This document shows positions 1 through 64,000 of a stretch of DNA of 64,000 bases, in pieces. Where the stretch lies: positions 3,328,001-3,392,000 of the forward strand of contig CM000153.2 in the NCBI GenBank assembly GCA_000004695.1, given 5' to 3'. Source of the DNA: Dictyostelium discoideum (lineage: Eukaryota). Below the pieces are notes generated by a model. That model made no database searches, had not been told where the DNA came from, and saw only the letters and a list, made by a program, of their open reading frames with translations. Made by a program: the position numbers and the translations under genes. How positions within the stretch are numbered: position 1 is the first letter of the stretch; every line of letters begins with the position of its first letter.

Positions 1-942
1 TAATTTTATAATTTTAATTGAATTATCTTTTTGAGAATAATGAGAACTGATATCACTATAAAGTTTTTCATTATCCATAACAATGATTAAGTTTGCTTTA
101 AAGACATCAATATTTTGTAAGAGTATTTTATAACCTAAACCATCTATCCAACCACAAGTATTTGCAATGAAACCAGAGATTCTTGAAATGTTTGAACTGT
201 CTAATTGTTTATCGATAAATGATGCTAAATTTTTACAAAGTGCTTTAAAGAGATCAGGATTCACATCCAATGAAGTGTGACCATAGAAATGAGCCAATGG
301 AATCCCACCAGCTAACCCCTCCTCGATATCCAATGGATTTTGAATATGTGCTGCTGAAATTGTGCCTGGTATGGTGATTGAACCTTGACCAGGGTCTAAA
401 TCAACAAATAATGGTTGATAGCCTGATCGGGCACTGTAGGCTAAAAGTATCTTTGAGAGTGACGATTTCCCACTATCGGTAGGACCGACAATTATAACAC
501 GTGGACCACTCTTTTTTGGTTCGTCCAATATGCTAACTCTAAATGCATCCAATTCTTGATATACTCCTGCGTATTGTGGCATTGGAGTTTTCTCCCCAAT
601 ATAAGGTTGACAATTATTAGTTATCTCTATCTTGCAACCTGTCCATGTAAAAACTGCACCCTTTGTACCTGACAATTTATAAACTTTATTTAATGATAAT
701 TCCGTACCAAAACATTCTGCTGTACCTTCAATTAATTTCATCCAACCATTTTGGTCAAAATCAATCTCATATCTTAATTCTTGTGTAATCTCTAATGTTC
801 TAATTGTACTTTGATTTATAGAATTTTGTTGTTGTTGTTGTTGTTGTTGCGATGGTTTTAAAGGAAATTGAATATCTGAACCACCACCACCACCATTCAT
901 ACTTGAAAAATTATTAATATTTACACTATTATCATTTGACAT
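1..942 (-). CDS. clp1: Clp1 (polyribonucleotide 5'-hydroxyl-kinase / mRNA cleavage factor II subunit); N-terminal ~314 aa, 3' part lies beyond window start
   Basis: Reverse-strand ORF open from position 1 to the ATG at 940-942. Translation MSNDNSVNINN...IVGPTDSGKSSLSKILLAYSARSGYQPLFVDLDPGQG contains the Clp1 P-loop (GPTDSGKS) and the conserved central region. Not in the ORF track because it is truncated by the window edge. Confidence 0.8.
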   Translation of the reverse strand, partial: MSNDNSVNINNFSSMNGGGGGSDIQFPLKPSQQQQQQQQNSINQSTIRTLEITQELRYEIDFDQNGWMKLIEGTAECFGTELSLNKVYKLSGTKGAVFTWTGCKIEITNNCQPYIGEKTPMPQYAGVYQELDAFRVSILDEPKKSGPRVIIVGPTDSGKSSLSKILLAYSARSGYQPLFVDLDPGQGSITIPGTISAAHIQNPLDIEEGLAGGIPLAHFYGHTSLDVNPDLFKALCKNLASFIDKQLDSSNISRISGFIANTCGWIDGLGYKILLQNIDVFKANLIIVMDNEKLYSDISSHYSQKDNSIKIIKL

Positions 943-1350
943 ATTAGTTTTTATTGCTTTTTTTTTTGCTTAAATCTATTATCTGTTATTTTATCTATTA
1001 TATTATCTATTAAATCCTATAGAAATAAAAAATTATAATTCCCTAAATGATGGAAGTGAGTGTGTTTGTATTATGTAAAAAATTTTAAAAATGAAATTTT
1101 TTTTTTTTTTTTTTTTTTTGACTTAATTTTTTAAAAAAAAATAAAAAAAAATAAAAAAAAATAAAAAATTAAAAATACTTTATTTATTTTTTTTATTTAA
1201 TTTATTATTATTATTATTGGTAATTACTTAAGAAAACTAATTCGTATTAATTGTTTTTAATTTTATTTTTATATCTAATTTAATATTTATTTTTTTTTTT
1301 TTTTATAAAAGCTCAGGTTTTTTAAAATTTTGGAAAATGAACAATCAAAC

Positions 1351-1381
<31 letters not shown>

Positions 1382-1708
1382 AGAGAATAAAAATTTTATA
1401 CCTACATATGTCGATATTATGATTCACATTTTTAACAAAAAAAAAAAAAAAATAAATTCAATTTCAAAATTTACTGTGCCCAGCTATCTGGCCGAAATAT
1501 CAAAAATTATTTTTTTTTTTTTTATTTTTTTTTTTATTTTTTTTTAATTTTTTTTTCTTTTTTTTTTTAAAAATTTTATGTGTTTTTTTTTTTTTTTTTT
1601 CTTTTTAAAAATTAAAACAAAAACAAAAACAAAAACGATAACAAATATAAAATTTTCAATCACAAACTAATCATACAATACATACTTTAAATAAAATATA
1701 GCATAAAA

Positions 1709-1817
1709 ATGTTTGGTCGTTTTATTAGACAATATTCTACATCAAAAAATATAATCAATGTAAATATATATATATGAACTTCAAAAAAAGTTATATTAAT
1801 TTAATTTTATTTGTTTT

Positions 1818-1849
<32 letters not shown>

Positions 1850-2998
1850 TTTTCTTTTTTATTTAATGTATATTTATTAATAATAAATAAAATAAAAAAT
1901 ATATATATATAGGTTAATGAATTAATTGTTGAAAAAACTAAAACACCATTTCAAAAATATACAGATAAAACTAAATTAGTATTTGGTAAACAATTTTCAG
2001 ATCATATGATTGAAGTACAATGGACAAAAGAGGAAGGTTGGGGAGTACCAAAGATTTCAGGATATCATAATTTATCAATTCCACCATCAGCATCAGTATT
2101 ACATTATGCATTGGAATGTTTTGAAGGTATGAAAGCCTATAAAGATAGTAATGGAAAGATTCGTTTATTTAGACCAGATCAAAATATGAATCGTTTCTTA
2201 AACTCTGCAAAGAGAATTTGTTTACCAGAGTTCAATAAGGAGGCAGTTATTGAGTTGATTAAAAAGTTATGTGTTTTGGATAAGGATTGGATTCCAGAGG
2301 GTAAGGGCTACTCTTTGTATTTACGTCCAACTTTAATTGCCACTCAAAATAGTTTAGGTGTTGGTGCATCCAATTCCGCCTTGATGTTTGTCATTGCCTC
2401 ACCAGTTGGTCCATACTATCCAGAGGGTTTCAAACCAGTGAAATTGATCGCCGACGATCAATATGTCAGAGCATGGGCTGGCGGTTCCGGTGCTTTCAAA
2501 TTGGGTTCAAATTACGCTCCAACCATTTTCCCACAATTGGAGGCTGCAAAGAAGGGTTTCTCTCAAGTACTTTGGTTATTAAATGACTATGTCACTGAAG
2601 TCGGTACTATGAATATGTTTGTCTTTTGGAATAACGCTCAAGGTGAGAAAGAATTGATCACTCCACCACTCGGTGATGGTACCATCCTTCCAGGTGTCAC
2701 TCGTGATAGTATCCTTAAATTAACTCAACAATGGGGTGAATTCAAAATCACTGAAAAGAATTTCACAATGACTGAATTAGCAAAAGCCATCAAAGAAGGT
2801 AGAGTATTTGAAGCTTTCGGTGCTGGTACTGCCGCCATCGTCTCTCCAATTGAATCAATCTCTTACAAAGGTGAAAATTATAGTATCCCAATTGATGCTT
2901 CTTTAAATTGTGGTCCATTAACAAAGAGAATTAGTGATTCAATCATGGCAATTCAATATGGTGAAACCAATTCTGATTGGTCTGTCATTGTTGATTAA
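1709..2998 (+). CDS. branched-chain amino acid aminotransferase (class IV, mitochondrial type); join(1709..1759,1913..2998)
   Basis: ORF 2006..2998 matches BCAT along its length (LVFGKQFSDHMIEV, ECFEGMKAY, LYLRPTLI, EVGTMNMFV, PPLGDGTILPGVTRDS, FGAGTAAIVSPI). The frame stays open upstream to an acceptor atatatatag|GTT at 1913. A 17-codon exon 1 (MFGRFIRQYSTSKNIIN, targeting-peptide-like) ends at a GTAAAT donor at 1760, and the two exons join in phase 0. Confidence 0.8.
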
Positions 2999-3062
2999 AA
3001 TTTTTTTTTTTTTTTTCTTTTTTTACTTTTCTAATAATAAAATAAAAAAAATAAAATTAAAA

Positions 3063-3093
<31 letters not shown>

Positions 3094-3169
3094 TAATAAT
3101 AAAAAATCCATGTATTTAAATTATTAATATAATATTTTATTTACAATTTTTATTTATTTATTTATTTAC

Positions 3170-4852
3170 TTAATTAATTACTGAAATATTTGTTAATGAT
3201 GTTGATTTTTTAATTATTGCTATTTTCTTTTTAACATTTTTTCTAATTAATGGATTTGGATTTTTATATTTTTTCCAAATAATTAATGAAGCAATAAATG
3301 TTGAAAATAGAACAATTGAATTAACTAAATAAGCGGCACCAGGGAAATAAATGGTATTGCCAGATGTAAATTCTCTATAGATATTTGATGCTGCTAAAGA
3401 TCCTAGGAAACCAGCTAAGGAACCGATGGCACGTGATCCAGTTAGAATTGAACCTTTAATTTCGGGTGGGGTTGCTCTTGAGATTACACTTTGAAGTAGG
3501 TATAGTATATTTGGTACAAATGCTGCTACGATACCACTACCAATCCATATCCATTGATTATATGCAAATCCATAAGAGACATGAGTTAATGCACCAACTA
3601 GAAATCCAACTGATATTAGTTTCCTTTCAGAGTAACGTTTCAAAAGTATTGGTATTAAAATTAAACTCCAAATTATCATTAAAATACCAACACCACCCAT
3701 GTAGAAACTGTTATAAGTGCCATCCCAATTATAAACCAATTCATTGTGATAGTAGTAGGTTGTGAATACGTCTTGTTCAGTATACGAGATTGAAGTGTAT
3801 AGAATAATGACGAATGCGACATACCCATTGGCACTGAAAATCAGTTTAATTAATTTGAAAGGATTTGACGAGGATTTAGTTTGACGGATTTTATGATTCT
3901 CTTTGGCAATTGTTAAACTCTCTTTTAGGAATGGAATTATGAATAGAGAACATGCAACCAAACCACATCCAATATAAAGTGATGACATTGAAAGATGGTC
4001 AAGTTGTTGTTGTGGAGTTTCATGAAATGTTGAAGCCACTGATATAACCGGACCAAGGACCACGCCCAAGCCCAACGAAACCCCTATCAATGAGTAGAGG
4101 TAGGGTACGGCATGTTCTTCGGAAATATCGGCAATGTAGGAGTACACCGCTGCCAATGCCACATTATAAGTGCCCGCAATACTATGCACAACATAATAAT
4201 AATAAAGATTATTGGTCCTAATGGTGACATAACAAGACACCATATCCAGTATAACCATAATAGTTCCATAGTAAAACATTAATTTTCTACCAAATTTATC
4301 GGACAAAACTCCACCCAACGCGCCGAAACAAAACATGGAAATGTATGGTATGGAATCTGAAAATGATTTATAATAGGTGGCTTTGGTTTGGATGTCTTTC
4401 TCATCTGGAAAATTGATTCTAACATAATTTAAAAATACATTTGGAATGAATAGAGAGTATATTAAACTACCCATAATCATAAATGTAAACATTAATAAAA
4501 CCAGTACTAAATCTTTCTTATATTTATGTTCCAAGAATGGAGCAATCGCTGATTTCTTTGGACCATTTCCAATTGGTAATTGATGTTCTTGTGCTCCATC
4601 AATATCATCTTCATTGATTTTTCCAAAATCTTGAACACTTTGACTAACATTAATTTTTGATGATACCAATAATGGACTAATATCTTTATCGTCAATATTG
4701 GCTAAATCTTCCAATAATCCAATTAAACTCTCTTTTCCAACTGATGATTCACTATCACTATATTCATTTACACTATAATCATGTGAACTTGGATTTGAAT
4801 AACTACCATTACCTTCATTAATTATTGAAGGATTATTATTTTCATATTCCAT
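3170..4852 (-). CDS. major facilitator superfamily (MFS) transporter, 560 aa
   Basis: Single 560-aa ORF with about 12 predicted hydrophobic helices. It carries the MFS signature G-x-L-x-D-x-x-G-R-K (GGVLSDKFGRKLMFYYG) and an acidic, Ser-rich N-terminus. Confidence 0.75.
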   Translation of the reverse strand: MEYENNNPSIINEGNGSYSNPSSHDYSVNEYSDSESSVGKESLIGLLEDLANIDDKDISPLLVSSKINVSQSVQDFGKINEDDIDGAQEHQLPIGNGPKKSAIAPFLEHKYKKDLVLVLLMFTFMIMGSLIYSLFIPNVFLNYVRINFPDEKDIQTKATYYKSFSDSIPYISMFCFGALGGVLSDKFGRKLMFYYGTIMVILDMVSCYVTIRTNNLYYYYVVHSIAGTYNVALAAVYSYIADISEEHAVPYLYSLIGVSLGLGVVLGPVISVASTFHETPQQQLDHLSMSSLYIGCGLVACSLFIIPFLKESLTIAKENHKIRQTKSSSNPFKLIKLIFSANGYVAFVIILYTSISYTEQDVFTTYYYHNELVYNWDGTYNSFYMGGVGILMIIWSLILIPILLKRYSERKLISVGFLVGALTHVSYGFAYNQWIWIGSGIVAAFVPNILYLLQSVISRATPPEIKGSILTGSRAIGSLAGFLGSLAASNIYREFTSGNTIYFPGAAYLVNSIVLFSTFIASLIIWKKYKNPNPLIRKNVKKKIAIIKKSTSLTNISVIN

Positions 4853-5229
4853 AAATTAATTTTACAAATTTTTTTTTCAAGTCAAGATTTTTTTTTTTTT
4901 TTGGATTTTTTTTTTTATTTTTTTATTTTTTTATTTTTTTATTATTATATTTATATTAAAAATAGATTTATTTATGAAAACATGTTATGAAAATAAATAA
5001 ATAAAAAAAATAATAAAAGTATTTAAAAAAAAAAAAATAATAATAATATTGATAAAAATGAAGGTGGTATTACAGATGGAACTTGTATGTGAAAATAAAA
5101 AAAAAAAAATAAAAAAATAAAAAAAATGAAAATATGAAAAAAAATTAAAATAAAAATTTAACACTGGTAAAATTTTTATTTTTTTTTGACACTGTCAGTG
5201 TGTCAGTTATTTTGACTTTTGGTTTTATT

Positions 5230-5262
<33 letters not shown>

Positions 5263-5746
5263 CAAATGGTTTTGTTGATGCTTTCATGTCGATGATTTTA
5301 AAATATCTGGATTCACTTCTATTATTATAATAATAGTTTTATTTTTATATTTCCAAGATTTTTCATTTTAAATTTTTTTTTTTTATTTTTTTTTTTATTT
5401 CAGCAAAAGCGACTGATTGCTAAAAAAAATAATTTTCGAATGAAATTTATTTGTTCAAGTTGAATTATTGATTGAAAATTCTAATTATAATAAATGGATC
5501 CTAAGCATTGTACAATTATGAAAAAAATAAAAAAAATAAAAAAATCAAATAAATGAAAAAATAAAAACAAAGAATTATTTTTAGAATTTTTTTATTTTTT
5601 TTTTTTTTATTTTACAAATATGCAAGTATTTTTATTTCTTTTTTTTTGGCGTTATTTTAATTTCAAAATCGGTTATCTCGATCATTTCATTAACTGACAC
5701 TATAAACTTTAAATTTTACAACATCTAAAAAAATTATAATTTAATC

Positions 5747-5950
5747 ATGATTTTATTTTTTATTTTATTTTTTTGGTTTTTGGTTTTGGTTTTGATTTTG
5801 GTTTTGATTTTGGTTTTGGTTTTGGTTTTGATTTTGGTTTTGGTTTTGGTTTTGATTTTGATTTTGGTTTTTGATTTTGGTTTTGGTTTTAGTTTTAGTT
5901 TTGGTTTTAGTTTTGGTTTTGGTTTTGGTTTTGGTTTTGGTTTTGGTTTT
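5747..5950. repeat. hexanucleotide microsatellite (GGTTTT/GATTTT)n, ~200 bp
   Basis: Direct reading shows ttttggttttggttttgattttggttttg repeated about 33 times. The ORF-track entries 5734..6024 (KPKPKP) and 5747..6070 (GFGFGF) are translations of this repeat. Confidence 0.9.
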
Positions 5951-6164
5951 GGTTTTGGTTTTTTTCTTTTTTTTTTTTTTTTGTTCAGTTGGTTAGTTGT
6001 GATGATCACAAAAATAAACAACAACGTTATTTTTTTTTTTTTTTTAATGGGTTTTGTTGTTTGGAAATGATAAATAAATTTGTTTTTAAAGTAAATTGGT
6101 ACAATATATTATTGGTTATTAAATTAACTCCATTACATATAGATAAAATACTAAATATTCAATA

Positions 6165-6326
6165 TTAATTCCACTGTATTGGAAAACCTGTAACTACAGG
6201 CTTGTCATCCATTACATTTCTTTGTATCTTTGATAAATCTGGTGTCTCTGGTGGATTCTAAAAAATAAAAAAAATAAAAAAATAAAAAAAATAAAAAATT
6301 GAAAATGTTAGTTGTTTCTTTAATTT

Positions 6327-6361
<35 letters not shown>

Positions 6362-7058
6362 CTTTGGTTTTTTTTTTAGTTCAATTTTTAAAGTAAAAAA
6401 AAAGAAAAGAAAAAAAAAAAAAATTATATAGGTGTTGGTTAATTGATAATTATTAAACTCTAAAATAACATACATCTTTAAGTTCTTGTTCAAAATAGTC
6501 ATTATTTACATAATAACCAACCCTAATGAAATCTTCACCTTTATATGCACAAATTAAAAAAACAACAGTAACACCTAATAAATCATCCTTTGGAATTTTA
6601 TTTGCATCTGGTGGATCAACTTCAAAAACAAATTGATTTTGACCAACTGCGACTGGTCCTAATAAAATACTATCTAATACTTGATCATTCTTTTCATTAT
6701 CTGCTGATCCTACATATATTACCTTCCATTCTAAATCTAATGTTTTGTTATTTATATAATATATAAATATTTGATAAAATATTAATATATTGTTAGTATA
6801 TTGATTTGGTTATTGATAATGTTTTTTTTTTTTTATCCATACAAATAAAAAAGAAAAATAAAAAAAAAAAAAGAAGTTATATACACATATATTGAAAATT
6901 AAAAAAAGAAAAAGAAAAAATAAAAAAAAAAAAGAAATTATAAACTTACCTTCTTTTATTGGACTAACGCATTCAAACGATATATCAAATATAAATGGAC
7001 TATTAAATGACGAGGGATTATTATGAATTAATACTTGTGTTAACCTGATGTGACTCAT
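6165..7058 (-). CDS. asf1: histone chaperone ASF1 (anti-silencing function 1); join(complement: 6950..7058, 6474..6736, 6165..6257)
   Basis: Exon 1 encodes MSHIRLTQVLIHNNPSSFNSPFIFDISFECVSPIKE and ends at a GTAAGT donor. Exon 2 encodes DLEWKVIYVGSADNEKNDQVLDSILLGPVAVGQNQFVFEVDPPDANKIPKDDLLGVTVVFLICAYKGEDFIRVGYYVNNDYFEQELKD and ends at a GTATGT donor. Exon 3 encodes NPPETPDLSKIQRNVMDDKPVVTGFPIQWN*. The three parts align collinearly with the ASF1 core (LEWKLTYVGS...EFVRVGYYVNNEY...ENPP...IVRNILAEKPRVTRF). Splice phases are consistent (1, 0). Confidence 0.8.
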
Positions 7059-7176
7059 ATTGTTGTGTTTATATTATATTTTATTATTTTTTTATATTAT
7101 GTGTGTTTGGTGGGCGGGTAAATAAATGAAATGAAAAAAAAAAAAAAAAAAATTTAAAAAATTTAAATTTGGTGGG

Positions 7177-7209
<33 letters not shown>

Positions 7210-7963
7210 GCGCCAAATAGAGTTTAACAATAACTTTTTTTTTTTTTTTTTTTAAAAAAAATATTATTTTTATAATTGGATATTTAATAATAATATCTAT
7301 AGTTTTTTAAATTCTATATTCACTAAATATTTAAAAAAGGAATAATAAAATAATAACAAAAAAAAAAAAAAAAAAAATCCAAAACATTTTTTTTTTTTTT
7401 TTTTTTTATTTTTTTCATCATTTTTCATTTTATTTTTTTTCTTAGAAAAAAAAATTATTTCTTATAACTGTTTCAAATAAAACTAAATCAATTTTTTTAT
7501 TTTTTTATTTTATTTATTTTTTATTTATTCACTCATTTATTTATTATTTATATATTTATTTTTATGATTAAATCGGACTTAAATTTTATTTATCAAACCA
7601 CTATTAAATATAGATAATAAAAAAAATAATAATAAAAAATAAAAAGGATAATCTTTTTTTTTTTGTTTTTTTAGTAAACAAATATGTTTTTTTTTATTTA
7701 TTTTGTTTATTTGGAGATTAGTTTGGAATAAACAGTTATTAGTAGAAAAAAAAAAAATAAAAATAAAAATAAAAAAAATAAAAAAAAAAAAAAAATAAAA
7801 AATAAAATAAAATAAAAAAAAAAAAAAAAAATAAAAAAAACGAAAGAGCCAATTTTTTTTTTTTTTTTTTTTTCTTTTCTTTTCTCTACTTCCTTTTTTT
7901 TTTTTTTTTTTTAAATATTTGAAAAAAAGAGAGAAAAATTGAATTAAATAAATAAATAAAAAA

Positions 7964-9568
7964 ATGGCACCACCAAATAAATCATCAAATAGAAATAAAA
8001 GTAATAATAATAATAATAAAAATAAAGTTAAAAGTAAAAAAAGTAAAAGATCAATAGATGAAACACCAGAAGCATTAGATTTAGATCAAGCAGCAATTAG
8101 TAAATCAATTGTATATAAAAGAGGTGATTGTAATAAAGGTATAAAGAAATTAGTTAAAGAGTTTAGACAGGTAATGGAGCCATATACAGCAACTAAACTC
8201 CAAGAGACATCAGACAATACCACCAAAGATTTTGTAAACATTGCAGCACATTACGGTGTTTCACATTTGGTTGGTTTCAGTTCAACCGATATCGGTAGTT
8301 ATATGGCAATGGCAAGATTACCAAAAGGTCCAACTACAACCTTCAAAATCCAAGAATACTCTTTCCAAAGAGATGTCGCAAAGGCTAAAATTCGTCCAAC
8401 TAGTTTTGAAAAATCTTATCTCAATTCACCTTTAGTAGTTTTAAATGGTTTCACTAGAGGTACACCACATTTAGAAATGGTTCAAAATATGGTTCAAAGT
8501 TTATTCCCATCAATTAATGTTTATACTGTATGTTTTTTTTTAAAAAAAAAAAAAAAAATTTAAAAATTAAAAATTTTATTAACTTTTTTTTTTTTTTTTT
8601 AATTATATAGTTGAAATTATCAACATGCAAAAGAGTTGTTTTATTCAATTATAATAAAGAAACTGATAATGTTGAATTTAGACATTATGCTATCAAGTAA
8701 GTCTTCTTTATAATAATAGTTAATAATTATTATAATATTAATATAAAATTTTTTATTTTTTATTTTTTTTTTTATTTATTTTTTAGAGTTTCAAATGTTG
8801 GAGTTAATCGTAGTATTAAAAGAATTATTCAATCAAAGATACCAGATATTTCAAATTTAGGAGATATTAGTGATTATGTTATGAATGGATTGGGTGCAAC
8901 AGAGAGTGATTATGAAGATGCAAATGATGGTCAAGTTGAGTTGAGTTCAAAGATGATCAATTCAAAAGCAAAGAATATAAAATTGGAACGTAAGGGATTG
9001 GATATTAATACCACTCAAAAGAGAGCAATCAAACTGGAAGAAATCGGACCACGTATGAATCTTTCTTTGTTAAAGGTTGAAGATGATCTTTACAAGGGTG
9101 AAGTACTCTACCATCAATACATTAAAAAGAGTGATATCGAGAAAGAAGAAGCTAAACTTCGTAGAGATGAAGCTAAAATCGAAAAAGAACGTAGAAGAAA
9201 AGATCAAGAAGCAAATGTCGATAAGAAAATAAAAGAAAAAGAAAGAAAAAGAAAATATTTAGATCAAGGTAATGAAGATAAACATTCTGATGATGATGAT
9301 GAAGAATGGTATAGAAAAGAAGTTGGTGAAAATCCTGATGAAAGTAAGTTTTTAAAAATAATAGATATTCATTAAAAAAAAAAAAGAAAAAAAATTTAAA
9401 AATAGAAATATTCTATTTTTATTTTATTTTAAAAAATTTTTTTTTTTTTTTTTTTTTATTACACATTACTAATTTTTACTATTTTTTTTTATAGCATTTA
9501 AAAATAATAGAAAATCTAGATCTACAGGTGGAGGACGTCCAAACAAAAAATTCAAATCAAAGAAATAA
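7964..9568 (+). CDS. Brix-domain ribosome biogenesis protein, Peter Pan/SSF1 homolog; join(7964..8527,8611..8696,8787..9343,9495..9568)
   Basis: Exon 1 contains [21 protein letters not shown] and LFPSINVYT, matching PPAN (RLPGGPTLTFQVKKYSLVRDV, LFPSINVH). A GTATGT donor at 8528 leads to exon 2 ([29 protein letters not shown], matching NLNTIKRCLLIDYNPDSQELDFRHYSIK). Exon 3 contains [19 protein letters not shown] (PPAN has LTEIGPRMTLQLIKVQEG) plus a K/E/R-rich tail. The terminal exon encodes [24 protein letters not shown]. All junctions are GT-AG and the phases are consistent. Confidence 0.8.
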
Positions 9569-10610
9569 ATAAATAAAAAAAAAAATATAAAAAAAAAATA
9601 AAAAAATAAAAAAATAAAAAGTAAAAATATAAAAAAATATTATTTGTAAATCTTGTCTTTTTTTATTATTATTATTATTTTTTTATATTGGTTAAAATAA
9701 AATTTTTAATTTTTTTGAATTTACTTGGTTTTTCAATTTTGTTTGCACAAGTAAAATATTTTTATTATTGTTTTAATTTTTTTTATTTTTTGTTGATATA
9801 TGATGAATATTATCTTCATAACTAGCGGTGTTAAAATGTTCAAATAACAATACCAACATATACATTTTCAAAAATAAAAAAAATTATAAATTTCAAAGGT
9901 AGTTACACCAAATATAAATAATAATAAAAATAATTTATTTACATAAACACACTAAAATTAGTGTTAAAATCAATAAAAAAAACAATAATAATGATAATAA
10001 TAATAAATTTCATACAAAATTTTGGTATTGTTATTTTCAATTAATGCAATAAAATATTTATTTTTATTTTTTTTTTTTTTATTTTTTTTTTTTTTTTGGG
10101 ATCAATAATAAAAAATAATCCTCAACAACCCCCATTTGCACAAAAACAGTCTTATTTTGGATTTTTTTTTTTTTTATTTTTTAATTTATTTATTTTCTAT
10201 TTTCTTTTTATTTTTATTTTTTTTTTTATTTTTTATTTTTTTTTATTTTTTTTATTTTTTATTTTTTTTTTTTTACTATATTAAAAAATTCAAATAAAAA
10301 AAAATCAAAAATAAAAATCTTTTTTTTTTTTCATTTTTTAATAATAAAATAAAATAGATTTTTTTCCACACTGTTGATTAATCACTTATTTTATATAAAA
10401 ATAAAAAAATAATAATATTTACTATTATTACTAATTGTATTGTTAAAGTGTTTTTTTTTTTATTATTATTAAAATAAATTTTCTTTTTTTTTTTTGTTCT
10501 GTTTTGTTTTTTTTACATATACAATAACTATAAAAAAAAATTTTTTTTTTTTTTTTTTTTTACTAAATTGGTAATTTTAGAAAGTATTAATAATTAATTT
10601 TTTATTTTTT

Positions 10611-10647
<37 letters not shown>

Positions 10648-10967
10648 GGTATAATTTTCACACCCACACAAAAATTATTATTTTAAATTAAAAAGAAAAA
10701 AAAAAAAAATTAAAATTAAAAAACGAAATTCTTATTGTGTTTTATCTTTAATTGTGTTAATATTCATAGATAAATAATAATTTTAAAACAATAAATAATT
10801 ATATAAATAATATCTATTAAAAATAAAAATAAAAATAAAAATAAAAATAAAAATAAAAATAAAAACAATTAAAAAAAAAAAAAAAAACAAAAAAAAAAAA
10901 TAAATAAATAAATAAATAAATTAATAAATAAATAAATAAATAAATAAAAAAATAAATAATATAAGAA

Positions 10968-11690
10968 ATGACACTTTCAATTGCCAAACCGTTTGTTTCA
11001 ATTTTTAAAAAAGGAAAATCTAAAAAGAGTGAACATGATGATATCAATGGAAATTCTCACCACCATCATGATAGTAATTATATAAAATCGAAACACCACG
11101 GTGACATTGAACAAAATTCAAATTATTTAACTGTAAATCACAAACAAAAATCATATACTGATAATGATAAAATTGAAGAGACATATACTGTATTGGTAAG
11201 TTAATAAATTTAAGTATTTAAATTTTTAAAAATAGTTGCTAATTCTAAAATAATTTTTCATTTTTATATTTTTTTTATTTTATTTTAAAAGTATCAAGTT
11301 TATGATGAAAATTCATGTAGAGGTGCCAGTCCACAATTAAAATATGAAGAAAGAGTTTTAAAGATAAATGAAGAGGGTGTATTTTTATTTGAACAAGAAA
11401 AGTTGGTTTGCCATTGGGGATTCTCATTAATTAAAGAATTTTCATTGGATGAAAATTGGACTGACTGGATAGTAATATTAAGAGATTCAACAAAACATTA
11501 TTTTAAATCTTATGAAGTAAGTAATTTATTATTATTATTTTTATTTTTTAAAATTTAAAAAAACTATTAACATATCTTATTAATAATTTAAATTATTATT
11601 TTATAGAGTATTCAAATCCATTTAAAGATAAATGATATAATAAGGAAATTAGTTAGTCAAATTCCATCTTCATCTTCTTCATCTTTCTAA
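10968..11690 (+). CDS. hypothetical protein (~178 aa); join(10968..11195,11292..11516,11607..11690)
   Basis: ORF 10968..11204 ends at a GTAAGT donor. The next open segment, YQVYDENSCRGASPQLKYEERVLKINEEGVFLFEQEKLVCHWGFSLIKEF...KHYFKSYE, ends at another GTAAGT. A terminal exon follows: SIQIHLKINDIIRKLVSQIPSSSSSSF*. I recognise no family; the N-terminus is His/Asn-rich. Confidence 0.5.
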
Positions 11691-11979
11691 GAAAATAAGA
11701 AAGAAAAAAAAAAAAAAAAAAAAAAAAATTATTATGGACCTTTTTTTTTTTTTTTTTTTTTTTTTATATTTTGTAAATAGTAAATAGTATTTGTTTTTTT
11801 TTTTTTTCTTATAAGTTTTATTTTTGTTTTTTTATTTTATTTTTAGTATAAGGTCATTTGTAAATAGTAGTAAATCAAAAAATTAAATTAGACATTAATA
11901 AAGATTAGAATTTATTTTTAAATCATAGTTTTATTAGTTTTTTTTTATTTTAAAATTATTATTATTATCAGTTTAAAAT

Positions 11980-12927
11980 TTATTGAACTTTTTTAATATT
12001 ACTTTTTTTTTGAGATTGTTGAGGTTGTGCTGATGGTGGTATTGTTGATCGTTGTTGTTGTTGTCTTTGTTGTGACGGTGGAAGGAAAACTGATTTACCA
12101 CCCCATATCTTTTGATTAATTGCCCTACCTATGATATAAAGAGAAACACCGAAACAAGAGGAAGAGAAAATGAAAATAATTTTTGAATGAATTGGAATTA
12201 CAGCTAAAATTGGATAAACCCAAAAATTTAAATGAAAACGTGTATAAGCAATGATACCAATATAAAAGAGAATAAAAGATACTAAATATGATACATCTTG
12301 TTTTAAATCCGATGTAATTGGCACAATCTCAGAGATTGGTGATGATCTTTCTTTGAATTTTCTTAATGTATTTGGGTCTGGATGGTATTGATGATTTACA
12401 ATCAATGTTTCAATTACAATTAAAATACCTGGTAATGTATGATGTAAATGATTTAAATAAGATGGAAACCATGAATCTAATGCTTTTCCAAATATTAATT
12501 CCCTATCATAATGATAAATTCCCCAAAATAATGATGTTATTACAATTCCAATTGGGAATATAATTGATCTAAATATTAAATCTCTAACTCTTAAAAATAA
12601 ATAATAATATGGTGTATTCTTTTTTGCTTTAAAAATATTTAATAAATCTACAATACTTGATGTACCAAAAAAGAAAATTAAGAAAAACTAATAAATTAAA
12701 TAAATTAAATAAATTAGTATAAGATTTAATGATTTGAAAAAAAAAAAAAAAAAAAAAAAACTACTTACTTGACCCCATAATGTTAAAAAACATAACATAA
12801 TAAGAGGATCTGTACGACCTGCAACACCACCATTTGATACAAATAAACTATAAAATTTTGCCATACCAATTGATGTTAATACAAAAAATGGACAATGGAA
12901 TAAGAATAATAATGAATCTTTTAACAT
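11980..12927 (-). CDS. AIG1/FAR-17a (ADTRP) family membrane hydrolase, ~288 aa; join(complement: 12769..12927, 11980..12687)
   Basis: Exon 1 encodes MLKDSLLFLFHCPFFVLTSIGMAKFY...LTLWGQ and ends at a GTAAGT donor. Exon 2 contains FPIGIVITSLFWGIYHYDRELIFGKALDSWFPSYLNHLHHTLPGILIVIETLIVNHQYH. This aligns with human AIG1 [59 protein letters not shown], including the Thr/His catalytic-dyad region. The ORF-track pieces 12688..12927 and 11980..12405 lie in these exons. Confidence 0.75.
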
Positions 12928-13294
12928 TTTTTAATTATACAAAATAAATAAAATAAAAAATAATAATTAAAACTATCTTCTGTATTATTTTTTTATTTAT
13001 TTTTTTTTAATTTAATGGGAGGTAAGATCAATAATAAAAAAAAAGACAATTGTGATCACAAACTATTTTTATTATTTTTATTTTTTTTTTTATTTTTATT
13101 TTTTTTTTTTTCAAAAAATAAAAAAAAAAAAAAAATTAAAAACAAAGATTTCATTTCATTTGTAAAAATTCATAAAATTAACAAAAAACAGTGCCCCCAA
13201 TCTTCAACAACACATACATACACATTTGTTATTATTTTTATTATAATAAATTACAACTGTATTACAATAATAAAATAATATATAAAAAAATAAA

Positions 13295-14194
13295 ATGGCA
13301 CGTAATGAAGAGAAAGCAAAATCTATGTTAAATAGATACCTTCAATTAAAGGGAACAGAATCAAAACAAGAAGAAAGAAGACCTTACCTATCAAATGAAT
13401 GCGATTCATTGGTAGATGCAGAGAAATGGAGACGTCAAATTTTAAAAGAAATTACAAGAGGAATCACTGAAATCCAAAATTGTAATTATCATATACCACC
13501 CACCCCACCCACCATCACACCCATTTCTATTTATATCACTATCTCCCCATCTTACCATAATTATAATTTCACCACACACATACACACACACACATATATA
13601 TAGTATATTATTAATATTATTAACATTTTATTTTTATTTATTTTTAATTTAATTATATATATATATTAGCTGCACTTGATGAATATAAAATTAGAGATTT
13701 AAATGATCATATAAATAAATTAGTTAGAGAGAAAGGACATTGGGAAAGAAGAATATTACAATTGGGTGGACCAAATCATAGAGCATTAGCACCAAAATTA
13801 TTTGATGCAGATGGTAAAGAACCATTGGGAACAGGTACATATAGATACTATGGTGAAGCAAAGAATTTACCAGGTGTTGCTGAATTATTTGAAAAACCAG
13901 AACAAACATTACACGGTACAGAAAAAAAAACAAGACAAGATCTATATAAATATATTGACTCTGATTACTATGGTTATAGGGATGATGAAGATGGTAAATT
14001 GGAAGAAATTGAAAGAGAATATGAAAAATATGCAATTGAACAAAATGTTGAAAATTGGAAAAAACAACAAAGAGATAAATTTCAAATTAATACTAATAGA
14101 TTTAACAATAATAATATTAAAAATAGCATTGCTATTAATAAAAATACAGAAAATAAAGATGAAATTAATATAGATGATGATGAAGAAAATGATG

Positions 14195-14225
<31 letters not shown>

Positions 14226-14382
14226 AGAAAATACAGAAAATATAGAAAATATTCAAGAAGAAGAAGAAAAAGAAGATATTAAATTTAAATCATATGTATC
14301 ATTACCATCAACATCACAAATTGAAACTATACTTTTAGAAAAAAGAAAAGAAGAATTAAGAAAACGATACACCCAAAATTAA
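13295..14382 (+). CDS. isy1: pre-mRNA-splicing factor ISY1; join(13295..13481,13670..14382)
   Basis: Exon 1 (MARNEEKAKSMLNRYLQL...ECDSLVDAEKWRRQILKEITRGITEIQN) matches the ISY1 N-terminus (MARNAEKAMTALARWR...AEKWRRQIIGEI). A GTAATT donor at 13482 and the acceptor tatattag|CT at 13670 join in phase 1 to ALDEYKIRDLNDHINKLVREKGHWERRILQLGGPNH...YRYYGEAKNLPGVAELFEK...DSDYYGY, which is collinear with human ISY1. The tail is rich in Asn, Glu and Asp. Confidence 0.85.
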
Positions 14383-14492
14383 ACAAATAAATGTACATAA
14401 AATAATAATATTTTTTAAAATCACCTTTTTATTTGGATTTTATTTTAATTTATTATTATTTATTATTTATTATTATTTTGATAGTATTAATT

Positions 14493-16145
14493 TTAAACAG
14501 TTTCATAAATTTTTCTTAATTGTTCAGTATTTGTTGGTAGGAAAGTAATTGGACATTTACTATGTTCATTTACATATCCAAATATACAAGGATAACAAAA
14601 TACAAAACCACTACCACAAATTGTTGGATTTGTTCTTTCTTTAAGACATAATGGACATAATCTCTTATCTCTTGGAATTTCTAATCCACCTGGTGCTCTC
14701 TATTTTTAAAAATAATAATAATAATAATAAATCTTGATTAGTATAAAATAAAAAAAAAAGAAATCTATTTTAAATTTATTTTTTATTACCTTTGAAGGAG
14801 TTGGAGGTGTTGGAATTGGTAAAGTTGGAGCAGATATTCTATTTTCACTATACCACCATTCTAATGATTTAAATATGAAAACTGATAATGGTAAAATATA
14901 TTTTGAATAATCTAAAATCGAATCTAAAATTGAAACTAATCTAACAAAGAAACTTGAACCTGGCCAATCCCTAACAAAATTAATTCTATCCCTTCTTCTA
15001 TTTGATATTACAACTCTATGTGATTCCTATAAATATTTTAAATTTTAAATATTAATTAAATTGAAAAATAAATAAATAAATAATAAAAATAAACTTACAA
15101 TATCTTTATGATTTAATCTTTTTAATTGTATATTTTGAAAATGAAAGAATGGTGTATAATAATTTGTATATTCATAGAGATATAATAATTGATAAATAAA
15201 GAAAAGTGCTTCATAGATTGCACTTATGAATGGATAAACTTTTAAGAATATTGTTTTTAATTTTTTTAATGTTTTTGAACCTTTTAAAAATCTGATTAAA
15301 ATTAAAAATTTAATCTTTAATTTCTTATTGTTATTGTTACTATTATTATTTCCATTGACAATTGTTTGTTGTTGTTGAATCTGTTCTTCAAGTTGTTGAA
15401 TTTGGTCATTAATATTATCATTATTATTATTATTGTTATCTGATGACACTAAACCAAGTTCTGCTAATGGATCAGATTCTTTTTTATAATATTCATCTAA
15501 TTTACCTTTAAAATAAGGTATGAGTACTAAATATATTAATGATTCTTTTCTATCGCTATCTTGAATCATTGTATTTAAATCATCTTTAGCTTGTTGTGAT
15601 GATGATGCTGCTGCTCTATTTCTACGTATCATTGCAAATGATTTCTTTAAAATTTGACTTTTTGTATATGTTTCTGGTCCTTGTCCTGCATTTGATGGTG
15701 TTACTACTAATCTTTTCAATAATGAAAATAATGTATCACCATCACCATTTGCATTATTATTTCTTGGTTTAATTCTTTTTAAATTATAAAAATTCTCTGA
15801 AAATGATCCCTCTAAAAATAATTAAATAAATGAATAAATAAATAATAAATATATATTGCAATTAAATAAATTTGGATGATGTGAATTATAAATAATGAAA
15901 AAAAAAAAAAAAAGATAATTACCATAATATTTTAAATAATGATATTCTAGTAATAATAATAATGAATAAAAACATTCATCATAATAATTAACAATATATC
16001 TAAATTTAGGATTTCTTTGAGAAAGTACAGTGAATATATACTTTAATGCAGGTTTGAAAGAAGGCATCATTTGATGTTGATTTAACATTTCAAAAAATGA
16101 TGGCCTATTTGGATCGTGACCATTATCAAAGTTGAACATAAACAT
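14493..16145 (-). CDS. pex12: peroxisome assembly protein PEX12 (peroxin-12, RING finger); join(complement: 15923..16145, 15099..15811, 14790..15026, 14493..14699)
   Basis: Exon 1 (MFMFNFDNGHDPNRPSFFEMLNQHQMMPSFKPALKYIFTVLSQRNPKFRYIVNYYDECFYSLLLLLEYHYLKYY) matches the PEX12 N-terminus ([58 protein letters not shown]). Exon 2 encodes ...IPYFKGKLDE...VYPFISAIYEALFFIYQLLYLYEYTNYYTP.... Exon 3 includes WPGSSFFVRLVSILDSILD.... Exon 4 carries the C-terminal RING domain CPLCLKERTNPTICGSGFVFCYPCIFGYVNEHSKCPIT (PEX12 has [39 protein letters not shown]). Donors are GTAATT, GTAAGT and GTAATA, and the phases are consistent. Confidence 0.8.
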
Positions 16146-16365
16146 TTTTTTTTTTTTTTTTTATATATGTTTATTATTCTAACTCTTTATATATTATAAT
16201 TTGATTTTTGTTTCTGTTACTATTAATTATTACATATATTTGTAATTCTCAAATGAAGAAGAGAAATTAAATGAATAAGTAAAAAATTTCAATTTTTTTT
16301 TTTTTTTTTTTTGAATTTTAAATTTTTTTTTTTTTTTTTTTTTTTTTAATTAATTAAAATACAAT

Positions 16366-16989
16366 TTATTTATTATAATTATTTAATAAATTATTAATTT
16401 CATTTTGAACTTTATTTTTTGTAATTTCATAATCATCATTTGTTTTAAAAACTAAATTTGCATACTTTTCTCTTTCTTCATTTGTTAATTGAGAATCAAT
16501 TCTTTTGCAAGCATCAACTTCTGATAGATTATTCCTAGTTTTTAATCTTTCTATTGCAACTTCTCTTGGAACTTGGGTTACCCAAATAAGATCTACCATT
16601 TCATTGAAACCAGCTTCAATTAAAACAGCAGCTTCTAATACAACTATTTTATCATTTGGACATGTTGTTTCAATCTCTTTAAATTCATTCAATATTAGTT
16701 CTTTCATTTCTGGCCAAACTATATTTGTTAATTGTTTCATTTTTAATGGATCTGAAAATACTATTGGTCCTAATTTAGATCTATCAATTGATTGATCATT
16801 TTGATTGATAATATCTTGACCAAATTCTTGAATTATTTTATTATAGGATGGCCTACCTTTTTGATAAACCATATGTCCAAATTTATCTGCATCAATACAT
16901 TTTATATTCATTTCTTTTAAATATCCTAATATTGTTGATTTACCAGATGCAATACCACCTGTTAATCCAATTTTTATTAATTTTGACAT
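16366..16989 (-). CDS. dephospho-CoA kinase (CoaE), 207 aa
   Basis: The P-loop is present (IGLTGGIASGKSTILGYL) and the rest follows the CoaE fold pattern (DADKFGHMVY, VVLEAAVLIEAG, DLIWVTQVPREVAIERLKTRNN). It is a single exon. Confidence 0.85.
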   Translation of the reverse strand: MSKLIKIGLTGGIASGKSTILGYLKEMNIKCIDADKFGHMVYQKGRPSYNKIIQEFGQDIINQNDQSIDRSKLGPIVFSDPLKMKQLTNIVWPEMKELILNEFKEIETTCPNDKIVVLEAAVLIEAGFNEMVDLIWVTQVPREVAIERLKTRNNLSEVDACKRIDSQLTNEEREKYANLVFKTNDDYEITKNKVQNEINNLLNNYNK

Positions 16990-17268
16990 TTTCTTTTTAT
17001 TGGTTTTCTATATTCCTATATTCCAAAAAAATAAAAAAAAATAAAAAAAATAAAAAAAATTATAAAAACTTTTTCTTGTTTTAATTTCACCATTTTTTTT
17101 TTTTTTTTTTTTTAATTTTAAATTTTTTTTTAATTTTTTTTTATTTTTTTTTGGTGATGATCCCCTTTTAATTTAATTTTAAAAAAAAAATAAAAAAATA
17201 AAAAAAATAAAAAAAAAAAAGTTTCATTTTTTTTTTTTTATTAATACACAAATAATATACAAATAATA

Positions 17269-18553
17269 ATGTCAGAGAATGAAGGATGGTGTACAATTGA
17301 AAGTGACCCAGGTGTATTCACAGAATTAATTACAAAAATTGGTGTGAAAGATATTCAAGTTGAAGAATTATATACATTAGACTCATCAGAATATGATAGA
17401 TTAAAGTAATATTAATAAAATATTTATTTATTTTTTTTTTTTAAAAAATTTTATTTCTTTTTTTTTATCATTTTATTATATTTCTAACAAAATTTATAAT
17501 TTTTTTTTTTTATTTTGTTTTTTTATTTTATTTTTTTATATTTAATCAAATTAATTTATATATAGACCAGTATTAGGATTAATATTTTTATTTAAATGGG
17601 AAAAAGAAGAAGAGAATAGAACAATTTCTGATAATGAAAATATATTCTTTGCAAATCAAGTCATTCAAAATGCATGTGCAACTCAAGCTATCCTTTCAGT
17701 TTTATTAAATTCTGAAGGTATTGAATTGGGTGAAGAATTATCAAATTTTAAATCATTTGTTGGTGATTTTCCACCAATGGTATAGTATCAATTTAAATTA
17801 TTATTATTATTTTAAAATTATTATTTATTAATTCATTAATTTATTATTTTTTTTTATTTTTTTTTAAATTAGATGAAAGGTGAAGCAATTGGTAATAGTG
17901 AATTAATTAAAGAAACTCATAATAGTTTTACAGTTCAAGACCCATTTATATTTTCAAAGAAAAAGAATAGAAAACCATCAGATGCATTCCATTTTATAAG
18001 TTTTATACCATTCCAAGGTAAAGTTTATGAGTTGGATGGTTTAAAAAAAGGTCCATATTGTTTAGGTGATTGTACCCCTGATAATTGGTTAGAGATTGCC
18101 ACTCCATTCATTCAAAAAAGAATGGAAAAATATAGTCAAGGTGAAATTAGATTCAATTTAATGGCTGTAATTAAAAATAGACAAACTACATTACAAGAAA
18201 AGATTTTAACTTTAGAAAAGAAAAAAAATGATCTTGAAATTAAATTATCTGAACTTAATAGTGGTAGTGGTGGTGATAATAAAGAGGAATCTGGTGGTGC
18301 AACACCAACAACAAAAGAAGATTTAAATTTTATGATAAATGTTGTAAATAATGATATAGAAGAAGCAAATAATGAAATTTTAATGGAACAAGAGAAATTT
18401 AGAAATTGGAAAGATGAAAATATTAGAAGAAAACATAATTTCACTCCATTAATCTTAAATTTAATTAAAGGTTTAGCTGAAAAAGATAATCTCCAACCAT
18501 TAATTCAAAAAGCAAAAGATCAAATCTCTCAAAAACAACAACAACATAAATAA
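17269..18553 (+). CDS. ubiquitin C-terminal hydrolase, UCH-L5/UCH37 type; join(17269..17405,17566..17779,17873..18553)
   Basis: Exon 1 ([46 protein letters not shown]) matches UCHL5 ([20 protein letters not shown]...[25 protein letters not shown]). Exon 2 contains [22 protein letters not shown], the active-site Cys region. Exon 3 contains [34 protein letters not shown] and [22 protein letters not shown] (UCHL5 has [22 protein letters not shown]). Donors are GTAATA and GTATAG, and the phases are 2 and 0. Confidence 0.85.
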
Positions 18554-18711
18554 ATTAAATTAAATCATAAATTAAAATAAAAAAATCTTTTATTTATTAT
18601 TTTTATTTTTCTTTTTTTTTTCCAATTTTTTTTTTAAGTCTTAATATTTTTTTATTTTTTTATTTTTATTTTTAAATTCAGTTTTAAAAAAAAAAAAAAT
18701 AAAAAAAAAAA

Positions 18712-19860
18712 ATGGAATGTAAATACAAATTAACAGATTGTTTAATTGGGCATAGTAGTGAAGTAACATCATTATCAATAACACCAGATCCACAACTTAA
18801 TACTAGCTCAATAAATTATTTTGTTTCAGGATCAAAGGATGGTACAGTAATAATTTGGAAATCAACCATGTTAGAAAATAATATACCAAATACTACTCTT
18901 TATAGGGTATTAAAAGGTCATTCAGATGTTGTTCAAAAGGTTGCAATTACAAATGATCAAAAATTTGTCATATCTGGGTCATGGGATTGTAATGTTTGTA
19001 TTTGGGATATTCAAAGTGGTGAATGTATTAAAACCATTAAACATCAATCACAAGTAATCGATATATCATATCAACGGGCTGATGTTGATTATATTTCATC
19101 AATTCAAAGCAATGGTATGGTAATGATTTGGAAATTATTTTCAAAAATTGAAGAACCAACATTTCATAAATCATTTCATAATGATAATAATATTAATAAT
19201 AATAATAATGGTAATAGATTAAATTGTTGTTTATTAGGATATCATCCAACACTTTGTACAGCTGGGAGTGATAATAAAATTTTTAATTGTTTAAATGAAT
19301 TCAATGAAGAATTAAAATCAGTAAAATATAATAAACCAAAAAATTTAAAAAGAAAGATACCTCAATTTTTCAAACATAAAGGTGGGAAAATAAATTGTAT
19401 TACTTTTTCACCAGATTATTCAATATTAGCATCGGGTTGTAGTGATGGTGAATTATATTTATATAGTTTTAATGAACCCCATTTTGATCATTTAATGCAT
19501 TTCAAGACTGATAATCAAATAAATAATATAACTTTTAATCCATTAAAATATTGGTGTACAGCTGCAAATGATAATAATATAATAATATGGGATTTGGAAA
19601 GTAAAGATGTAATTGTAAATATTATTATCGATGATTTAGGCTATGATATCAATAATGAAAATAAAAATGAAATCATTTCAAAATATAAAGAGAATTGGAG
19701 AGATTTAGAATATCACAAAACTCAATTAAATTTAAAAAAAGATCAAGGAATTCTTGATAAACCTTTTATTCGTTCGCTTTCAATTTGTTGGTTAAATGGT
19801 GACATTTTTTATGTGGCTTGTGATGATGGTACAATAAGAGAGTATACTTTAAAACAATAA
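18712..19860 (+). CDS. WD40-repeat protein (382 aa), paralog 1 of a tandem pair
   Basis: The sequence shows GH...SGS.D....W WD-repeat motifs (LKGHSDVVQKVAITNDQKFVISGSWDCNVCIWDIQSGECIKTIKHQSQ). The C-terminus FIRSLSICWLNGDIFYVACDDGTIREY is shared with the next gene. Confidence 0.7.
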   Translation: MECKYKLTDCLIGHSSEVTSLSITPDPQLNTSSINYFVSGSKDGTVIIWKSTMLENNIPNTTLYRVLKGHSDVVQKVAITNDQKFVISGSWDCNVCIWDIQSGECIKTIKHQSQVIDISYQRADVDYISSIQSNGMVMIWKLFSKIEEPTFHKSFHNDNNINNNNNGNRLNCCLLGYHPTLCTAGSDNKIFNCLNEFNEELKSVKYNKPKNLKRKIPQFFKHKGGKINCITFSPDYSILASGCSDGELYLYSFNEPHFDHLMHFKTDNQINNITFNPLKYWCTAANDNNIIIWDLESKDVIVNIIIDDLGYDINNENKNEIISKYKENWRDLEYHKTQLNLKKDQGILDKPFIRSLSICWLNGDIFYVACDDGTIREYTLKQ

Positions 19861-20009
19861 AAATAAAATAAAAAAATTAATTTTAAAAAAAGTTATTTTT
19901 AGATTTTGATTTGTTTTTTTTTTTTTTTTTTTTAATTTTTGATTTTTTTTTTTTTTTTTTCAAGAGTATGGAGACTCGTTTCGAAAATAATCAATATTGA
20001 TATAATTAA

Positions 20010-21209
20010 ATGATTATTTTATATTCATTAAATGACTGTTTATTTGAGCATAATTATGAAGTTACATCATTGGCAACAAATGGTATACGTTATTTAATAT
20101 CAGGATCAAAAGATTGTACAGTTAAAGTTTGGATTGTTGAAAGTGATAAACCAACGACTCTATATAGAACATTAATAGGTCACTCAAGTATTATTCAAGA
20201 TGTGGCAATAACTCAAGATGAAAAATATGTTATTTCAGGTTCATGGGATGGTAATGTTTGCATTTGGGATATTGAAAGTGGTCAATGTATTAAAACTATA
20301 AAACATCAATCACAAATTATGAAAGTTTCATATATACATCAACAAAATGGTGATTTTATATCATCCATTACAAATGATGGCACAGTAATGATTTGGAAAT
20401 TATTTTTTAAAAAAATAAAAGATGAAAATCAAAATGAAGAAAAACAAGAAAAAGAAAAAGAAGAAGAAGAACCAAAATTTTATAAATCATATCATGAAAA
20501 AGGAATTTTCAATACTAGTTGTGCATTTTCTACATCTGAGGATATTAATCCAATTTTATGTACATCTGGAAGTGATGGAAAAATATTCAGTTGTTTTGAT
20601 GAATTTAGAAATCAGTATAAATTATCAAAAAGTGATGAATTCGAAGAAACCATTAGAAACCATGTCAATGATGATGATGGTAATAATAATGATAAAAATG
20701 TAAAAATTTGGAAACATGATAGTGATGGTATTATAAATTATCTATTATTTTCACCTGCAAATCTTTTTATATCATCAGGTTGTAGCGAAGGAATTGTTTG
20801 TCTTTGGAGATACGATGATTGTAATGAATTTATAAAATTAAATTGTAATAGTCCAGTTAATAGTTTTAGTTATAATCCTGCTATGCTTTTATGTGCAACT
20901 GCGAGTGATGATAATATTTTAATATGGGATTTAGAAAAAAAAAAAATTTTAACAACAATTGTAATTGATGATTTCGACAGTCAACTTATCAATAATGATG
21001 AAAATAAAGATGAAATAATTTTAAAAGTTAAGAATCTTCAAAGATATAAAGAATCTTATAAAGCTCAATTAAAATATCATCAAAAAAATAGTGATAAACC
21101 ATTAATTCGTTCATTATCAATAGTTTGGTTTTCTTATGATATTATTTTTGTAGCATGTGATGATAACACTATTAGAAGATATAAAATAAATAATATTTAC
21201 GAAAATTAA
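20010..21209 (+). CDS. WD40-repeat protein (399 aa), paralog 2 of the tandem pair
   Basis: It shares about 60% identity with 18712..19860 in the WD core (LIGHSSIIQDVAITQDEKYVISGSWDGNVCIWDIESGQCIKTIKHQSQ) and at the C-terminus (LIRSLSIVWFSYDIIFVACDDNTIRRY). A Glu/Lys-rich insertion sits in the middle. Confidence 0.7.
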   Translation: MIILYSLNDCLFEHNYEVTSLATNGIRYLISGSKDCTVKVWIVESDKPTTLYRTLIGHSSIIQDVAITQDEKYVISGSWDGNVCIWDIESGQCIKTIKHQSQIMKVSYIHQQNGDFISSITNDGTVMIWKLFFKKIKDENQNEEKQEKEKEEEEPKFYKSYHEKGIFNTSCAFSTSEDINPILCTSGSDGKIFSCFDEFRNQYKLSKSDEFEETIRNHVNDDDGNNNDKNVKIWKHDSDGIINYLLFSPANLFISSGCSEGIVCLWRYDDCNEFIKLNCNSPVNSFSYNPAMLLCATASDDNILIWDLEKKKILTTIVIDDFDSQLINNDENKDEIILKVKNLQRYKESYKAQLKYHQKNSDKPLIRSLSIVWFSYDIIFVACDDNTIRRYKINNIYEN

Positions 21210-21370
21210 TTATTAATTTTTGTTTTTTTCAATTTAACACAAAGATTTTATAATTATAGAAACTTATTAATAAAATGTAAATTTGCGAATATTGATTTAT
21301 TGTACAAAATCCAAAAAATAAAAAATAGGCTTTTATTTAATTTTTTTTTTTTTTTTTTTAATTTTTTCCT

Positions 21371-22478
21371 TTAATTAATTTGATTATTGAGATAAGGGAT
21401 TACATTTTGATTAAACCATTGATCAGTGAATTGTAAATGATTACCAGGGCATGATATTTTAATTAATCTACCTTCATTATCTAATTGTTGAATACCAATC
21501 CAATCTTCAATGTATAAATCTGTTTTTTCCATTGGTAAGATAATATTATCTTGACCTGGTTGATAATAACCAAATAATTCAGATTCTCTTGGAACTACAA
21601 TTGTATCTGCTAAAAATTCACCCAATATAAAATTATTTACACTTAATAAATTATCCTTATATGTTTGATTCTTTTCAGAACGAACATTATTAATATCTGC
21701 TAAAAATACTGATTTTTCAACATATTCATCATAATTAAATGGATCTTGCCAATATTCTATAACAATTTATAATAAATATTTATTTATTAATTAAATTATT
21801 TCATTGAAAAAATAATGTAAAATAAAGATTTATTATTATAAAAACTTACCACCAGGTACTAAAGTATTCTGAACATATTTTTCATAAACACCTAATTCAA
21901 CCAAATCATCAGCTATTTTACATAATGTTGAATTTAATGCAGTACATCTTGGTAATGAACTAACACCTTGATGTTGACCACCTAATGAAATTAAATTATA
22001 AACTGGTGGATCATTACAACGTTCAACATATCCTCTAAGAAATTGACCACCTTGTGATAAACCTTTTTTTTTTTTTTTTTTTTTTTAATAAAATTAATAA
22101 ATTTTATCTTTTTATTTTTATTTTTATTTTTATTTTTTCATTTTATTTTTTTGAAAAATACATACCAACAGCATTAAATCCAGATGTCAAATTTGTATCT
22201 TCTTTTAACATTTTACAAACTATTTCAAGTTGTTCATTAACATTTTTAAAGAAAGAATTAAAAGAATCTTCTGCAATACTATCACCAATTGCAATATTTT
22301 TAACATAAACACCAGGTAATTGATTCTCTATCAATTCTTTTAATTTACCCATTGTAAGTGGATCTAAACCTGAATCACCAAGCCCATGCCATAATACAAC
22401 TGGTCTAATATTTTCACTATTTGAATTTTGAATTAAATAACAATTTATTATTAAAATAATAAAAAATAATATTTTCAT
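21371..22478 (-). CDS. ppt1: palmitoyl-protein thioesterase 1 (PPT1); join(complement: 22166..22478, 21850..22062, 21371..21756)
   Basis: Exon 1 has a signal peptide plus PVVLWHGLGDSGLDPLTMGKLKELIENQLPGVYVKNIAIG...FFKNVNEQLEIVCKML (human has [40 protein letters not shown]). Exon 2 (GLSQGGQFLRGYVERCNDPPVYNLISLGGQHQGV) carries the catalytic Ser in GxSxG. Exon 3 (EYWQDPFNYDEYVEKSVFLADINN...ELFGYYQPGQ...NHLQFTDQWFNQNVIPYL) matches [24 protein letters not shown]...EWFGFYRSGQ...DHLQLSEEWFYAHIIPFL. Donors are GTATGT and GTAAGT. Confidence 0.85.
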
Positions 22479-22718
22479 TTTTTTTAATTTTTTTAGATTA
22501 AATTATAAAAAAAAAAAAAAAAAAAATGATGTGTTGGAGAGAGAGAGAAAGATGATGAAAAAAATTAAAAAAAAAAAAAAAAAAAAAGAATAATCAAAAA
22601 TTAAATTTAATTTGAAAAAAAAAAAAAAATTTAAGGGAATAAAAAAAAAAAATCAAGATATTTTATTATTAAAAAAAAAAAATATCTAGATTTAAATTTA
22701 TTTTTTTCTTTTTATTTT

Positions 22719-24098
22719 TTAATAAAGAGGTAATTCAATTGATTGTTGATATTTAAAATAATTATTTGGATCATATTTTTGTTTAATTTGTTGTAATTTT
22801 TGATAATGATTTCCATAATATGCAAATTGCCAATTTGAACATTCATCATCTGGATAATTTTGATAAATTTGATTTCCAAAAATATTAAGAGATGAATTAA
22901 TTTTTAATTTCCATTCTTTAAATATTTCATCATTAATTTCTTTTGTATATAAACAAATAAAAGTATAACTCCAAGTACAATCATCACCTCTGTGAATAAA
23001 TGAGCAATTATCTTTTGATAACTGATTTTGAATACCACCATGATAATAAATTGTTGAACTGAAATTAGCGATTGCGTCAGGTTCTTTCATGTTATTGATT
23101 ATAATAGGTGCCATTTCCATTATCTCTTTTAATGCCATTGATTTTTGGTTACTCAAATCCTTTGAGAATCTACATTTTGTAAAAGATCTTCTAGTTTTAT
23201 TTGAATATGGTACACGTTCAACAATTTCTAAAAATGTTTTTTTAACTTTTTCAAAACTAATTTCAACCACCTTTACAGGTGATTTTAATAATTGTAATAA
23301 TTTTTTAAATTCGTTTTCCCCCTCTTCTAAATCACCAATAAAAAAGAAAATTAATGTATTTATTATCCTTTTTGATTTAATTGTAATTCTATAATCTAAA
23401 CCAATATAAACATTATTTTTCAATTTTGTAGTTTTCATATACTCATCAATGATTTCATTCGATTCAATGATTGAATCAAATGACAATTCAGCAGAGTTAT
23501 GGTAATAGTGTGGTTGGATATCGTATAATTGGATTTTAAAATCCAATGCAATACCATAACTACAATGACCAGCACCCCGTAATGCCCAGAATAAATCAGA
23601 GTATTGATTTGTTGGGTTTGATTTAACCAATTTCCCATTTTCTAATAAAATAGTAATCTCTAAAATATTGTCCAATAAATAGCCATGTTTTATTGACAAC
23701 GGATTTGACCCCCCACCCAACGCCAATCCACCCATGCAAACTGACGGACATGATCCACCTGGCCCGCCTAATAAATACTTTGATGTCTCTTTATAGTACT
23801 CTAAAAAAGTTACACCACATTGTACAATTGCAGTTTTATTAATTAAATCAATTTTACATTCTTTTAATCCACTCATATCTAAATTAACAGTATCATTTAA
23901 AATTGAAAAATTACAACATGAATGACCACCAGATCTAATTGATACCCTTTTTTTAATAATATTCTTTGCATAATTTAATGAATCTTTTAATTGATTTGAA
24001 TTTTCAATTTTTATATAACAAATTGGTTTATTTTTAAATAATGGATTTAAAAAATTATAATATGAAATACTATTATTATTTTCATTTATTATTATTAA

Positions 24099-24137
<39 letters not shown>

Positions 24138-24212
24138 ATTATCATGTTTTATTATTTCATTATTAATATTTTTATTATCTTTTTCATTATTTAATTCTAT
24201 GACCTCAATCAT
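22719..24212 (-). CDS. FAD-linked oxidoreductase (PCMH-type FAD-binding domain with BBE-like C-terminus), 497 aa
   Basis: FAD-binding region: RVSIRSGGHSCCNFS...GPGGSCPSVCMGGLALGGGSNPLSIKHGYLLDNILEITILLENGKL...LFWALRGAGHCSYGIALDFKIQLYDI. BBE-like C-terminus: YQNYPDDECSNWQFAYYGNHYQKLQQIKQKYDPNNYFKYQQSIE. An Asn-rich tract lies near the N-terminus. Confidence 0.75.
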
Positions 24213-24381
24213 TTTTTTTTTTTTATTTTTTTTTTTTTTTAATAATTATATTATTATTTTTTTTATTATTTTAAAGAAATTAAAATGAAAAAAAATATAT
24301 TAAATTAAATTAAATAGGTTGTGAAAATAAAATTTTTGATTAAAAAAAAAAAAAAAATTTATGTGAAAACTTACAATACTT

Positions 24382-24415
<34 letters not shown>

Positions 24416-24622
24416 TTTAGATTCAATGAGATATTATTTCAACCAATTTTTTCAAAAAAAAAAAAATAAAAATTTCCAAAATAAAAAAAAAAATTTTTAA
24501 AAATAAACTGATTGGTGTGTGTGTTGGTTATTATTACAGTGTGTTGGTTATTAATATGGTGTTTTTTTTTTTCTTTTTTTTTTTTCAAATAATTGATCAA
24601 GATTAGAAAAAAAAATTAAAAA

Positions 24623-24660
<38 letters not shown>

Positions 24661-24699
24661 TTTTATCATATCTTTTGTTATTTTTAAAATACCATTTAT

Positions 24700-24763
24700 T
24701 ATATTTTATTATATTTTATTTTATTTTATTTTATTTTATTTTATTTTATTTTATTTTATTTTT
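24700..24763. repeat. (ATTTT)n pentanucleotide microsatellite
   Basis: The unit attttattttattttatttt... is repeated about 11 times in the intergenic space between the FAD oxidase gene and the OST3/6 gene. Confidence 0.8.
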
Positions 24764-24784
24764 TCCAATCAAAAAAAAAAAAAT

Positions 24785-25913
24785 TTAATAATGATAAGTG
24801 ACAGATGGAATGAAAAATAATGGACGGTAATATTTAATTTGGAAAGCGAGGGATTGGAAGAAGAGTAAGACTATAATTGATGACATACCCATAAAGAATA
24901 ATAAACCCTTACTTTTTGATGAAAAATTTGTATAATTTGGTAAAATATCTGAAAGGAATACAAAAATAAGAGTAATTGCAATAGCTATTTATTATTTTTT
25001 ATTAATTTTGGATTTTTTTTAATTTAATAATTAGTATTGAATTATAATTTGGAAAGTAATAAAAAAAAATTAAAAAATAAAAAAAATTAAAAAAAAGGAT
25101 ACATACTTGAAACACCCATGATCATACCCTCTGAAACAGTTTGACTTCTTGAACCTCTTGAGAAGTAGTTATAAGTTTGTTGACGATGATCAAACTCATA
25201 AAAGTTTGGTTTATGAATAAAGTCATAGAAAATACCCATAATAACGCATGCGAATAATAACTATTTTATAAATATAATTTGAAAATAAACTTTGTGTTAA
25301 AATATTTGTTGAATTTGGAAAATATCATTCTCCCCCCAAAAAAAAAAAAAAAAAAAGTGAAAAAATAAAAAAAATATAAAAAAAAAATACATACAATTGT
25401 TAAGAAATACCAAAACATTGGACTTTTTCTTTTTCTATAGGCAGTAATAAGGAATCTAACTGATGCTAAAAATACAACAAAGCTTAAAATTTGAACTGAA
25501 TATTTTTCATAAAATGTTTTAACTGGTTCAATCTAAAGGATATATATATTTTTATTTTTAAAAAAAATGTTAATGATTATTATTAAATGTATATATATAT
25601 GATATAAATTAAATAAATAAATACTCTAATCTTTGAATGACTATAAATGAAATCAGAGATTGATTGAGAAGAGGTTTGTTCGAAACCTGTGTAGGCATAA
25701 CCTTTTTGAGTGATTGGTTTTGATCCACTTGGTATGAATAATAAATGTGGAATTGTATTTAAACCAATTGTTTGGAATACTTCCATATTATAATCGACTT
25801 CCAAAATAACGATAAAAATTGGTTTCTCCAAAAATCCTGCTGAATTTAAATATGGTTCATATGAAAGTGAGAATGATTCAATTTGATTCTTTAATTGACT
25901 TTAATAAATTAAA

Positions 25914-25977
<64 letters not shown>

Positions 25978-26349
25978 GTTTTATTAGTATTTATTAATTT
26001 GAAGAATGTATATAATATGTATGAATGAATGAATGAATAGGGGGTATTGTGACACATACACACAACCACTACAACCATATTTTGGATTAGAAGATGTGAA
26101 AAGAGCTAATAAATCATATGGTCTATTTTGAGCGGTAACGAATTTCTTTGAATCTAAATTTGATTTGAATTCAACTACACCACCTGCTTTCTTTGCTCTA
26201 TCGTATAAATCATTCAATAGTTTCTTTTCGCTTGATGTTAATGGTTTTTGGTTGGTTGTTGATGGTGCACCATATGTTAAACAAAAACTACCAATTATAA
26301 CAACAAATAATAAAAGTAATATTGTTGAAACTTTTGATGATTTCATCAT
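24785..26349 (-). CDS. oligosaccharyltransferase subunit OST3/OST6 family (TUSC3/MagT1-like), ~351 aa; join(complement: 26060..26349, 25625..25898, 25395..25532, 25107..25260, 24785..24984)
   Basis: Exon 1 encodes a signal peptide and a thioredoxin-like region with CxxC (KFVTAQNRPYDLLALFTSSNPKYGCSGC). Exon 2 (IFIVILEVDYNMEVFQTIGLNTIPHLLFIP) matches TUSC3 [29 protein letters not shown]. Exons 3-5 encode four transmembrane helices: FACVIMGIFYDFIHKPNFYEFDHRQQTYNYF aligns with [31 protein letters not shown], and the C-terminus is LLFFMGMSSIIVLLFFQSLAFQIKYYRPLFFIP. Donors are GTATGT (x3) and GTATTT, and the phases are consistent. Confidence 0.75.
25914..25977. repeat. (AAT)n trinucleotide microsatellite inside intron 1 of the OST3/6 gene
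   Basis: About 21 perfect ATA/AAT repeats. The ORF-track entries 25819..26028 and 25878..26078 (poly-Ile) are artefacts of this tract. Confidence 0.85.
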
Positions 26350-26944
26350 TTTGTTTTTTATTACTATTATCAGTGATCTTCTAAAATAAAATTAAAAAAA
26401 ATAAAAAAAAAATTAAATTAAAAAAAATAAAAAAAAATGAAATTTTTTTTTTTTTTTTTTTTCATTTTATTTTTAATTTTTTTTTTGTTTTTTTAATTTT
26501 ATTTTTGTTTTATCTTTGATTTATCATCAATTTGATATTGTGTTTTAATATTTTACTTTTATTGAATATTATTTAATATTTTTTATAAAAAAAAAAATAA
26601 ATAAATAAATAAATAAAAAAAAATAAATAAAAAAAAAATAAATAATCAAAAGTGAAAATTTAATATTAATAAAATTTTATTAAAAAAAAAAAAAAAAAAA
26701 AAAAAAAGAAATTTAATAGAATAAAAATTAGAAATTTAATATAGCTTAAAGCTCGGATGATTTAATCATATATCCAAATTTAAATAATTTTTTCAATATT
26801 TCCCATGTTGTCATTAAAATTTAAATAAAGGAAATCTTGGCAACACATTTTTTTTTTCATTTTTTTTTTTTTTTTTTTTTTTAATTTTTTTTTTTTTTTT
26901 TGTCATTTTTTTTTTTTATCATTTTTTTTTATATAAATAGAAAT

Positions 26945-28519
26945 ATGATCACCTTTGTTGAAAATAAAAATAGTAGTGTTGATAATATAAATACAAATAA
27001 TAATAATAGTAGTAGTAATAATAATAATAACAACAATAATAATAATAGTCGCTCTTTATTCAGGAATTTAATAATATTGTTGTTTCTCTTAACATTTTTA
27101 AATTTAATTTTATTAAAAAAAATAGATTTAAATTATAAAGATAGTGATATATTCTATAGTAATAATAATAATAATAATAATAAAGGGACCACCCAAAAAT
27201 TTAATATAGATAGTTTAGGTATTAAATTAACAAATTTAGATAATTTACATAATACAGCAAATAGTATTGTAATTAATAAAATGGATAAAACAACTCAAAC
27301 CACCACATCACAATCATTAAACGATAATGATAATATTAATAAAAATGTAATGAATAAGCGTGTTTATTGGCCAAATGTATATCAAAGAATTAGTAACAAC
27401 AACAACAACAACAATAATAATAATAATAATTATAATAATGATGAAAATGATGATAATAGTAATAATAATAACTATGTTGAAAAAATTGAATGGAATAAAT
27501 GTATATTATCATTGATGGGTATTGATTCAATTAATAAATCAATTGGATACTCATTTATAGAATTAGATATTGAAGATGGTAAATTAATTTTAACTTCTGA
27601 TACTAATCAAGATGAACCACGTGTAAATAGTGGTGGAGATGAACCAACAACAACAACAACAACCTCATCATCATCATCATCATCAGATTTCTTTACTTCA
27701 TCAATTAATAGAAAAAGAGTTATAATGGCACATGCAAAAAGTTGTCCATTTCATGAATTAGAATTATCAAATTCAATAATACATAAAGATTTACAAATTG
27801 AAAAATTCTATCCACCTGTTAAAGTTGGTGTATCAGTATTGGTTGAAGATAGTTATAATAGGATATTGTTAACTAAAAGATCAGAATCCTTAAGAATATT
27901 TCCAGGTATTTGGGTACTACCTGGTGGTCATATGGAAATTGGTGAAAATTTCATACAGACAGGTTTACGTGAACTAAATGAAGAAACTGGTATTACCATT
28001 GACATGATTGATACAAAAACTTTACAAGTTATTGGTATATTTGAAAGTTCATATCCAAATTTATTACCAGTTGATAAATTACCAATTGATCATCACATAG
28101 TTGTATTTATATATGTTAAATTAGCATTACCAACAAATAATAATAATAATAATAATAATAAAGTAATAATAAAATTACAAGAATCAGAAGTTCAATTAGC
28201 AGCATGGACACCAAAATCATTATTATTAAAATTATTAGAAGGTACACATCCAGAATTTGATCTATATCCAACAGATACATATCATCATCAATCTCATAAA
28301 AATACTTTAAATTCTGCTTCTTTTGCACCAACTAAAGATATTGAATTAATTCTTCCAATTGGTAAAGAGAATGATCCACACTATCAAGATTTAACAAATG
28401 ATAAAATTAAAGATATCTTTTTTAAAGGCACTGATAATATTGCAACTGGTACAATTTATATTTTAAAACAATATCTAAGAGAAGAAGAAGAAGAAGAATT
28501 ATTAAAAAATAATAAATAA
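26945..28519 (+). CDS. Nudix hydrolase domain protein with long N-terminal low-complexity/TM region (~524 aa)
   Basis: The Nudix box is present: GIWVLPGGHMEIGENFIQTGLRELNEETGI (GX5EX7REUXEEXGU). The ORF-track start at 26900 is a TTG inside a T-run; the first ATG is at 26945. Asn, Thr and Ser homopolymer tracts are present. Confidence 0.7.
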   Translation: MITFVENKNSSVDNINTNNNNSSSNNNNNNNNNNSRSLFRNLIILLFLLTFLNLILLKKIDLNYKDSDIFYSNNNNNNNKGTTQKFNIDSLGIKLTNLDNLHNTANSIVINKMDKTTQTTTSQSLNDNDNINKNVMNKRVYWPNVYQRISNNNNNNNNNNNNYNNDENDDNSNNNNYVEKIEWNKCILSLMGIDSINKSIGYSFIELDIEDGKLILTSDTNQDEPRVNSGGDEPTTTTTTSSSSSSSDFFTSSINRKRVIMAHAKSCPFHELELSNSIIHKDLQIEKFYPPVKVGVSVLVEDSYNRILLTKRSESLRIFPGIWVLPGGHMEIGENFIQTGLRELNEETGITIDMIDTKTLQVIGIFESSYPNLLPVDKLPIDHHIVVFIYVKLALPTNNNNNNNNKVIIKLQESEVQLAAWTPKSLLLKLLEGTHPEFDLYPTDTYHHQSHKNTLNSASFAPTKDIELILPIGKENDPHYQDLTNDKIKDIFFKGTDNIATGTIYILKQYLREEEEEELLKNNK

Positions 28520-28592
28520 ATAATAAATTAATAAATATATAATTTTTTTTATTTTTTTTATTTTTTTATTTTTTTTATTTTTTTTAATTTTT

Positions 28593-29897
28593 TTAATGAA
28601 CTCTTTTATGTTCTGGTTTATGTTTATATTCATAATCAACATGAACAAAAGCTCTATCAACATCTGATAATGATTCTAATTTCTCTTGAAGTGATTCACC
28701 AATATCATGAGTTTGAACCAATGGCATTGATGGTGGTAAGACTATATCAACTTCAACATATAAATTATTACCAACATGGAATGCTCTACAAGTATCAACT
28801 TTAAGTACTTCAGGATGATGAGTTAAAGCTATAAAAGTTAATTTTTGAAGGAATTCTGGTGATGCTGATTTACCAACTAATAATTGAATTTGTTCATAGG
28901 CTTCAGAAGTCCAAGAACGTAAAATGATTAAAGCAACAACGATTGCACCACTTGGATCTAACCACCAAACCCAATTTTGACCTAAAATAGCCATACCAAC
29001 ACCAAATGAATTAACCACGATATCATTTCTATGATCGGTTGCTAAAATCATTGAAGATGATGAATGAGTTAATCTACGACAATATAAAAACATTGCTACT
29101 TTGATTAAAATTGCAAGACCAACCAAAGAGTACATTAAAATCTTTGTTGAGAGTGTTATTTCTGGGTCTTCTGGACGTGAAATTAATTTTGATACACCTT
29201 CATATAAAAGATTCAAAGACACAGTTGCCATTAATGATGCAAAGATGATGATACCAATTGGCTCCATACGACTCTTGCCAGTTGGGTAAAGTATGAAATT
29301 CTTTTTCTTTCTATAACGATCTGTCATGAATAAAATGAAACCACTGAGTAAATCCATGAATGCGTCTACTGATGTTGCAATTAATGCACGTGATCCTGTG
29401 ACGAATGCTGCTGAAATTTGTAGACAAAATAATAAACAATTTACACATAGGGAACCGGTGATTGCAACCTTAACTTTAAAATCCTCTTCTTCCTCCTTAC
29501 CATGATCTAATAATTCAATTGGTTCAAGAATTGATTCGATTAATTCGTTTTGTCTTTCATAGAATTTACGTGATTTCTTACTTGAGGATTTTATAAATTC
29601 ATCATCCATTCTTGTACTTTCTAAAACTGATCTAAGTTCATCGGCTTTAACATTTCTACGATGAACGTTCTTGCCTCTATGATTATTGATATATTGTTCA
29701 AATTCTAATTCTACTGATGGATTTATTGGTACATTATGATCATCATCATTTGATGACGATGATGATGACGATGAAATACTGTCATTACTATTTCTAATAC
29801 TATCTTTATTAATTAAACTAACTTTATCATCATTATTATTATCTCTTTTTCTTGGAGATGTATACATCCCCTCATCTTCAATAATTTCTGAGTACAT
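28593..29897 (-). CDS. cation diffusion facilitator (CDF) family metal transporter, Mn-CDF/MTP-like, 434 aa
   Basis: Six predicted TM helices with CDF motifs (SLCVNCLLFCLQISAAFVTGSRALIATSVDAFMDLLSG...HHPEVLKVDTCRAFHVGNNLYVEVDIVLP). The N-terminus is Ser/Asp-rich and the C-terminal cytoplasmic domain is CDF-type. Confidence 0.75.
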   Translation of the reverse strand: MYSEIIEDEGMYTSPRKRDNNNDDKVSLINKDSIRNSNDSISSSSSSSSNDDDHNVPINPSVELEFEQYINNHRGKNVHRRNVKADELRSVLESTRMDDEFIKSSSKKSRKFYERQNELIESILEPIELLDHGKEEEEDFKVKVAITGSLCVNCLLFCLQISAAFVTGSRALIATSVDAFMDLLSGFILFMTDRYRKKKNFILYPTGKSRMEPIGIIIFASLMATVSLNLLYEGVSKLISRPEDPEITLSTKILMYSLVGLAILIKVAMFLYCRRLTHSSSSMILATDHRNDIVVNSFGVGMAILGQNWVWWLDPSGAIVVALIILRSWTSEAYEQIQLLVGKSASPEFLQKLTFIALTHHPEVLKVDTCRAFHVGNNLYVEVDIVLPPSMPLVQTHDIGESLQEKLESLSDVDRAFVHVDYEYKHKPEHKRVH

Positions 29898-30194
29898 TTT
29901 TTTAATAATAAAAAAAAAAAAAAAAAAAAAAAATTAAAAAATTAATACGTCTTTGAAAAAAAAAAAAAAAAAAAAAATGGGAAAATAAAAAAAAAAAAAT
30001 AAAATAAAATAAAATTATAAAAAAAATAAAAAAAATAAAACGTCCGTCGAAATAATATTTATTTATTTTATTTTATTTTATTATTTTTTTTGTCTCTATT
30101 AGTTATTCATTTTTTTTTTTTTTTTTTATCCTTATTAATTATTTGATTTGTTTTTTTTTTTTTTTTTTTTTTAAAACATTCTTATTTTTTAATT

Positions 30195-30228
<34 letters not shown>

Positions 30229-30710
30229 CAAAATTTTGGGGTTTGAAGTATGATCAAATTTTTAAAATAAATTTAATTTTCCTGAAAAAAAATGTTTTAA
30301 TTAATTGTTTTTGGCCAACCCCTTATTTTTTTTTTTTTTTTTTTTAATTTTTTATTTTATTTTATTTTATTTTATTTTATTTTATTTATTTTTTTTTTTT
30401 TTTTTTTTTGAAGGTAAGACAAAAACTAAAATTATTTTATTGAAACGGTGTGGAGTTTGTGTGATCAGGATACATTATTTTATTTTTTTTATTTTATTTT
30501 ATTTTTTTTTTTATTTTATTTTTTTTTTTTTTTTTTTCCATTTTACTTTTTTTTTTTATTTTTCGAATTTTTTTTTTTTTTATTTTTATTTTTTTTTTTT
30601 TTTTCTTTGTACAAATTTAATTTGTGTAAAAGTAATTTCTCTATTTTTTTTTTTTTTTTATTATTATTATTTTTTTTTTATATATATACATATAAAAATT
30701 AATAGTATAA

Positions 30711-32093
<1,383 letters not shown>

Positions 32094-32267
32094 AAAAAAA
32101 AAAATTAAAATAAATTTATTATATTTTAAAAATATATATATATATATTTCATTAAAAAAAAAAAAAAAAAAAAAACAAGTGTATCTTATTTTTTTTAGAT
32201 TGCAAGTTCAAAACATTTTATTTTATTTTAATTTATTTTTTTTATTTTTTTTTTTTTAATCAAACAC

Positions 32268-32310
32268 AAACCCACTTCGGGTGGCTTTTTTTTTTTTTTT
32301 TTTTTTTTTT
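32268..32310 (+). other. GC-rich hairpin (cccac-ttcgg-gtgg) followed by a T25 run, 3' of purA
   Basis: Direct reading of 32268..32310 shows a short G+C stem-loop followed by a T25 run, within otherwise pure A/T DNA. Confidence 0.3.
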
Positions 32311-32350
32311 CAAAATAAAAATTCATTTTTCAAAAATCTTAGACTAAAAA

Positions 32351-32683
32351 ATGGATAATAATAATAAAATTATAGAATATTTAAATCAAAATAATATTTC
32401 ATTTGATTCATTAAAACAAATTATAAAAAATAATAAAGATATTGAAAAAGAAGAGATTAATTTTGTAAAATATAAAACTACAACAAATAATAAACATTAC
32501 ACATTGAATGTTATTGCATATTTTAGTAATGGAAATGATATTATTAAAATTACAACATTTCATGATATTAAACATATGATTTATAATAAAAATGAAAATG
32601 ATGAAAATGAATTAACAACTTCAATTATTATTCCTGGTATGTATTTTTTTTTATAAAAACACTTTTATTTTTGTTCTAATATC

Positions 32684-32737
<54 letters not shown>

Positions 32738-33857
32738 TTTAAAGAAATGTGAAAAGAAACAAATGTATTTAGATGAATCAAATACTGAAGTTATTAAAAA
32801 AGGAGAAATTAATTCAAAATTAACTTTTAAAAATAAATCAATTCAATATTCAATTATATTTGAATTAGAGAATAATTCAAATATAATTCAACACAATGAT
32901 AATAATAATATTATCTACAACACAAATATACCATTCAATAGAAATTCATTTATTGATTTAAATCCATTTAAAGGAATTCCAATTGATTATAATTGTTCAA
33001 TTGGTAATATTACTGAAAATAATTCAACAAATATATTAGTTCGTTTATCAACCAATAATAATAATAATAATAATAATGATATTACAAATAATACACCTGG
33101 TTTATTCCAAATTAGTTATCCAATTTCTCAAAATTTACACCAAGATTATTTAAATAATCAAAAACCAAAACAACAACAACAACAAAAACAACAATCACAA
33201 AATAATAAAGGTAAAAAACAAAATTCAAATCAAAATAAACAACAACAACAACAACAAAAACAAAAAGAACAAAAAATAGAAAATATAGAAGAAAATGAAA
33301 AAGAGAGTCAATTTGATAAATTTAATAATTTATATAGAATTGATAATACATATAAACAACAATTAAATGAATTAAATCAAAAAGTTCAAGATTTACAATA
33401 TAAATTAAAAACAACACAAATTCAAATATCAATAATGGAATCAAATTCAATTACAAATAAGAATATAATTGATCAAGAAATTTTAAATAAAATTAAATTA
33501 AATTTATTTTCTCAAGAACATTCAATCAAATTTGAAATCAATAGTTTTATTGATGATATTAAATTATTAGAACAACAAATTAAATTAATTAGTCATAATA
33601 TTATTAAATCCAATGAAAGCTCAAGTATCAATGGTAATGGTGGTGATAATAATAAAACACTTGTCACTGAAAATAAATCTAAAGATGATTTAATAAAATT
33701 TTGGAATGATTATGGTGAAATTTATTTAAAAATTAAAAATGAAATTTCTGATATTGGACTTTGCCAATATGATAATTTCATTTTAAAAATCAAAGAAATA
33801 TTCTCAAAAAATATGAAAAATTCGAATTTAGTCAAATTTTCTGCTTTTTGTGGTTAA
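32351..33857 (+). CDS. hypothetical Asn/Gln-rich coiled-coil protein; join(32351..32636,32737..33857) (junction tentative)
   Basis: ORF 32351..32656 ends at a GTATGT donor (32637). The frame of ORF 32763..33857 stays open upstream to an AG at 32735-32736, which gives a phase-1 join (..IIIPG|GLKKCEKKQMYLDE..). I recognise no domain; there are Q/N/K-rich tracts. Confidence 0.45.
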
Positions 33858-33908
33858 CTAAAAAAAAAAAAAGTGAATATATTTGTCCAAATTTGACACA
33901 AATATCTA

Positions 33909-33947
<39 letters not shown>

Positions 33948-34034
33948 AATTTGGAAAAAAAAAAATCTTTTTTCTCTCAACTTTCGTTCATTTCGTTTTT
34001 TTTTTTTTTTTTTTTTTAATTCAATTTAATTTAA

Positions 34035-34066
<32 letters not shown>

Positions 34067-34095
34067 AATTATTATTTTTTTTTTTTTTTAAAAAA

Positions 34096-36252
34096 ATGAT
34101 TAATTCACTACATATTTTTAAAAAAAGTTTTTTAAATTCAACAGCAATACAAACTTCAACAACTAGATTATTTAATTTAGAACAACAATATAAACAACAA
34201 TTACCAATTTATTCATATTTTTATAATAACTTTTTTACAAGAAAAGAATCTAAAAAAAAAAATGATCAACAATTTAAAAAAAAGAATCCAAATGATAGAA
34301 ATAAAAGTTTAAGAAATAAAAGAGCACCAGCACCAAAAGAACAAACAATGAAAAAACATCGTAGAATTGAACAAGAGACAAAAATAAGAGAGGATAGAGA
34401 AAATAAATATGAAATTCAAAAAAAGAAAAGATCTGATAAATTAAAGAAAACTAATGAAGTTAGTTTTAAACATCTTGATTATAAATTAAATGAAGATGGT
34501 AAAGAGTTTAATATAAATAGTTTAGATAAATTTTTATCTCCACAATCAAAATCAAAATTAAAATCATCATCAAAATCATCAACTTCAAAATCATCACCAA
34601 AATCATCACCAAAATCATCACCAAAATCATTGAATTTCTTGGAAAATTTAGTTGGAACTAAAAAATCAAAAAAAGAAATTGAACAAGAAGAAATTTTAAA
34701 AAAATATGAACAAATGATGGAATCAAAAGATAAACCAATTTATACAGATTTTAATAGAATTAAATTTAGAGTTTCAAAAGATATGGAAGGTATGAGAGTT
34801 GATAAATGGATTAGTACAAAATTACCAGTTTTACCACATTCTTTAATTTGTCGTTGGTTAAGAAACAAAGCAATTTTCATGGAAAATGGTGAAGAGAAAA
34901 AAGTTGGTGAAGAAAATTATAAAAATGAGAAAGTAGAGGAGGAGGAAGAGAATAATGAGGAGGAGGAAGAAGAGGATGATGAAGAAGAAGAAAAAGAAGA
35001 GGAGGAAGAGGAAGAAGAAGAGTATGAAGAAGAAAAGGAAAAAGAAAAAGATGAAGAGGAAGAAGAAGAGTATGAAGAAGAATATGAAGAAGAAGAATAT
35101 GAAGAAGAAGAATATGAAGAAGAAGAATATGAAGAGGGAGAATATGAAGAGGAAGAAAATAAAAATTTAGATTTATCAAAAACTACAACAACAACAAAAG
35201 AAAATAAAGTAAACCCTGTTCAACTTAAAAGACATAAATTAAAATTTAATGATAAAGTTCAAGTTGGTAGTTGGATTTATTTCCCAGCTCAAGTAATATT
35301 AGATCAACAGATTGCAGATATTAAAGATCCACAAAAATATGCAAGATTAAGTGATCAAGAAATTAAAGAAATCAGAGAAAGTGTTTTATATAAAGACGAA
35401 CATATTATAGTATTAAATAAACCACAAGGTTTATCAGTTCAAGGTGGTACAGGTTTAAATAAACATTTAGATATGATGTTGAGTCATTTACGTTTTGAAA
35501 AGGATGAAAATCCAAAATTAGTTCATCGTTTAGATAGGAATACTTCTGGTATCTTAATTTTAGGTAGATCAAAATTGGCTGCAAGTGCAATGACTAAAAA
35601 ATTTGAATTAAAATTAGTAAAAGAAAATAAAAAAGATAAAGATGATAATAATAATAATAAAAATAATAAAAATAATAATAAAAATGATAGTAAAAGATTA
35701 TTTAGAGAAAAAGAAGTTTTTAATAATAACAAAAATAAAGATGAAGAAAATGAAAATTATAGTAAAGGTATTAAAAAAACATATTGGGCATTATTAGGTT
35801 CAACACCAACACCAAAAGAAGGTAGAATTAGAGCACCATTGAAAAAGGTGGTTGTTGGTGGTTTTGAAAAGGTTGTACCAACTTTAACAACTGGTGATGG
35901 TGCAAAAATTGCAATCACTGAATACAAAGTATTGGAATCATCTTTAACTAAACATTGTTTTATTTCATTATGGCCTGAAACAGGTCGTACTCATCAATTA
36001 AGAGTACATTGTGCTTCAGTTTTAAATACTCCAATCATTGGTGACCCAAAATATGGTGATAAAGAATCTGATTCAAATTTAAAAGATCTTTTACCATATC
36101 CTTCAAAATTACATTTACATGCAAGAAGAATTGAATTCATTCATCCATTCACAAATAAGAAAATTGATATCTCTGCTCCATTACCAAGAGAATTGGTTCA
36201 AAATTGGAAAACAATGGGTTTTAATTATAAATTTGATGATAAATCAATTTAA
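34096..36252 (+). CDS. RluA-family RNA pseudouridine synthase with S4-like region and a large acidic insertion, 718 aa
   Basis: Catalytic motif HRLDRNTSGILILGRSK (RluA HRLDxxTSG) with the Asp nucleophile. Downstream are GRTHQLRVHCASVLNTPIIGDPKYG and LHLHARRIEFIHPFTNK. An S4-like region (RVDKWISTKLPVL) precedes a ~95-aa E/Y/K-rich insertion (34900..35165). N-terminal KSSPKSSPKSSPKS repeats are also present. Confidence 0.8.
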   Translation: MINSLHIFKKSFLNSTAIQTSTTRLFNLEQQYKQQLPIYSYFYNNFFTRKESKKKNDQQFKKKNPNDRNKSLRNKRAPAPKEQTMKKHRRIEQETKIREDRENKYEIQKKKRSDKLKKTNEVSFKHLDYKLNEDGKEFNINSLDKFLSPQSKSKLKSSSKSSTSKSSPKSSPKSSPKSLNFLENLVGTKKSKKEIEQEEILKKYEQMMESKDKPIYTDFNRIKFRVSKDMEGMRVDKWISTKLPVLPHSLICRWLRNKAIFMENGEEKKVGEENYKNEKVEEEEENNEEEEEEDDEEEEKEEEEEEEEEYEEEKEKEKDEEEEEEYEEEYEEEEYEEEEYEEEEYEEGEYEEEENKNLDLSKTTTTTKENKVNPVQLKRHKLKFNDKVQVGSWIYFPAQVILDQQIADIKDPQKYARLSDQEIKEIRESVLYKDEHIIVLNKPQGLSVQGGTGLNKHLDMMLSHLRFEKDENPKLVHRLDRNTSGILILGRSKLAASAMTKKFELKLVKENKKDKDDNNNNKNNKNNNKNDSKRLFREKEVFNNNKNKDEENENYSKGIKKTYWALLGSTPTPKEGRIRAPLKKVVVGGFEKVVPTLTTGDGAKIAITEYKVLESSLTKHCFISLWPETGRTHQLRVHCASVLNTPIIGDPKYGDKESDSNLKDLLPYPSKLHLHARRIEFIHPFTNKKIDISAPLPRELVQNWKTMGFNYKFDDKSI

Positions 36253-36610
36253 TAAATGAATAATTTTTTGTTAAAATTTTTTTTTTTTTTTAATCAAATA
36301 AATATTTTATTTATTTTATTTACTCATTTTTTTTTTTTTTTAATCAAATAAATATTTTTTAAAATAAATAATAGTTTTTCTTTTTATTTTATTTTTTTTA
36401 ATTTAAATAACAACTTGTTATTAATTAAAAAAGTTGGGAAGAGAAGAGGAAGAAGGAGAGGAGGAAGGATATTTTTTATAAAAAAAAAAAATTAAAAAAA
36501 AAAGAAATTTGAAGAAAACTAGTTTATTATCTTAATTATTATAATTTATCTCTACCTTTTTTTTTTTTTTTTTCCCTAATTTCCAAAAATTTAATTATTG
36601 TAGGTTAATT

Positions 36611-37173
36611 TTAATGACACATATCTTCAATGATTGCTACAGATTTTGAAAATCTTTTTTGACCAAATAAATAAAAACCAACACCAATACCTAAAACACA
36701 TGAAATACAAATTCCACCATTAAATGACATAAAAATTAACATTATTGTATAATTTACAATGAATGCAATCATATGTACAATAGTTTTCCATAAATGACTA
36801 ATTAAAAATTTATTATATAAATCTTTTAAACTACTATTTTTTTTACCACTATTATGATTATTTATTAATAATGATCTTTCTTGTTCTGAACCTAAATTTA
36901 AATTAATAATAAATAAAAAAAATAAAATAATTTATTATTAAATTTTTATTATTATTATTTTTTTTTTTTTTTTCACCCCAAATTAATTAATTAATTAATC
37001 AATCAATAATTACTATTTGTACTATTTAAGCCATGACGATAGGTGGACCAAAATTCACTGAATAAACAAATCGAAAAACAAATTAATAATGTTAAAGCAT
37101 AGGCTCCTGGACTATTAAATACCCATGTGGAGAATAATAGAGGAGAGTTTTCATATGTCCAATGAAAAAGCAT
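36611..37173 (-). CDS. Ctr-family copper transporter, ~146 aa; join(complement: 37014..37173, 36611..36891)
   Basis: Exon 1 (MLFHWTYENSPLLFSTWVFNSPGAYALTLLICFSICLFSEFWSTYRHGLNSTN) aligns with hCTR1 TM1 ([52 protein letters not shown]). Exon 2 (HLWKTIVHMIAFIVNYTIMLIFMSFNGGICISCVLGIGVGFYLFGQKRF...EDMCH*) aligns with [47 protein letters not shown]...EHCH. The donor is GTAATT, the acceptor is aatttag, and the phase is 1. Confidence 0.7.
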
Positions 37174-37600
37174 TTTATAATTTAATAATTTATGATGGTG
37201 TTATCAATATATTGATATCAGTTACGACCCAAAACGAAAAATAAATTGTTTTTTTTTTAAATTTTTTCTTTTCTTTTTTTTTTTTTTTTTTTTTTTCAGA
37301 TATTTTTTTTTGGGATTTTAGAAAAAGCAAAATAAAAATAAAAAAAAAAATTAAAATAAAATTTAAATAAAAAATCTAAATTATCTAACCAGGGTGTTAT
37401 TTATTTTCAAGTCCGAAAAATTCTACTTTTTTAAAAAAAATAAAATAAAGAATAAATAAAAAAAGATAAAATTTTTTTTTTTTTTTTTTTTATGTTTAAG
37501 TTATCAAGTGCATCGATGGATGCATTGTGTGGGTGTTTTGGAAGTTTTAATTTTTAAGTTAATGTCTGGATTATTGGTTTCAATAAAAAATTGATTTTCA

Positions 37601-37672
37601 CCAAACAGGCTTTGACACAATGGTTGACTGTGGTTTTGATAGTGATCAATCCGATGTTACTTCAGAAATCGA
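37601..37672 (+). pseudogene. degenerate tRNA-Tyr-like fragment (5' half and intron-like part only)
   Basis: caggctttgacacaatggt...tgactgtggttttgatagtgatcaatccgatg aligns with the bona fide tRNA-Tyr at 38227 (ccggctttggcgcaatggtagcgcgattgactgtagtaaattaagtgatcaatcggttg), including the shared 5' flank caaac. It lacks the D-stem complement and the T-arm, so it cannot fold. Confidence 0.45.
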
Positions 37673-37752
37673 TTTTTTTTTTTTTAAATTGTATAACACA
37701 ATTAATGGTGCTTCTCCTTGAGATGCTAGAACTCATTTTATTTGTAATATTT
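37673..37752 (+). repeat. copy A of a duplicated segment: T-run followed by ~65-bp conserved block
   Basis: gaaatcga + T13 + aattgtataacacaattaatggtgcttctccttgagatgctagaactcattttatttgta. It is about 90% identical to 38094..38180. Read on the minus strand it is a conserved 3' end followed by poly(A), which suggests retroelement 3' ends. Confidence 0.6.
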
Positions 37753-37903
37753 TTTACAGGGTCTAAAAGAGGGTCAGTTTATTTTTTTATTTTTTTATTT
37801 ATTTTTTTTTTTTTTATTTTTTTATTGAAATTTTTTTTTTTTTTTTTATTTTGAAAATTTTCAAAAAAAAAAGAAAAAAATAATCAGACAGATAAAAACA
37901 ATC

Positions 37904-38067
37904 AACAACCTCTTTTTTTGATTATTTCATTTTTCATATAAAAAGACTTAAAAACAAACAAATAAATAAAGTATACTTATTTTAAAAAGCCATTTTTTGC
38001 TATTTATTTATTTGTTATTAAGTCTTTTTATATGAAAAATGAAATAATCAAAAAAAGAGGTTGTTGG
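37904..38067. repeat. near-perfect inverted repeat (two ~63-bp arms, ~33-bp spacer); foldback/MITE-like
   Basis: The left arm aacaacctctttttttgattatttcatttttcatataaaaagactta... is the reverse complement of the right arm ...taagtctttttatatgaaaaatgaaataatcaaaaaaagaggttgtt. There are 41 bp of perfect match plus about 20 bp with one small indel. Confidence 0.75.
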
Positions 38068-38093
38068 TTATTTTAATCTCAAAAAGAAATCGA

Positions 38094-38180
38094 AGGTTTT
38101 TTTTTTTTTTTTTTGAATTGGATAACGCAATTATTAGTTGCTTCTCCTTGAGATGCTAGATCTCATTTTATTTGTACTTT
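38094..38180 (+). repeat. copy B of the duplicated T-run + conserved block, ending 46 bp upstream of tRNA-Tyr
   Basis: gaaatcgaagg + T19 + gaattggataacgcaattattagttgcttctccttgagatgctagatctcattttatttgta. See copy A. Confidence 0.6.
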
Positions 38181-38226
38181 TTATAAATCGAAGGTTAACT
38201 GATAAAAAAAATAAAATTTCATCAAA

Positions 38227-38309
38227 CCGGCTTTGGCGCAATGGTAGCGCGATTGACTGTAGTAAATTAAGTGATCAATCGGTTGCTAGTTCGAATCTGG
38301 CAAGCCGGA
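38227..38309 (+). tRNA. tRNA-Tyr (anticodon GTA) with 11-nt intron
   Basis: Manual fold: acceptor stem CCGGCTT/AAGCCGG (7 bp perfect), D-arm GCGC-AATGGTA-GCGC, anticodon stem ATTGA/TCAAT, loop C-T-GTA-G + intron TAAATTAAGTG + A, variable loop CGGTT, T-arm GCTAG-TTCGAAT-CTGGC, discriminator A. A TTTTT Pol III terminator follows immediately. Eukaryotic tRNA-Tyr genes characteristically carry an intron 3' of position 37. Confidence 0.85.
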
Positions 38310-38310
38310 C

Positions 38311-38315
38311 TTTTT
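38311..38315 (+). terminator. RNA polymerase III terminator (T5) for tRNA-Tyr
   Basis: A run of five T starts 2 nt after the tRNA discriminator base. Confidence 0.6.
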
Positions 38316-38329
38316 CCAACCACCAATTA

Positions 38330-39470
38330 TAAGACGCATGTTCGACTCCGTATTTAATCAATTATTAAAGCTCATCAATAATAATTGATTAAATAATTAT
38401 TAAAGCTCATCAATAATAACATAACACAGGCAAAGGGATAACAAGAAAAATGCCAGAATTATTAAACACAATAAGATCATCCTTAGTACTATGGAAAACC
38501 ACTGACTCAACAATCAAAACCAAAACCAACATCCTCAAAGCATTCGCACTCTCTAAATTAACCTACTATTCATATGTAGAGAACTTTAAGGAAGAGGAAT
38601 TAAACCAAATCAATAAATTAGTCGAATGGTTTTTATCGGCACCAAACAACAAAAATGCTAGTGGATTTCAAGTTATTAATTTAATGAGAACCAAAAGAGC
38701 AAGATACCCACTAAAAGTAGGGGGCTGGAACATTTGGAATATAGAATTGAGACAACTGGCGCAGAAACTTTGGATCATAAACCAGTTCATCCTAGCACTA
38801 GAAACCAAACAAACAAACTCATCTCATCACAAAAGCTGGGAATATCAGATCCAAAAAAACAAATTCACATCCAGATACCTAAAAGAAAACTTAGACGAAT
38901 GGAACAAAATAAGAATAAAAAAAGCAATCTTCAACAATAATCTCACATCCATAAAAAACGAAAATGGACAACCACTTTCACTGGCAGAATGGTATACCAC
39001 AATTCAAGACCAAAATCCAACCATCCCTAAAACGGAATTCCAATCATCTCTAAACTTAATTCATTGTACCACTGTGCAATCAAATATACAGTGAAGATCC
39101 TTTAACAAATGAATCACTATCATACAGCTCCCTTCTAAAGAAATGGCACAAATTGGCCACTCTAGAATACATCAAAAAAGCAAAAGATCTGAAAAACTTA
39201 TCAGCAAAAGACCATAATAATTTCAAAGATCCTAAGATCCTTCTCACCTCAACGATCAAGCTAAGAAAAACAACAGCTAATTACTATTGTATTCCAGAAT
39301 CATCTCTCCCAAATATTATATCTTTTGATCAATTCATATGATTAAAATAACCCTTCAGCTTAAATGATAAGCCTATAAATAAATATTAAATAAAAACTCG
39401 TATTAACACAGATGGACATATATCAATCTTGTTAATCCAATATTAAAAAAAAAAAAAAAAAAAAAAAAAC
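38330..39470 (+). mobile_element. 5'-truncated non-LTR (poly(A)) retrotransposon fragment downstream of a tRNA gene (TRE3-like): C-terminal ORF2 remnant + 3' UTR + A22 tail
   Basis: ORF 38450..39094 (214 aa) has normal amino-acid composition and moderate G+C, unlike the host's AT-rich coding bias. A further 3' region follows, then a poly(A) tract at 39446..39469. It begins about 100-140 bp downstream of the tRNA-Tyr 3' end. Dictyostelium TRE3-type elements characteristically sit about 100 bp downstream of tRNA genes. A short internal direct repeat (ttattaaagctcatcaataataa, x2) lies at 38367..38425. Confidence 0.55.
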
Positions 39471-39615
39471 TTTTTAAAATCCATATATAAACCTTTCGGC
39501 TAAATAAAAAAAGAATCAGTGAGTGTTATGGAAAAGAATAAGAAAAAATATGAAAAAAATATGAAAAAACTCAAAAAAAAAATTTTTTTTTTTTTTTTTT
39601 CAATTTTTTAATTTA

Positions 39616-42093
39616 ATGATGAATTCTGATCAAAAGTTAGATATAAATATATTATTTTGGAAGGTAATAAAAAATAAAGTTTTGTTCAAAAAAATATTGA
39701 AATATTTATCCTATGAATATAATGATGATGATATATCAAAACCATTATTTTCAGTACAGTGGTTAATAAATAATGGATACAGGAAAACTTTAAAACATAA
39801 AATAATGAATGATCATTACTTAGAATTTGATAAAAATTACTCTTCAAATGCCTTTGAAAATTACTCGTCAAATGTCTTTGAAAATTTTTTTTTATTCTTT
39901 AAAGATGAAACAGATGAAGAATTTTATAAAAATTTATTTTCAAGAAATTATTTTAAATCAATATTTCAATCTAAAAATATAACCAATATTAATAATAATA
40001 ATAATAATAAAAATTTTAATAATTTTTTTGAATCAATAATTAAAACAATTTTTGAAACGAATAATTTTATTGCAATAAAAGTATTAAATGAAGAATATTA
40101 TTATTTAACTTGTAAAGTAAAGTTTGGAATTTTAGATAATTATGAAATTTTAAATTGGTTATTGAAAACCTATGGAAAAACATATATTTTAGAGTATATA
40201 AAAAACAATATTAATAATGATATTGAAGAACCTTTACAAGTTTTTATAAATTCAATCTCTTCAAATATATATTTAGCAAACCCAAAATCATCAGAGAGTT
40301 TAGAATCAATAATTGATTTATTTAAATTATTAACAGAGGATTTGAACATTGAAATACCAAATTGCAGTAAGCAAAGGATTCTTTCAATTATTTTACAAAT
40401 TTGTCCAATCAATAATAATTATGCCATTAGACTTATTTTAAAATTATTTAAATTTATTAGAATGTTTCGTGATTCCAAACCATTTAATAAACAACTTTCA
40501 ATTATTGAATCAATTGAATTTTCAAAAGAACAGTTGGATATGAGACTTTTGGATTTTATACATAATGATCAAAAGCAAAAGCAAATGTTTAAAACATTAA
40601 TTAAAAGTTACTATGAAAATGTTTTTTCAAATGGATTTAGTTTTTTATATTATTACATTTATGAAAGTATTGAATTATTTAAATCAAGTCAAATTATAAA
40701 TAATAATCATTCAATAAATCCGAAATATTATACATTCACTTCATTCGAGTATGGAGATATTGAATTATTTAAATTCACTTTTAATTCTCTTTCAATTGAT
40801 GATCGTAATTATTTAATGAATGGTACACAACAATTACTTCTTAATGGTAAAATAATATTTTTTAAATATTCCAATGATAAATCAATGAATGAAAAAATGA
40901 AATTTATTAATCAAGTAACTATGGAAATTAATAATTCAAAAAGCAAACGTAGTTTTTTAGAAAAAACTGATAAAATTGAATTTTTAATTTATTTATTTAC
41001 ATATTTAATAAAAATAAATGAAATTGAATTATTAAATGTAATTATTAAAGATTGTAATTTCAATCCATACTCAAAATCATTTAAAGTATCCAAATCAGAT
41101 TATTTATACATTTGTAGATATATTAAATCAATATCAATGTTAGATTTTATTTATTTCAATTTTAAAGATATGGATAATTTAATTTGGGATTGTAAATCTT
41201 GGTGTAATGATAATAGATTCGATTTGATTGAACATTATTTAAATTTAAATTCAAAACATGTTTCTGGAGTCACCATGGTCAATTATGATATAAAAAATGA
41301 AACCAACCTTAAATTAAATAATAAATTAAATTCAATTTCAATAGAAATTAAAAACACAAATGATAATATTGGGTCAATGAAATATTTTATTGGAAAATAT
41401 AAAAATCAAAATTATAAATTATTATCATCACTACCAAAATTTAAAATTTATTTTCATTTTGATAAAAATGTTAATAGTACTATTTTTGATAATATAAATA
41501 ATTATAAATTTATAATTGAAAACAGTTTAAACTACAATTGTCGTCAATCATCTAAAAATGAAAATCAAGAAGCAAAAGAAGAAGAGGAAGAATTCTTAGA
41601 TCATGATCTATTTGATGATAATAGTGTTGATAATGATAATTTAGTTACAAACTATTGTTTTAAATGGAGTGGATTTATTCCATACCAATATGTTGAATTT
41701 ATAAAATGGATTTTAGAAAGTCGTCAAAATGATTTGAAATCAGGTCGTTTAATTATTTCAAGTCATCAATTAATTTCATTTAAATATTTAATTTATTTAC
41801 AAAGTAATGGTATTAAATATTTAAATGAAATTGATTCATTCATTTCTTCAACAACATCAAGTTCAGTAGAAAATTATTTATTTTTTTGTGCTTTTAATCA
41901 TTGTGATTTAAAAACAATAGATAAAATTATTAATAATTTAAAAAATTCAAATTTAGATATTCTCTCTTCATTATTTAATTACTCAACAATGTGTGGTCAA
42001 ATTAAAGTACTTAAACATTTATATAAAAATCATAAATTTCTTTTTGAAACATTTTCTTCAAAAAATTTCTTAAAACAATATAATTTGGAATAA
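39616..42093 (+). CDS. hypothetical protein, 825 aa, Asn/Ile/Lys-rich, no recognisable domain
   Basis: Long uninterrupted ORF with Dictyostelium-like codon and amino-acid bias and internal tandem copies (SSNAFENYSSNVFENF). I could assign no conserved motif. Confidence 0.55.
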   Translation: MMNSDQKLDINILFWKVIKNKVLFKKILKYLSYEYNDDDISKPLFSVQWLINNGYRKTLKHKIMNDHYLEFDKNYSSNAFENYSSNVFENFFLFFKDETDEEFYKNLFSRNYFKSIFQSKNITNINNNNNNKNFNNFFESIIKTIFETNNFIAIKVLNEEYYYLTCKVKFGILDNYEILNWLLKTYGKTYILEYIKNNINNDIEEPLQVFINSISSNIYLANPKSSESLESIIDLFKLLTEDLNIEIPNCSKQRILSIILQICPINNNYAIRLILKLFKFIRMFRDSKPFNKQLSIIESIEFSKEQLDMRLLDFIHNDQKQKQMFKTLIKSYYENVFSNGFSFLYYYIYESIELFKSSQIINNNHSINPKYYTFTSFEYGDIELFKFTFNSLSIDDRNYLMNGTQQLLLNGKIIFFKYSNDKSMNEKMKFINQVTMEINNSKSKRSFLEKTDKIEFLIYLFTYLIKINEIELLNVIIKDCNFNPYSKSFKVSKSDYLYICRYIKSISMLDFIYFNFKDMDNLIWDCKSWCNDNRFDLIEHYLNLNSKHVSGVTMVNYDIKNETNLKLNNKLNSISIEIKNTNDNIGSMKYFIGKYKNQNYKLLSSLPKFKIYFHFDKNVNSTIFDNINNYKFIIENSLNYNCRQSSKNENQEAKEEEEEFLDHDLFDDNSVDNDNLVTNYCFKWSGFIPYQYVEFIKWILESRQNDLKSGRLIISSHQLISFKYLIYLQSNGIKYLNEIDSFISSTTSSSVENYLFFCAFNHCDLKTIDKIINNLKNSNLDILSSLFNYSTMCGQIKVLKHLYKNHKFLFETFSSKNFLKQYNLE

Positions 42094-42230
42094 CTAGAAT
42101 TTTACAAAATCAAACATTTAAATTTATAACCCATTTTTAATTTTTAATTAATAACTCAAAAACACACACATATACACACACATATACTCGCACTCCATTA
42201 ATTTTATATTAATAACTTTTTAAATCCACA

Positions 42231-42279
<49 letters not shown>

Positions 42280-42789
42280 AAATTTGTAACATACACCTTC
42301 ATGAGATATTTTCCAATAATCATTTTTTATAATATACAATGGGGTATTATCTAATAAAGAATTTGTAAAAAAAAAAAAAAAAATTAAATTTAATTTTAAT
42401 TTAGGGGTTAAAATTAAAAGAATTAAAAAAAAATTAAAGAATAAAAAAAATCTAGATATTTGTATTAGTTTTATTGTTATGGCCCATTATAATTTGAATT
42501 AACAATTTTTATATATATTTATAAGGGAACTATTACCATTTCATTCAAAATTTTTTGATTTCAAAAAATATCTAATATATTAATTGAAATCATAAACATT
42601 TTTCAAAGATTTATATTATTTTCGTAAAAGAATAATAAAAAAAGGTTACAAATTCGAAAATAATGAATAATTTTAATTGGTTAAAAAAAAACTATAAATA
42701 GTTTTTTTTTTATTCAAATCATTCAAATCATTCAAATCAATCAAATATTTTAAATTATTTAATATTCTAAAAAAAAAAAAAAAAAGAAA

Positions 42790-43040
42790 ATGTCAATCTT
42801 TGGTAAATATTAAAAATTAAAAAAAAAAATTTTTAGTAATATTAATCTTACTATTTCATTTTTATTTCCTTAAAATTAGCCTCAATTGTTTCAATCTCAA
42901 AAGTTAACAACAAAAAGAATTCAACAGCAGTTGGTTCATCAGAAAATAAAATTCAATACTCAACAAGTCAAGTTTCTGGTGGTCTTGTAAGTGATTTACT
43001 CTGCGATATTGCTGTTACTTTGGATAAAGCTGGCCTCTAA
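42790..43040 (+). CDS. small protein (57 aa) paralog A; join(42790..42802,42880..43040)
   Basis: ATG TCA ATC TTT G|GTAAAT donor, then acceptor aaaattag|CC, joined in phase 1: MSIFASIVSISKVNNKKNSTAVGSSENKIQYSTSQVSGGLVSDLLCDIAVTLDKAGL*. The exon structure and protein are paralogous to 43635..43898. Confidence 0.55.
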
Positions 43041-43634
43041 ATTTGATTATATTAATCATAAACTCAAAACTTAAATAACATTACCAGTAACATTATTAAA
43101 TAAAATTACAATTTTAATTTAAAAAAAATTTGTTTCATTATATTTTTAATCTTTATTTTCTTTTATTATCAAATTAACATTTTTTTCAAAAAAAAATTTT
43201 ATTGGACGAGTTATCTGTTTTTTATTTATTTTTTTTTTTATTTGGTTTAAATTTTTTTTTTTTTTTTTATTATTTTGTAAAAAGAAAAAAAAAAGTAAAA
43301 TCTCTATGTCTTTTTATTTTTGAAATGTTATAAATTAATTTGTTTGTAAAATTGTTATTGGGTGATTTTTTTAATTAAAATAAATGTAAAAAAATTAAAA
43401 TCTATTGATTTTTATCTTCAAGATTTAATAAACATACAATAAATAACAAATCAATATAAATTACCAACATTTATTTGATTTCCAACTTTTTTACAAGCCT
43501 AATTTATTACATTGATTGACTAAGAAAAAAAAAAAAAAAGTGTATAAATATTGAAATAAATTAATTTCAAAATTCATTAAATTAAAAAAGAACAATAACC
43601 TTTAATTCTATAAAAAAAAAAAAAAACTAAAAAA

Positions 43635-43898
43635 ATGTCAATCATTGGTAACTATTTTAAATATTATTTATTATTTAAAGCCTTCATTTAAATAGAGATG
43701 ATATTAATATTATTTTAAAATGAAAATATAGCATCAATTACCTCAATCTCAAAAGTTTCATCAAAAAACATTCCATCAAGTTCAAACTTACCAACATCAA
43801 CTAACAAAATTCAATTTGGAAATAATCAAGTTTCTGGTGGTCTTGTTAGCGATTTGGTTTGTAATATTGCCACTGCTGTTGAAAAACTTGGTCTTTAA
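43635..43898 (+). CDS. small protein (59 aa) paralog B; join(43635..43647,43732..43898)
   Basis: ATG TCA ATC ATT G|GTAACT donor, then acceptor aaatatag|CA, joined in phase 1: MSIIASITSISKVSSKNIPSSSNLPTSTNKIQFGNNQVSGGLVSDLVCNIATAVEKLGL*. It shares MSI(F/I)ASI.SISKV and the C-terminal motif QVSGGLVSDL.C.IA with paralog A. Confidence 0.55.
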
Positions 43899-44093
43899 AT
43901 TTATTATTTAAGGTTAAGACTAAAAACAAAAAAAACAAACTCTATCATTACTATTATCAATAAAAACTTACCATTACTATTCCTATCTTTATTTTAAAAA
44001 AAAAAAAAAAAAAAAACTTTCTTATAATTTTTATTTACAATGGTTATTATTATTATTATTATTATCATAATTTATTGGGGGAGGGGGTAGAAT

Positions 44094-44287
44094 TTATGTT
44101 GCAGTAGTTGTTGTTGTAGTAGTTGTTGTTGAGGTAGTATTAGTAATTGGTGAAGCTGCTTCTGAATTTGTTGGGTTAAAAACATCGATATAATACGCAG
44201 ATGGTTTTGAATATAAATTATTAATTTCAAAAGATATGAGTTCAATTTCTTTATTATAATTATTTTAATTATCAATATTAGTAAGGT

Positions 44288-44324
<37 letters not shown>

Positions 44325-45198
44325 TAATTGATTATGTACATACCCTCTTTAGTTGTGTCAAATAATTCCCACCAAGGATAAGGTTCTTCAGGTAATTGTG
44401 TACCTAATATTCTTGATGCTAAAAATATAGAAGAAGCTGCAATTGATTCAGGTTTATATTGAATTGTAATAGTGGTTCTCATTGAATCATTTAAATAATT
44501 CCATGATTTTTGAGCCAATTCTTTACTTCTTTCTAACAGTTTCATATAATTTAAAATATATTTATGTGGTAAATCAACGTACATTAAAAATCCAAACTCT
44601 TTTAAAATATCAAATTCTGCTGCAATAACATCACCTTTTAAATCCCAATATGCCTATAATAATGATGATAATTTTTGTGTTTTTTTATTAATAAACAACA
44701 TAACTATTGATGATATTATTATTATCATTTACGTACCTGTTTAGTTGTATCAATATAGTCTATTGGTAAACCTTCTTTTTTTTGCCAAATTAAGGTGAAA
44801 ACATTTAATATATCTCTAATCTTTCTTTGTGGTTCTGTAAACTTAGTAGAGACAAAGAGTGATCCCATTGCTAACGTTTTTACATCATATTCTTTTAATG
44901 ATTTTCTACAATAAAATCTTTGAAATATAACCTGTCCTGTAACTGTTGTTGCTTGTGGTCTGGTGTATAGGAAAATAAAAGATAATGAATAAATGAATAA
45001 AACGAAAAAAAAAAAAAAAAAAAAAAGTTGAAATAAATTTATATGAAATTTGATTTGATCTTACAATTCCAATAATATACCAGCTTCTTGAATTACCTCT
45101 GTTCCATATCTTCTTAAATTATCTTCAATTTCAAATGATATTCCATCCTTTCTTGATGGTGAATTTTGAATTTCTTCATCACTAAAATACAAGTTCAT
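44094..45198 (-). CDS. cyclin L-type cyclin (~273 aa, no RS tail); join(complement: 45065..45198, 44737..44959, 44344..44653, 44094..44248)
   Basis: Exon 1 (MNLYFSDEEIQNSPSRKDGISFEIEDNLRRYGTEVIQEAGILLE) aligns with CCNL1 ([36 protein letters not shown]). Exon 2 (PQATTVTGQVIFQRFYCRKSL...EPQRKIRDILNVF) aligns with PQVAMATGQVLFHRFFYSKSF...EAPRRIRDVINVF. Exon 3 (LAQKSWNYLNDSMRTTITIQYKPESIAASSIFLASRILGTQLP) aligns with [43 protein letters not shown]. Exon 4 is EEIELISFEINNLYSKPS...*. Donors are GTAAGA, GTACGT and GTATGT, and the phases are 2, 0 and 1. Confidence 0.75.
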
Positions 45199-45206
45199 AA
45201 CTTTTA

Positions 45207-45238
<32 letters not shown>

Positions 45239-45355
45239 CAACTAAAAATATCTTTTTTTTTTTTTTTTTTTTTTAATCAAATTTAATTTTTTTTTTTTTT
45301 TTTTGATCAAATTTTATTTTTTATTTTTTTTATTTATATCCAACAAAACACAACC

Positions 45356-45389
<34 letters not shown>

Positions 45390-45703
45390 AAAACAATTTG
45401 TTAACTTTGTTTTTTCATAACCATATTTTGATTTTATTTTAAAAGAATGAAAATCAGTGTACAATTTTAGCACCACTGTGGTGATGTTGTTTTTTTTTTT
45501 TTATATTATTATTATAATTTATTTTTATTTTTATTTAATTTATTTTTTTTTTTATTTATTTAAATTTTTTTTTAATTGCATAATTTAATTAAAAAAAAAA
45601 AAAAAATTTATTATAATAACAACATTTGTAAATAATAAAAAAAATAATAATAATATAAAATAAAAAATAATAATAATAATAATAAAGAATAATAATATTA
45701 ATA

Positions 45704-47482
45704 ATGAAAATATTAAAAATATTATTATTAATAATACTATTATCATCAATTGATAGTTGTATTTCAATATCAAGTAAAAATGTTAAAAGAAGATTATTTA
45801 ATAATGAAGAGGATATAGTATCTACAAAAGATGGATTAATTAGGGGAATTGTTGTTAAAGATCATCGTGTATTCTATGGTATTCCTTTTGCTCGTCCACC
45901 AATTGATGAATTACGTTTTGAAGATCCAATTTTTCCAAGAGTTTGGAAAAATGTAAAAGATTGTACAAGACAAAAGGAACAATGTATTCAAAACTGTAGA
46001 TTGGGTAATGGAGCATGTTCTCAAGTTGGAACTAGTGAAGATTGTCTTTATTTAGATGTTTTTGTTCCAAGAAAATCAGATATTACAAATTCTTCTTTAA
46101 TTCCAGTTTTAGTTGTTATTCCTGGTTTGTATTTTTAAAATTTAATAAAATAAAAAAAAATAAAAAAATAAATAATATTAATTTTTTTTATTTATATATA
46201 TTAAGGTGGAGCATTTGTACAAGGTACTGGATCATGTTTACTTTATGATGCAAGTAAATTTGCAAATTCATCAATTATTGTTGTAAATATAAATTATAGA
46301 CTTGGAGCATTAGGTTTTTTGGGAACTGATTTATTAAGTGGTAATTTCGGGTTCTTAGATCAAGTTATGGCTTTACAATGGGTAAGATCAAATATTGAAG
46401 CATTTGGTGGTGATAAGAATAAAGTGACCATTTTTGGAGAATCTGCTGGTGCATTATCTGTGATATCTCATTTAGTTAGCGAACGTTCAAAGAATTTATT
46501 CCAACGTGCAATTGTATCATCGGCAACCTTTACACTTGGTTTAAAAACTAAATCACAGATTAGAGGTATTTCAAATGGTTTCACAAGTAAAATTGGTTGT
46601 AATATTGAAGATATTGATTGTTTACGTTCAAAGTCACCAGAAGAGATTTTAAAAGCACAAGATCAAGTTGCAAATGTATTCAGGGGGAAGCTATTAGATA
46701 TTGTAACAGTTTGGACACCAGTTGTAGATTGTGATATTATATTAGGTCAACCGTTAACAATGATTAGAGATGGTATTTTAGTTAATAATGTCCCATTGAT
46801 AATTGGTGAAACTAAAGATGAGGGTAATTTATTTGTATATTTTAATTTCCAAAAAAAGATCACACAACATAAATATAGAAATATGATTTCCCTAATGTTT
46901 GGCTCAAATAGTCAAATGGTTTTAAATAAATACCCCGCTCCGACAAGTGATGATGGTGATAATAAAGGAGATTGTAGACCTATTTTATCGAAATTATATG
47001 GTGATTACGTTTTCCGTTGCCCAAATAGATATCTAATTAATAGATTATTAACTCAAAATAATAAATCATCATCATCATCATCACCTGTAATTTACCATTA
47101 TCAATTCAGACATTCATTATCAAGTGGTAATCCAATTCCTTATTGTAGTGGTATTGTTTGTCATGGTTCTGAATTACCTTTAATTTTTAATACATATGAA
47201 TCTGCAATGAATTTTGAATTGGATGATGATGAAATTCAATTCTCTCAAGATATTAATAGATATTGGGTAAATTTCATTTCAAATGGTGACCCAAACAAAG
47301 GTTTATCCTCATCAACTATGATAGATTGGTCACCAATTACAAAATCTTTAAATAACTCTTTAATTATGGTACCAGAATTTCAATTAAATGATATTATCTC
47401 CATTGATGGAAGATGTAATTTATTTGATAAAATTTCATATAGAGGTTATACTAAAAAAAATTCAAAACTTTGTCCAAGTTAA
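45704..47482 (+). CDS. type-B carboxylesterase/lipase (cholinesterase-like), secreted, ~565 aa; join(45704..46124,46206..47482)
   Basis: A signal peptide is followed by EDCLYLDVFVP and the active-site Ser motif FGESAGA. The catalytic His is also present (GIVCHGSELPLIF). Exon 1 ends VLVVIPG at a GTTTGT donor, and acceptor tatattaag|GT joins in phase 1 to give ..IPGGAFVQGTGS. It is paralogous to the convergent gene at 47645..49390. Confidence 0.75.
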
Positions 47483-47644
47483 CATTTTTTTTAAAAAAAT
47501 TAAAAAAAAAAAATAAAAAAAATAAAAAACAATAAAGAGAATATCATTTTTACAAATCCTTAATTTAGATTTTTAAATCTCCCCAATCTTTTGTTTTTTA
47601 CTTTTATTTAAATTTTTAAAAAAAAAAAGAAAAAAGTTTAATTT

Positions 47645-49390
47645 TTATTTTTTACTCTTTCTCATTCTATTTTGATCTTTAGTATAACCATTATAAGATA
47701 GTGAATCGAATAAATCACATTTTGGATCATTGGTAATAAGATCTTTAACTTCGAAACCAAGTTTCATAACTAAAGAGGTATTGGTAGTTTTAGTGGTTGG
47801 ATTCCAAACTTTTGGAGTTGGTAAACCATTAGGATGACTTGGATTAGAGTATTTAATGAAATTAACGAAATAATTATTTAATTGTTCAGCAAATTCTTCT
47901 TCTTCCTCTTCTAAATCTAAATCAAGTGCACTTTCATATGTATTGAAAACCATTGGTAATTCAGTACCATGACAAACTAAACCTTCACATGCTTCAAATG
48001 AATGACCTCCTGATAATACTTGTTTGTATTGGTAATGGTAAATTGGTGATTCATTGGCTTGAGCTGATTTTGAGACATGGTATCTACCTGGACAACGGAA
48101 GAGGTAATCGGTGAGTAATTTAGATAATATTGGTCTACTATCTTTTAAGAAACCTGGTAATGGATAATGCTCTAAAACTTTATTACCATTTGCAATACCG
48201 AATAAAACATGTACCATGGTTCTATAGGAACTTGGAATCACAACATTTTTATACGTCATGTAAACAAAGAGTATAGCCTCATCTTGGTTATCACCAATAA
48301 TGGTTGGAACATCATGAGTTGTACCTTGTTTTATCATTGTCAATGGTTGTTCATTTACATTAATTCCGTCGACCACTGGTGACCAGATTGTAAAAGCATC
48401 AAGAATCTTATCACCAATAGCCAAACCAAGTTCCTTTTGAATTGCTAAAATCTCCTCTGGTGATTTTGAACGATGGCAATCGATATCTTCAAGATCACAA
48501 CCAATCTTACTTGAGAAACGACCTGCAAATCCTCTTGCAACAGTTTGACTCTTCAAACCAACAGTATATGGTGTAGAAGAAAGAATTGCACGATGGAATT
48601 TACCTTCAGATTTTTCACTAGACAAATGAGCAGCAACTGAAAATGCACCTGCAGATTCACCATAAATTGTAACTTGATTCTTATCACCACCAAATACTTC
48701 AATATTTTCTTGAACCCAATCTAAAGCCATAACTTGATCTAAGAAACCAAAATTACCACTTAATAAACCAGTACATAAGAAACCTAATACACCAAGACGA
48801 TAGTTTACATTTACAACAATAACTGATGAATTTGCAAATTTAAGACCATCATAAAGTGGACATGAACCAGTACCTTGTGTAAATGCACCACCTAAAAAAT
48901 ATTTAAATAAAAAAATAAAATTTCAATTAATATTTGAAAAAATAATAATAAAAATAATAATAATAATAATTTATAAAAACATACCTGGAATAAAAACCAT
49001 TACTGGTACTTTTGAACCTGGATTAACTGTTCTTGGAATGAATACATCTAAATAAAGACAATCTTCACTTGTACCAACTTCAGAACAACTTCCTTTACCT
49101 AATTTACAATCTTGAATACATTGGTCTCTTTGTTTAGTACCATCTCTAACATAGGACCATGGCTTTGGTGGTTGTGGATCTTCATAACGTAATTCGTCAA
49201 TTGGTGGACGGGCAAACGGAATACCGTAAAATACACGATGAGTATCGGTTACTGTACCTCTAATAGCACCATCGGATAATAAAACTTCATTATCACCTAA
49301 AGTTCTAATACCTTTTCTACCAAATTTTTTAGCTGCTGATATAATATCAAATGATAATAAAATAATTAATAAAATTATTATTTTATTCAT
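47645..49390 (-). CDS. type-B carboxylesterase/lipase paralog, ~550 aa; join(complement: 48985..49390, 47645..48891)
   Basis: It is about 55-60% identical to 45704..47482 (EDCLYLDVFIP, YGESAGAFSVAAHL, GLVCHGTELPMVF). Its single intron (GTATGT donor, phase 1, ..VFIPG|GAFTQGTGS) sits at the same position as the intron of the plus-strand paralog. Confidence 0.75.
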
Positions 49391-49496
49391 TTTATTTTGG
49401 ATTTTAAATAATTATAATTATTATTATTGAAAATAAATTAATGAATGGAAAAGAAAAAAAAAAAAGACTTAAATACATTTTTATTTTTATTATCAT

Positions 49497-49540
<44 letters not shown>

Positions 49541-49635
49541 AAAATAATATATAATTTTGAAAATCAAAATTGATTTGTAAGTTGACTTGATTATTTTTTT
49601 TTTTTTATTATTAAAAATGAATGTGGGTGGGTATC

Positions 49636-49672
<37 letters not shown>

Positions 49673-50115
49673 CTTCACCAATCATTTTACAAAATAAGAA
49701 ACCCACCTTTTGGGAAAACGGTTTTTTTTTTGTTTGGCCCATTAAAAAAAAAAAAAAAAAATTAATAATATCACTTTTTTTTGATTGCCCATTAAAAAAA
49801 AAAAAAAAAATTGTAAATAATAAAGTTATTTGAAATTGAAATCTGACTAAAAAAAAAACAGTTCCCCGAAAAAAAAAAAAAAAAAACAAATTAATTAATT
49901 AATTTAAAAAAAACAAAATATCTAAAACGAAAGAATTGTGCAAATTTAACCATTAAAAGAAAATGATTAAAAAAAAATAAAAAAAAAAAAATTTGTGATG
50001 GAATGGCACAAATTTAACATTGGGGTTTATTGAATAAAAAAAAATTCAAAAAAAAAAAGCTTTGTGTCTCGAGTATTTCTTATATCTTCAAAATTATTTA
50101 ATATTTTTTTTTTAT

Positions 50116-50166
<51 letters not shown>

Positions 50167-50324
50167 ATTTCTTTTTCCAGTTTAAATATGAGAGAGGTGA
50201 TTATTTTTATTTATTTGAAAATTATTACTAACATTTACATTTTGACTGTCAATAATAGTGCTATTAATTTTATTATTATTAATTTTTTAACCATTGAAAC
50301 CAATTAAGGAAAATATTTTAAAAG

Positions 50325-50360
<36 letters not shown>

Positions 50361-50777
50361 CTTATAAAAAAAATAAATAACCCAATAATCTATAATTTAA
50401 GTGATTATTTGATTTTTTTTTTTTTTTTTTTTTGGAAACACAATGTTTCAAGCATTTCCCAAAACATATGTTTTATTTTTTTTTTTTTTTATTTTGTTTT
50501 TTTATTTTGTTTTTTTATTTTGTTGGCTTTAACACTCGTTTTGGATATATTATAAACATATGTTAAAATGTTTTTATTCTTTTTATTTTATTTTGTTTTT
50601 TTTTTTGTTTTTTTTTTTTTCATTATTTATTTTTTGAAATAATTTTTATTTTTTTTATTTATTTATTATTTCTTCCATTTTATTTTTAATAAAGAAAAAA
50701 TTATATATTTGATAACAAATAAATTTAATTTTAAAAAAAAAAACAAAAAATTGTTTAAAAAAAAAAAAAAAAAAAAA

Positions 50778-50993
50778 ATGCAAAACAGGTATTTACCATA
50801 TGGAAAAATGAATCAATGTGAAAACAATTATGGCGGTAATGATAACATTTTAAATAATAACAACTACAATAATGATGATCGCTATAACAATTATAAAAAT
50901 AATAATATTATTGAAAATAATAACTATACTTACAATAATGGTGGTGGTAGTAAAAATGATAAGAAAAATATTCAAAGAAATAATAATAGTAAT

Positions 50994-51070
<77 letters not shown>

Positions 51071-51617
51071 TAATAATAATAATAATTATAATTATAATAA
51101 AAATAATTATAATAAAAAAACATATACTTATAGAGGTAGAGTTAGAAAATATGCAACAGCATTATTTTTTATAAGTACTGATTTTATACTTATGGATGAT
51201 ATTCAAATTCAATTGAAAAAACCAATACATTTTTATCAAAAATATTTATTAATTCATGGAAATTCAGATAATGGTATAAAAATTGTACTTCCTTATAAAT
51301 ATATTGGTGAAATTAAACTTGAAAGGTTTGAAACAAGTTTCAATTTATCATTTTCAACCACTGTTACAACTGGTCGTCAAAGTGCAAGATATGTAATAAA
51401 ATCTTTAAAAAATGAATTTTTAATTGATTTTAAGAATGATTTAAGCTCTGTCTTTGGTAATGTCTCTTTTTTTGAAACTGATCATTCATTACAGGAAATG
51501 TATAAACAAATTCAATTTCCATCACAATCACAACCATCATCATTTTCTTCTTCATCTTCTTCCTCCTCAATACAATTATCACCATCACCATCATCTTCAT
51601 CATCACCTAAATTATAG
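50778..51617 (+). CDS. hypothetical poly-Asn protein (~279 aa)
   Basis: Frame 50709..51617 is open; the ORF-track start is a TTG in an A-run, and the first ATG is at 50778 (MQNRYLPYGKMNQCENNYGG). It contains an N25 tract encoded by (AAT)n at 50995..51075 and a C-terminal non-repetitive segment TTGRQSARYVIKSLKNEFLIDFKNDLSSVFGNVSFFETDHSLQEMYKQIQF. I recognise no family. Confidence 0.45.
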
Positions 51618-52000
51618 TATTTACCCCGACAACCACAATTTAATCAATTCTTTAGTCAAAATAATATTTTAAATGATAGAAATAATAATAATAATAATAA
51701 TTTTAATAATAATAATAATAATAATTTTAATGATTTTAATAATTTTAATAATTTCAACAGTGACAACACTAATTATTGAAAATGAGTCAAAAAAATAATA
51801 AAAAAAATAAACAAAACTACCAGAATTAAAAAAAATAAAGAAAATAAAAAAATAAAACAATAAAAAAACAAAAATAAAAAAACAATCAAATTTTTGCATA
51901 ACGAACTCCTCTTTTTTTTTTGAAAAAAAAAAAAAAAAAAAAAAAAAAAACTTATTATTTTTTTATTTATTTTTTTTATTAATTTTTTTATTTTTTTATT

Positions 52001-52042
<42 letters not shown>

Positions 52043-52069
52043 TTTTTTTCTTTTTTTTTTTTTTCAAAG

Positions 52070-52919
52070 ATGTTAACTTTATCAGATTTTAATTTAGATA
52101 TAGAGGAAATTATTAACCACTTATTAAAGAGTGAAGCTAATAATCCACCACCCACAAGGCTATATAACCAATTTATAAAGTATTTATATGATTCACATTC
52201 AATATTAAATCTAACAAGTATTCAAATTAAAAATTTGAAAGAGTAAGTGTTAAATATCAAAAAAAAAGTCGCCCTAATTTTTACAAAAATTAGTGTGTGG
52301 GTTTTGGTAATTTGCAAACTAAAAAAGAAAAGTTAAAAAAAAGCTGGAAAAAAAGCTGGAGAAATTATTAACAACAAACTAAAATAAAAAAAATTAAAAA
52401 AAAATAGAGTAATTTATAAATATGACAAAAATGATGAATTCTATTTAGTAGCTAGATATAATGACTATGTAAAATTAAACTATTCAAATGAAAATGAACA
52501 AACCAATCTCTTTTCTCAACTTTTTGATTCAAATTGGTATACCAGAGTTAATATGAATAATCATACTGAAAGATTTAAAAGACATTTATTATTTTATCAA
52601 GTTTTACTCACAAATTCTCATTCATTCAGTCAAGTAAGTAAATAATACATTATTTTTATAAATATATTCATTAAACAATTCTATACTAATTCAATAAAAA
52701 AAAAAAACAACTTTACCCTTTTTATAGAAATTATCAAATCACATTGGGGTTTCTATTTTAGCATGTGTAAGAAAGAGTGAGTTATGTGTAAAAATTAATA
52801 TTAAAATTTCAGAATTTACAGAGATTGATTTATTATATATGCTATTCTCATTATTACTATTAATTAAAGAGGATGATAATAATAATCAACAAAAACCATT
52901 ACCAGAAATAATAACCAAC

Positions 52920-52953
<34 letters not shown>

Positions 52954-53217
52954 GTATTGATGATGAATTAGAATATGAAATGAAAAGATCAAATCATATA
53001 AAACAAGAAACATTATCCATATTCCAAAGCATTTATGAATCTAAAGCATTCCAAAAAAATATTTTTTCTTTAAATCCACCACCACCAACTCCTCGTTTTC
53101 TTAAAACAATAAATTCAAATGATATGGTCTTCATATTATTCAATGATAATCCTCTATCTCAATTACAACAACAACAACAACAACAACCATATAATGGAAT
53201 TCATGAAATTAACAATG

Positions 53218-53253
<36 letters not shown>

Positions 53254-56039
53254 TAGAAAATGATAATATGTATGATGAAAAATTAATTAAATTTTGTAAA
53301 GATATAGTTTCAATTGAAGAAAATGAATATATAAAGTCAATTATAAAAATATTAAATTTAATTAAAAATGATGATAATTCAAAAAAGAATTATACAATGT
53401 TTTTATTAGGTTTAGCTAAATTCTCACATGTAATTCAATATAAATTAGTTGATGAAATTGTTAATGCAATCAATGTTGAAGGTGCCAAAACACTATTTGA
53501 ACCAACTATAATGGATACAACCGATTTCAATTTCTTAATTATACCAATGTTAAAAATTAATGGTTTTTATTTTGAAAAGTTTAAAACATTAATGAATTTC
53601 ATTAAAAAGAATTTAAAAGATGATTATCGTGAAGCTCAACATAGAAAATATTTAAATATTACAAATTGTGAAGATCTTGATCAAAATAGTTTAAAAAATC
53701 AAACACACCCCCCTACATTACCTTTGAATTTTGGTGATGGTATAGGTAGTGTTATTGGTGGTTCTATTAGTTTTAATAATGGTATTGATTCAATTCATTA
53801 TTATTTATTACCACAATTTTATAAACAATCATTATTGATTGATAATAATCATTTTGAAAAGACTTTATCAATATTAGAAAAGTTACATCAATATGCAAAT
53901 TTCCTATTACCAACTTTAGATTTCACCTATAATTTCGCAACATGTTGTGAAAATAAAAAAGAAACCAAAGATAGTTTAATGATATTTAAAGTTGATGAAT
54001 CAATTTTACTTAAACATTCAATAACATTACGATCAAATACTAAAAGTGATTTTCAAATTCGTTTAGCTAATAATAATTTATTAAGATTGAAAGAATTATT
54101 CATTTTCTTATTTGAACGTATTAAAGAACATCATTTAATGAAAGAATCTTTAGAATTTATTTTATATGGTTTAAAAAATAGTGAAGAAAATGAAAATCAA
54201 AATGAAAATCAAAATGAAAATGGTCCTCATTCAATTAAATATAAATTTGTATTGGATAAATTAAAACATTTCTTATTAATTTTATCAATTGATGAAATTG
54301 ATAAATATTTAGTACCAATTTTTACAGAACAATGTTTAAAATCACCATATTATAAAATGAAACAAGTTAAACCAATTATAAAGGAATCGTTAAGTAGAGA
54401 TAACCAAGCACAAATTATATTACCAATTTATTTAATTCAAAATATATTATTATTGTTAATTAATGATAGTTCAACAACAAGTCAAAGATGTAAATTAAAA
54501 TTATCAATGGTTAATAAATTATTTTATAAAAATGTTGTAAACATTATAAACTCATCAATTAGTGTACCGATATATCTAAAGAAATCATTCTTAAAATTAC
54601 AACAATTAAATCATCCAAGAGATTTAGAAACAAATTCATTGGCTAAAGTTAATGGAGATTGGTCAATATTAAAAATTGATAAAATATCATATTTAAAGAT
54701 TAAAACACCTTCTAGAATCATTGAAAGTTTAGATTTATCTTATGGTAATTTACTTTTATCAATGAAACAATTAAAAATTTTAGAAATTAAACTTTACAAT
54801 GGTAAATTCTCAAAAGATGATTTCAATTCATTAATTGCTCTACCAACTTTAGAAAAAGTTATATTTAGTGAAACATTATCAAAAGAAATTTTAAATTCTT
54901 TATCATCAATTAAAAAATTATCAAAAGTAAAAAAAGTTGAATTATATTTAATTGATGATACTGATTTAAATTCTGATAATTATGATTATAAATTATTAAA
55001 TTCATTATCATATTATTATAATGGTAATGGTAGAAATAGTGGTAATGATGATGACGATGATGATGATGGTTTAGGTGATATTAATCATATAATTAAAATT
55101 AAGAGAATCAATGTTGGTTTTGGATTTTTTTTATCTTGTTATTTTAATGGTACATTAAATTGGATATCAAATAATTTAGTAGATTGTTTTAAAATTCATT
55201 TATCACAATGTGATTTTAATCATGACTTTAGTGGTCAATTAGTTTCAGATTTTAGAAATAGTATTAGTGCTATTACACTTTTAAGTAATAAGAATAGTAT
55301 TACTAGTGCTGGTGGTAGTAGTGGTAGTGGTAGTGGTGGAAATTTCTTTAGTGGTGATGAAGAGTTTTTAGGATTTTCTCATGGTAGAATTTCAAGAATT
55401 AAAACTTTAAGACAATATAAAGATTTATTCACTTCAAATTATTCAAAGAAATCATTTAAATCAAATATTAAACAATTGGAAATTTATTTAGATAATGGTG
55501 AATTATCAATACTATTATTGCAATGTTTATTGGATGAAATAAATTTAGAATCTATTAAAATCCAGTATGCATTACTTGAACCAAATTCAAAAATTAAAAA
55601 ACCAGCTTCAAAATTATTTAAATTCCTATCATCATCAAAATCATTCCAATCATTGAATTCAGTTTCAATTCAAACTTTATCAGGTTATTCAAATGATTTA
55701 ATTGATTGGTTTAATAATAAAACTTATTCTTTCACTCCTGCAAATAATTTCAAATTTATTGACTTTTATAGAAATCAACCATTTTCAAATGATTTAGAAT
55801 TTAGTGATGATGATGATGGTGATGGTGATGGTGATAATAATGAAAATAAAAAAGGTGATAATTTAAATAGTGATGGTGATGATGACGAATTGTTTGATGG
55901 TGAAAGTGATGAAATGTTTAGTGAAGATTTAGAAATGCAACTAGAAACTGAAGGTTTGAATGATGGTGAATATAACTTTGGTGATTATGATGACGAAGAT
56001 GACGATGAAGATGATGATGATGAATATGATGATGAATGA
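52070..56039 (+). CDS. large hypothetical protein (~1236 aa) with leucine-rich-repeat-like central region and acidic C-terminal tail; join(52070..52242,52408..52633,52728..56039)
   Basis: ATG at 52070 (MLTLSDFNLDIEEIINHLLKSEANNPP...IKNLKE) ends at a GTAAGT donor (52243). Exon 2 (52408..52633, EVIYKYDKNDEFYLVARY...LLTNSHSFSQ) ends at a second GTAAGT donor. The acceptor ttttatag at 52727 is in frame with the 1066-aa ORF 52839..56039. The ORF contains poly-N tracts, LRR-like L-rich repeats and a D/E-rich tail (DYDDEDDDEDDDDEYDDE*). Confidence 0.55.
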
Positions 56040-56217
56040 ACATTTCATTCATATGAATGCTTTAAACTAAACAACAAAATAAAAATTTTAAAAAGCCATT
56101 AAAATATTTCTTTTTTTTTTTTTTTTTTTTTTATTATTACTATTATTTTAATTAATTTCTCAATAATTAATATTGTTATTATTGTTGCCAGTGCTAATAA
56201 AAATCATTTGTCGAATG

Positions 56218-56272
<55 letters not shown>

Positions 56273-57001
56273 CAAATCTTAATAATCTTAATAAAATCTA
56301 TCCCAAATAAATAAAATAATTATTGTAATGATATTCTATGTGCCATAATAAAACTTTTTTTTTTTTTTTTTTTTTTTTTTGTGTCTTGTTGTTGTGTTTA
56401 ATATTTTTTAACATAACATCAATAAAATCTATCTCAAACATTGATAAAAAAAAAAAAACTATTTGAAACCGTTAGCCTCTTTAAAAAAAAAATGCTGAAA
56501 ACAAAAAAAGTGTTGGCCAACCCATTTGCACCTTGGGTTACAGTAATAATAACAAAAAAAAAAAAGAAAGAAAAAAAATATCTTTGTTTATAATAAACTT
56601 TTTTAAATAAAAGAATAAAAAAAGAACTAAAAAATTTTTATTTTTTTTTTTTTTTTTTTTTTTTTTTATTTTTTTGAATTTATAGGTGCATATTAAAAAT
56701 AAATAAAAAAAAGACTATAAAATAAAAAAAATAAATTAAAAAACAATATAATTAAAAGTTTATTCTATTTTTTTTATTATTATTTTTTTTTATAAAATTT
56801 TTCGCAACAAAACTTTTTTTGGTTCGAAAATAAAAATAAAAAAAAATAACGTGATTTCATTTTAATTTAATCAATCATAAAAAAATAATGAGAAATTTTT
56901 CAAAAAAAAAAAAATTGAAAATTTTTACGTTGGACACCTTTCGTTAAAAATTTTTTATTTGTGCATTCAATTTTTTTCTTCCTTTTTCTTTCATCCACAT
57001 A

Positions 57002-57755
57002 ATGTCTGAGTAGGTTTATCTATATGTTATTTCATGTCGCATTTTATATTTAGGTCATAATAAACAATATAAAAATAAATAGAAATTTAGGATTGATTCA
57101 AACAGATTAAGATTAAAAAAGATTAAAAAGGATTATCAATTATTCTATTTACTATGACGAATCTATGACAGAATAACAACACAATACGATAATAATTTAT
57201 AAAATTATAATAAAGGATTGGTTATTAATCAATAATCTTTCATTTAATAGACAAATCAAAAAGCGTACTTTCAAAAAGTTCACATACTCTGGTGTTGCCT
57301 TAGAGAGTCTCCTTGACTTAAAGGAAGAACAATTAATTTCATTATTGAGATGTCGTGCTCGTAGAAAGTTAAGACGTGAAACCCCAATCAAACACGTCAA
57401 CTTCTTAAAGAAATGCAGAGCCTCAAAAGCCGCCGTTACCCAAGTCGGTGAAAAACCAGCCCTCGTCAAAACCCACGCTCGTAACATTTTAATTGTTCCA
57501 GAAATGATCGGTTCTGTCATTGGTATCTACAACGGTAAAGTTTTCAATCAAGTTGAAGTTAAACCAGAAATGATTGGTCACTACACTGGTGAATTCTCAC
57601 TCTCATACAAGAGTGTCAACCATGGTCGTCCAGGTATTGGTGCTACTCACTCTTCAAGGTATGTTTTTTTTTTAAAAAAAATAATAACAAAAGGTTACTT
57701 TTACTAACATATTTATTATTTTTTTACAAAATATAGATTCATCCCATTGAAGTAG
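57002..57755 (+). CDS. rps15: 40S ribosomal protein S15 (uS19); join(57002..57009,57251..57658,57737..57755)
   Basis: Exon 1 is an 8-nt micro-exon (ATG TCT GA|GTAGGT). Exon 2 after catttaatag gives [46 protein letters not shown]...[66 protein letters not shown], ending at a GTATGT donor. Exon 3 after atatag gives RFIPLK*. It is nearly collinear with human RPS15 (..[46 protein letters not shown]...[70 protein letters not shown]). Confidence 0.85.
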
Positions 57756-57915
57756 ATTTTTTATATATCTCTTGTAGCTTTGTTTTAAAATAATAAAGTG
57801 ATAAAGTTATAAACAGTAGTAATAGTAGAAAAAGAATTATTTTTAGTTTATTTTATGTTATTTTTTTAAATTTTTTTTATATCTTTATTTTTTATTATTA
57901 TTGTTTTATTTTTTT

Positions 57916-58767
57916 TTAAGGACATACTACAGTTGATTTACCATTAACAGTTGTAAATTTTAAACCACTTTTATAAATAAAAGAGGTTTTTGCACCATTA
58001 TTGTTTTGTTGTCTTGCTTTAACTATTGCTAAAACACCTTCGTCACCAATATGATTACTTGATAAATTTAATTTTACATTTCTTTTTGTTGTTTTTAAAA
58101 TATCAGCCATTGACATAGCACCTTGATTTCCAATTTCATTATTTGATAAATTAATGGTTTCAATGGATTTATTAACTTTTAACATATTTGCAATGGCAAG
58201 GGCACCTTGTGGACCAATTTTATTATTATTGAAATCCAATTCAATAATTGATTTATTCTTTTCTAAACCTCTACATAGTTGAATGATAGAGTCATTATCC
58301 AAATAGCAATATTCAAAATTCATTGATAAAATGGTTGAATTGGTTTCCAAGGACATTGATATTAGTGATGCCCTTTTCTTATCGATTTCAATATTTGAAA
58401 AGTCTAATGTTGTTAGGGTTGTACTATTTTCAATGATTTGTTGAATTGATAGGAATGCTTGATCCAATACACTTTGTTTATAAGGTATCAATAAATTCTC
58501 TAACCTTTCCGGTACCATTTTAATACTATTAATAGAATGAAAATTATAATATCTCCAAAGTTTACATACTAATGATAATTGATAAAAAGATTGTGATGGT
58601 AATTCATTTGGTTTATCATTTTCATTTACCATTGAAAATATTTTTAATAATACAGTTCCTGGTAAAAAATTAATTTCATAAATTTGTTTAAAATCTCCTA
58701 AAATAATTTTATTATTATCTTTATTATTTTTATTATCATTATTTTCAATAGATTGTTTATTTCCCAT
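57916..58767 (-). CDS. leucine-rich repeat protein (ribonuclease-inhibitor-like LRRs), N-myristoylation-type N-terminus, 283 aa
   Basis: MGNKQS at the N-terminus matches the Gly2 myristoylation consensus. RI-type LRRs follow (IIELDFNNNKIGPQGALAIANMLKVNKSIETINLSNNEIGNQGAMSMADILK...LNLSSNHIGDEGVLAIV). It is a single exon. Confidence 0.65.
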   Translation of the reverse strand: MGNKQSIENNDNKNNKDNNKIILGDFKQIYEINFLPGTVLLKIFSMVNENDKPNELPSQSFYQLSLVCKLWRYYNFHSINSIKMVPERLENLLIPYKQSVLDQAFLSIQQIIENSTTLTTLDFSNIEIDKKRASLISMSLETNSTILSMNFEYCYLDNDSIIQLCRGLEKNKSIIELDFNNNKIGPQGALAIANMLKVNKSIETINLSNNEIGNQGAMSMADILKTTKRNVKLNLSSNHIGDEGVLAIVKARQQNNNGAKTSFIYKSGLKFTTVNGKSTVVCP

Positions 58768-59325
58768 TCTTTTGAAAGTAATAGATTAATTGTAAATTAA
58801 CCCAATTTAATTTTATTATTACTAATTGTATTTTTTATTTTTAATTATTAATTATTTTTTATTTTTTTTATTTTTTTTATTTTTTTTATTTTTTTTTTAT
58901 ACAATTTTTTTTTTTAAAGTGATAAATAAATGTAATATTGGTAATTAAAAATATTATTATATTATTATTATATTTATTATTATTATTTTTTTTAATTGTT
59001 TGGAAAAAACAAAATCAATTATTGATGGTTTATTTTTTTTTTTATAAAATTATTTATTTAATTATTGTGTTATTAATATAACAATTGTTTAAAAATATAA
59101 GTATCTTTTTTTGTAGTTTTTTGAATCGAATATTTTTTTTTTTTTTATAACCCAATTGAATTGGATAAATGTAATTTAATTATTATTTTTTTTTTTTTAT
59201 TTTTTAATTTTTTTTATAATTTTTTTTTTTTTTATTATTTATTATTTAATTTTTTATTGCATTTTTTAAATGATTTATACAGCTTTATTGCACTGAGAAA
59301 GATAACATAATATATACATTTTAGC

Positions 59326-59367
59326 ACACATTCACACAAACACACAAACACACAAACACACAAACTC
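59326..59367. repeat. (ACACAAAC)n microsatellite
   Basis: cacacattcacacaaacacacaaacacacaaacacacaaac in an intergenic region. Confidence 0.7.
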
Positions 59368-60025
59368 AAATTCAAATGTCTCAGTAAAAAAAAAAAAAAA
59401 AAAAAAAAAAATTGGATTGAATAATCATTAAATATTGTTATCATTTTTTATTTATTGAGTTTTTAAGTATGCAAGGGTGATAATGATAGATATATTATAC
59501 AAATTAAATCATTTAATTAAATTTGTAAAAAAAAAAAAAACCAAAACAGGTTTATTAAATTTTTTATTAATTTTATTTTATTTATTTGGTGGTAATATTA
59601 CTGTTTCAATAAATTTTATATTATTTTTTTATTTTATTTAATTTTTTTCAAAAAATAAAGCACCTATCTCATTCCACACACACTAACCCCGATTTTTTAA
59701 TTTTTATTTTTATTAAATTTTTTTTTATTTTTTTTTTTTATTTGTCATTAATTTTTTTTTTATTTTATTTGAAGAGACAAGATGCGAGAAATAATTTGAT
59801 AAAAATCTGATTTTTTTTTTTAAATAACGATTTCATGACAAAAAAAAAGGTTATTATTTATAGATGGCTTGAAAAATTAATAATAAAAAAAATTAAATAA
59901 ATGCAAACATTTATTCCTATTTAAAAGGTTTTTTTTTTTTAATAATTAAAAATAAAATATTTAAACAAATAAATAAAAAATAAAAAATATAAATAGTTAT
60001 TAAATAAAATAAAATAAATAAAAAA

Positions 60026-60706
60026 ATGAATTCAATTGAAAATAATAATAAAATTTGGTTAATCACCGGAACATCAAGTGGTATAGGTTTAGAATTTGTA
60101 AAGAAATTATTTGAAATATGGTTATAAATTATCAGCATTAACTAGTAAACCAGAAGAGATTATAAAAGAGATTAAATTTGAAAAAGATAATTTATTAATT
60201 GTTAAAACTGATATTACAAACAATGAATTAGTAAAGAATGCAGTGACTAATAAACAATTTGGTAGAATTGATGTATTGGTTAATAATGCTGGTTATGGTT
60301 TAGTTGGTGCAATTGAAGAATTATCAGATTCAGAGGTTAGAAAGATATACGATGTAAATGTATTTGGCGTTTTAAATTTATTAAGAAATTCAACACCATA
60401 TTTTAGAAAACAAAAATCAGGTTTAATAATTAACATTTCCTCTCAAATGGGTTGGGATAGTATGCGAAATTATTCAGCCTACAGTTCAACTAAACATGCA
60501 GTTAATGCAATTACATTATCAGCACAAAAAGAGTTTAAACCATTTGGTGTAAATGTAATTTTGATATTTTTAATAAATATGCTTTCACCCGTTTCGCTCA
60601 AGAGTTTGATCTCTATTTTGGTCTTGCTTTATTCACTGGTTTAACTGCTTTAGATACTCACAATGTAAACCAGATTTCATTAGAGTTCCAATTGATCTAT
60701 TTTTAG
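60026..60706 (+). pseudogene. short-chain dehydrogenase/reductase (SDR) family gene with disrupted reading frame (pseudogene or base-call errors)
   Basis: ATG at 60026 gives MNSIENNNKIWLITGTSSGIGLEFVKKLFE (Rossmann TGxxxGIG), then hits a stop. The SDR body continues in another frame from 60111: KYGYKLSALTSKPEE...IDVLVNNAGYG...NISSQMGWDSMRNYSAYSSTKHAVNAITLSAQKEFKPFGVNV, with NNAG and the Y-x3-K catalytic motif. A second shift occurs near 60565 (..DIFNKYAFTRFAQEFDLYFG.. lies in a third frame). No GT...AG interval long enough to be an intron separates the pieces. Confidence 0.5.
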
Positions 60707-61405
60707 ATATTTTAAATATCTCCGTTAGACTTTTAAGAGCTGGAAGTTAGTAAACAAAAAAAAAAAAAAAAAAAAAATATAAAAAAAGATAAAAAAAAAA
60801 AAAAAAGAAAAAAAAAAAGAAATAAAAAATGTGGTATTAAAATTTGTAAATAAATAAATAAAGCTGTAATTAAATTTAATCAAATAAAAAATTTTATGGA
60901 AGAATTTTTTAGAAAACAAAAAAAAAAAAAAAAAAAAAAAAATTATTTGAAAATCTAGCAAACGATCGAACGTAAAAAATAATTGGATATTATTTTATGA
61001 AAATTAGAAATCTATTTTAAAAAGTTTAATTTAAATAATGTTTTGGATTGGTTTTATTAAAAAAATTATTTTTTATATGCAAAAGTTATTTTTTAATTTT
61101 TTTTTTTTTTTTTATCAAAATGATTATTTTAAAAAGTTTTGTTTTTTTTTTTTTCTTTTTTTAAAATTTAAAGAAATTATCATGTGATTATTTTAAAATC
61201 CAAACGAAATAAAAGAAATTTATTTTTTAAAAATATCTTTTTCACCAAAAAAAAAAAAAAAAAACCATCGTTTGTGTAAAAAAAAAAATACATTTCGATA
61301 AAATTCAAAATCAGAAAAAAAGTTACTTTTTTAACAAAAAATGACAGAAAAATATAAGGTAAACTTTTTTTATATTTTATTTTTATTTTATTTTTTAAAT
61401 TATAA

Positions 61406-62370
61406 TTTCAATGTTGTAATTTTCCGACATCATTTTCTCAAATTAATTCAACAAATGGGTTTTTAATATCAGAAGGCAGAAGTTTAATTTCAATTGAACA
61501 TGGAGACTTGAATGGTGATGGTAATGATGATTTGATATATTCTATAAATTCAGAAGGACTATATGTATTTTATGGGCCATTGGCAAGTAATTTTGATTTT
61601 CAACATTAAATGGAGTAATGGTTTTTTAATTAATAATTTCAATCCATTTTCTGCTTATCTTTATGATATGAATAATGATGGGATTGGTGATATAATGATA
61701 AATAGGGGACATATAGCAATCGATATTATTTATGGTAGTAGAGGTCCTTTTACCTCACCATATATCCCAGTTTATGATGGTGTCAAAAGTACCAGTTTCA
61801 GCTTTTTAGGTTGCTCAATAGATACTAATACTCTTCCAAATGCTTTTGGAGATTTTAATAATGATGGACTTAATGATTTTGGTGTAATTTATTCTTTATT
61901 ATTTTTGATTATTCTTATTCTTTATTATTCTTTATTGTTATTATACTAATTTTTACATTTTATTAAAAAATTTTAGATTCTTACAAGACTGACTTCGGGT
62001 GACCAAATAGCTTTTTTGGTTTGGGGTAAAACAGAATATCCACCAACAACAACATTAAGTATAAATCTAAATCCATCGGATGGTTTGGTTATAACAGTTG
62101 TTGGCAACACCTATAACTGGGCTTTATCTCCTAGATTGGGGATATAAATAATGATGGATTTGCAGATTTTTTAATCAGTGGTAACACTGACCTCCCATTC
62201 ACCATTTTGTATGGTAATAATAAAAATTATGCTTCAAATCCAATTTATTTAAAAGATCAAGTTGGTGATTGTTCAATAATGTCAATTAATGGCTATGTTG
62301 AGGCTATTGATATTGGTGATTATAACTCTGATGGTATTCATGATATTGTAATTAATATTATATTAAATCA

Positions 62371-62446
<76 letters not shown>

Positions 62447-63713
62447 TTTAAATAATTCTATTCTATCAGACAGCATATATAATAGCAACAGGTTCATATT
62501 TAGATATTTATACACTATATGGTCAAACTTCAATTGGTTCAATTTCAATAATTGGTAAATTATTTCTACCAAATCCAGTGTCAAACACAATTTATAAATT
62601 ATTTGAAAATAATATTAATTCAGAAGTTGGACAATGCGCAATTAGAATTGTTACATTAACAATTGAAAATTCAGCAAATGAAGATCAATTTATTATTGAT
62701 CCTAGTTTCAATAGTTCAATATATTCAATAGCATTTAATAATAATACAAGAGTTAGAATTGAGTTAATATTATTTGGTGATGAGAGTAAATCAATTGCAA
62801 ATGATGTTTTACCAAAAATAACAGTTTCATTATCACCTCAACTATTTAATAGAACTGTATTAATGAAATATGGTAATCAAGTACAATCAATTAATGCCCA
62901 AATGCAAATTGTGACACAAAATGTTTAAATAGTGGTACTTGTAATCCACTCACTGGTTGCCAATGTATAAATGATCATTATGGTGATTTTTGTGAATTAA
63001 AAGATTGTACAGTTCCACAATGTTTAAATGGTGGTTCATATAATACAACAGTTGATGAATGTTCATGTCCTCAAGGTTATGAAGGTACGGATTGCAGTGG
63101 TATTAGTTGTTCAGCTTCATGTTTAAATGGTGGCTCATGTAATACTACGGTTGGTGAATGTTCATGTCCTCAAGGTTATGAAGGTATGGATTGCAGTGGT
63201 ATTAGTTGTCCAGTTTCATGTTTAAATGGTGGTTCATGTAATACTATGGTTGGTGACTGTTCATGTATAAATGGCTTTTATGGTGATGATTGTGATACAA
63301 AGGATTGTACAGTTCCACAATGTTTAAATGGTGGTTCATGTAATACAACAGTTGGCGAATGTTCATGCACTCAAGGTTATGAAGGTATAGATTGTAGTGG
63401 TATTAGTTGTTCAGTTTCATGTTTAAATGGTGGTTTATGTAATACTACAGTTGGTCAATGTCAATGTGTTGAAGATTATGAAGGCGATGGTTGTGGTTCT
63501 GAAAACAAAAAGAAAATAAATATTGGTGTTATTATTGGTCGAATTTTAGATGGTCTTGCACTAATTGCAATTATTGTTGTTGCCATTGTTTTAATTAAAA
63601 AGAAGAAGAATGGAAATTCAAAGAAAAATACAAATAACATTGAATTAAGACCTCAAAGTTCCACTGTTGATATTCAAATGGGTGGTAGAATTAAAAATCT
63701 TGATAAATTTTAA
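61406..63713 (+). CDS. type-I membrane protein with FG-GAP (integrin-alpha-like) repeats, about 7 EGF-like repeats, a TM helix and a short basic tail; coding frame broken at >=3 points (possible pseudogene or sequencing errors)
   Basis: FG-GAP Ca-binding motifs (DxNxDGxxD) lie in consecutive open segments: GDLNGDGNDDLIYS (61406..61609), YDMNNDGIGDIMIN..FNNDGLNDFG (61548..61883, GTAATT donor), ILTRLTSGDQIAFLVWG (exon from 61977), IGDINNDGFADFLISG..GDYNSDGIHDI (62135..62361, GTAATT donor), and TAYIIATGSY... (62467..62928). The frame slips at 61590-61612 (T4 run), 62138-62141 (G4 run; one extra G would restore ..SPRLGDINNDG..) and 62895-62912 (C3 run). The last frame, 62895..63713, encodes six-Cys EGF modules (CLNGGSCNTTVGECSCPQGYEGxDC) x7, the TM helix IGVIIGRILDGLALIAIIVVAIVLI, and KKKKNG...*. 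Confidence 0.5.
62372..62443. repeat. (TTA)n trinucleotide microsatellite (~24 units) inside an intron of the FG-GAP/EGF gene
   Basis: Perfect attattatt... tract. The ORF-track poly-Leu tail of 62207..62455 is an artefact of this tract. Confidence 0.85.
62895..63713 (+). CDS. terminal coding segment of the FG-GAP/EGF gene: 7 tandem EGF-like repeats + TM + cytoplasmic tail (272 codons, intact frame)
   Basis: The frame is open from the TAA at 62892 to the TAA at 63711. The ORF-track entry 63186..63713 is its internal-ATG subset. The EGF units are about 99 nt long and several are near-identical at the nucleotide level. Confidence 0.7.
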   Translation, partial: CPNANCDTKCLNSGTCNPLTGCQCINDHYGDFCELKDCTVPQCLNGGSYNTTVDECSCPQGYEGTDCSGISCSASCLNGGSCNTTVGECSCPQGYEGMDCSGISCPVSCLNGGSCNTMVGDCSCINGFYGDDCDTKDCTVPQCLNGGSCNTTVGECSCTQGYEGIDCSGISCSVSCLNGGLCNTTVGQCQCVEDYEGDGCGSENKKKINIGVIIGRILDGLALIAIIVVAIVLIKKKKNGNSKKNTNNIELRPQSSTVDIQMGGRIKNLDKF

Positions 63714-63877
63714 ATTTAAAAAGAGATTATTTTAAATCAATTATGTTGTATTATTATTATTTTTTAACAAAAAAAATAAAAAAAAAAAAAAAAAATTTTG
63801 ATCAAAATGATTATAATAAAAAAAAATACAAACCGCAGGGGTTATTTTTAAAAATAATTTGAAACAATTCAGTGATT

Positions 63878-64000
63878 TCAAAATAAATAAAAATAATTAG
63901 CATCATTATCATCATTAAGCACTAGTTCTTTGAAATAAAGTGTTTCTTCAATTGAAACTGGTAGTTCAAGTGGTTCATTTGGTTCAAATGAAACATCGGG
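63878..64000 (-). CDS. 3' end (last ~40 codons) of a minus-strand gene continuing beyond the window end; product unknown
   Basis: Reverse-strand frame open from the window edge to TGA (plus 63878..63880): ..DVSFEPNEPLELPVSIEETLYFKELVLNDDNDANYFYLF*. The composition is coding-like, but the segment is too short to identify. Confidence 0.3.
   Translation of the reverse strand, partial: PDVSFEPNEPLELPVSIEETLYFKELVLNDDNDANYFYLF

Follow-up and report, generated by a model that had tools for sequence, protein, structure and literature searches.

Results

Locus and tRNA-Tyr gene

The window analyzed here is a 64-kb stretch (64,000 nucleotides) of the Dictyostelium discoideum genome with a G+C content of approximately 22%. 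Over the 22 kb compared, it was 99.5% identical to a D. discoideum chromosome-scale contig (L001), in which every base of the repeat block described below was the same, and one protein encoded in the window was identical to DDB_G0285541 of AX4. Searches with Rfam and ARAGORN detected a single tRNA gene within the 64 kb, an intact tRNA-Tyr(GUA), and the repeat block lies directly 5' of it. The features of the block are listed in Table 1. A TRE3-like element is located downstream of tRNA-Tyr at the same locus, and an ORF downstream of the gene (38450–39094) matched TE-derived gene models in a protein search. The conserved 5' flank motif AAAATTTCATCAAA showed no enrichment within the 64-kb window.

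Table 1 Features of the repeat block upstream of tRNA-Tyr(GUA), in window positions. Composite A denotes the older, rearranged insertion and B the younger one.
Feature	Positions	Strand	Remarks
Pseudo-tRNA-Tyr	37585–37672	+	5' flank homology 37585–37605, gene remnant 37606–37672 (approximately +1 to +69); local alignment
Left TSD of composite A, AGAAATCGA (9 bp)	37664–37672		exactly two occurrences in 64 kb
Poly(A) of composite A (T14 on the plus strand)	37673–37686	-	adjoins the C-module 3' end, as in L002 and L003
Copy A, complete but diverged TRE5-A C-module	37687–37782	-	88% identity over 128 nt to L002
T-rich linker	37783–37852		weak, low-complexity A-module alignment only
TRE5-A A-module: end of one 199-bp unit (~168–199), then 1 to ~118 of the next	37853–38000	+	86.6% identity over 157 columns to the tandem A-modules of L004
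Right arm of the inverted repeat (38001–38079) and 5 extra nt (38080–38084)	38001–38084	-	fold-back copy of A-module positions approximately -4 to 86
Right TSD of composite A, AGAAATCGA	38085–38093		second of the two occurrences in 64 kb
Left TSD of B, AAATCGAAGG(TT)	38087–38096		10-mer with only two occurrences in 64 kb, one on either side of B; shares positions with the right TSD of A
Insertion B: T18 (38097–38114) and last 70 nt of the TRE5-A C-module (38115–38184)	38097–38184	-	matches L002 and L003
Right TSD of B	38185–38196		10–12 bp, matches the left copy
tRNA-Tyr(GUA), intact, intron-containing	38227–38310	+	Rfam RF00005, 57.8 bits; ARAGORN; orthologous position kept in six other genomes

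TRE5-A reference copies

TRE5-A, formerly DRE, is a non-LTR retrotransposon of Dictyostelium that is guided by Pol III factors on the tRNA gene. Reference copies were reached from the ORF at 38450–39094, whose protein matches led to a short TRE5-A element upstream of a tRNA-Leu gene (L002), where the core of the duplicated unit described below recurs. The N-terminus of ORF1 of this element then led to two further copies, L003 and L004. L003 is a full TRE5-A.1 comprising ORF1 (444 aa), ORF2 (1047 aa, with an RVT_1 reverse transcriptase domain), B-module, C-module, and poly(A). L004 contains a TRE5-A 5' end with 8.5 tandem 199-bp A-modules starting approximately 48 bp from a tRNA-like gene. The module sizes and layout of these references agreed with the published description, in which the A-module is 200 bp and the C-module 134–137 bp (PMC3159450).

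Duplicated unit upstream of the tRNA gene

The original prediction, which was made from the sequence alone, had noticed a T-run-led unit occurring twice in direct orientation. The duplication is real: the 21-mer core of the unit occurred exactly twice in the 64-kb window against an expectation of zero, and the copies were recovered as repeat families D4 and D5. Alignment with TRE5-A modules assigned both copies to the C-module and the inverted repeat between them to the A-module. The suggestion that the units represent the 3' termini of a TRE5-like retroelement that lies on the minus strand, has a poly(A) tail, and targets tRNA genes was borne out by this C-module match and by the orientation, the distance from the tRNA gene, and the target-site duplications (TSDs). 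Judged by its sequence, the duplicated unit is the TRE5-A 3' end, i.e., C-module plus poly(A), on the minus strand. The proposed limits of the unit required correction. Copy A continues to approximately 37782, and the leading 'gaaatcga', which had been counted as part of the unit, is duplicated target DNA lying outside it, as explained by the overlapping TSDs described below.

Copy A was approximately 87% identical to TRE5-A across the terminal 55–70 nt and 77.5% identical to the C-module of L003 when gaps were included (111 columns); its identity to copy B was 87% over 70 nt. It contains a 1-nt indel, and the predicted fold of its 3' end was weaker than and different from that of the reference, which is consistent with decay. 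Copy B was much closer to the references, with identities of 96.5% over 86 nt to L002 and of 95.6% over 68 nt and 94.3% over 70 nt to L003. B is a TRE5-A copy with extreme 5' truncation. The last 54 nt of TRE5-A contain an essential hairpin that is needed for retrotransposition, in which T15, C26, A35, and C38, counted from the 3' end, were mutated by Siol et al. (PMC3159450). Copy B and L003 gave the identical predicted fold, and these four residues were present in both and located within predicted stems.

The placement of the copies also followed the habits of the family. TRE5-A inserts with its 5' end towards the tRNA gene (PMC3159450), and both poly(A) tails of the block point away from tRNA-Tyr, in agreement with this fixed orientation; the inverted A-module inside composite A is an internal exception. 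The 5' end of B (38184) lies 42 nt upstream of +1 of the tRNA, and that of composite A lay 44 nt upstream before B inserted; the preferred site of TRE5-A is 47 ± 3 bp upstream of the tRNA gene, with 59% of insertions within ± 3 bp and a range of 37–211 bp in the reference genome (PMC5391098). The block thus carries a C-module with an oligo(A) end, the 3' hairpin (in B), a distance of 42–44 nt, the expected orientation, TSDs, and an A-module. BLAST detected neither B-module nor ORF sequence within the block, so that ORF1 and ORF2 of TRE5-A are absent from it, and no TRE5-A sequence in the rest of the 64-kb window. Copies A and B are non-coding fragments and therefore remnants rather than functional members of the family.

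Target-site duplications

The two occurrences of AGAAATCGA lie on either side of a composite region. The left one adjoins the poly(A) of copy A and the right one begins after 5 nt past the outer end of the right arm of the inverted repeat. Since this pair brackets 37673–38084, the region behaves as a single insertion. It is made up of a minus-strand poly(A) and C-module, a T-rich linker, an inverted A-module, and a fold-back arm that ends, on the side of the tRNA gene, in the 5' terminus of the A-module. Positions 37673–38084 therefore look like one old, rearranged TRE5-A insertion located 44 bp upstream of the tRNA. The linker may derive from the A-run that precedes the C-module, from a decayed stretch of the A-module (approximately 118–167), or from both.

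Insertion B is flanked by a TSD of its own, the left copy of which overlaps the right TSD of composite A. This overlap indicates that B came second and landed 2 bp nearer the gene, and it identifies the 'GAAATCGA' that precedes both T-runs as target DNA. Published TSDs of TRE5-A are 10–16 bp (PMC9012585); that of B is 10–12 bp, and that of A, at 9 bp, is 1 bp shorter than this range. Repeated, nested hits by mobile elements had been proposed for the block. The site was indeed hit more than once, but the hits were successive at the same spot, with B in the TSD of A, rather than nested.

Inverted repeat composed of A-module sequence

An inverted-repeat scan (I1) identified arms of 79 nt each at 37890–37968 and 38001–38079, which were 94% complementary and separated by a 32-nt spacer. 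The near-perfect inverted repeat first seen at 37904–38067 is thus longer than the 63-bp arms initially described. Its proposed capacity to form a long hairpin agreed with computed folds: the predicted free energy was -85.1 kcal/mol as RNA (z -17.5) and -63.7 kcal/mol as DNA (z -14.7). No Rfam family reached threshold for the hairpin, and it had no counterpart among the miRNAs that Liao et al. 2018 list in Table S1 (PMC6161686).

The segment 37853–38000, which holds the left arm and the loop (37969–38000), is A-module sequence inverted relative to the C-module; BLAST alignments of the A-module region gave 80.5% identity over 221 nt and 86.8% over 129 nt. The right arm matched the antisense A-module at 94% over 68 nt. 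Overall, 37853–38084 consists of A-module at 84–94% identity in inverted and fold-back form. The right arm was 93.7% identical to the left arm, the two being distinguished by five arm-specific mismatches. Measured against the L004 consensus, the arms share their indels, and each contains an identical 4-nt piece of the preceding A unit (the 'AGAT' unit junction), which indicates that the arms are copies of each other. The plus-oriented copy is the primary one, because only this copy continues into 37 nt of the preceding unit and into the loop.

The center of the palindrome is at approximately A-module position 102–103. The consensus A-module itself contains an imperfect inverted repeat (38-nt arms at positions 68–105 and 110–147, 71% identity), and the palindrome center falls within approximately 5 nt of the center of this intrinsic repeat. 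No other palindromic A-module was present among the few TRE5-A copies examined.

Decayed tRNA-Tyr copy

The region upstream of copy A had been described as a decayed copy of tRNA-Tyr that included 5' flank and an intron-like segment. This similarity was significant: alignment of 37585–37667 with 38206–38295 gave a local score of 54, compared with 15.3 ± 2.4 and a maximum of 33 in 5000 shuffles. The homology spans -21 to approximately +69 of tRNA-Tyr, and +1 of the copy is at 37606 instead of the start first assigned, 37601. The copy has an 8-nt deletion in the D-arm, a diverged intron, and a disrupted B-box, and lacks the 3' acceptor strand; its divergence from the gene is approximately 17% plus indels. 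It had no match to Rfam RF00005 even at E ≤ 10 and is not a functional tRNA gene by this measure. The T-arm, which was thought to be lost, survives as a remnant: 'TTCAGAAATCGAAGG', the counterpart of 'GTTCGAATCTGG' in the alignment, is interrupted by the insertions. When both insertions were removed, +1 of the pseudo-tRNA was located approximately 102 nt upstream of +1 of the functional gene. It had also been proposed that one tRNA copy was destroyed by the insertions; instead, the pseudo-tRNA looks like an already partial upstream duplicate.

Orthologous loci

Six orthologous loci (L005–L010) were reached via the 90% protein cluster of the neighboring gene DDB_G0285541. They belong to D. citrinum, two D. 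cf. discoideum, D. firmibasis, and two divergent isolates labeled D. discoideum (L006 and L007), which were only approximately 91.5% identical to the window. A single tRNA-Tyr was present at the same position in all six. The comparison across related genomes that had been suggested for the block was informative: the C-module, B, and the pseudo-tRNA were absent from all six loci, and L006 and L007 keep only the tRNA-proximal junction. These two loci retain 'AATCAAAAAAA..GGTT..ATCTCAAAGAAATCGAAG' directly after a native T-run, corresponding to the outer right arm, the 5' junction, and the target site, and lack everything left of the middle of the right arm. The retained junction indicates that the first insertion predates the split of these isolates from the AX4 lineage. 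Since B is absent where the junction of composite A is present, B is younger and specific to the AX4 lineage. The right-arm remnant of AX4 type differed from that of L007 by approximately 10–16%.

We infer that the L006/L007 lineage subsequently lost the palindrome together with all sequence to its left. The 108 nt upstream of the pseudo-tRNA (37493–37600) had no detectable homologue in the orthologous loci, so that the direction of the difference of approximately 520 bp, taken here as a deletion in L006 and L007, follows from the TSD logic alone.

Two further candidates around the upstream border were discarded. The run T22 at 37471–37492 with the following 108 nt was considered as a third retroelement 3' end and rejected, as 'GATAAAA' also precedes the T-run in L006 and L007 and 37493–37600 matches neither TRE5-A nor the sibling loci. 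A resemblance by eye between the pseudo-tRNA flank and D. cf. discoideum sequence, considered as orthology, was not significant.

Discussion

The results show two TPRT-type TRE5-A integrations at one Pol III target, together with a palindrome that consists of A-module sequence only. The tRNA-Tyr(GUA) gene is the Pol III target that drew these insertions. We regard it as highly probable (roughly 0.85) that the block is the debris of at least two separate TRE5-A insertions. Points against this reading include the 9-bp TSD of A, which is below the published 10–16 bp, and the position of B at 42 bp, which lies beyond the 47 ± 3 window, although within the published range. Apart from the fold-back A-module, which is its sole non-routine feature, the block is ordinary. 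For TRE5-A, loss of 5' sequence, addition of nucleotides at the 5' end, and tandem hits on a single tRNA gene have all been described (PMC3159450, PMC5391098, PMC9012585).

The history of the locus can be reconstructed as follows. It started with a functional tRNA-Tyr, probably accompanied by a partial upstream tandem duplicate of it, the pseudo-tRNA. A first TRE5-A integrated 44 bp from the tRNA, probably in the T-arm remnant of the pseudo-tRNA, and lies between the two AGAAATCGA repeats. During TPRT of this element, a template switch or twin priming may have produced the inverted 5' segment, i.e., the A-module, and the nascent strand may then have snapped back at the natural imperfect inverted repeat of the A-module to form the second arm. 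Later, the cDNA of another, independent TRE5-A, cut down to 70 nt plus poly(A), inserted into the right TSD of the first element at a distance of 42 bp from the tRNA and generated a TSD of its own.

The timing of the palindrome is the part of this scheme on which the evidence divides. Most likely, the inversion of the A-module and the fold-back arose during TPRT of the first element. However, the arms are 94% identical to each other and the right-arm remnant differs by approximately 10–16% between AX4 and L007, a combination that is more easily reconciled with later formation of the palindrome, or with gene conversion between the arms, than with a palindrome dating from the insertion itself. 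We therefore consider, as a serious but less probable alternative, that a canonical short TRE5-A was rearranged after integration in the AX4 lineage by replication template switching or fold-back repair. The arms are seemingly younger than the insertion under this alternative, the intrinsic inverted repeat at the palindrome center would favor fold-back in DNA as it would in cDNA, and a canonical 5' end would also have left the remnant seen in L006 and L007. What speaks against this alternative is that the right arm has the same 'AGAT' and derived indels and so looks copied from the plus-oriented copy, that the same right-arm end and junction already exist in L007, and that a single TSD pair brackets the whole composite.

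The pseudo-tRNA is taken here, by inference from its alignment and position, as a partial tandem duplicate whose T-arm remnant lay by chance at the canonical integration distance. An unlikely but not negligible alternative is that it was made by the TRE5-A integration itself, through a target duplication of approximately 90 nt covering -21 to +69 of the tRNA. This would account for the position of the pseudo-tRNA next to the poly(A) end of composite A, for its absence from all outgroups, and for a divergence (approximately 17% plus indels) near that of copy A. It would leave the exact AGAAATCGA pair unexplained and place the first nick in the T-loop of the tRNA rather than at approximately -47, and the 18 nt between the 5' end of the composite and the flank homology are not duplicated. 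An origin by 5' or 3' transduction was rejected, as the captured tRNA would be on the wrong side or the AGAAATCGA pair would again be left without explanation.

Two other explanations have very little chance of being correct. The inverted repeat had been suggested to be a MITE or foldback element, and under this explanation a DNA transposon of its own, for example a thug or DDT derivative, would have inserted between two TRE5 fragments; arms of 79 nt that match almost perfectly, a short spacer, and a highly stable predicted hairpin would suit such an element, but TRE5-A A-module belonging to the older composite makes up the two arms, the loop, and the 37 nt on their left, the outer right end of the repeat is the 5' junction of that composite, no TSD flanks the repeat itself in the sequence (37889/38080), and no other copy was found in the window or in ten related loci. 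Equally improbable is a local segmental duplication in place of two retrotranspositions: the copies share orientation, lie approximately 430 bp apart, and both follow 'GAAATCGA' and a T-run, but the shared GAAATCGA is explained by the overlapping TSDs, B is 94–96% identical to other genomic TRE5-A copies versus 87% to A, and B has its own exact 10–12-bp TSD and is absent from L006 and L007, where the junction of A is present.

The locus provides a worked example of one tRNA gene at which TRE5-A inserted twice in succession, at points 2 bp from each other; the TSDs overlap, and one of the insertions is polymorphic between lineages. The fold-back suggests that the intrinsic inverted repeat of the A-module can seed palindrome formation, and, independently of any transcription, the palindrome may be the first footprint of snap-back synthesis in TRE5-A integration. 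If transcribed, the fold-back A-module could feed the RNAi pathway that limits TRE5-A. As a speculative model to which we give little weight, transcription starting either in the adjacent C-module of copy A, which has known weak antisense promoter activity and is directed into the palindrome, or at the promoter of the plus-oriented A-module would yield a 79-bp hairpin RNA that is diced into siRNAs against the TRE5-A 5' UTR and promoter, so that the palindrome would act as a 'trap' locus aiding AgnC/AgnE-dependent restraint. Neither the fold-back nor a possible role in RNAi changes the current view of tRNA-targeted retrotransposition, in which a known family behaves as already described.

Several known systems can be compared with the block. 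A retroelement-derived locus forming a long hairpin and giving small RNAs has been described in D. discoideum for a Skipper fragment with a stem of approximately 320 bp (PMC2175303). The A-module palindrome is likewise a retroelement fragment arranged as an inverted repeat and potentially transcribed into a long hairpin RNA, but its stem is only 79 bp.

In LINE-1, twin priming causes 5' inversion, in which a poly(A)-bearing 3' segment is joined to a more 5' segment in the opposite orientation within one TSD pair. Composite A has the same arrangement of segments within one TSD pair. Twin priming by itself, however, does not create an inverted duplication, and composite A needs an additional snap-back, a hypothetical step for TRE5-A.

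TRE5-C also terminates in a C-module, which is 78% identical to that of TRE5-A over the last 87 bp (PMC3159450), and copy A is diverged; in a comparison made with TRE5-A references only, a TRE5-C origin of the copy A C-module is in principle conceivable too. Copy A differs from TRE5-C in being approximately 87% identical to the TRE5-A terminus and in being linked to an A-module that is itself approximately 87% identical to TRE5-A.

The closest likeness is to TRE5-A as published. Shared with it are the 3' ends made of C-module and oligo(A), the essential hairpin, and A-module sequence from the 5' part of the element, as well as 5' truncation, TSDs, and more than one hit at a single tRNA gene; the insertions point their 5' ends at this gene from 42–44 bp upstream. 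[quoted passage not shown]

Non-LTR fragment downstream of tRNA-Tyr

The non-LTR fragment lying 3' of the tRNA-Tyr gene (see table) appears TRE3-like; it is truncated at its 5' end and carries an internal deletion. In D. discoideum AX4 the ORF within it is annotated as hypothetical protein DDB_G0285547; because this ORF belongs to the fragment, the gene model is probably transposon debris. At the same site, the orthologous tRNA-Tyr loci of two divergent D. discoideum isolates, L006 and L007, hold only a 3' remnant of approximately 30 nt and poly(A), and related but different remnants were found in D. citrinum and D. firmibasis. The external B-box-like sequence 3' of the tRNA was conserved across the sibling genomes. 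In L007, a 12-nt unit, GTGTTTAAGCTA, is tandemly repeated approximately 14 times on the minus strand at about 2025-2120 (locus coordinates), immediately 3' of the external B-box of tRNA-Tyr and at the site of the AX4 TRE3-like element.

Features flanking the tRNA-Tyr gene (window coordinates)
Feature	Position	Strand	Remarks
Sequence 'CCAGGGTG...TTCAAGTCCGAAAAATTCTACTTTTTT'	37388-37432		With B-box-like TTCAAGTCCG, then T-run
External B-box-like GTTCGACTCC	38341-38350		31-nt direct repeat begins shortly after
Direct repeat, 31 nt, TTAATCAATTATTAAAGCTCATCAATAATAA	38354-38419		94%; at 5' junction of TRE3-like element
Non-LTR fragment	38357-39470	+	Poly(A) tail 39446-39470; first base 46 nt 3' of tRNA-Tyr

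Upstream flank and possible older remnant

The 24 nt directly 5' of tRNA-Tyr, TAAAAAAAATAAAATTTCATCAAA (window 38203-38226), were identical at 24/24 positions to the 24-nt 5' flank of an unrelated tRNA-Leu(UAA) gene (L002 9848-9871), and differed from the orthologous tRNA-Tyr flank of L006 and L007. Similar flanks of the '...AAAATTNATCAAA' type were found at the partial tRNA-Tyr copy (pseudo-tRNA) and at a tRNA-like gene of L004, a locus with a TRE5-A copy; the motif was not enriched in the window. Either gene conversion or conservation of an upstream element for Pol III could account for the shared flank. Farther upstream, the sequence with the B-box-like TTCAAGTCCG was conserved in L006 and almost so in L007, and is possibly a tRNA relic of far greater age.

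Divergence within the species label

The Dictyostelium discoideum label spans deeply diverged lineages. Over approximately 21 kb, L006 and L007, whose assemblies bear this label, were 91.4-91.5% identical to the window, compared with 99.5% for the chromosome-scale contig L001, which places them only slightly nearer to the window than 'D. cf. discoideum' (86-89%).

Reference TRE5-A copies

The TRE5-A copy at L004 4511-6194, close to a contig end, carries 8.5 perfect tandem 199-bp A-modules (99% identity), followed by a B-module and ORF1, and adjoins a cluster of tRNA-like fragments (L004 4280-4465). At L002 9734-9850, 5' of tRNA-Leu, the target-site duplication 'ATTGTATTTGGC' is present four times, flanking a TRE5-A derivative of approximately 470 bp and at least one micro-insertion made up of nothing but a T-run and the final 8 nt of the C-module (GAATTGGA). 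This arrangement shows that sites of this kind commonly take repeated hits and commonly receive extremely 5'-truncated insertions.

Follow-up and report, generated by a model that had tools for sequence, protein, structure and literature searches.

A dead retrotransposon copy, most probably of TRE3-A, downstream of an intron-containing tRNA-Tyr(GUA) gene of Dictyostelium discoideum

TRE3 retrotransposons of Dictyostelium are found about 40–150 bp downstream of tRNA genes, with a range of 14–228 bp for TRE3-A (PMC5911963, PMC5006619), and they take the orientation of the tRNA gene, whereas TRE5 elements occupy the other side, about 44–54 bp upstream, and point the opposite way (PMC5911963). Consensus lengths have been given as 5229 bp for TRE3-A, 5279 bp for TRE3-B and 4734 bp for TRE3-C, with a partial sequence of 1559 bp for TRE3-D (PMC5006619, Table 1). 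A −1 frameshift has been reported for TRE3-A, and external B boxes (ex-B) have been described (PMC5911963). In the TRE literature, the targeting factor of TRE3 has not been established experimentally. Here we describe, within a window of 64 kb of D. discoideum DNA (the whole stretch analysed), a poly(A)-tailed element of 1045 bp at 38425–39469 on the forward strand, which we identify with high confidence as a dead TRE3 copy, most probably of TRE3-A, truncated at its 5′ end and internally deleted. It lies 115 bp past a tRNA-Tyr(GUA) gene and shares the orientation of that gene. It belongs to an already catalogued kind of insertion, of which one more example is presented.

With TRE3-A the element shares the poly(A) tail and a co-oriented position behind an ex-B, 115 bp past the end of a tRNA gene; its full-length relatives add to this likeness an ORF2 with endonuclease, reverse transcriptase and zinc knuckle, the −1 frame, and a length of 5227 bp against 5229 bp. 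Unlike a complete TRE3-A, the window copy consists of the last ∼1 kb only, carries an internal deletion of 485 bp and shows no target-site duplication. TRE3-B, -C and -D agree with it in class of element, target region and orientation, but their lengths depart from that of the rebuilt full-length element. TRE5-A (DRE) is likewise a LINE-like TRE with an identical order of ORF2 domains and with RNA polymerase III transcription complexes as landmarks, but it occupies the upstream side in opposite orientation, whereas the window element is downstream and co-oriented. Skipper-2, a Dictyostelium LTR retrotransposon, also occurs downstream of tRNA genes; however, it is an LTR/chromovirus element that has an integrase and lacks a poly(A) tail, in contrast to the LINE-type ORF2 homology and A25 tail found here.

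The tRNA gene is the only one that ARAGORN detected in the whole 64-kb window (called at 38227–38310). Direct reading of the sequence and the Rfam model RF00005 place it at 38227–38309 on the forward strand; the Rfam match, with additional bases inserted in the anticodon loop, reached 57.8 bits (E=2.7e-11; gathering score 29). Exon 1 (38227–38262) bears the anticodon GTA at 38259–38261 and G37 at 38262, followed by an 11-nt intron, taaattaagtg, at 38263–38273 (position 37/38), and by exon 2 (38274–38309), which begins with A38 directly after the intron and ends with the discriminator A at 38309. The arms can be read as acceptor CCGGCTT/AAGCCGG, D arm GCGC-AATGGTA-GCGC, anticodon stem ATTGA/TCAAT with the loop CT-GTA-G, and T arm GCTAG-TTCGAAT-CTGGC. 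A B-box scan located the internal B box, GTTCGAATCT, at 38289–38298, and a T5 run at 38311–38315 constitutes the RNA polymerase III terminator, represented by T4 in an element-free allele described below (locus L007). The gene thus presents the features of a eukaryotic tRNA-Tyr(GUA): cloverleaf, GUA anticodon, 37/38 intron, C1-G72, A73, A and B boxes and an oligo(T) terminator. Position 37/38 is the canonical site of eukaryotic tRNA introns, and C1-G72 together with A73 forms the eukaryotic tyrosine identity set. Since the loop context CTGTAG-intron-ATC is moreover that of other eukaryotic tRNA-Tyr genes, Tyr(GUA) is the correct reading. An alternative intron-mode parse by ARAGORN, Asn(GTT) with an equal-sized intron one step earlier at the non-canonical position 34/35, was ruled out by C1-G72, A73 and the loop CTGTAG-intron-A. 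The exons are identical in the L007 allele and in the paralogous tRNA-Tyr gene at locus L006, with all differences confined to the 11 intervening bases, and hence this stretch behaves as an intron would. Judged from its sequence, the gene looks functional. The tyrosine assignment, the 11-nt intron 3′ of position 37 and the T5 terminator had all been proposed in an earlier note on this DNA, and they are borne out by these analyses.

Between the tRNA gene and the element extends a host flank (38310–38424), in which a motif scan revealed an ex-B, GTTCGACTCC, at 38340–38349 on the forward strand, 51 bp past the internal B box. This box is kept in the element-free allele, and it is a probable TFIIIC site used in targeting. 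Further downstream, the same flank contains a 35-bp tandem duplication (38360–38419, forward strand), with aattattaaagctcatcaataataa at 38360–38384 and again at 38395–38419. The duplication adjoins the 5′ junction of the element, lies outside the element according to blastn, and differs in L007. The earlier note had let the foreign block run over 38330–39470; the element indeed falls within that interval, but it starts at 38425 and the preceding sequence is host DNA.

The element corresponds approximately to the last 1.5 kb of a full-length non-LTR retrotransposon, less an internal deletion. Its first block (38425–39059, forward strand) represents ORF2 sequence downstream of the reverse-transcriptase core, with 630/635 identities to the L006 copy by blastn and tblastn matches to the family proteins P0125 and P0142, and corresponds to about positions 3739–4373 of the rebuilt 5227-bp element. 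The DNA match to L006 begins abruptly at 38425, breaks at 39059 and resumes at 39075, from where 388/393 bases are identical into the tail. Comparison with intact copies indicates that 485 bp are gone between 39059 and 39075, replaced by 15 unrelated bases, ttcattgtaccactg (39060–39074, forward strand), for which no match longer than 7 nt was found inside the element. The undeleted sequence is present in P0006/L001. The deletion, which was missed by the earlier note, removes about 161 codons, including the CCHC zinc knuckle CPLCKEDMSKDPYGHLFFSC, and shifts the frame, so that the annotated ORF ends at 39094. The second block (39075–39341, forward strand; 100% identity to L001 by blastn, supported by tblastn) holds the last 89 codons of ORF2 with the stop TGA at 39339–39341, and is followed by the 3′ untranslated region (39342–39444, forward strand; blastn to L001, L004 and L006) and by an A25 tail at 39445–39469 on the same strand. 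A poly(A) tail had been noticed before, and only its length and start need correction from A22 at 39446–39469, as a count of the run showed; the oligo(A) tails of other copies range from A19 to A33. As a side observation, the neighbouring 825-aa ORF starts 147 bp past the tail, in line with the distance of ∼150 bp given previously.

At the protein level, the ORF2 proteins of the family matched 38425–39058 and 39072–39338 with E values from 1e-108 to 1e-128 and 96–100% identity in tblastn, the window copy corresponding approximately to residues 799–1010 and 1172–1260 of the P0142 ORF2, and they gave no other match within the 64-kb window. The prior description of the block as a 5′-truncated ORF2 remnant is therefore upheld by these protein matches together with the two blastn alignments. 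Its description as less AT-rich than the surroundings agrees with a G+C content of 31.6% in 38001–39000 versus ∼20% nearby. Other genomic copies are 99–100% identical to it by blastn, which speaks for a young element, and the interval 37800–39700 is 99.95% identical to locus L005 of another D. discoideum assembly. The copy keeps no catalytic domain. It is dead and inert and cannot move, because endonuclease, reverse-transcriptase core and zinc knuckle are all missing from its coding sequence.

Four longer D. discoideum proteins (P0007, P0008, P0125 and P0142) carry the sequence of the window ORF downstream of an RVT_1 domain (68–116 bits). In P0142, Exo_endo_phos is matched as well, though weakly, and a CX2C...H...C knuckle is present. 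In the full-length relatives the Exo_endo_phos scores of 18–23 bits stay below the Pfam cut-off; ORF2 of these relatives comprises an endonuclease (weak match), a reverse transcriptase and a zinc knuckle (CPLC...H...C). A full-length element, with the tail left out, was rebuilt from the L008 copies, arranged in a tandem array behind a tRNA-Leu(CAA) gene, and from the L006 copy, whose target-site duplication of 9–10 bp, (A)CTTGCTGCT, fixes the 5′ end. The rebuilt element measures 5227 bp and consists of a leader of 167 nt, an ORF1 at nt 168–1418 (417 codons) and, overlapping ORF1 by 79 nt in the −1 frame, an ORF2 open frame at nt 1340–5122 (1261 codons). The RVT_1 domain, the zinc knuckle and a weak match to an endonuclease were all recovered in this ORF2. 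At least 15 DDB_G entries occur among the annotated remnants of this family, the most of any family, which fits TRE3-A as the most abundant TRE3. All family proteins bear the database name ‘hypothetical protein’, and a full-text literature search returned no mention of the family DDB_G identifiers.

The window element starts 115 bp past the 3′ end of the tRNA gene (38309), on the same strand, and 85 bp past the first base of ex-B. This arrangement recurs throughout the family: a co-oriented tRNA gene is located 53–122 bp upstream in 7/8 independent copies from three species (window, L001, L002, L003, L004, L006, L008 and L009). In D. discoideum, the distances from the tRNA 3′ end are 55 bp for tRNA-Leu(UAA) at L001, 100 bp for a second tRNA-Tyr gene at L006, about 90 bp for tRNA-Leu(CAA) at L008 and 83 bp for an intron-containing tRNA at L009, while the copy of D. 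cf. discoideum lies 53 bp from a tRNA-Lys(UUU) gene (L002) and that of D. citrinum 122 bp from a tRNA-Gly(GCC) gene (L004). Near the L003 copy there was no tRNA gene, and a permissive Rfam scan did not reveal one either. An ex-B occurs 48–57 bp past the internal B box at each tRNA gene of the tRNA-associated copies. A fixed ruler from the B box was considered and rejected: five copies start at 73–86 bp, but L008 starts at about 56 bp and L009 at 53 or 105 bp. Tandem arrays, as known from the literature, were observed at both L008 and L009. Overall, the TRE3-type position near the 3′ side of the tRNA gene, suggested from this locus only in the earlier note, now holds for the family.

An orthologous locus, L007, was reached through the 825-aa ORF in another isolate labelled D. 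discoideum, within an assembly set that includes diverged tropical isolates. It shows matching neighbour genes, the tRNA-Tyr gene, its terminator and ex-B, and lacks the element. This orthologous site without the element establishes a real, fairly recent insertion in the window. Homologous sequence (ctttttaaaatccata...) resumes after 62 bp in L007 versus 1111 bp in the window; an A19 tract and 16 bp, tattccttttaactta, belong to these 62 bp and are missing from the window. The flanks of both loci are 82–91% identical, a divergence at which L007 does not yield the exact pre-insertion sequence. Whether a target-site duplication flanks the element had been raised in the earlier note; the flanks share no k-mer of 8 nt or more. 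A 7-nt ACTTTTT that stands after the tRNA and again after the tail was rejected as a duplication and ascribed to chance, since it consists of the Pol III terminator, and ex-B and flank belong to the host and are kept in L007. Target-site duplications of 9–15 bp do exist at other copies, namely that of L006 mentioned above and (A)TTATTGTATATTCC at L009. Such duplications usually accompany target-primed reverse transcription and do not define TRE3 elements.

Several other explanations of the locus deserve consideration, beginning with those that concern its identity. Our assignment to TRE3-A derives from the length of 5227 bp against 5229 bp, the −1 frame and the abundance of the family. The element could instead belong to TRE3-B, -C or -D, given that position and orientation are common to all TRE3 subfamilies, that the agreement with TRE3-A is one of length, frame and abundance, and that a second ORF2 family in the genome (P0010, P0014 and P0016; ∼41–48% identical) indicates the coexistence of several related families. 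We regard this as quite unlikely, for the rebuilt length is far nearer to TRE3-A than to TRE3-B, TRE3-C or the partial TRE3-D, and the number of annotated remnants is as expected of TRE3-A; the second family is probably one of TRE3-B, -C and -D. TRE3-A, formerly Tdd-3, is most probably the correct name. Still less credible is that the ORF at 38450–39094, an ATG-initiated frame of 214 codons in the first TRE3 block, constitutes a true host gene for a domesticated retrotransposon-derived protein. The frame is still open from its ATG and is annotated as protein-coding in two assemblies, with 98% identity to DDB_G0285547 (AX4) and 100% to ACTFIT_005812 (second D. discoideum assembly). However, its start codon encodes a methionine from within ORF2 (...GKGITRKMPEILN...), its end is set by the internal deletion and the frameshift, no Pfam domain was found in it, its DNA is 99–100% identical to many copies and so bears no trace of separate evolution, and the entire block is missing from the L007 isolate. 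These points make domestication extremely improbable, and DDB_G0285547 is a leftover ORF2 reading frame of the remnant.

As regards its placement, the fragment might have come to lie beside the tRNA gene by chance or by segmental rearrangement instead of targeted insertion. The missing target-site duplication could be taken in this sense, as could the 35-bp tandem duplication and the filled internal deletion, which show that the copy or its junction has been rearranged, and the clearly rearranged region upstream of the locus with its pseudo-tRNA and palindrome (see below). Against it stand the same range of distances and the same orientation in seven of the eight independent copies, at different tRNA genes, the clean poly(A) tail at the 3′ junction and the contiguity of the flanks in L007, on the strength of which we consider a fortuitous neighbourhood highly improbable. 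Secondary loss of the element in the L007 isolate is a further, though less likely, account of its element-free site. The simplest reading of the junctions is that the A/T tract served to prime reverse transcription, that a little of the target was deleted and that the 5′ end was joined untidily. The lack of a target-site duplication, together with the A19 tract and the 16 extra bp of L007, could also point to atypical integration, whether by capture, independent of the endonuclease, where an A/T tract was broken or by reverse transcription primed on the T-run with a small target-site deletion, a proposal that we put forward only tentatively and hold to be rather unlikely.

Targeted insertion of a TRE3 copy is thus the reading that we retain. 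Identity, boundaries, deletion, position, orientation, family-wide association with tRNA genes and absence in another isolate are direct observations, and the process behind them may be pictured by analogy with L1-like and TRE elements, from which both guidance by TFIIIC and the B box and the steps of reverse transcription are taken. An active TRE3 would supply two proteins, that of ORF1 and that of ORF2, the latter bearing endonuclease, reverse transcriptase and zinc knuckle. The resulting complex would be guided to a place downstream of a B box to which the Pol III factor TFIIIC is bound, in this case presumably the ex-B at 38340. The ORF2 endonuclease might then nick the DNA at a site chosen through the TFIIIC/B-box contact, the element RNA being copied from its poly(A) end directly onto the nick by target-primed reverse transcription, and an early stop of copying could have led to the 5′ truncation inside ORF2.

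The 5′ side of the tRNA-Tyr gene harbours further mobile DNA, contrary to the previous view of the 1.1-kb block as probably the only clearly foreign or mobile DNA in the window. A separate poly(A) retroelement 3′ fragment of 86 bp occupies 38099–38184 on the reverse strand, 42 bp upstream of the tRNA gene and in opposite orientation, a TRE5-type position. It is bordered by a 12-bp target-site duplication, aaatcgaaggtt, at 38087–38098 and 38185–38196. L007 contains one copy of the 12-bp sequence and no 86-bp insert, and therefore represents the empty site. Copies of the 86-bp sequence occur elsewhere, including a second copy of its unit at 37673–37807. This copy is absent from L007, as are a degenerate, 3′-truncated tRNA-Tyr pseudogene at 37603–37665 and an imperfect palindrome at 37860–38117. 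The upstream unit of ∼135 bp may be a TRE5-A C-module. Insertions of both TRE3 and TRE5 are reported for about 13% of the tRNA genes of D. discoideum.

These data have several consequences for D. discoideum and its TRE elements. The ‘hypothetical protein’ DDB_G0285547 is what remains of a transposon and ought to be left out of counts of host genes, and about 15 similar DDB_G entries probably share this status. The insertions vary among D. discoideum isolates and could act as lineage markers. If the atypical integration considered above were true, presence in NC4/AX and absence from a wild isolate would imply that TRE3-A has been active recently enough to generate polymorphism within the species. 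The tRNA-Tyr locus has been invaded on both sides, by TRE5-type elements upstream and by TRE3 downstream, and the latter insertion provides a textbook case of tRNA genes serving the retrotransposons of the gene-dense Dictyostelium genome as safe places to land.

The upstream side of the intron-containing tRNA-Tyr(GUA) gene (38227-38309, plus strand) carries a second poly(A)-tailed retroelement fragment, of 86 bp, which lies on the minus strand at 38099-38184, with its tail appearing as a T-run on the plus strand, and is bracketed on both sides by the 12-bp target-site duplication aaatcgaaggtt (38087-38196 with the duplications included). Its location 42 bp upstream of the tRNA gene and in the opposite orientation corresponds to a TRE5-type geometry, and the site is empty in L007, the orthologous locus of another isolate labelled D. 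discoideum. This fragment probably represents the 3' C-module of TRE5-A. A second and longer copy of the same minus-strand unit, of about 135 bp, occurs at 37673-37807, where a T13 run and then the unit directly follow a degenerate tRNA-Tyr gene copy (37603-37665), truncated at its 3' end, that includes leader and intron and for which neither ARAGORN nor Rfam gave a call. The same left flank, 'agaaatcga', borders each copy of the unit, a pattern suggesting that the two would derive from a local duplication and not from two independent insertions. Between them begins an imperfect palindrome (37860-38117), which matches its own reverse complement over 271 aligned bp at 78%. Its arms are similar to the 5' end of a short element that occurs on the minus strand in L001 (about 7400-7740) and L002, two loci with TRE3 copies behind tRNA-Leu(UAA) and tRNA-Lys(UUU), respectively. 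The entire 37492-38085 block is missing from L007.

The 23 bp directly 5' of the tRNA-Tyr gene (38204-38226), aaaaaaaataaaatttcatcaaa, recur in L001 (7849-7871), preceding the unrelated tRNA-Leu(UAA) gene, and comparable leaders ('...tttcatcaa' or '...atcatcaaa') precede the tRNA-Tyr genes of L007 and of L006, the paralogous D. discoideum locus. A conserved Pol III motif, whether upstream or start-site, is a possible explanation of this shared leader. Among these three tRNA-Tyr genes the exons are identical and the intron varies: taaattaagtg in the window (38263-38273), tcattaaagtg in L007 (5478-5488) and taattaaagtg in L006 (5687-5697). The gene in the window is followed by a T5 terminator, that in L007 by T4.

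Downstream, a 35-bp tandem duplication (38360-38419), with aattattaaagctcatcaataataa present twice, lies in the host flank and immediately adjoins the TRE3 fragment at its 5' junction. The spacer of the duplication, ttgattaaat, is the reverse complement of a sequence located just upstream, atttaatcaa. A miniature TRE3 insertion, comprising 17 nt of the element 3' end plus A25 and bracketed by the 9-bp target-site duplication ttctgggta, was located in L006 (9943-9984), just downstream of a near-full-length TRE3 copy. At least 15 proteins of strain AX4 are, like DDB_G0285547, pieces of this TRE3 family (for example those of gene models DDB_G0285835, DDB_G0274837, DDB_G0285795, DDB_G0276525 and DDB_G0277715), labelled 'hypothetical protein' or 'reverse transcriptase domain-containing'.

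The 825-aa ORF adjoining the TRE3 fragment (39616-42093) has a single detectable homologue, its L007 counterpart, at 93% identity, and the intergenic flanks of the two 'D. discoideum' assemblies are only 82-91% identical. Taken together, these alignments indicate that the ORF would be a fast-evolving gene, or else that the L007 isolate would be deeply diverged.

Follow-up and report, generated by a model that had tools for sequence, protein, structure and literature searches.

The window analysed here, a 64,000-nucleotide stretch of Dictyostelium discoideum DNA with ~22% G+C, a base composition typical of Dictyostelium, contains two micro-genes on the same strand with an ATG-to-ATG spacing of 845 bp (Table 1). 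Each is its own small transcription unit, with a TATA box, a first exon that holds a 13-nt ORF, a single phase-1 intron and a second exon. Gene 1 encodes a protein of 57 aa, MSIFASIVSISKVNNKKNSTAVGSSENKIQYSTSQVSGGLVSDLLCDIAVTLDKAGL, and gene 2 a protein of 59 aa, MSIIASITSISKVSSKNIPSSSNLPTSTNKIQFGNNQVSGGLVSDLVCNIATAVEKLGL. The two proteins are 60% identical; the first 13 and last 23 residues are near-identical and are joined by a variable Ser/Asn/Thr/Lys linker. A preliminary description of this DNA had proposed two same-strand genes 845 bp apart, each with a 13-nt first exon and a second exon, and these coordinates were confirmed. It had also described the introns as ~77–84 nt long and AT-only. 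The lengths were accurate, whereas the composition is AT-rich, as both introns contain some G/C (Table 1). In the TATA-to-ATG stretch of gene 1, a short tandem motif (CAAATCATT/CAAATCAAT) is present in ~4 copies at positions 42709–42746. Gene 2 has no equivalent of this motif, and the D. firmibasis and D. citrinum copies described below carry similar 'AAATCAA' runs 5′ of the ATG.

Table 1. Coordinates of the two window genes and of related copies at the D. firmibasis (L001) and D. citrinum (L002) loci
Feature	Position	Strand	Description
Gene 1 TATAAAT box	42693..42699	+	97 nt 5′ of ATG, followed by a T-run
Gene 1 (DDB_G0285549) exon 1	42790..42802	+	13-nt ORF ATGTCAATCTTTG, encoding M S I F and the first base of Ala5
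Gene 1 intron	42803..42879	+	77 nt, phase 1, GTAAAT...TTAG, G/C 8/77
Gene 1 exon 2	42880..43040	+	TAA stop included
Gene 1 C-terminal conserved block	42969..43037	+	QVSGGLVSDLLCDIAVTLDKAGL; coordinates from TBLASTN
Gene 2 TATAAAT box	43543..43549	+	92 nt 5′ of ATG
Gene 2 (DDB_G0285551) exon 1	43635..43647	+	13-nt ORF ATGTCAATCATTG
Gene 2 intron	43648..43731	+	84 nt, phase 1, GTAACT...ATAG, G/C 11/84
Gene 2 exon 2	43732..43898	+	TAA stop included
Gene 2 C-terminal conserved block	43827..43895	+	QVSGGLVSDLVCNIATAVEKLGL
D. firmibasis second copy	L001 9053-9307	-	exon ATGTCTCTCTTTG at 9307-9295, 87-nt intron, 56-aa ORF
D. citrinum unannotated partner of ACTFIV_011054	L002 9060-9304	-	13-nt exon, 74-nt intron, 57-aa MSLFASISSISKANTIKSNLINDNKTIVAQFTENKVQSGLVSGLLFDVSTTLENAGL

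Both products are already represented in sequence databases. The gene 1 product is 100% identical over its full length to DDB_G0285549 (XP_638119.1, Q54N24) of D. discoideum AX4, and the gene 2 product is likewise 100% identical, full length, to DDB_G0285551 (XP_638120.1, Q54N23) of the same strain. The two entries lie on the 5.45-Mb chromosome (chromosome 4). The spliced models are therefore already part of the reference annotation, and the splicing and paralogy proposed in the preliminary description were correct. Both entries are listed as 'hypothetical protein', with no name or family assignment. A full-text literature search by gene IDs and UniProt accessions returned no mention of either gene.

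Relatives of the pair were recovered by profile searches. Single-sequence word-index searches returned the query itself alone and missed the 60%-identical neighbour. An exhaustive profile search against 1.84 billion representatives recovered P0002 and one D. firmibasis protein only, and a profile built from four sequences added the 56-aa DDB_G0282399 from D. discoideum chromosome 3, a 58-aa protein of D. citrinum and a 30-aa D. firmibasis fragment. Searches with the clade profile recover these proteins alone. In an exact-product look-up among assembled contigs, none was found carrying P0001, P0002 or P0004. A head-to-head micro-gene pair is present in D. firmibasis (L001, CM069765.1) and another in D. 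citrinum (L002, JBTAPL010000072.1). In every copy the first exon is ATGTCTCTCTTTG, the donor is GTAAAT, the intron is 74–87 nt long and the ORF of 56–58 aa is intact. The D. firmibasis pair corresponds to RB653_006349 and the mis-modelled RB653_006365 (P0006), the second copy being annotated merely as a 30-aa protein that starts at an internal Met. Counted across three group-4 Dictyostelium species, the clade has at least seven genes.

The seven-sequence alignment contains 19 invariant columns. All seven members begin with MS(I/L)(F/I)ASIxSISK, and the clade C-terminus reads V-x-x-G-L-V-S-x-L-(L/V)-(C/F)-x-(I/L/V)-(A/S)-...-(K/N)-(A/L)-G-L-stop. DDB_G0282399 and the head-to-head pairs share with the window genes the 13-nt exon 1 and this N-terminus, a Ser/Asn/Lys linker that carries the motif (I/A)Q(F/Y) and, at the C-terminus, the predicted helix V-x-x-GLVSxL...(K/N)(A/L)GL, at 43–54% identity to the window proteins. 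They differ in reading KVQxGLVS where the window pair has QVSGGLVS, in having Phe instead of Cys and in their non-syntenic locus; the D. firmibasis and D. citrinum copies are also arranged head to head, whereas the window pair is in tandem. The single Cys, noted earlier as conserved, is indeed shared by the window pair, but it is Phe in five of five relatives, and the idea of a functionally conserved cysteine was rejected on this ground.

L001 and L002 are syntenic with each other and not with the window; when the window was compared with the D. firmibasis locus, the micro-genes alone matched. The D. firmibasis and D. citrinum proteins are 71–84% identical to DDB_G0282399, compared to 43–54% for the window pair. 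Because of this synteny and these identities, the copies at L001 and L002 are assigned as orthologues of the chromosome-3 gene and not of the window pair. Within these pairs, located at ~9.0–10.3 kb of the two loci, the copies of one species are 93% (DfA–DfB) and 84% (DcA–DcB) identical, compared to 71–80% across species. Since within-species copies are more alike than cross-species copies, their sequences suggest that the head-to-head genes undergo gene conversion or arose by independent duplications.

Judged from their sequences, the two window genes are tandemly duplicated protein-coding micro-genes. The window contains two instances of the exon-1-plus-donor pattern ATGWCNATHNTNGGTAA, compared to 0.01 expected from shuffles. 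Exon 2 of gene 1 and exon 2 of gene 2 are 69% identical at the DNA level (z = 8.9 versus shuffles), whereas the upstream DNA, intron and downstream DNA of the two genes display background similarity (z ≤ 1.0; intron, z = 1.0). In the C-terminal block of the pair, pS (0.49) exceeds pN (0.18). Among the six copies with DNA (window, D. firmibasis and D. citrinum), pN was lower than pS in 14 of 15 pairwise comparisons, and the intact ORF, GTAA donor and AG acceptor were present in all six. A TATAAAT element is located 63–97 nt 5′ of the ATG in each of these copies (window, L001 and L002). The substitution pattern marks the clade as being under purifying selection at the protein level.

The architecture of the window genes has a published precedent. 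A 13-nt first exon followed by a short intron is found in 89 of 96 sigN-related genes, with products of <120 aa, and groups of sigN genes occur clustered (Vicente et al. 2008, PMC2257962). The hssA genes likewise have a 13-nt first-exon ORF (Kin et al., PMC6198379). Printed primers give the first exons of the recognised family members DDB_G0275819 and DDB_G0281273 as ATGACAATCATTG and ATGGCAATTATTG, each followed by G (PMC8554618), and the first exon of gene 2 is one base off that of DDB_G0275819. The family meant here includes SigN1-25, HssA, 2C, 7E and SRCP1, with its size taken as ~96–100 genes, and the comparison to its core was made via the PF05710 profile, the intron position and published descriptions.

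PF05710 ('Coiled'), which we take to be the HssA/B-related family model, was the sole Pfam match of the window proteins, whose C-terminal half had no Pfam match. Positions 1–37 of the 90 in the model align to residues 1–38 with scores of 20.4 and 20.2 bits (E ~1e-3), ~1 bit under the gathering score of 21.4 bits, and positions 38–90 are unmatched by the window proteins. The D. firmibasis protein P0003 scored 24.7 bits, above this cut-off, and precomputed PF05710 matches exist for the clade members P0004 and P0005. All seven clade members match the model over the N-terminal ~37 residues (best E = 9.8e-6). When the N-terminal region was shuffled with its composition kept, 0 of 10 shuffles matched PF05710; it is thus the order of residues, and not a Ser-rich composition, that the match picks up.

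The window pair can be tied to the hssA/2C/7E–sigN–SRCP1 family through the position of its intron and its N-terminal signature. Shared features include the 13-nt first-exon ORF, one short intron (66–128 nt in the family) and a second exon; the N-terminal M-(S/T/A)-(I/L)-(F/I/L)-(G/A)-S-I-x-S-I, covered by PF05710 positions 1–37; and the small products (<120 aa), local clustering of genes (here as a tandem pair) and restriction to Dictyostelium. The C-terminal half sets the pair apart. In SigN and HssA proteins Ser, Gly and Cys abound, the C-terminal half being Gly/Cys-rich and containing, in SigN, a four-Cys 'knot' (PMC2257962). The window proteins have no such half, contain 4 Gly and 1 Cys each, in agreement with the earlier remark that they are not Gly/Cys-rich, and are shorter (57–59 aa versus mostly 75–100). 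They also have no place in the 96-gene sigN list (PMC2257962, Additional file 1), in which no gene from chromosome 4 combines a 57- or 59-aa product with an intron of ~77 or 84 nt. On these sequence features, the most fitting description of the window pair is a Gly/Cys-poor side branch, in which the family architecture and N-terminal module are combined with another C-terminal module. The same list contains sigN183, a chromosome-3 gene with a 56-aa product, whose first exon is given as 10 nt and whose intron as 85 nt; it may represent DDB_G0282399 in an earlier gene model.

The C-terminal module was modelled with AlphaFold2 on a 3-sequence alignment, which gave low confidence overall (mean pLDDT of 60.8). 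The one confident element is a helix at residues 38–55 (pLDDT ~77–83); the remainder is low, with pLDDT < 50 at residues 1–6. The helix carries a conserved hydrophobic stripe (V41, L44, L45, I48, L52 and A55) with a polar, acidic opposite face, and its helical hydrophobic moment of 0.26–0.44 is only moderate. In this model, the C-terminal module is a conserved, moderately amphipathic predicted helix of ~18 residues that ends in (A/L)GL. Most of each window protein would be disordered, and the helix may be the working part, acting through self-association or through binding of a partner or membrane. Within the family, the activity of SRCP1 resides in a short C-terminal self-associating segment. 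As compared by published description, SRCP1 resembles the window proteins in being small, Ser-rich, Dictyostelium-specific and of the same PANTHER/sigN class, with the C-terminal segment being the active one; it differs in its length (~88 aa) and in its 'pseudo-amyloid' C-terminus, where the window proteins have a predicted α-helix.

Expression of the closest paralogue gives a guide to when such proteins may act. Values for DDB_G0282399 at 0, 4, 8, 12, 16, 20 and 24 h are 0, 0, 0, 1.2, 284, 1413 and 556, and among mature cell types its expression is highest in stalk (Kin et al. supplement). Membership of the hssA/2C/7E family goes with induction during multicellular development, chiefly in prestalk, stalk or cup cells. 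By analogy, the window proteins would be made late in multicellular development, around culmination, although the DDB_G0282399 pattern may carry over poorly to a pair that is only ~50% identical to it. A CRISPR knockout of DDB_G0282399, handled as a member of the small-protein class, had no developmental phenotype (PMC8554618), and the deletion of 13 sigN genes likewise gave no phenotype. The window proteins may similarly be functionally redundant with their paralogues. The reading of the locus as annotated tandem micro-genes whose products combine the hssA/sigN N-terminal module with a different C-terminal predicted helix, and would act as late, redundant proteins, is considered likely.

A broader reading is that the hssA/sigN superfamily is modular, with a fixed cassette attached to unrelated C-terminal modules, and that the Cys-bearing chromosome-4 pair is an innovation of the D. 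discoideum lineage with its own function. We consider this rather unlikely as a whole. If it held, the cassette would run from the 13-nt exon 1 through the phase-1 intron to codon ~13 of exon 2 and might be kept for translation, stability, sorting or an RNA-level role; the attached C-termini would be a Gly/Cys-rich tail, a pseudo-amyloid segment or an amphipathic helix; and the chromosome-4 pair could act, for example, as a disulphide-linked dimer via Cys46.

It is unlikely that the products are secreted or membrane-anchored peptides that act outside the cell, with the hydrophobic Ser/Ile-rich N-terminus serving as signal peptide or anchor, as suggested in the preliminary description. Hydrophobicity is highest over the first 13 residues (mean Kyte–Doolittle of 1.2–1.6), and in the literature anti-SigN antibodies stained small vesicles and externally added antibody disaggregated mounds. 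However, the hydrophobic run is short and broken by Ser, the N-terminus has no basic n-region, and residues 1–6 are modelled with pLDDT < 50. Simple hydropathy measures make this end of the protein a weak signal-peptide candidate. Over 19-residue windows the maximum is 0.9–1.2, below the usual transmembrane thresholds, and a transmembrane protein was rejected on this basis. The family member SRCP1, moreover, is reported in the literature to work on cytosolic aggregates, including in human cells.

The preliminary description had suggested an undescribed small-protein family, and a stricter form of this view would treat the clade as independent, with its likeness to hssA/sigN being due to convergence or composition. 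In its favour, Pfam has no match for the C-terminal half, the PF05710 scores of the window proteins stay just short of the cut-off, the 96-gene list does not include them, and the dictyBase product field of DDB_G0282399 is blank, with no hssA/2C/7E label. Yet the clade and the family share both the small two-exon layout and the exact site of the intron (after nucleotide 13, phase 1), the profile match is in register from Met1 and is not reproduced by shuffles, and relatives of the pair pass Pfam's own cut-off. Independence is accordingly quite improbable, and the suggestion of an undescribed family did not hold: the 13-nt exon is the published sigN signature, the PF05710 match extends to 7/7 clade members and DDB_G0282399 has already been studied.

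A function at the RNA level, in which the functional entity would be the transcript itself, or the 5′ exon with the intron, and the ORF would be incidental, was proposed for hssA, for which frame-shifted constructs still suppressed the STATa phenotype (PMC6198379). The near-identity of first-exon DNA across distant family members would fit such a role. For the present clade it is very improbable, given that synonymous changes exceed non-synonymous ones, that seven copies in three species retain the ORF, stop position and terminal GL and that the intron and flanks are unconserved. The chance that these are a non-coding repeat or decayed pseudogenes, a reading that had been raised for the C-terminal block and for which no supporting point was found, is negligible: TBLASTN against the 64-kb window matched the block in these two copies only, and a dispersed non-coding repeat was rejected; conservation is limited to exons; each of the species retains intact ORFs and splice sites; and the paralogue DDB_G0282399 is strongly expressed.

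With the side-branch assignment retained, the finding is largely ordinary, because the genes are already annotated and belong to a side branch of the known hssA/2C/7E (sigN) family. The gene models stand in the reference annotation, and the closest paralogue has been knocked out without a phenotype. What is new is the classification, in which two hypothetical proteins are tied to the hssA/2C/7E–sigN–SRCP1 family and form, together with DDB_G0282399, a distinct Gly/Cys-poor clade with a predicted helical C-terminus. Redundancy has blocked functional analysis of the family, and the clade offers a cleaner target set for combined knockouts. The 13-nt exon also causes automated annotation to truncate or overlook these genes in related genomes.

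The surrounding genes were surveyed by Pfam matches. Just downstream of gene 2, a multi-exon gene at 44072–45200 (−) contains a cyclin-T2-like C-terminal domain (PF21797, E = 1.4e-7, ORF 44324–44584). Beyond it lie two convergent genes of the carboxylesterase family, at 45704–47482 (+) and 47645–49390 (−) (COesterase in Pfam, lowest E 1e-71). A single intron divides each of them, leaving ~140 aa in the N-terminal ORF and ~360–390 aa in the C-terminal one; the two look like paralogues. Upstream of the pair, a 214-aa ORF at 38450–39094 (+) and an 825-aa ORF at 39616–42093 (+) had no Pfam match at E ≤ 0.001, the latter being Asn-rich and uncharacterised. A 718-aa ORF at 34096–36252 (+) contains an RNA pseudouridylate synthase domain (PF00849, E = 4e-25).

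Follow-up and report, generated by a model that had tools for sequence, protein, structure and literature searches.

The stretch from 61341 to 63713 (+ strand) of the window, by which we mean the whole 64,000-nucleotide segment of the Dictyostelium discoideum genome analyzed here, is, at a probability that we would place near 93%, an unprocessed, duplicated pseudogene from a group-4 dictyostelid family of FG-GAP/EGF/transmembrane (TM) proteins, which was copied, inserted into a short-chain dehydrogenase (SDR) gene, and then decayed. It is a pseudogene of the ordinary kind and a recent duplicate. The copied block of ~3.3 kb (60579–63880) derives from a parent locus ~20 kb off on its own chromosome, to which it is inverted; besides the entire gene (two of the three introns of which remain in the copy), it includes the final ~200 nt of Bax1-I, the gene next upstream, as well as the promoter region and the 3' flank. 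The block arrived within a 6.3-kb patchwork insertion that split the SDR gene, and after landing the copy decayed through five deletions, with blades 2 and 3 of its propeller gone, an EGF cysteine lost, and two charged residues gained in the TM helix. The lesions, found in two independent data sets, the limits of the duplicated block, the empty site in other strains, and the intact parent gene are observed; that the copy is without function, and the mechanism, we infer.

The Family and Its Degenerate Member

Intact members of the family are, by predicted architecture, single-pass membrane proteins built on a common plan, namely a signal peptide, a beta-propeller of seven Ca-binding FG-GAP blades, a middle domain of ~140 residues, and an array of 4–10 EGF modules, with a TM helix behind it and a short tail whose last residues are LDKF. 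The closest known relative of the copy is the intact paralog beside the Bax1-I gene DDB_G0285587, which encodes 932 residues (L010 11870–15029, assembly GCA_054883475.1), and further members are ACTFIV_004448 of D. citrinum, ACTA71_002617 of D. dimigraforme, and DICPUDRAFT_148102 of D. purpureum. With intact members in all four species, the description of this architecture as unusual for an amoeba, made in a first-pass annotation of the same DNA, is overstated. The idea that the family is limited to D. discoideum and D. citrinum, and possibly a recent horizontal acquisition, was set aside once an exhaustive search had found the D. purpureum and D. dimigraforme members; full-length relatives of the middle domain were found, by exhaustive phmmer search, in Dictyostelium species only. 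The family evolves fast, with dN/dS of ~1 or higher between D. discoideum paralogs and with copy and EGF numbers that differ between strains.

The signature of the family consists of the signal peptide, seven blades with Ca motifs, the middle domain, the EGF array, a TM helix with the motif GPI(L/V)GGL(A/V), and the C-terminal LDKF. Every one of them is recognizable in the window copy, which, judged by these elements, belongs to the family by descent, in degenerate form, with five blades and GRILDGLA in its helix. The copy shares with the 932-aa paralog and the orthologs its start codon (MTEK..), signal peptide, blade sequence, middle domain, type of EGF module, LDKF tail, and intron positions. 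It differs from the 932-aa paralog in that blades 2 and 3 and intron 1 are missing, in four further frame-breaking deletions, in the lost EGF cysteine, and in GRILDGLA; its EGF modules number six, as against 4–10 elsewhere in the family.

Exon structures were worked out for the intact genes. What remains of exons 1 and 2 (61341–61883, + strand, as are all features below) encodes the signal peptide and blades 1, 4, and 5, as seen in MAFFT alignments of the copy with its intact relatives (four-way and five-way), in the ORF list, and in a three-frame translation. Ancestral intron 2 follows, retained as a GT..AG intron of 93 nt (61884–61976) that aligns with its counterparts in L010, g1, g2, and D. 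citrinum, and then exon 3 (61977–62347), which by comparison with the intact genes encodes blades 6 and 7 and in which the ORF 62016–62147 terminates at a lesion. Ancestral intron 3 is likewise retained (62348–62469; TRF and alignment) and contains an (ATT)24 microsatellite at 62371–62443 by TRF. The middle domain (62470–62894; ORF list and alignments), ~141 residues with no Pfam family, leads into six EGF modules of the tenascin/teneurin type, 87–102 nt each (62910–63494; module table, identity matrix, Pfam EGF_TEN and EGF_2). The remainder (63516–63713), assigned from copy-specific replacements and motif conservation, comprises the TM helix at 63516–63596 and a Lys-rich tail ending in LDKF, closed by the stop codon at 63711–63713.

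Much of the domain reading in the first-pass annotation is borne out by this layout. It had counted at least five FG-GAP repeats, and five DxNxDGxxD motifs are located, in two different frames, at 61505–61531, 61665–61691, 61851–61877, 62141–62167, and 62318–62344; its single TM helix and Lys-rich tail are likewise present, and the Pfam search that it had proposed on the frame-corrected translation recovers FG-GAP and FG-GAP_3 together with EGF_2 and EGF_TEN. The EGF array was described less accurately, as seven near-identical modules. There are six, their pairwise DNA identity is 55–92% (TRF period 99, 78% matches), and the pair cited as an example, 63099–63197 and 63198–63296, is 79.8% identical.

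Frame-Breaking Deletions

That consecutive segments of the copy lie out of frame with one another, as had been noted, is confirmed by three-frame translation. Lesions were called against three intact genes, L010 (932 aa), L002 g2 (997 aa), and that of D. citrinum (836 aa), and MAFFT alignment places five frame-breaking deletions in the pseudogene copy alone. The first, of 7 nt after 61419, shifts the frame so that the first stop in the start frame falls at 61464–61466. The second, of 512 nt after 61598, removes blades 2 and 3 and intron 1; the third, the loss of one G after 61611 (GGG to GG), is the sole change of homopolymer length among the five. At the fourth, a single A is lost after 62137, so that TTA GGG GAT becomes TTGGGGAT and a stop is met at 62145–62147, and at the fifth a net deletion of 10 nt after 62894, directly 3' of the middle domain, leaves the incoming frame to stop at 62926–62928. 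The coding bases deleted (7, 421, 1, 1, and 10) reproduce the observed frame series of 0, 2, 1, 0, 2, then, past an intron, 1 and 0. From the ancestral ATG at 61341, reading stops after 41 codons, and two of the seven blades are gone.

The earlier proposal, that the frame breaks exactly at three homopolymer runs, thus gives way to a different account. The T4 run taken for a break is the junction of the 512-nt deletion, and the C3 run adjoins the net 10-nt deletion. A G was thought to be missing from the G4 run; the GGGG run has the same length in all three intact genes, each of which also has the A that precedes it, and it is this A that the copy has lost. Nor is the 5' exon in doubt, as had been supposed on the grounds that the ATG at 61341 does not splice in frame: this ATG is the ancestral start (MTEK.. 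in all relatives), there is no intron at this point, and the 7-nt deletion explains the break. An intron that might bridge the break at 62894 was rejected on inspection, for the sole GT..AG pair (~62875–62931) neither restores the frame nor spares the EGF cysteines. As for how the largest deletion arose, both of its ends carry TTCAA, at equivalent positions of two blades, and for these reasons it probably came about by microhomology or slippage.

Origin of the Copied Block

Two gene fragments lie upstream of the pseudogene. The first is a truncated, frameshifted N-terminal fragment of an SDR gene (60026–60578, +), identified by tblastn with the intact SDR of L007 and by Pfam adh_short; it corresponds to residues 1–186 of 286 in the full protein, and the chimeric AX4 model DDB_G0285753 takes its 5' part from it. 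Residues 1–31 match at 60026–60115 in one frame and residues 27–186 at 60102–60566 in another, and the adh_short match is limited to profile positions 35–173 of 195. A frameshifted 3'-terminal fragment of a Bax1-I (TMBIM) gene (60579–60747, +), found by tblastn and DNA homology, forms the left end of the block and corresponds to residues 324–385 of the 389-aa DDB_G0285587; with this protein (P0098) as the tblastn query, 60584–60664 matches at 100% identity and 60655–60747 in a second frame. DNA homology to the parent locus, both in D. discoideum and in D. citrinum, begins exactly at 60579, within Bax1-I coding sequence.

From there the homology runs through an intergenic and promoter region of ~590 nt (60748–61340, +) and the gene itself into a 3' flank (63714–63880, +), at the end of which, ~63880, the block ends, each flank being defined by DNA alignment to L002 and L010. 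Window positions 60579–61603 are 81% identical to L002 7137–8270 and 80% identical to L010 10965–12139, and positions 63005–63880 are 91% identical to L002 13823–14676 and 90% identical to L010 14321–15188. In all, ~760 nt upstream (the Bax1-I 3' end and the intergenic region) and ~170 nt downstream were copied with the gene. The DNA of the copy diverges by 3.6–6.5% from the paralog in the same genome (93.5–96.4% identity) and by 19–25% from D. citrinum.

In the same assembly, both the 932-aa gene and an intact Bax1-I stand ~20 kb distant, and two other D. discoideum assemblies (L007, L008) have at the insertion site an intact 286-aa SDR gene, with neither the insert nor any FG-GAP/EGF sequence. 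In D. firmibasis, no FG-GAP/EGF sequence was found at either of the two syntenic loci. Because of these intact SDR genes and the D. firmibasis result, the insertion is the derived state. A plain inversion between Bax1-I and the SDR was considered and rejected: the 2OG-FeII gene and a second SDR fragment lie unflipped on the far side, and Bax1-I and the parent gene are still in place.

Decay and Constraint

Beyond the deletions, the copy has accumulated replacements at otherwise conserved positions. The third cysteine of EGF module 2 is lost (TGT to TAT at 63039, Cys-to-Tyr), and in the TM helix Pro-to-Arg (63540) and Gly-to-Asp (63549) substitutions put GRILDGLA in place of the otherwise invariant GPILGGLA, a motif kept as far as D. 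purpureum. Counting positions that do not vary among three or more relatives, the copy has 20 replacements, the three just named among them, as compared with 12 and 9 in the two intact, longer D. discoideum genes. Lineage-specific changes, non-synonymous to synonymous, stand at 36:11 in the copy, near the neutral site ratio, and at 14:8 in the g2 lineage. Over the non-EGF part, dN/dS is ~1.0 for the copy against g2 and ~1.5 for g1 against g2, both apparently live. Because live paralogs also give ~1 or higher, dN/dS does not mark the copy as unconstrained, and as a pseudogene test it was dropped as non-discriminating.

Alternative Readings of the Locus

The first-pass annotation had left the choice between a recently decayed pseudogene and an under-polished stretch of assembly, and it is the first of these that stands. 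In favor of a gene intact in the organism, with breaks that are mere homopolymer miscalls, each break does lie at or beside a short run (T4, GG, G4, C3), as the first-pass annotation noted, and two assemblies do disagree on the lengths of long A/T tracts. Four of the five lesions are nonetheless not changes of run length at all (7 nt, 512 nt that take all of intron 1 with them, a single A, and a net loss of 10 nt), the G4 run is equally long in all intact genes, and the Cys-to-Tyr, Pro-to-Arg, and Gly-to-Asp substitutions are impossible as indel miscalls. Moreover, the comparison with an independent assembly that had been suggested as a check finds the entire 2.4 kb unchanged, lesions included: GCA_054883475.1 is identical base for base across 61300–63760, and its seven differences over 56000–64000 all fall outside the pseudogene, namely two substitutions (56087 and 56089) and five long intergenic A/T tracts of unequal length. 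The AX4 proteins P0005 and P0006 (DDB_G0285753 and DDB_G0285565) are, single residues at model splice junctions excepted, covered fully by exact 12-mers of the window translation. Given an independent assembly without a single difference here and AX4 protein models in exact agreement with the window, the breaks belong to the DNA of the organism and not to the assembly, and an artefact is highly improbable. GCA_054883475.1 may share the NC4/AX4 laboratory lineage, in which case it proves the sequence correct without showing the insertion to be widespread in nature. An exact-product look-up of pseudogene ORFs in read-level (Logan) assemblies had 63186–63713, 61563–61949, and P0004 not on record.

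A live gene decoded by odd splicing or programmed frameshifts, as the bridging automatic models P0001 (829 aa) and P0006 (380 aa) would have it, is barely credible. Predictors did manage open models by means of short "introns" around the breaks, but these drop conserved residues: the junction GDLNGD|VILIF loses the rest of blade 1, and at RVRI|DGTCNP half of the middle domain is dropped together with the first cysteines of the EGF part. Of seven blades the product would hold five, one of its EGF modules would be broken, and its TM helix would be charged; P0001 and P0005 join the pseudogene to the unrelated SDR fragment, which is also frameshifted. Very unlikely, if less far-fetched, is that the protein function is dead and the locus not inert, whether transcribed from the copied promoter as a non-coding or small RNA acting against the parent or serving as a gene-conversion donor to the live paralog. 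The intergenic ~590 nt that separate the Bax1-I fragment from the start codon came along with the gene, and of the 23 differences between AX4 DDB_G0285745 and the L010 gene, 12 are shared by DDB_G0285745 with the pseudogene, a mosaic that fits gene conversion; strain differences could equally account for it, however, as could a third paralog or a Sanger assembly in which two copies 94–96% identical became a chimera. The copy may still be transcribed or give a short translated product.

Relation to Integrin Alpha and Other Propeller Proteins

The protein had been called integrin-alpha-like, which holds loosely, for the FG-GAP beta-propeller, and fails for the leg domain, the GFFKR motif, and any PDB sequence match to integrin. 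The family is one of generic FG-GAP propeller receptors, not of integrin alpha chains. What intact members do share with integrin alpha is the single TM helix, the signal peptide, and a propeller of seven FG-GAP blades whose cation motifs read DxNxDGxxD; the window copy, with five blades, lacks the seven-bladed head. Foldseek aligns the predicted propeller (AF2, pLDDT ~80–95 in intact relatives) with the heads of alphaV, alpha5, and alphaIIb at E ~1e-7 to 1e-6, yet structural identity is ~10% and the propellers of CRTAC1, the BBSome, and ITFG2 score better. Cation motifs occur in all seven family blades, as in bacterial FG-GAP proteins, whereas integrin alpha has them in the last 3–4 only. Pfam finds no Integrin_alpha2 leg domain in the window translation, P0002, g2, P0099, or P0103; for the middle domain and EGF stalk, AF2 pLDDT is 30–60, too low to interpret, and a distant kinship to the leg fold is possible. 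No KxGFFKR follows the TM helix, the tail being KKKKNGNSKKNTNNIELRPQ...LDKF in all members, and phmmer of P0002 against all PDB sequences gives EGF-containing proteins only, with no integrin match.

Kang et al. (bioRxiv 10.1101/2020.04.29.069435), who use a relaxed definition of "ITGA", report none in Dictyostelium spp., and no canonical ITGB, with Sib proteins only. One may ask whether the parent family, as distinct from the dead copy, with its seven-bladed Ca-binding propeller, EGF stalk, TM helix, and conserved LDKF tail, provides group-4 dictyostelids with an adhesion receptor of integrin-alpha-like kind that such surveys overlooked, perhaps on account of AX4 models that are truncated (DDB_G0285745) or chimeric. 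We consider this unlikely; if it were true, the pseudogene would be a by-product of family turnover and possibly a gene-conversion donor.

Other propeller proteins offer partial parallels. CRTAC1 pairs an FG-GAP-type propeller with an EGF-like domain, and CRTAC1/ASPIC (PDB 9etn) is the best structural match of the predicted propeller (E 6e-10). Unlike the family, it is secreted and has one EGF-like domain, and its identity is only 11%. Nothing points to common descent beyond the propeller fold. The sole non-dictyostelid sequence matches over the propeller, at 25–36% identity, are bacterial and cyanobacterial FG-GAP/VCBS Ca-binding propellers, which have the same LxGxNGF...GDxNGDGxxD repeat in each blade but no EGF array, middle domain, eukaryotic TM helix, tail, or introns. 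The EGF modules match Pfam EGF_TEN and EGF_2, with WIF-1 (4e-20) and the teneurins as best PDB sequence matches; with the tenascin, teneurin, and WIF-1 arrays the repeat type alone is held in common, and the remaining architecture is unrelated.

Implications for Annotation and for the Family

The reference annotation wrongly divides the pseudogene into two "genes", and the two AX4 entries, listed as "protein-coding genes", ought to be joined and relabelled as fragments of a pseudogene. In DDB_G0285753 the dead SDR fragment is fused to blades 4–6, and in DDB_G0285565, which represents the C-terminal half, the break is bridged by an intron of the model's own invention. The model of the live paralog, DDB_G0285745, looks like the 932-aa gene cut short: it starts inside blade 7, probably without the entire propeller. 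A literature search found no paper that mentions the DDB_G identifiers of these three loci.

The 6.3-kb patchwork insertion is also a structural variant, which destroyed the SDR gene in the AX4-type genome and is missing from two other D. discoideum assemblies, and it matters for comparisons of laboratory strains with wild isolates. The dead copy says little about the function of the family; the live members, to judge from their sequences, would be reasonable candidates for surface receptors.

Structure and lesions of the gene copy

In a window of ~22% GC content, three-frame translation across 61300–63760 reveals coding-like segments that alternate between frames. From ATG 61341 there runs a signal-peptide-like start, followed downstream by five FG-GAP propeller repeats (blades) bearing DxNxDGxxD, a ~141-aa segment with no known domain (62470–62892; the middle domain), an EGF array, a TM helix (63516–63596) and a Lys-rich tail reaching the stop codon at 63711–63713. 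Together with Pfam matches on the stitched translation (FG-GAP_3, 6.6e-14; FG-GAP, 3.7e-8; EGF_TEN, 4.3e-23; EGF_2, 9.8e-15), this bears out the anatomy given by the first-pass annotation in its essentials, except that we count six EGF modules rather than seven, and these are not near-identical, DNA identity being 55–92% (79.8% for the pair quoted there).

Protein searches return, on the locus itself, the AX4 models DDB_G0285753 (P0005, 324 aa) and DDB_G0285565 (P0006, 380 aa), and otherwise an 829-aa automatic model from another D. discoideum assembly (P0001), the AX4 paralog DDB_G0285745 (P0004) and full-length relatives in D. discoideum (P0003) and D. citrinum (P0002, 836 aa); the remaining matches are bacterial FG-GAP proteins only, at 25–36% identity. 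Clean ORFs after intron removal are obtained for three genes: the second (g2, 997 aa) of a tandem pair at the D. discoideum locus L002, a 932-aa gene that adjoins Bax1-I in an assembly of the window's own genome type (L010, from GCA_054883475.1), and the one from D. citrinum. Each encodes seven blades with the Ca motif, the middle domain, several EGF modules, a TM helix containing GPILGGLA and a tail that closes with LDKF. An exhaustive middle-domain search added a 948-aa protein of D. dimigraforme and a 788-aa one of D. purpureum (DICPUDRAFT_148102), both of this architecture.

MAFFT alignments with these three intact genes expose five deletions in the coding sequence, each found in the window copy alone, the intact genes agreeing (3/3) at every site. 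Lesion 1 removes 7 nt (TTTCAAT) after 61419. Lesion 2 removes 512 nt after 61598, that is, 421 coding nt (blades 2–3) plus the 91-nt intron 1; both ends carry TTCAA, and they occupy corresponding positions in two blades (..NFDFQ and ..FEFDPSTLNGSNGF). Lesion 3 is the loss of one G after 61611 (GGG to GG), and lesion 4 that of one A after 62137, converting AGA TTA GGG GAT to AGATTGGGGAT with the G4 run unaltered; lesion 5 is a net loss of 10 nt after 62894. These five account exactly for the observed series of frames: the frame from the ancestral ATG ends at 61464–61466, and later segments end at 62145–62147 and 62926–62928. The 5' exon had earlier been left unresolved; lesion 1 explains the break, and no intron is present there. 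Since two ancestral introns are kept in alignment with the intact genes (61884–61976 and 62348–62469), the copy is not a processed one. The latter, intron 3, contains a perfect (ATT)24 microsatellite at 62371–62443. In the paralogs this intron holds ATT arrays of widely differing length, the one in D. citrinum running to hundreds of nt; in g1, the other gene of the tandem pair, the entire middle-domain exon segment has given way to such an array.

Pseudogene or assembly error

The broken frame had been ascribed either to a decayed pseudogene or to under-polished assembly; the analysis upholds the former. The independent assembly GCA_054883475.1 differs from window 56000–64000 at only seven places, all outside the pseudogene (base changes at 56087 and 56089, plus five long A/T tracts of differing length), and the alignment contains no difference within 61300–63760. 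The AX4 proteins P0005 and P0006 match the window translation in exact 12-mers throughout, including the premature ends that they owe to the lesions, save for isolated residues where the models place splice junctions. Only one of the five lesions is a homopolymer change. Moreover, an EGF cysteine has become tyrosine (63039), and Pro-to-Arg (63540) and Gly-to-Asp (63549) substitutions fall in a TM motif invariant out to D. purpureum; no indel miscall could make such changes. Assembly error is therefore rejected. Homopolymer uncertainty in the region really sits in long poly-T/poly-A tracts, the five length differences (56129, 56223, 56641, 60806 and 63778) being of 2–22 nt.

Positions that are invariant in three or more relatives show 20 replacements in the window copy, and 12 and 9 in the two intact, longer D. 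discoideum genes. With D. citrinum as outgroup, the lineage of the copy has 36 non-synonymous changes to 11 synonymous ones, close to the neutral site ratio, as against 14 and 8 for g2. Pairwise dN/dS between window copy and g2 is ~1.0 in the non-EGF part, but g1 and g2, both apparently live, give ~1.5 against each other, and comparisons with D. citrinum give 0.4–0.5. Because the family evolves fast within D. discoideum, dN/dS alone is no proof of decay.

Origin of the locus

Homology to the parent locus runs from 60579, within Bax1-I coding sequence, to near 63880. A frameshifted 3'-terminal fragment of a Bax1-I/TMBIM gene (60584–60747; residues 324–385 of 389; paralog of DDB_G0285587) was copied with the pseudogene and forms the left boundary of the duplicated block. 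GCA_054883475.1 carries intact Bax1-I (DDB_G0285587) and the 932-aa gene on the same chromosome, ~20 kb distant and oppositely oriented. Abutting position 60579 is a short-chain dehydrogenase (SDR) fragment (60026–60578; residues 1–186 of 286) with its own frameshift near 60100–60115, and a complementary, frameshifted fragment lies ~3 kb past the window end (12797–13320 of the extended locus, L001). The two overlap by 159 bp at 93% identity and flank a 6.3-kb insertion. Between the 2OG-FeII and LRR genes, the D. discoideum assemblies L007 and L008 have a single intact 286-aa SDR and no FG-GAP/EGF sequence, and such sequence is missing from either syntenic site in D. firmibasis; the AX4-type state of the locus is thus derived. 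The nearby LRR gene matches D. discoideum DDB_G0285563 at 100% identity.

The SDR gene was split by a ~6.3-kb patchwork insertion, which contains the copied Bax1-I 3' end and FG-GAP/EGF gene, a WD40 fragment (L001 11906–12583) and 250-nt inverted repeats. An element of ~250 nt occurs just downstream in three copies of alternating orientation (L001 9821–11764; 86–88% identity), before the WD40 fragment; the last 150 nt of the window (63850–64000) are part of it, and a minus-strand coding-like end stops near 63897. The copy diverges by 3.6–6.5% from its same-genome parent and by 19–25% from D. citrinum, so the duplication is younger than the D. discoideum/D. citrinum split.

Relation to integrin alpha

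The label integrin-alpha-like holds only loosely, in the sense of an FG-GAP propeller. AF2 models the propeller of the D. citrinum protein confidently (pLDDT ~80–95, residues 30–465), and its middle domain and EGF stalk with low confidence. Foldseek against PDB ranks CRTAC1 best (6e-10), then BBSome and ITFG2 propellers, and after these integrins alphaV, alpha5 and alphaIIb (~1e-7 to 1e-6), all at ~10% identity. Sequence search of PDB finds EGF proteins only and no integrin, Pfam search of the window translation and relatives finds no integrin leg domain, and there is no GFFKR motif. The intact family carries cation motifs on all seven blades, like bacterial FG-GAP proteins, its closest sequence relatives outside Dictyostelium. 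No ITGA has been reported in Dictyostelium spp. by Kang et al., whose relaxed definition is a membrane-anchored propeller with FG-GAP/cation blades (bioRxiv 10.1101/2020.04.29.069435). The intact family might have fallen under that definition, and we infer that it may have been passed over on account of the truncation of AX4 models.

Annotation and family turnover

DDB_G0285753 is a chimera, joining SDR fragment residues to blades 4–6 over the full length of the Bax1-I and promoter region, with its end at the stop made by lesion 4. The starting methionine of DDB_G0285565 falls within blade 7, and the model gets past lesion 5 only by means of an invented intron (RVRI|DGTCNP); P0001 likewise has invented introns, at three places. 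The DDB_G0285745 model begins within blade 7 and hence lacks the propeller. It differs by 20–23 residues from the gene at L010 11870–15029, in an otherwise near-identical assembly, and 12 of these equal the pseudogene's; gene conversion, chimeric assembly or a third paralog are possible explanations.

Copy number varies, with two tandem genes in one D. discoideum assembly (L002 8001–10569 and 11221–14528) and one in another, as do EGF modules (6 and 10 in the tandem pair, 8 in the single-gene assembly, 5 in D. citrinum, 9 in D. dimigraforme and 4 in D. purpureum). Given also a dN/dS of ~1.2–1.5 between g1 and g2, the family turns over rapidly. Assemblies labelled D. discoideum, L007/L008 as against L004, differ by 4–11% in the region (identity 95.7% for genic sequence, 88.6% when 9 kb with the intergenic parts are compared); because this is far above within-species expectation, some of them may be cryptic lineages.

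The window copy is a pseudogene of the ordinary unprocessed kind, the product of a recent duplication. It exists as such in the DNA and is wrongly annotated as two genes, and the strain-specific structural variant in which it sits also destroyed an SDR gene. Its live parent family, uncharacterised and of modest interest, is a candidate surface receptor.
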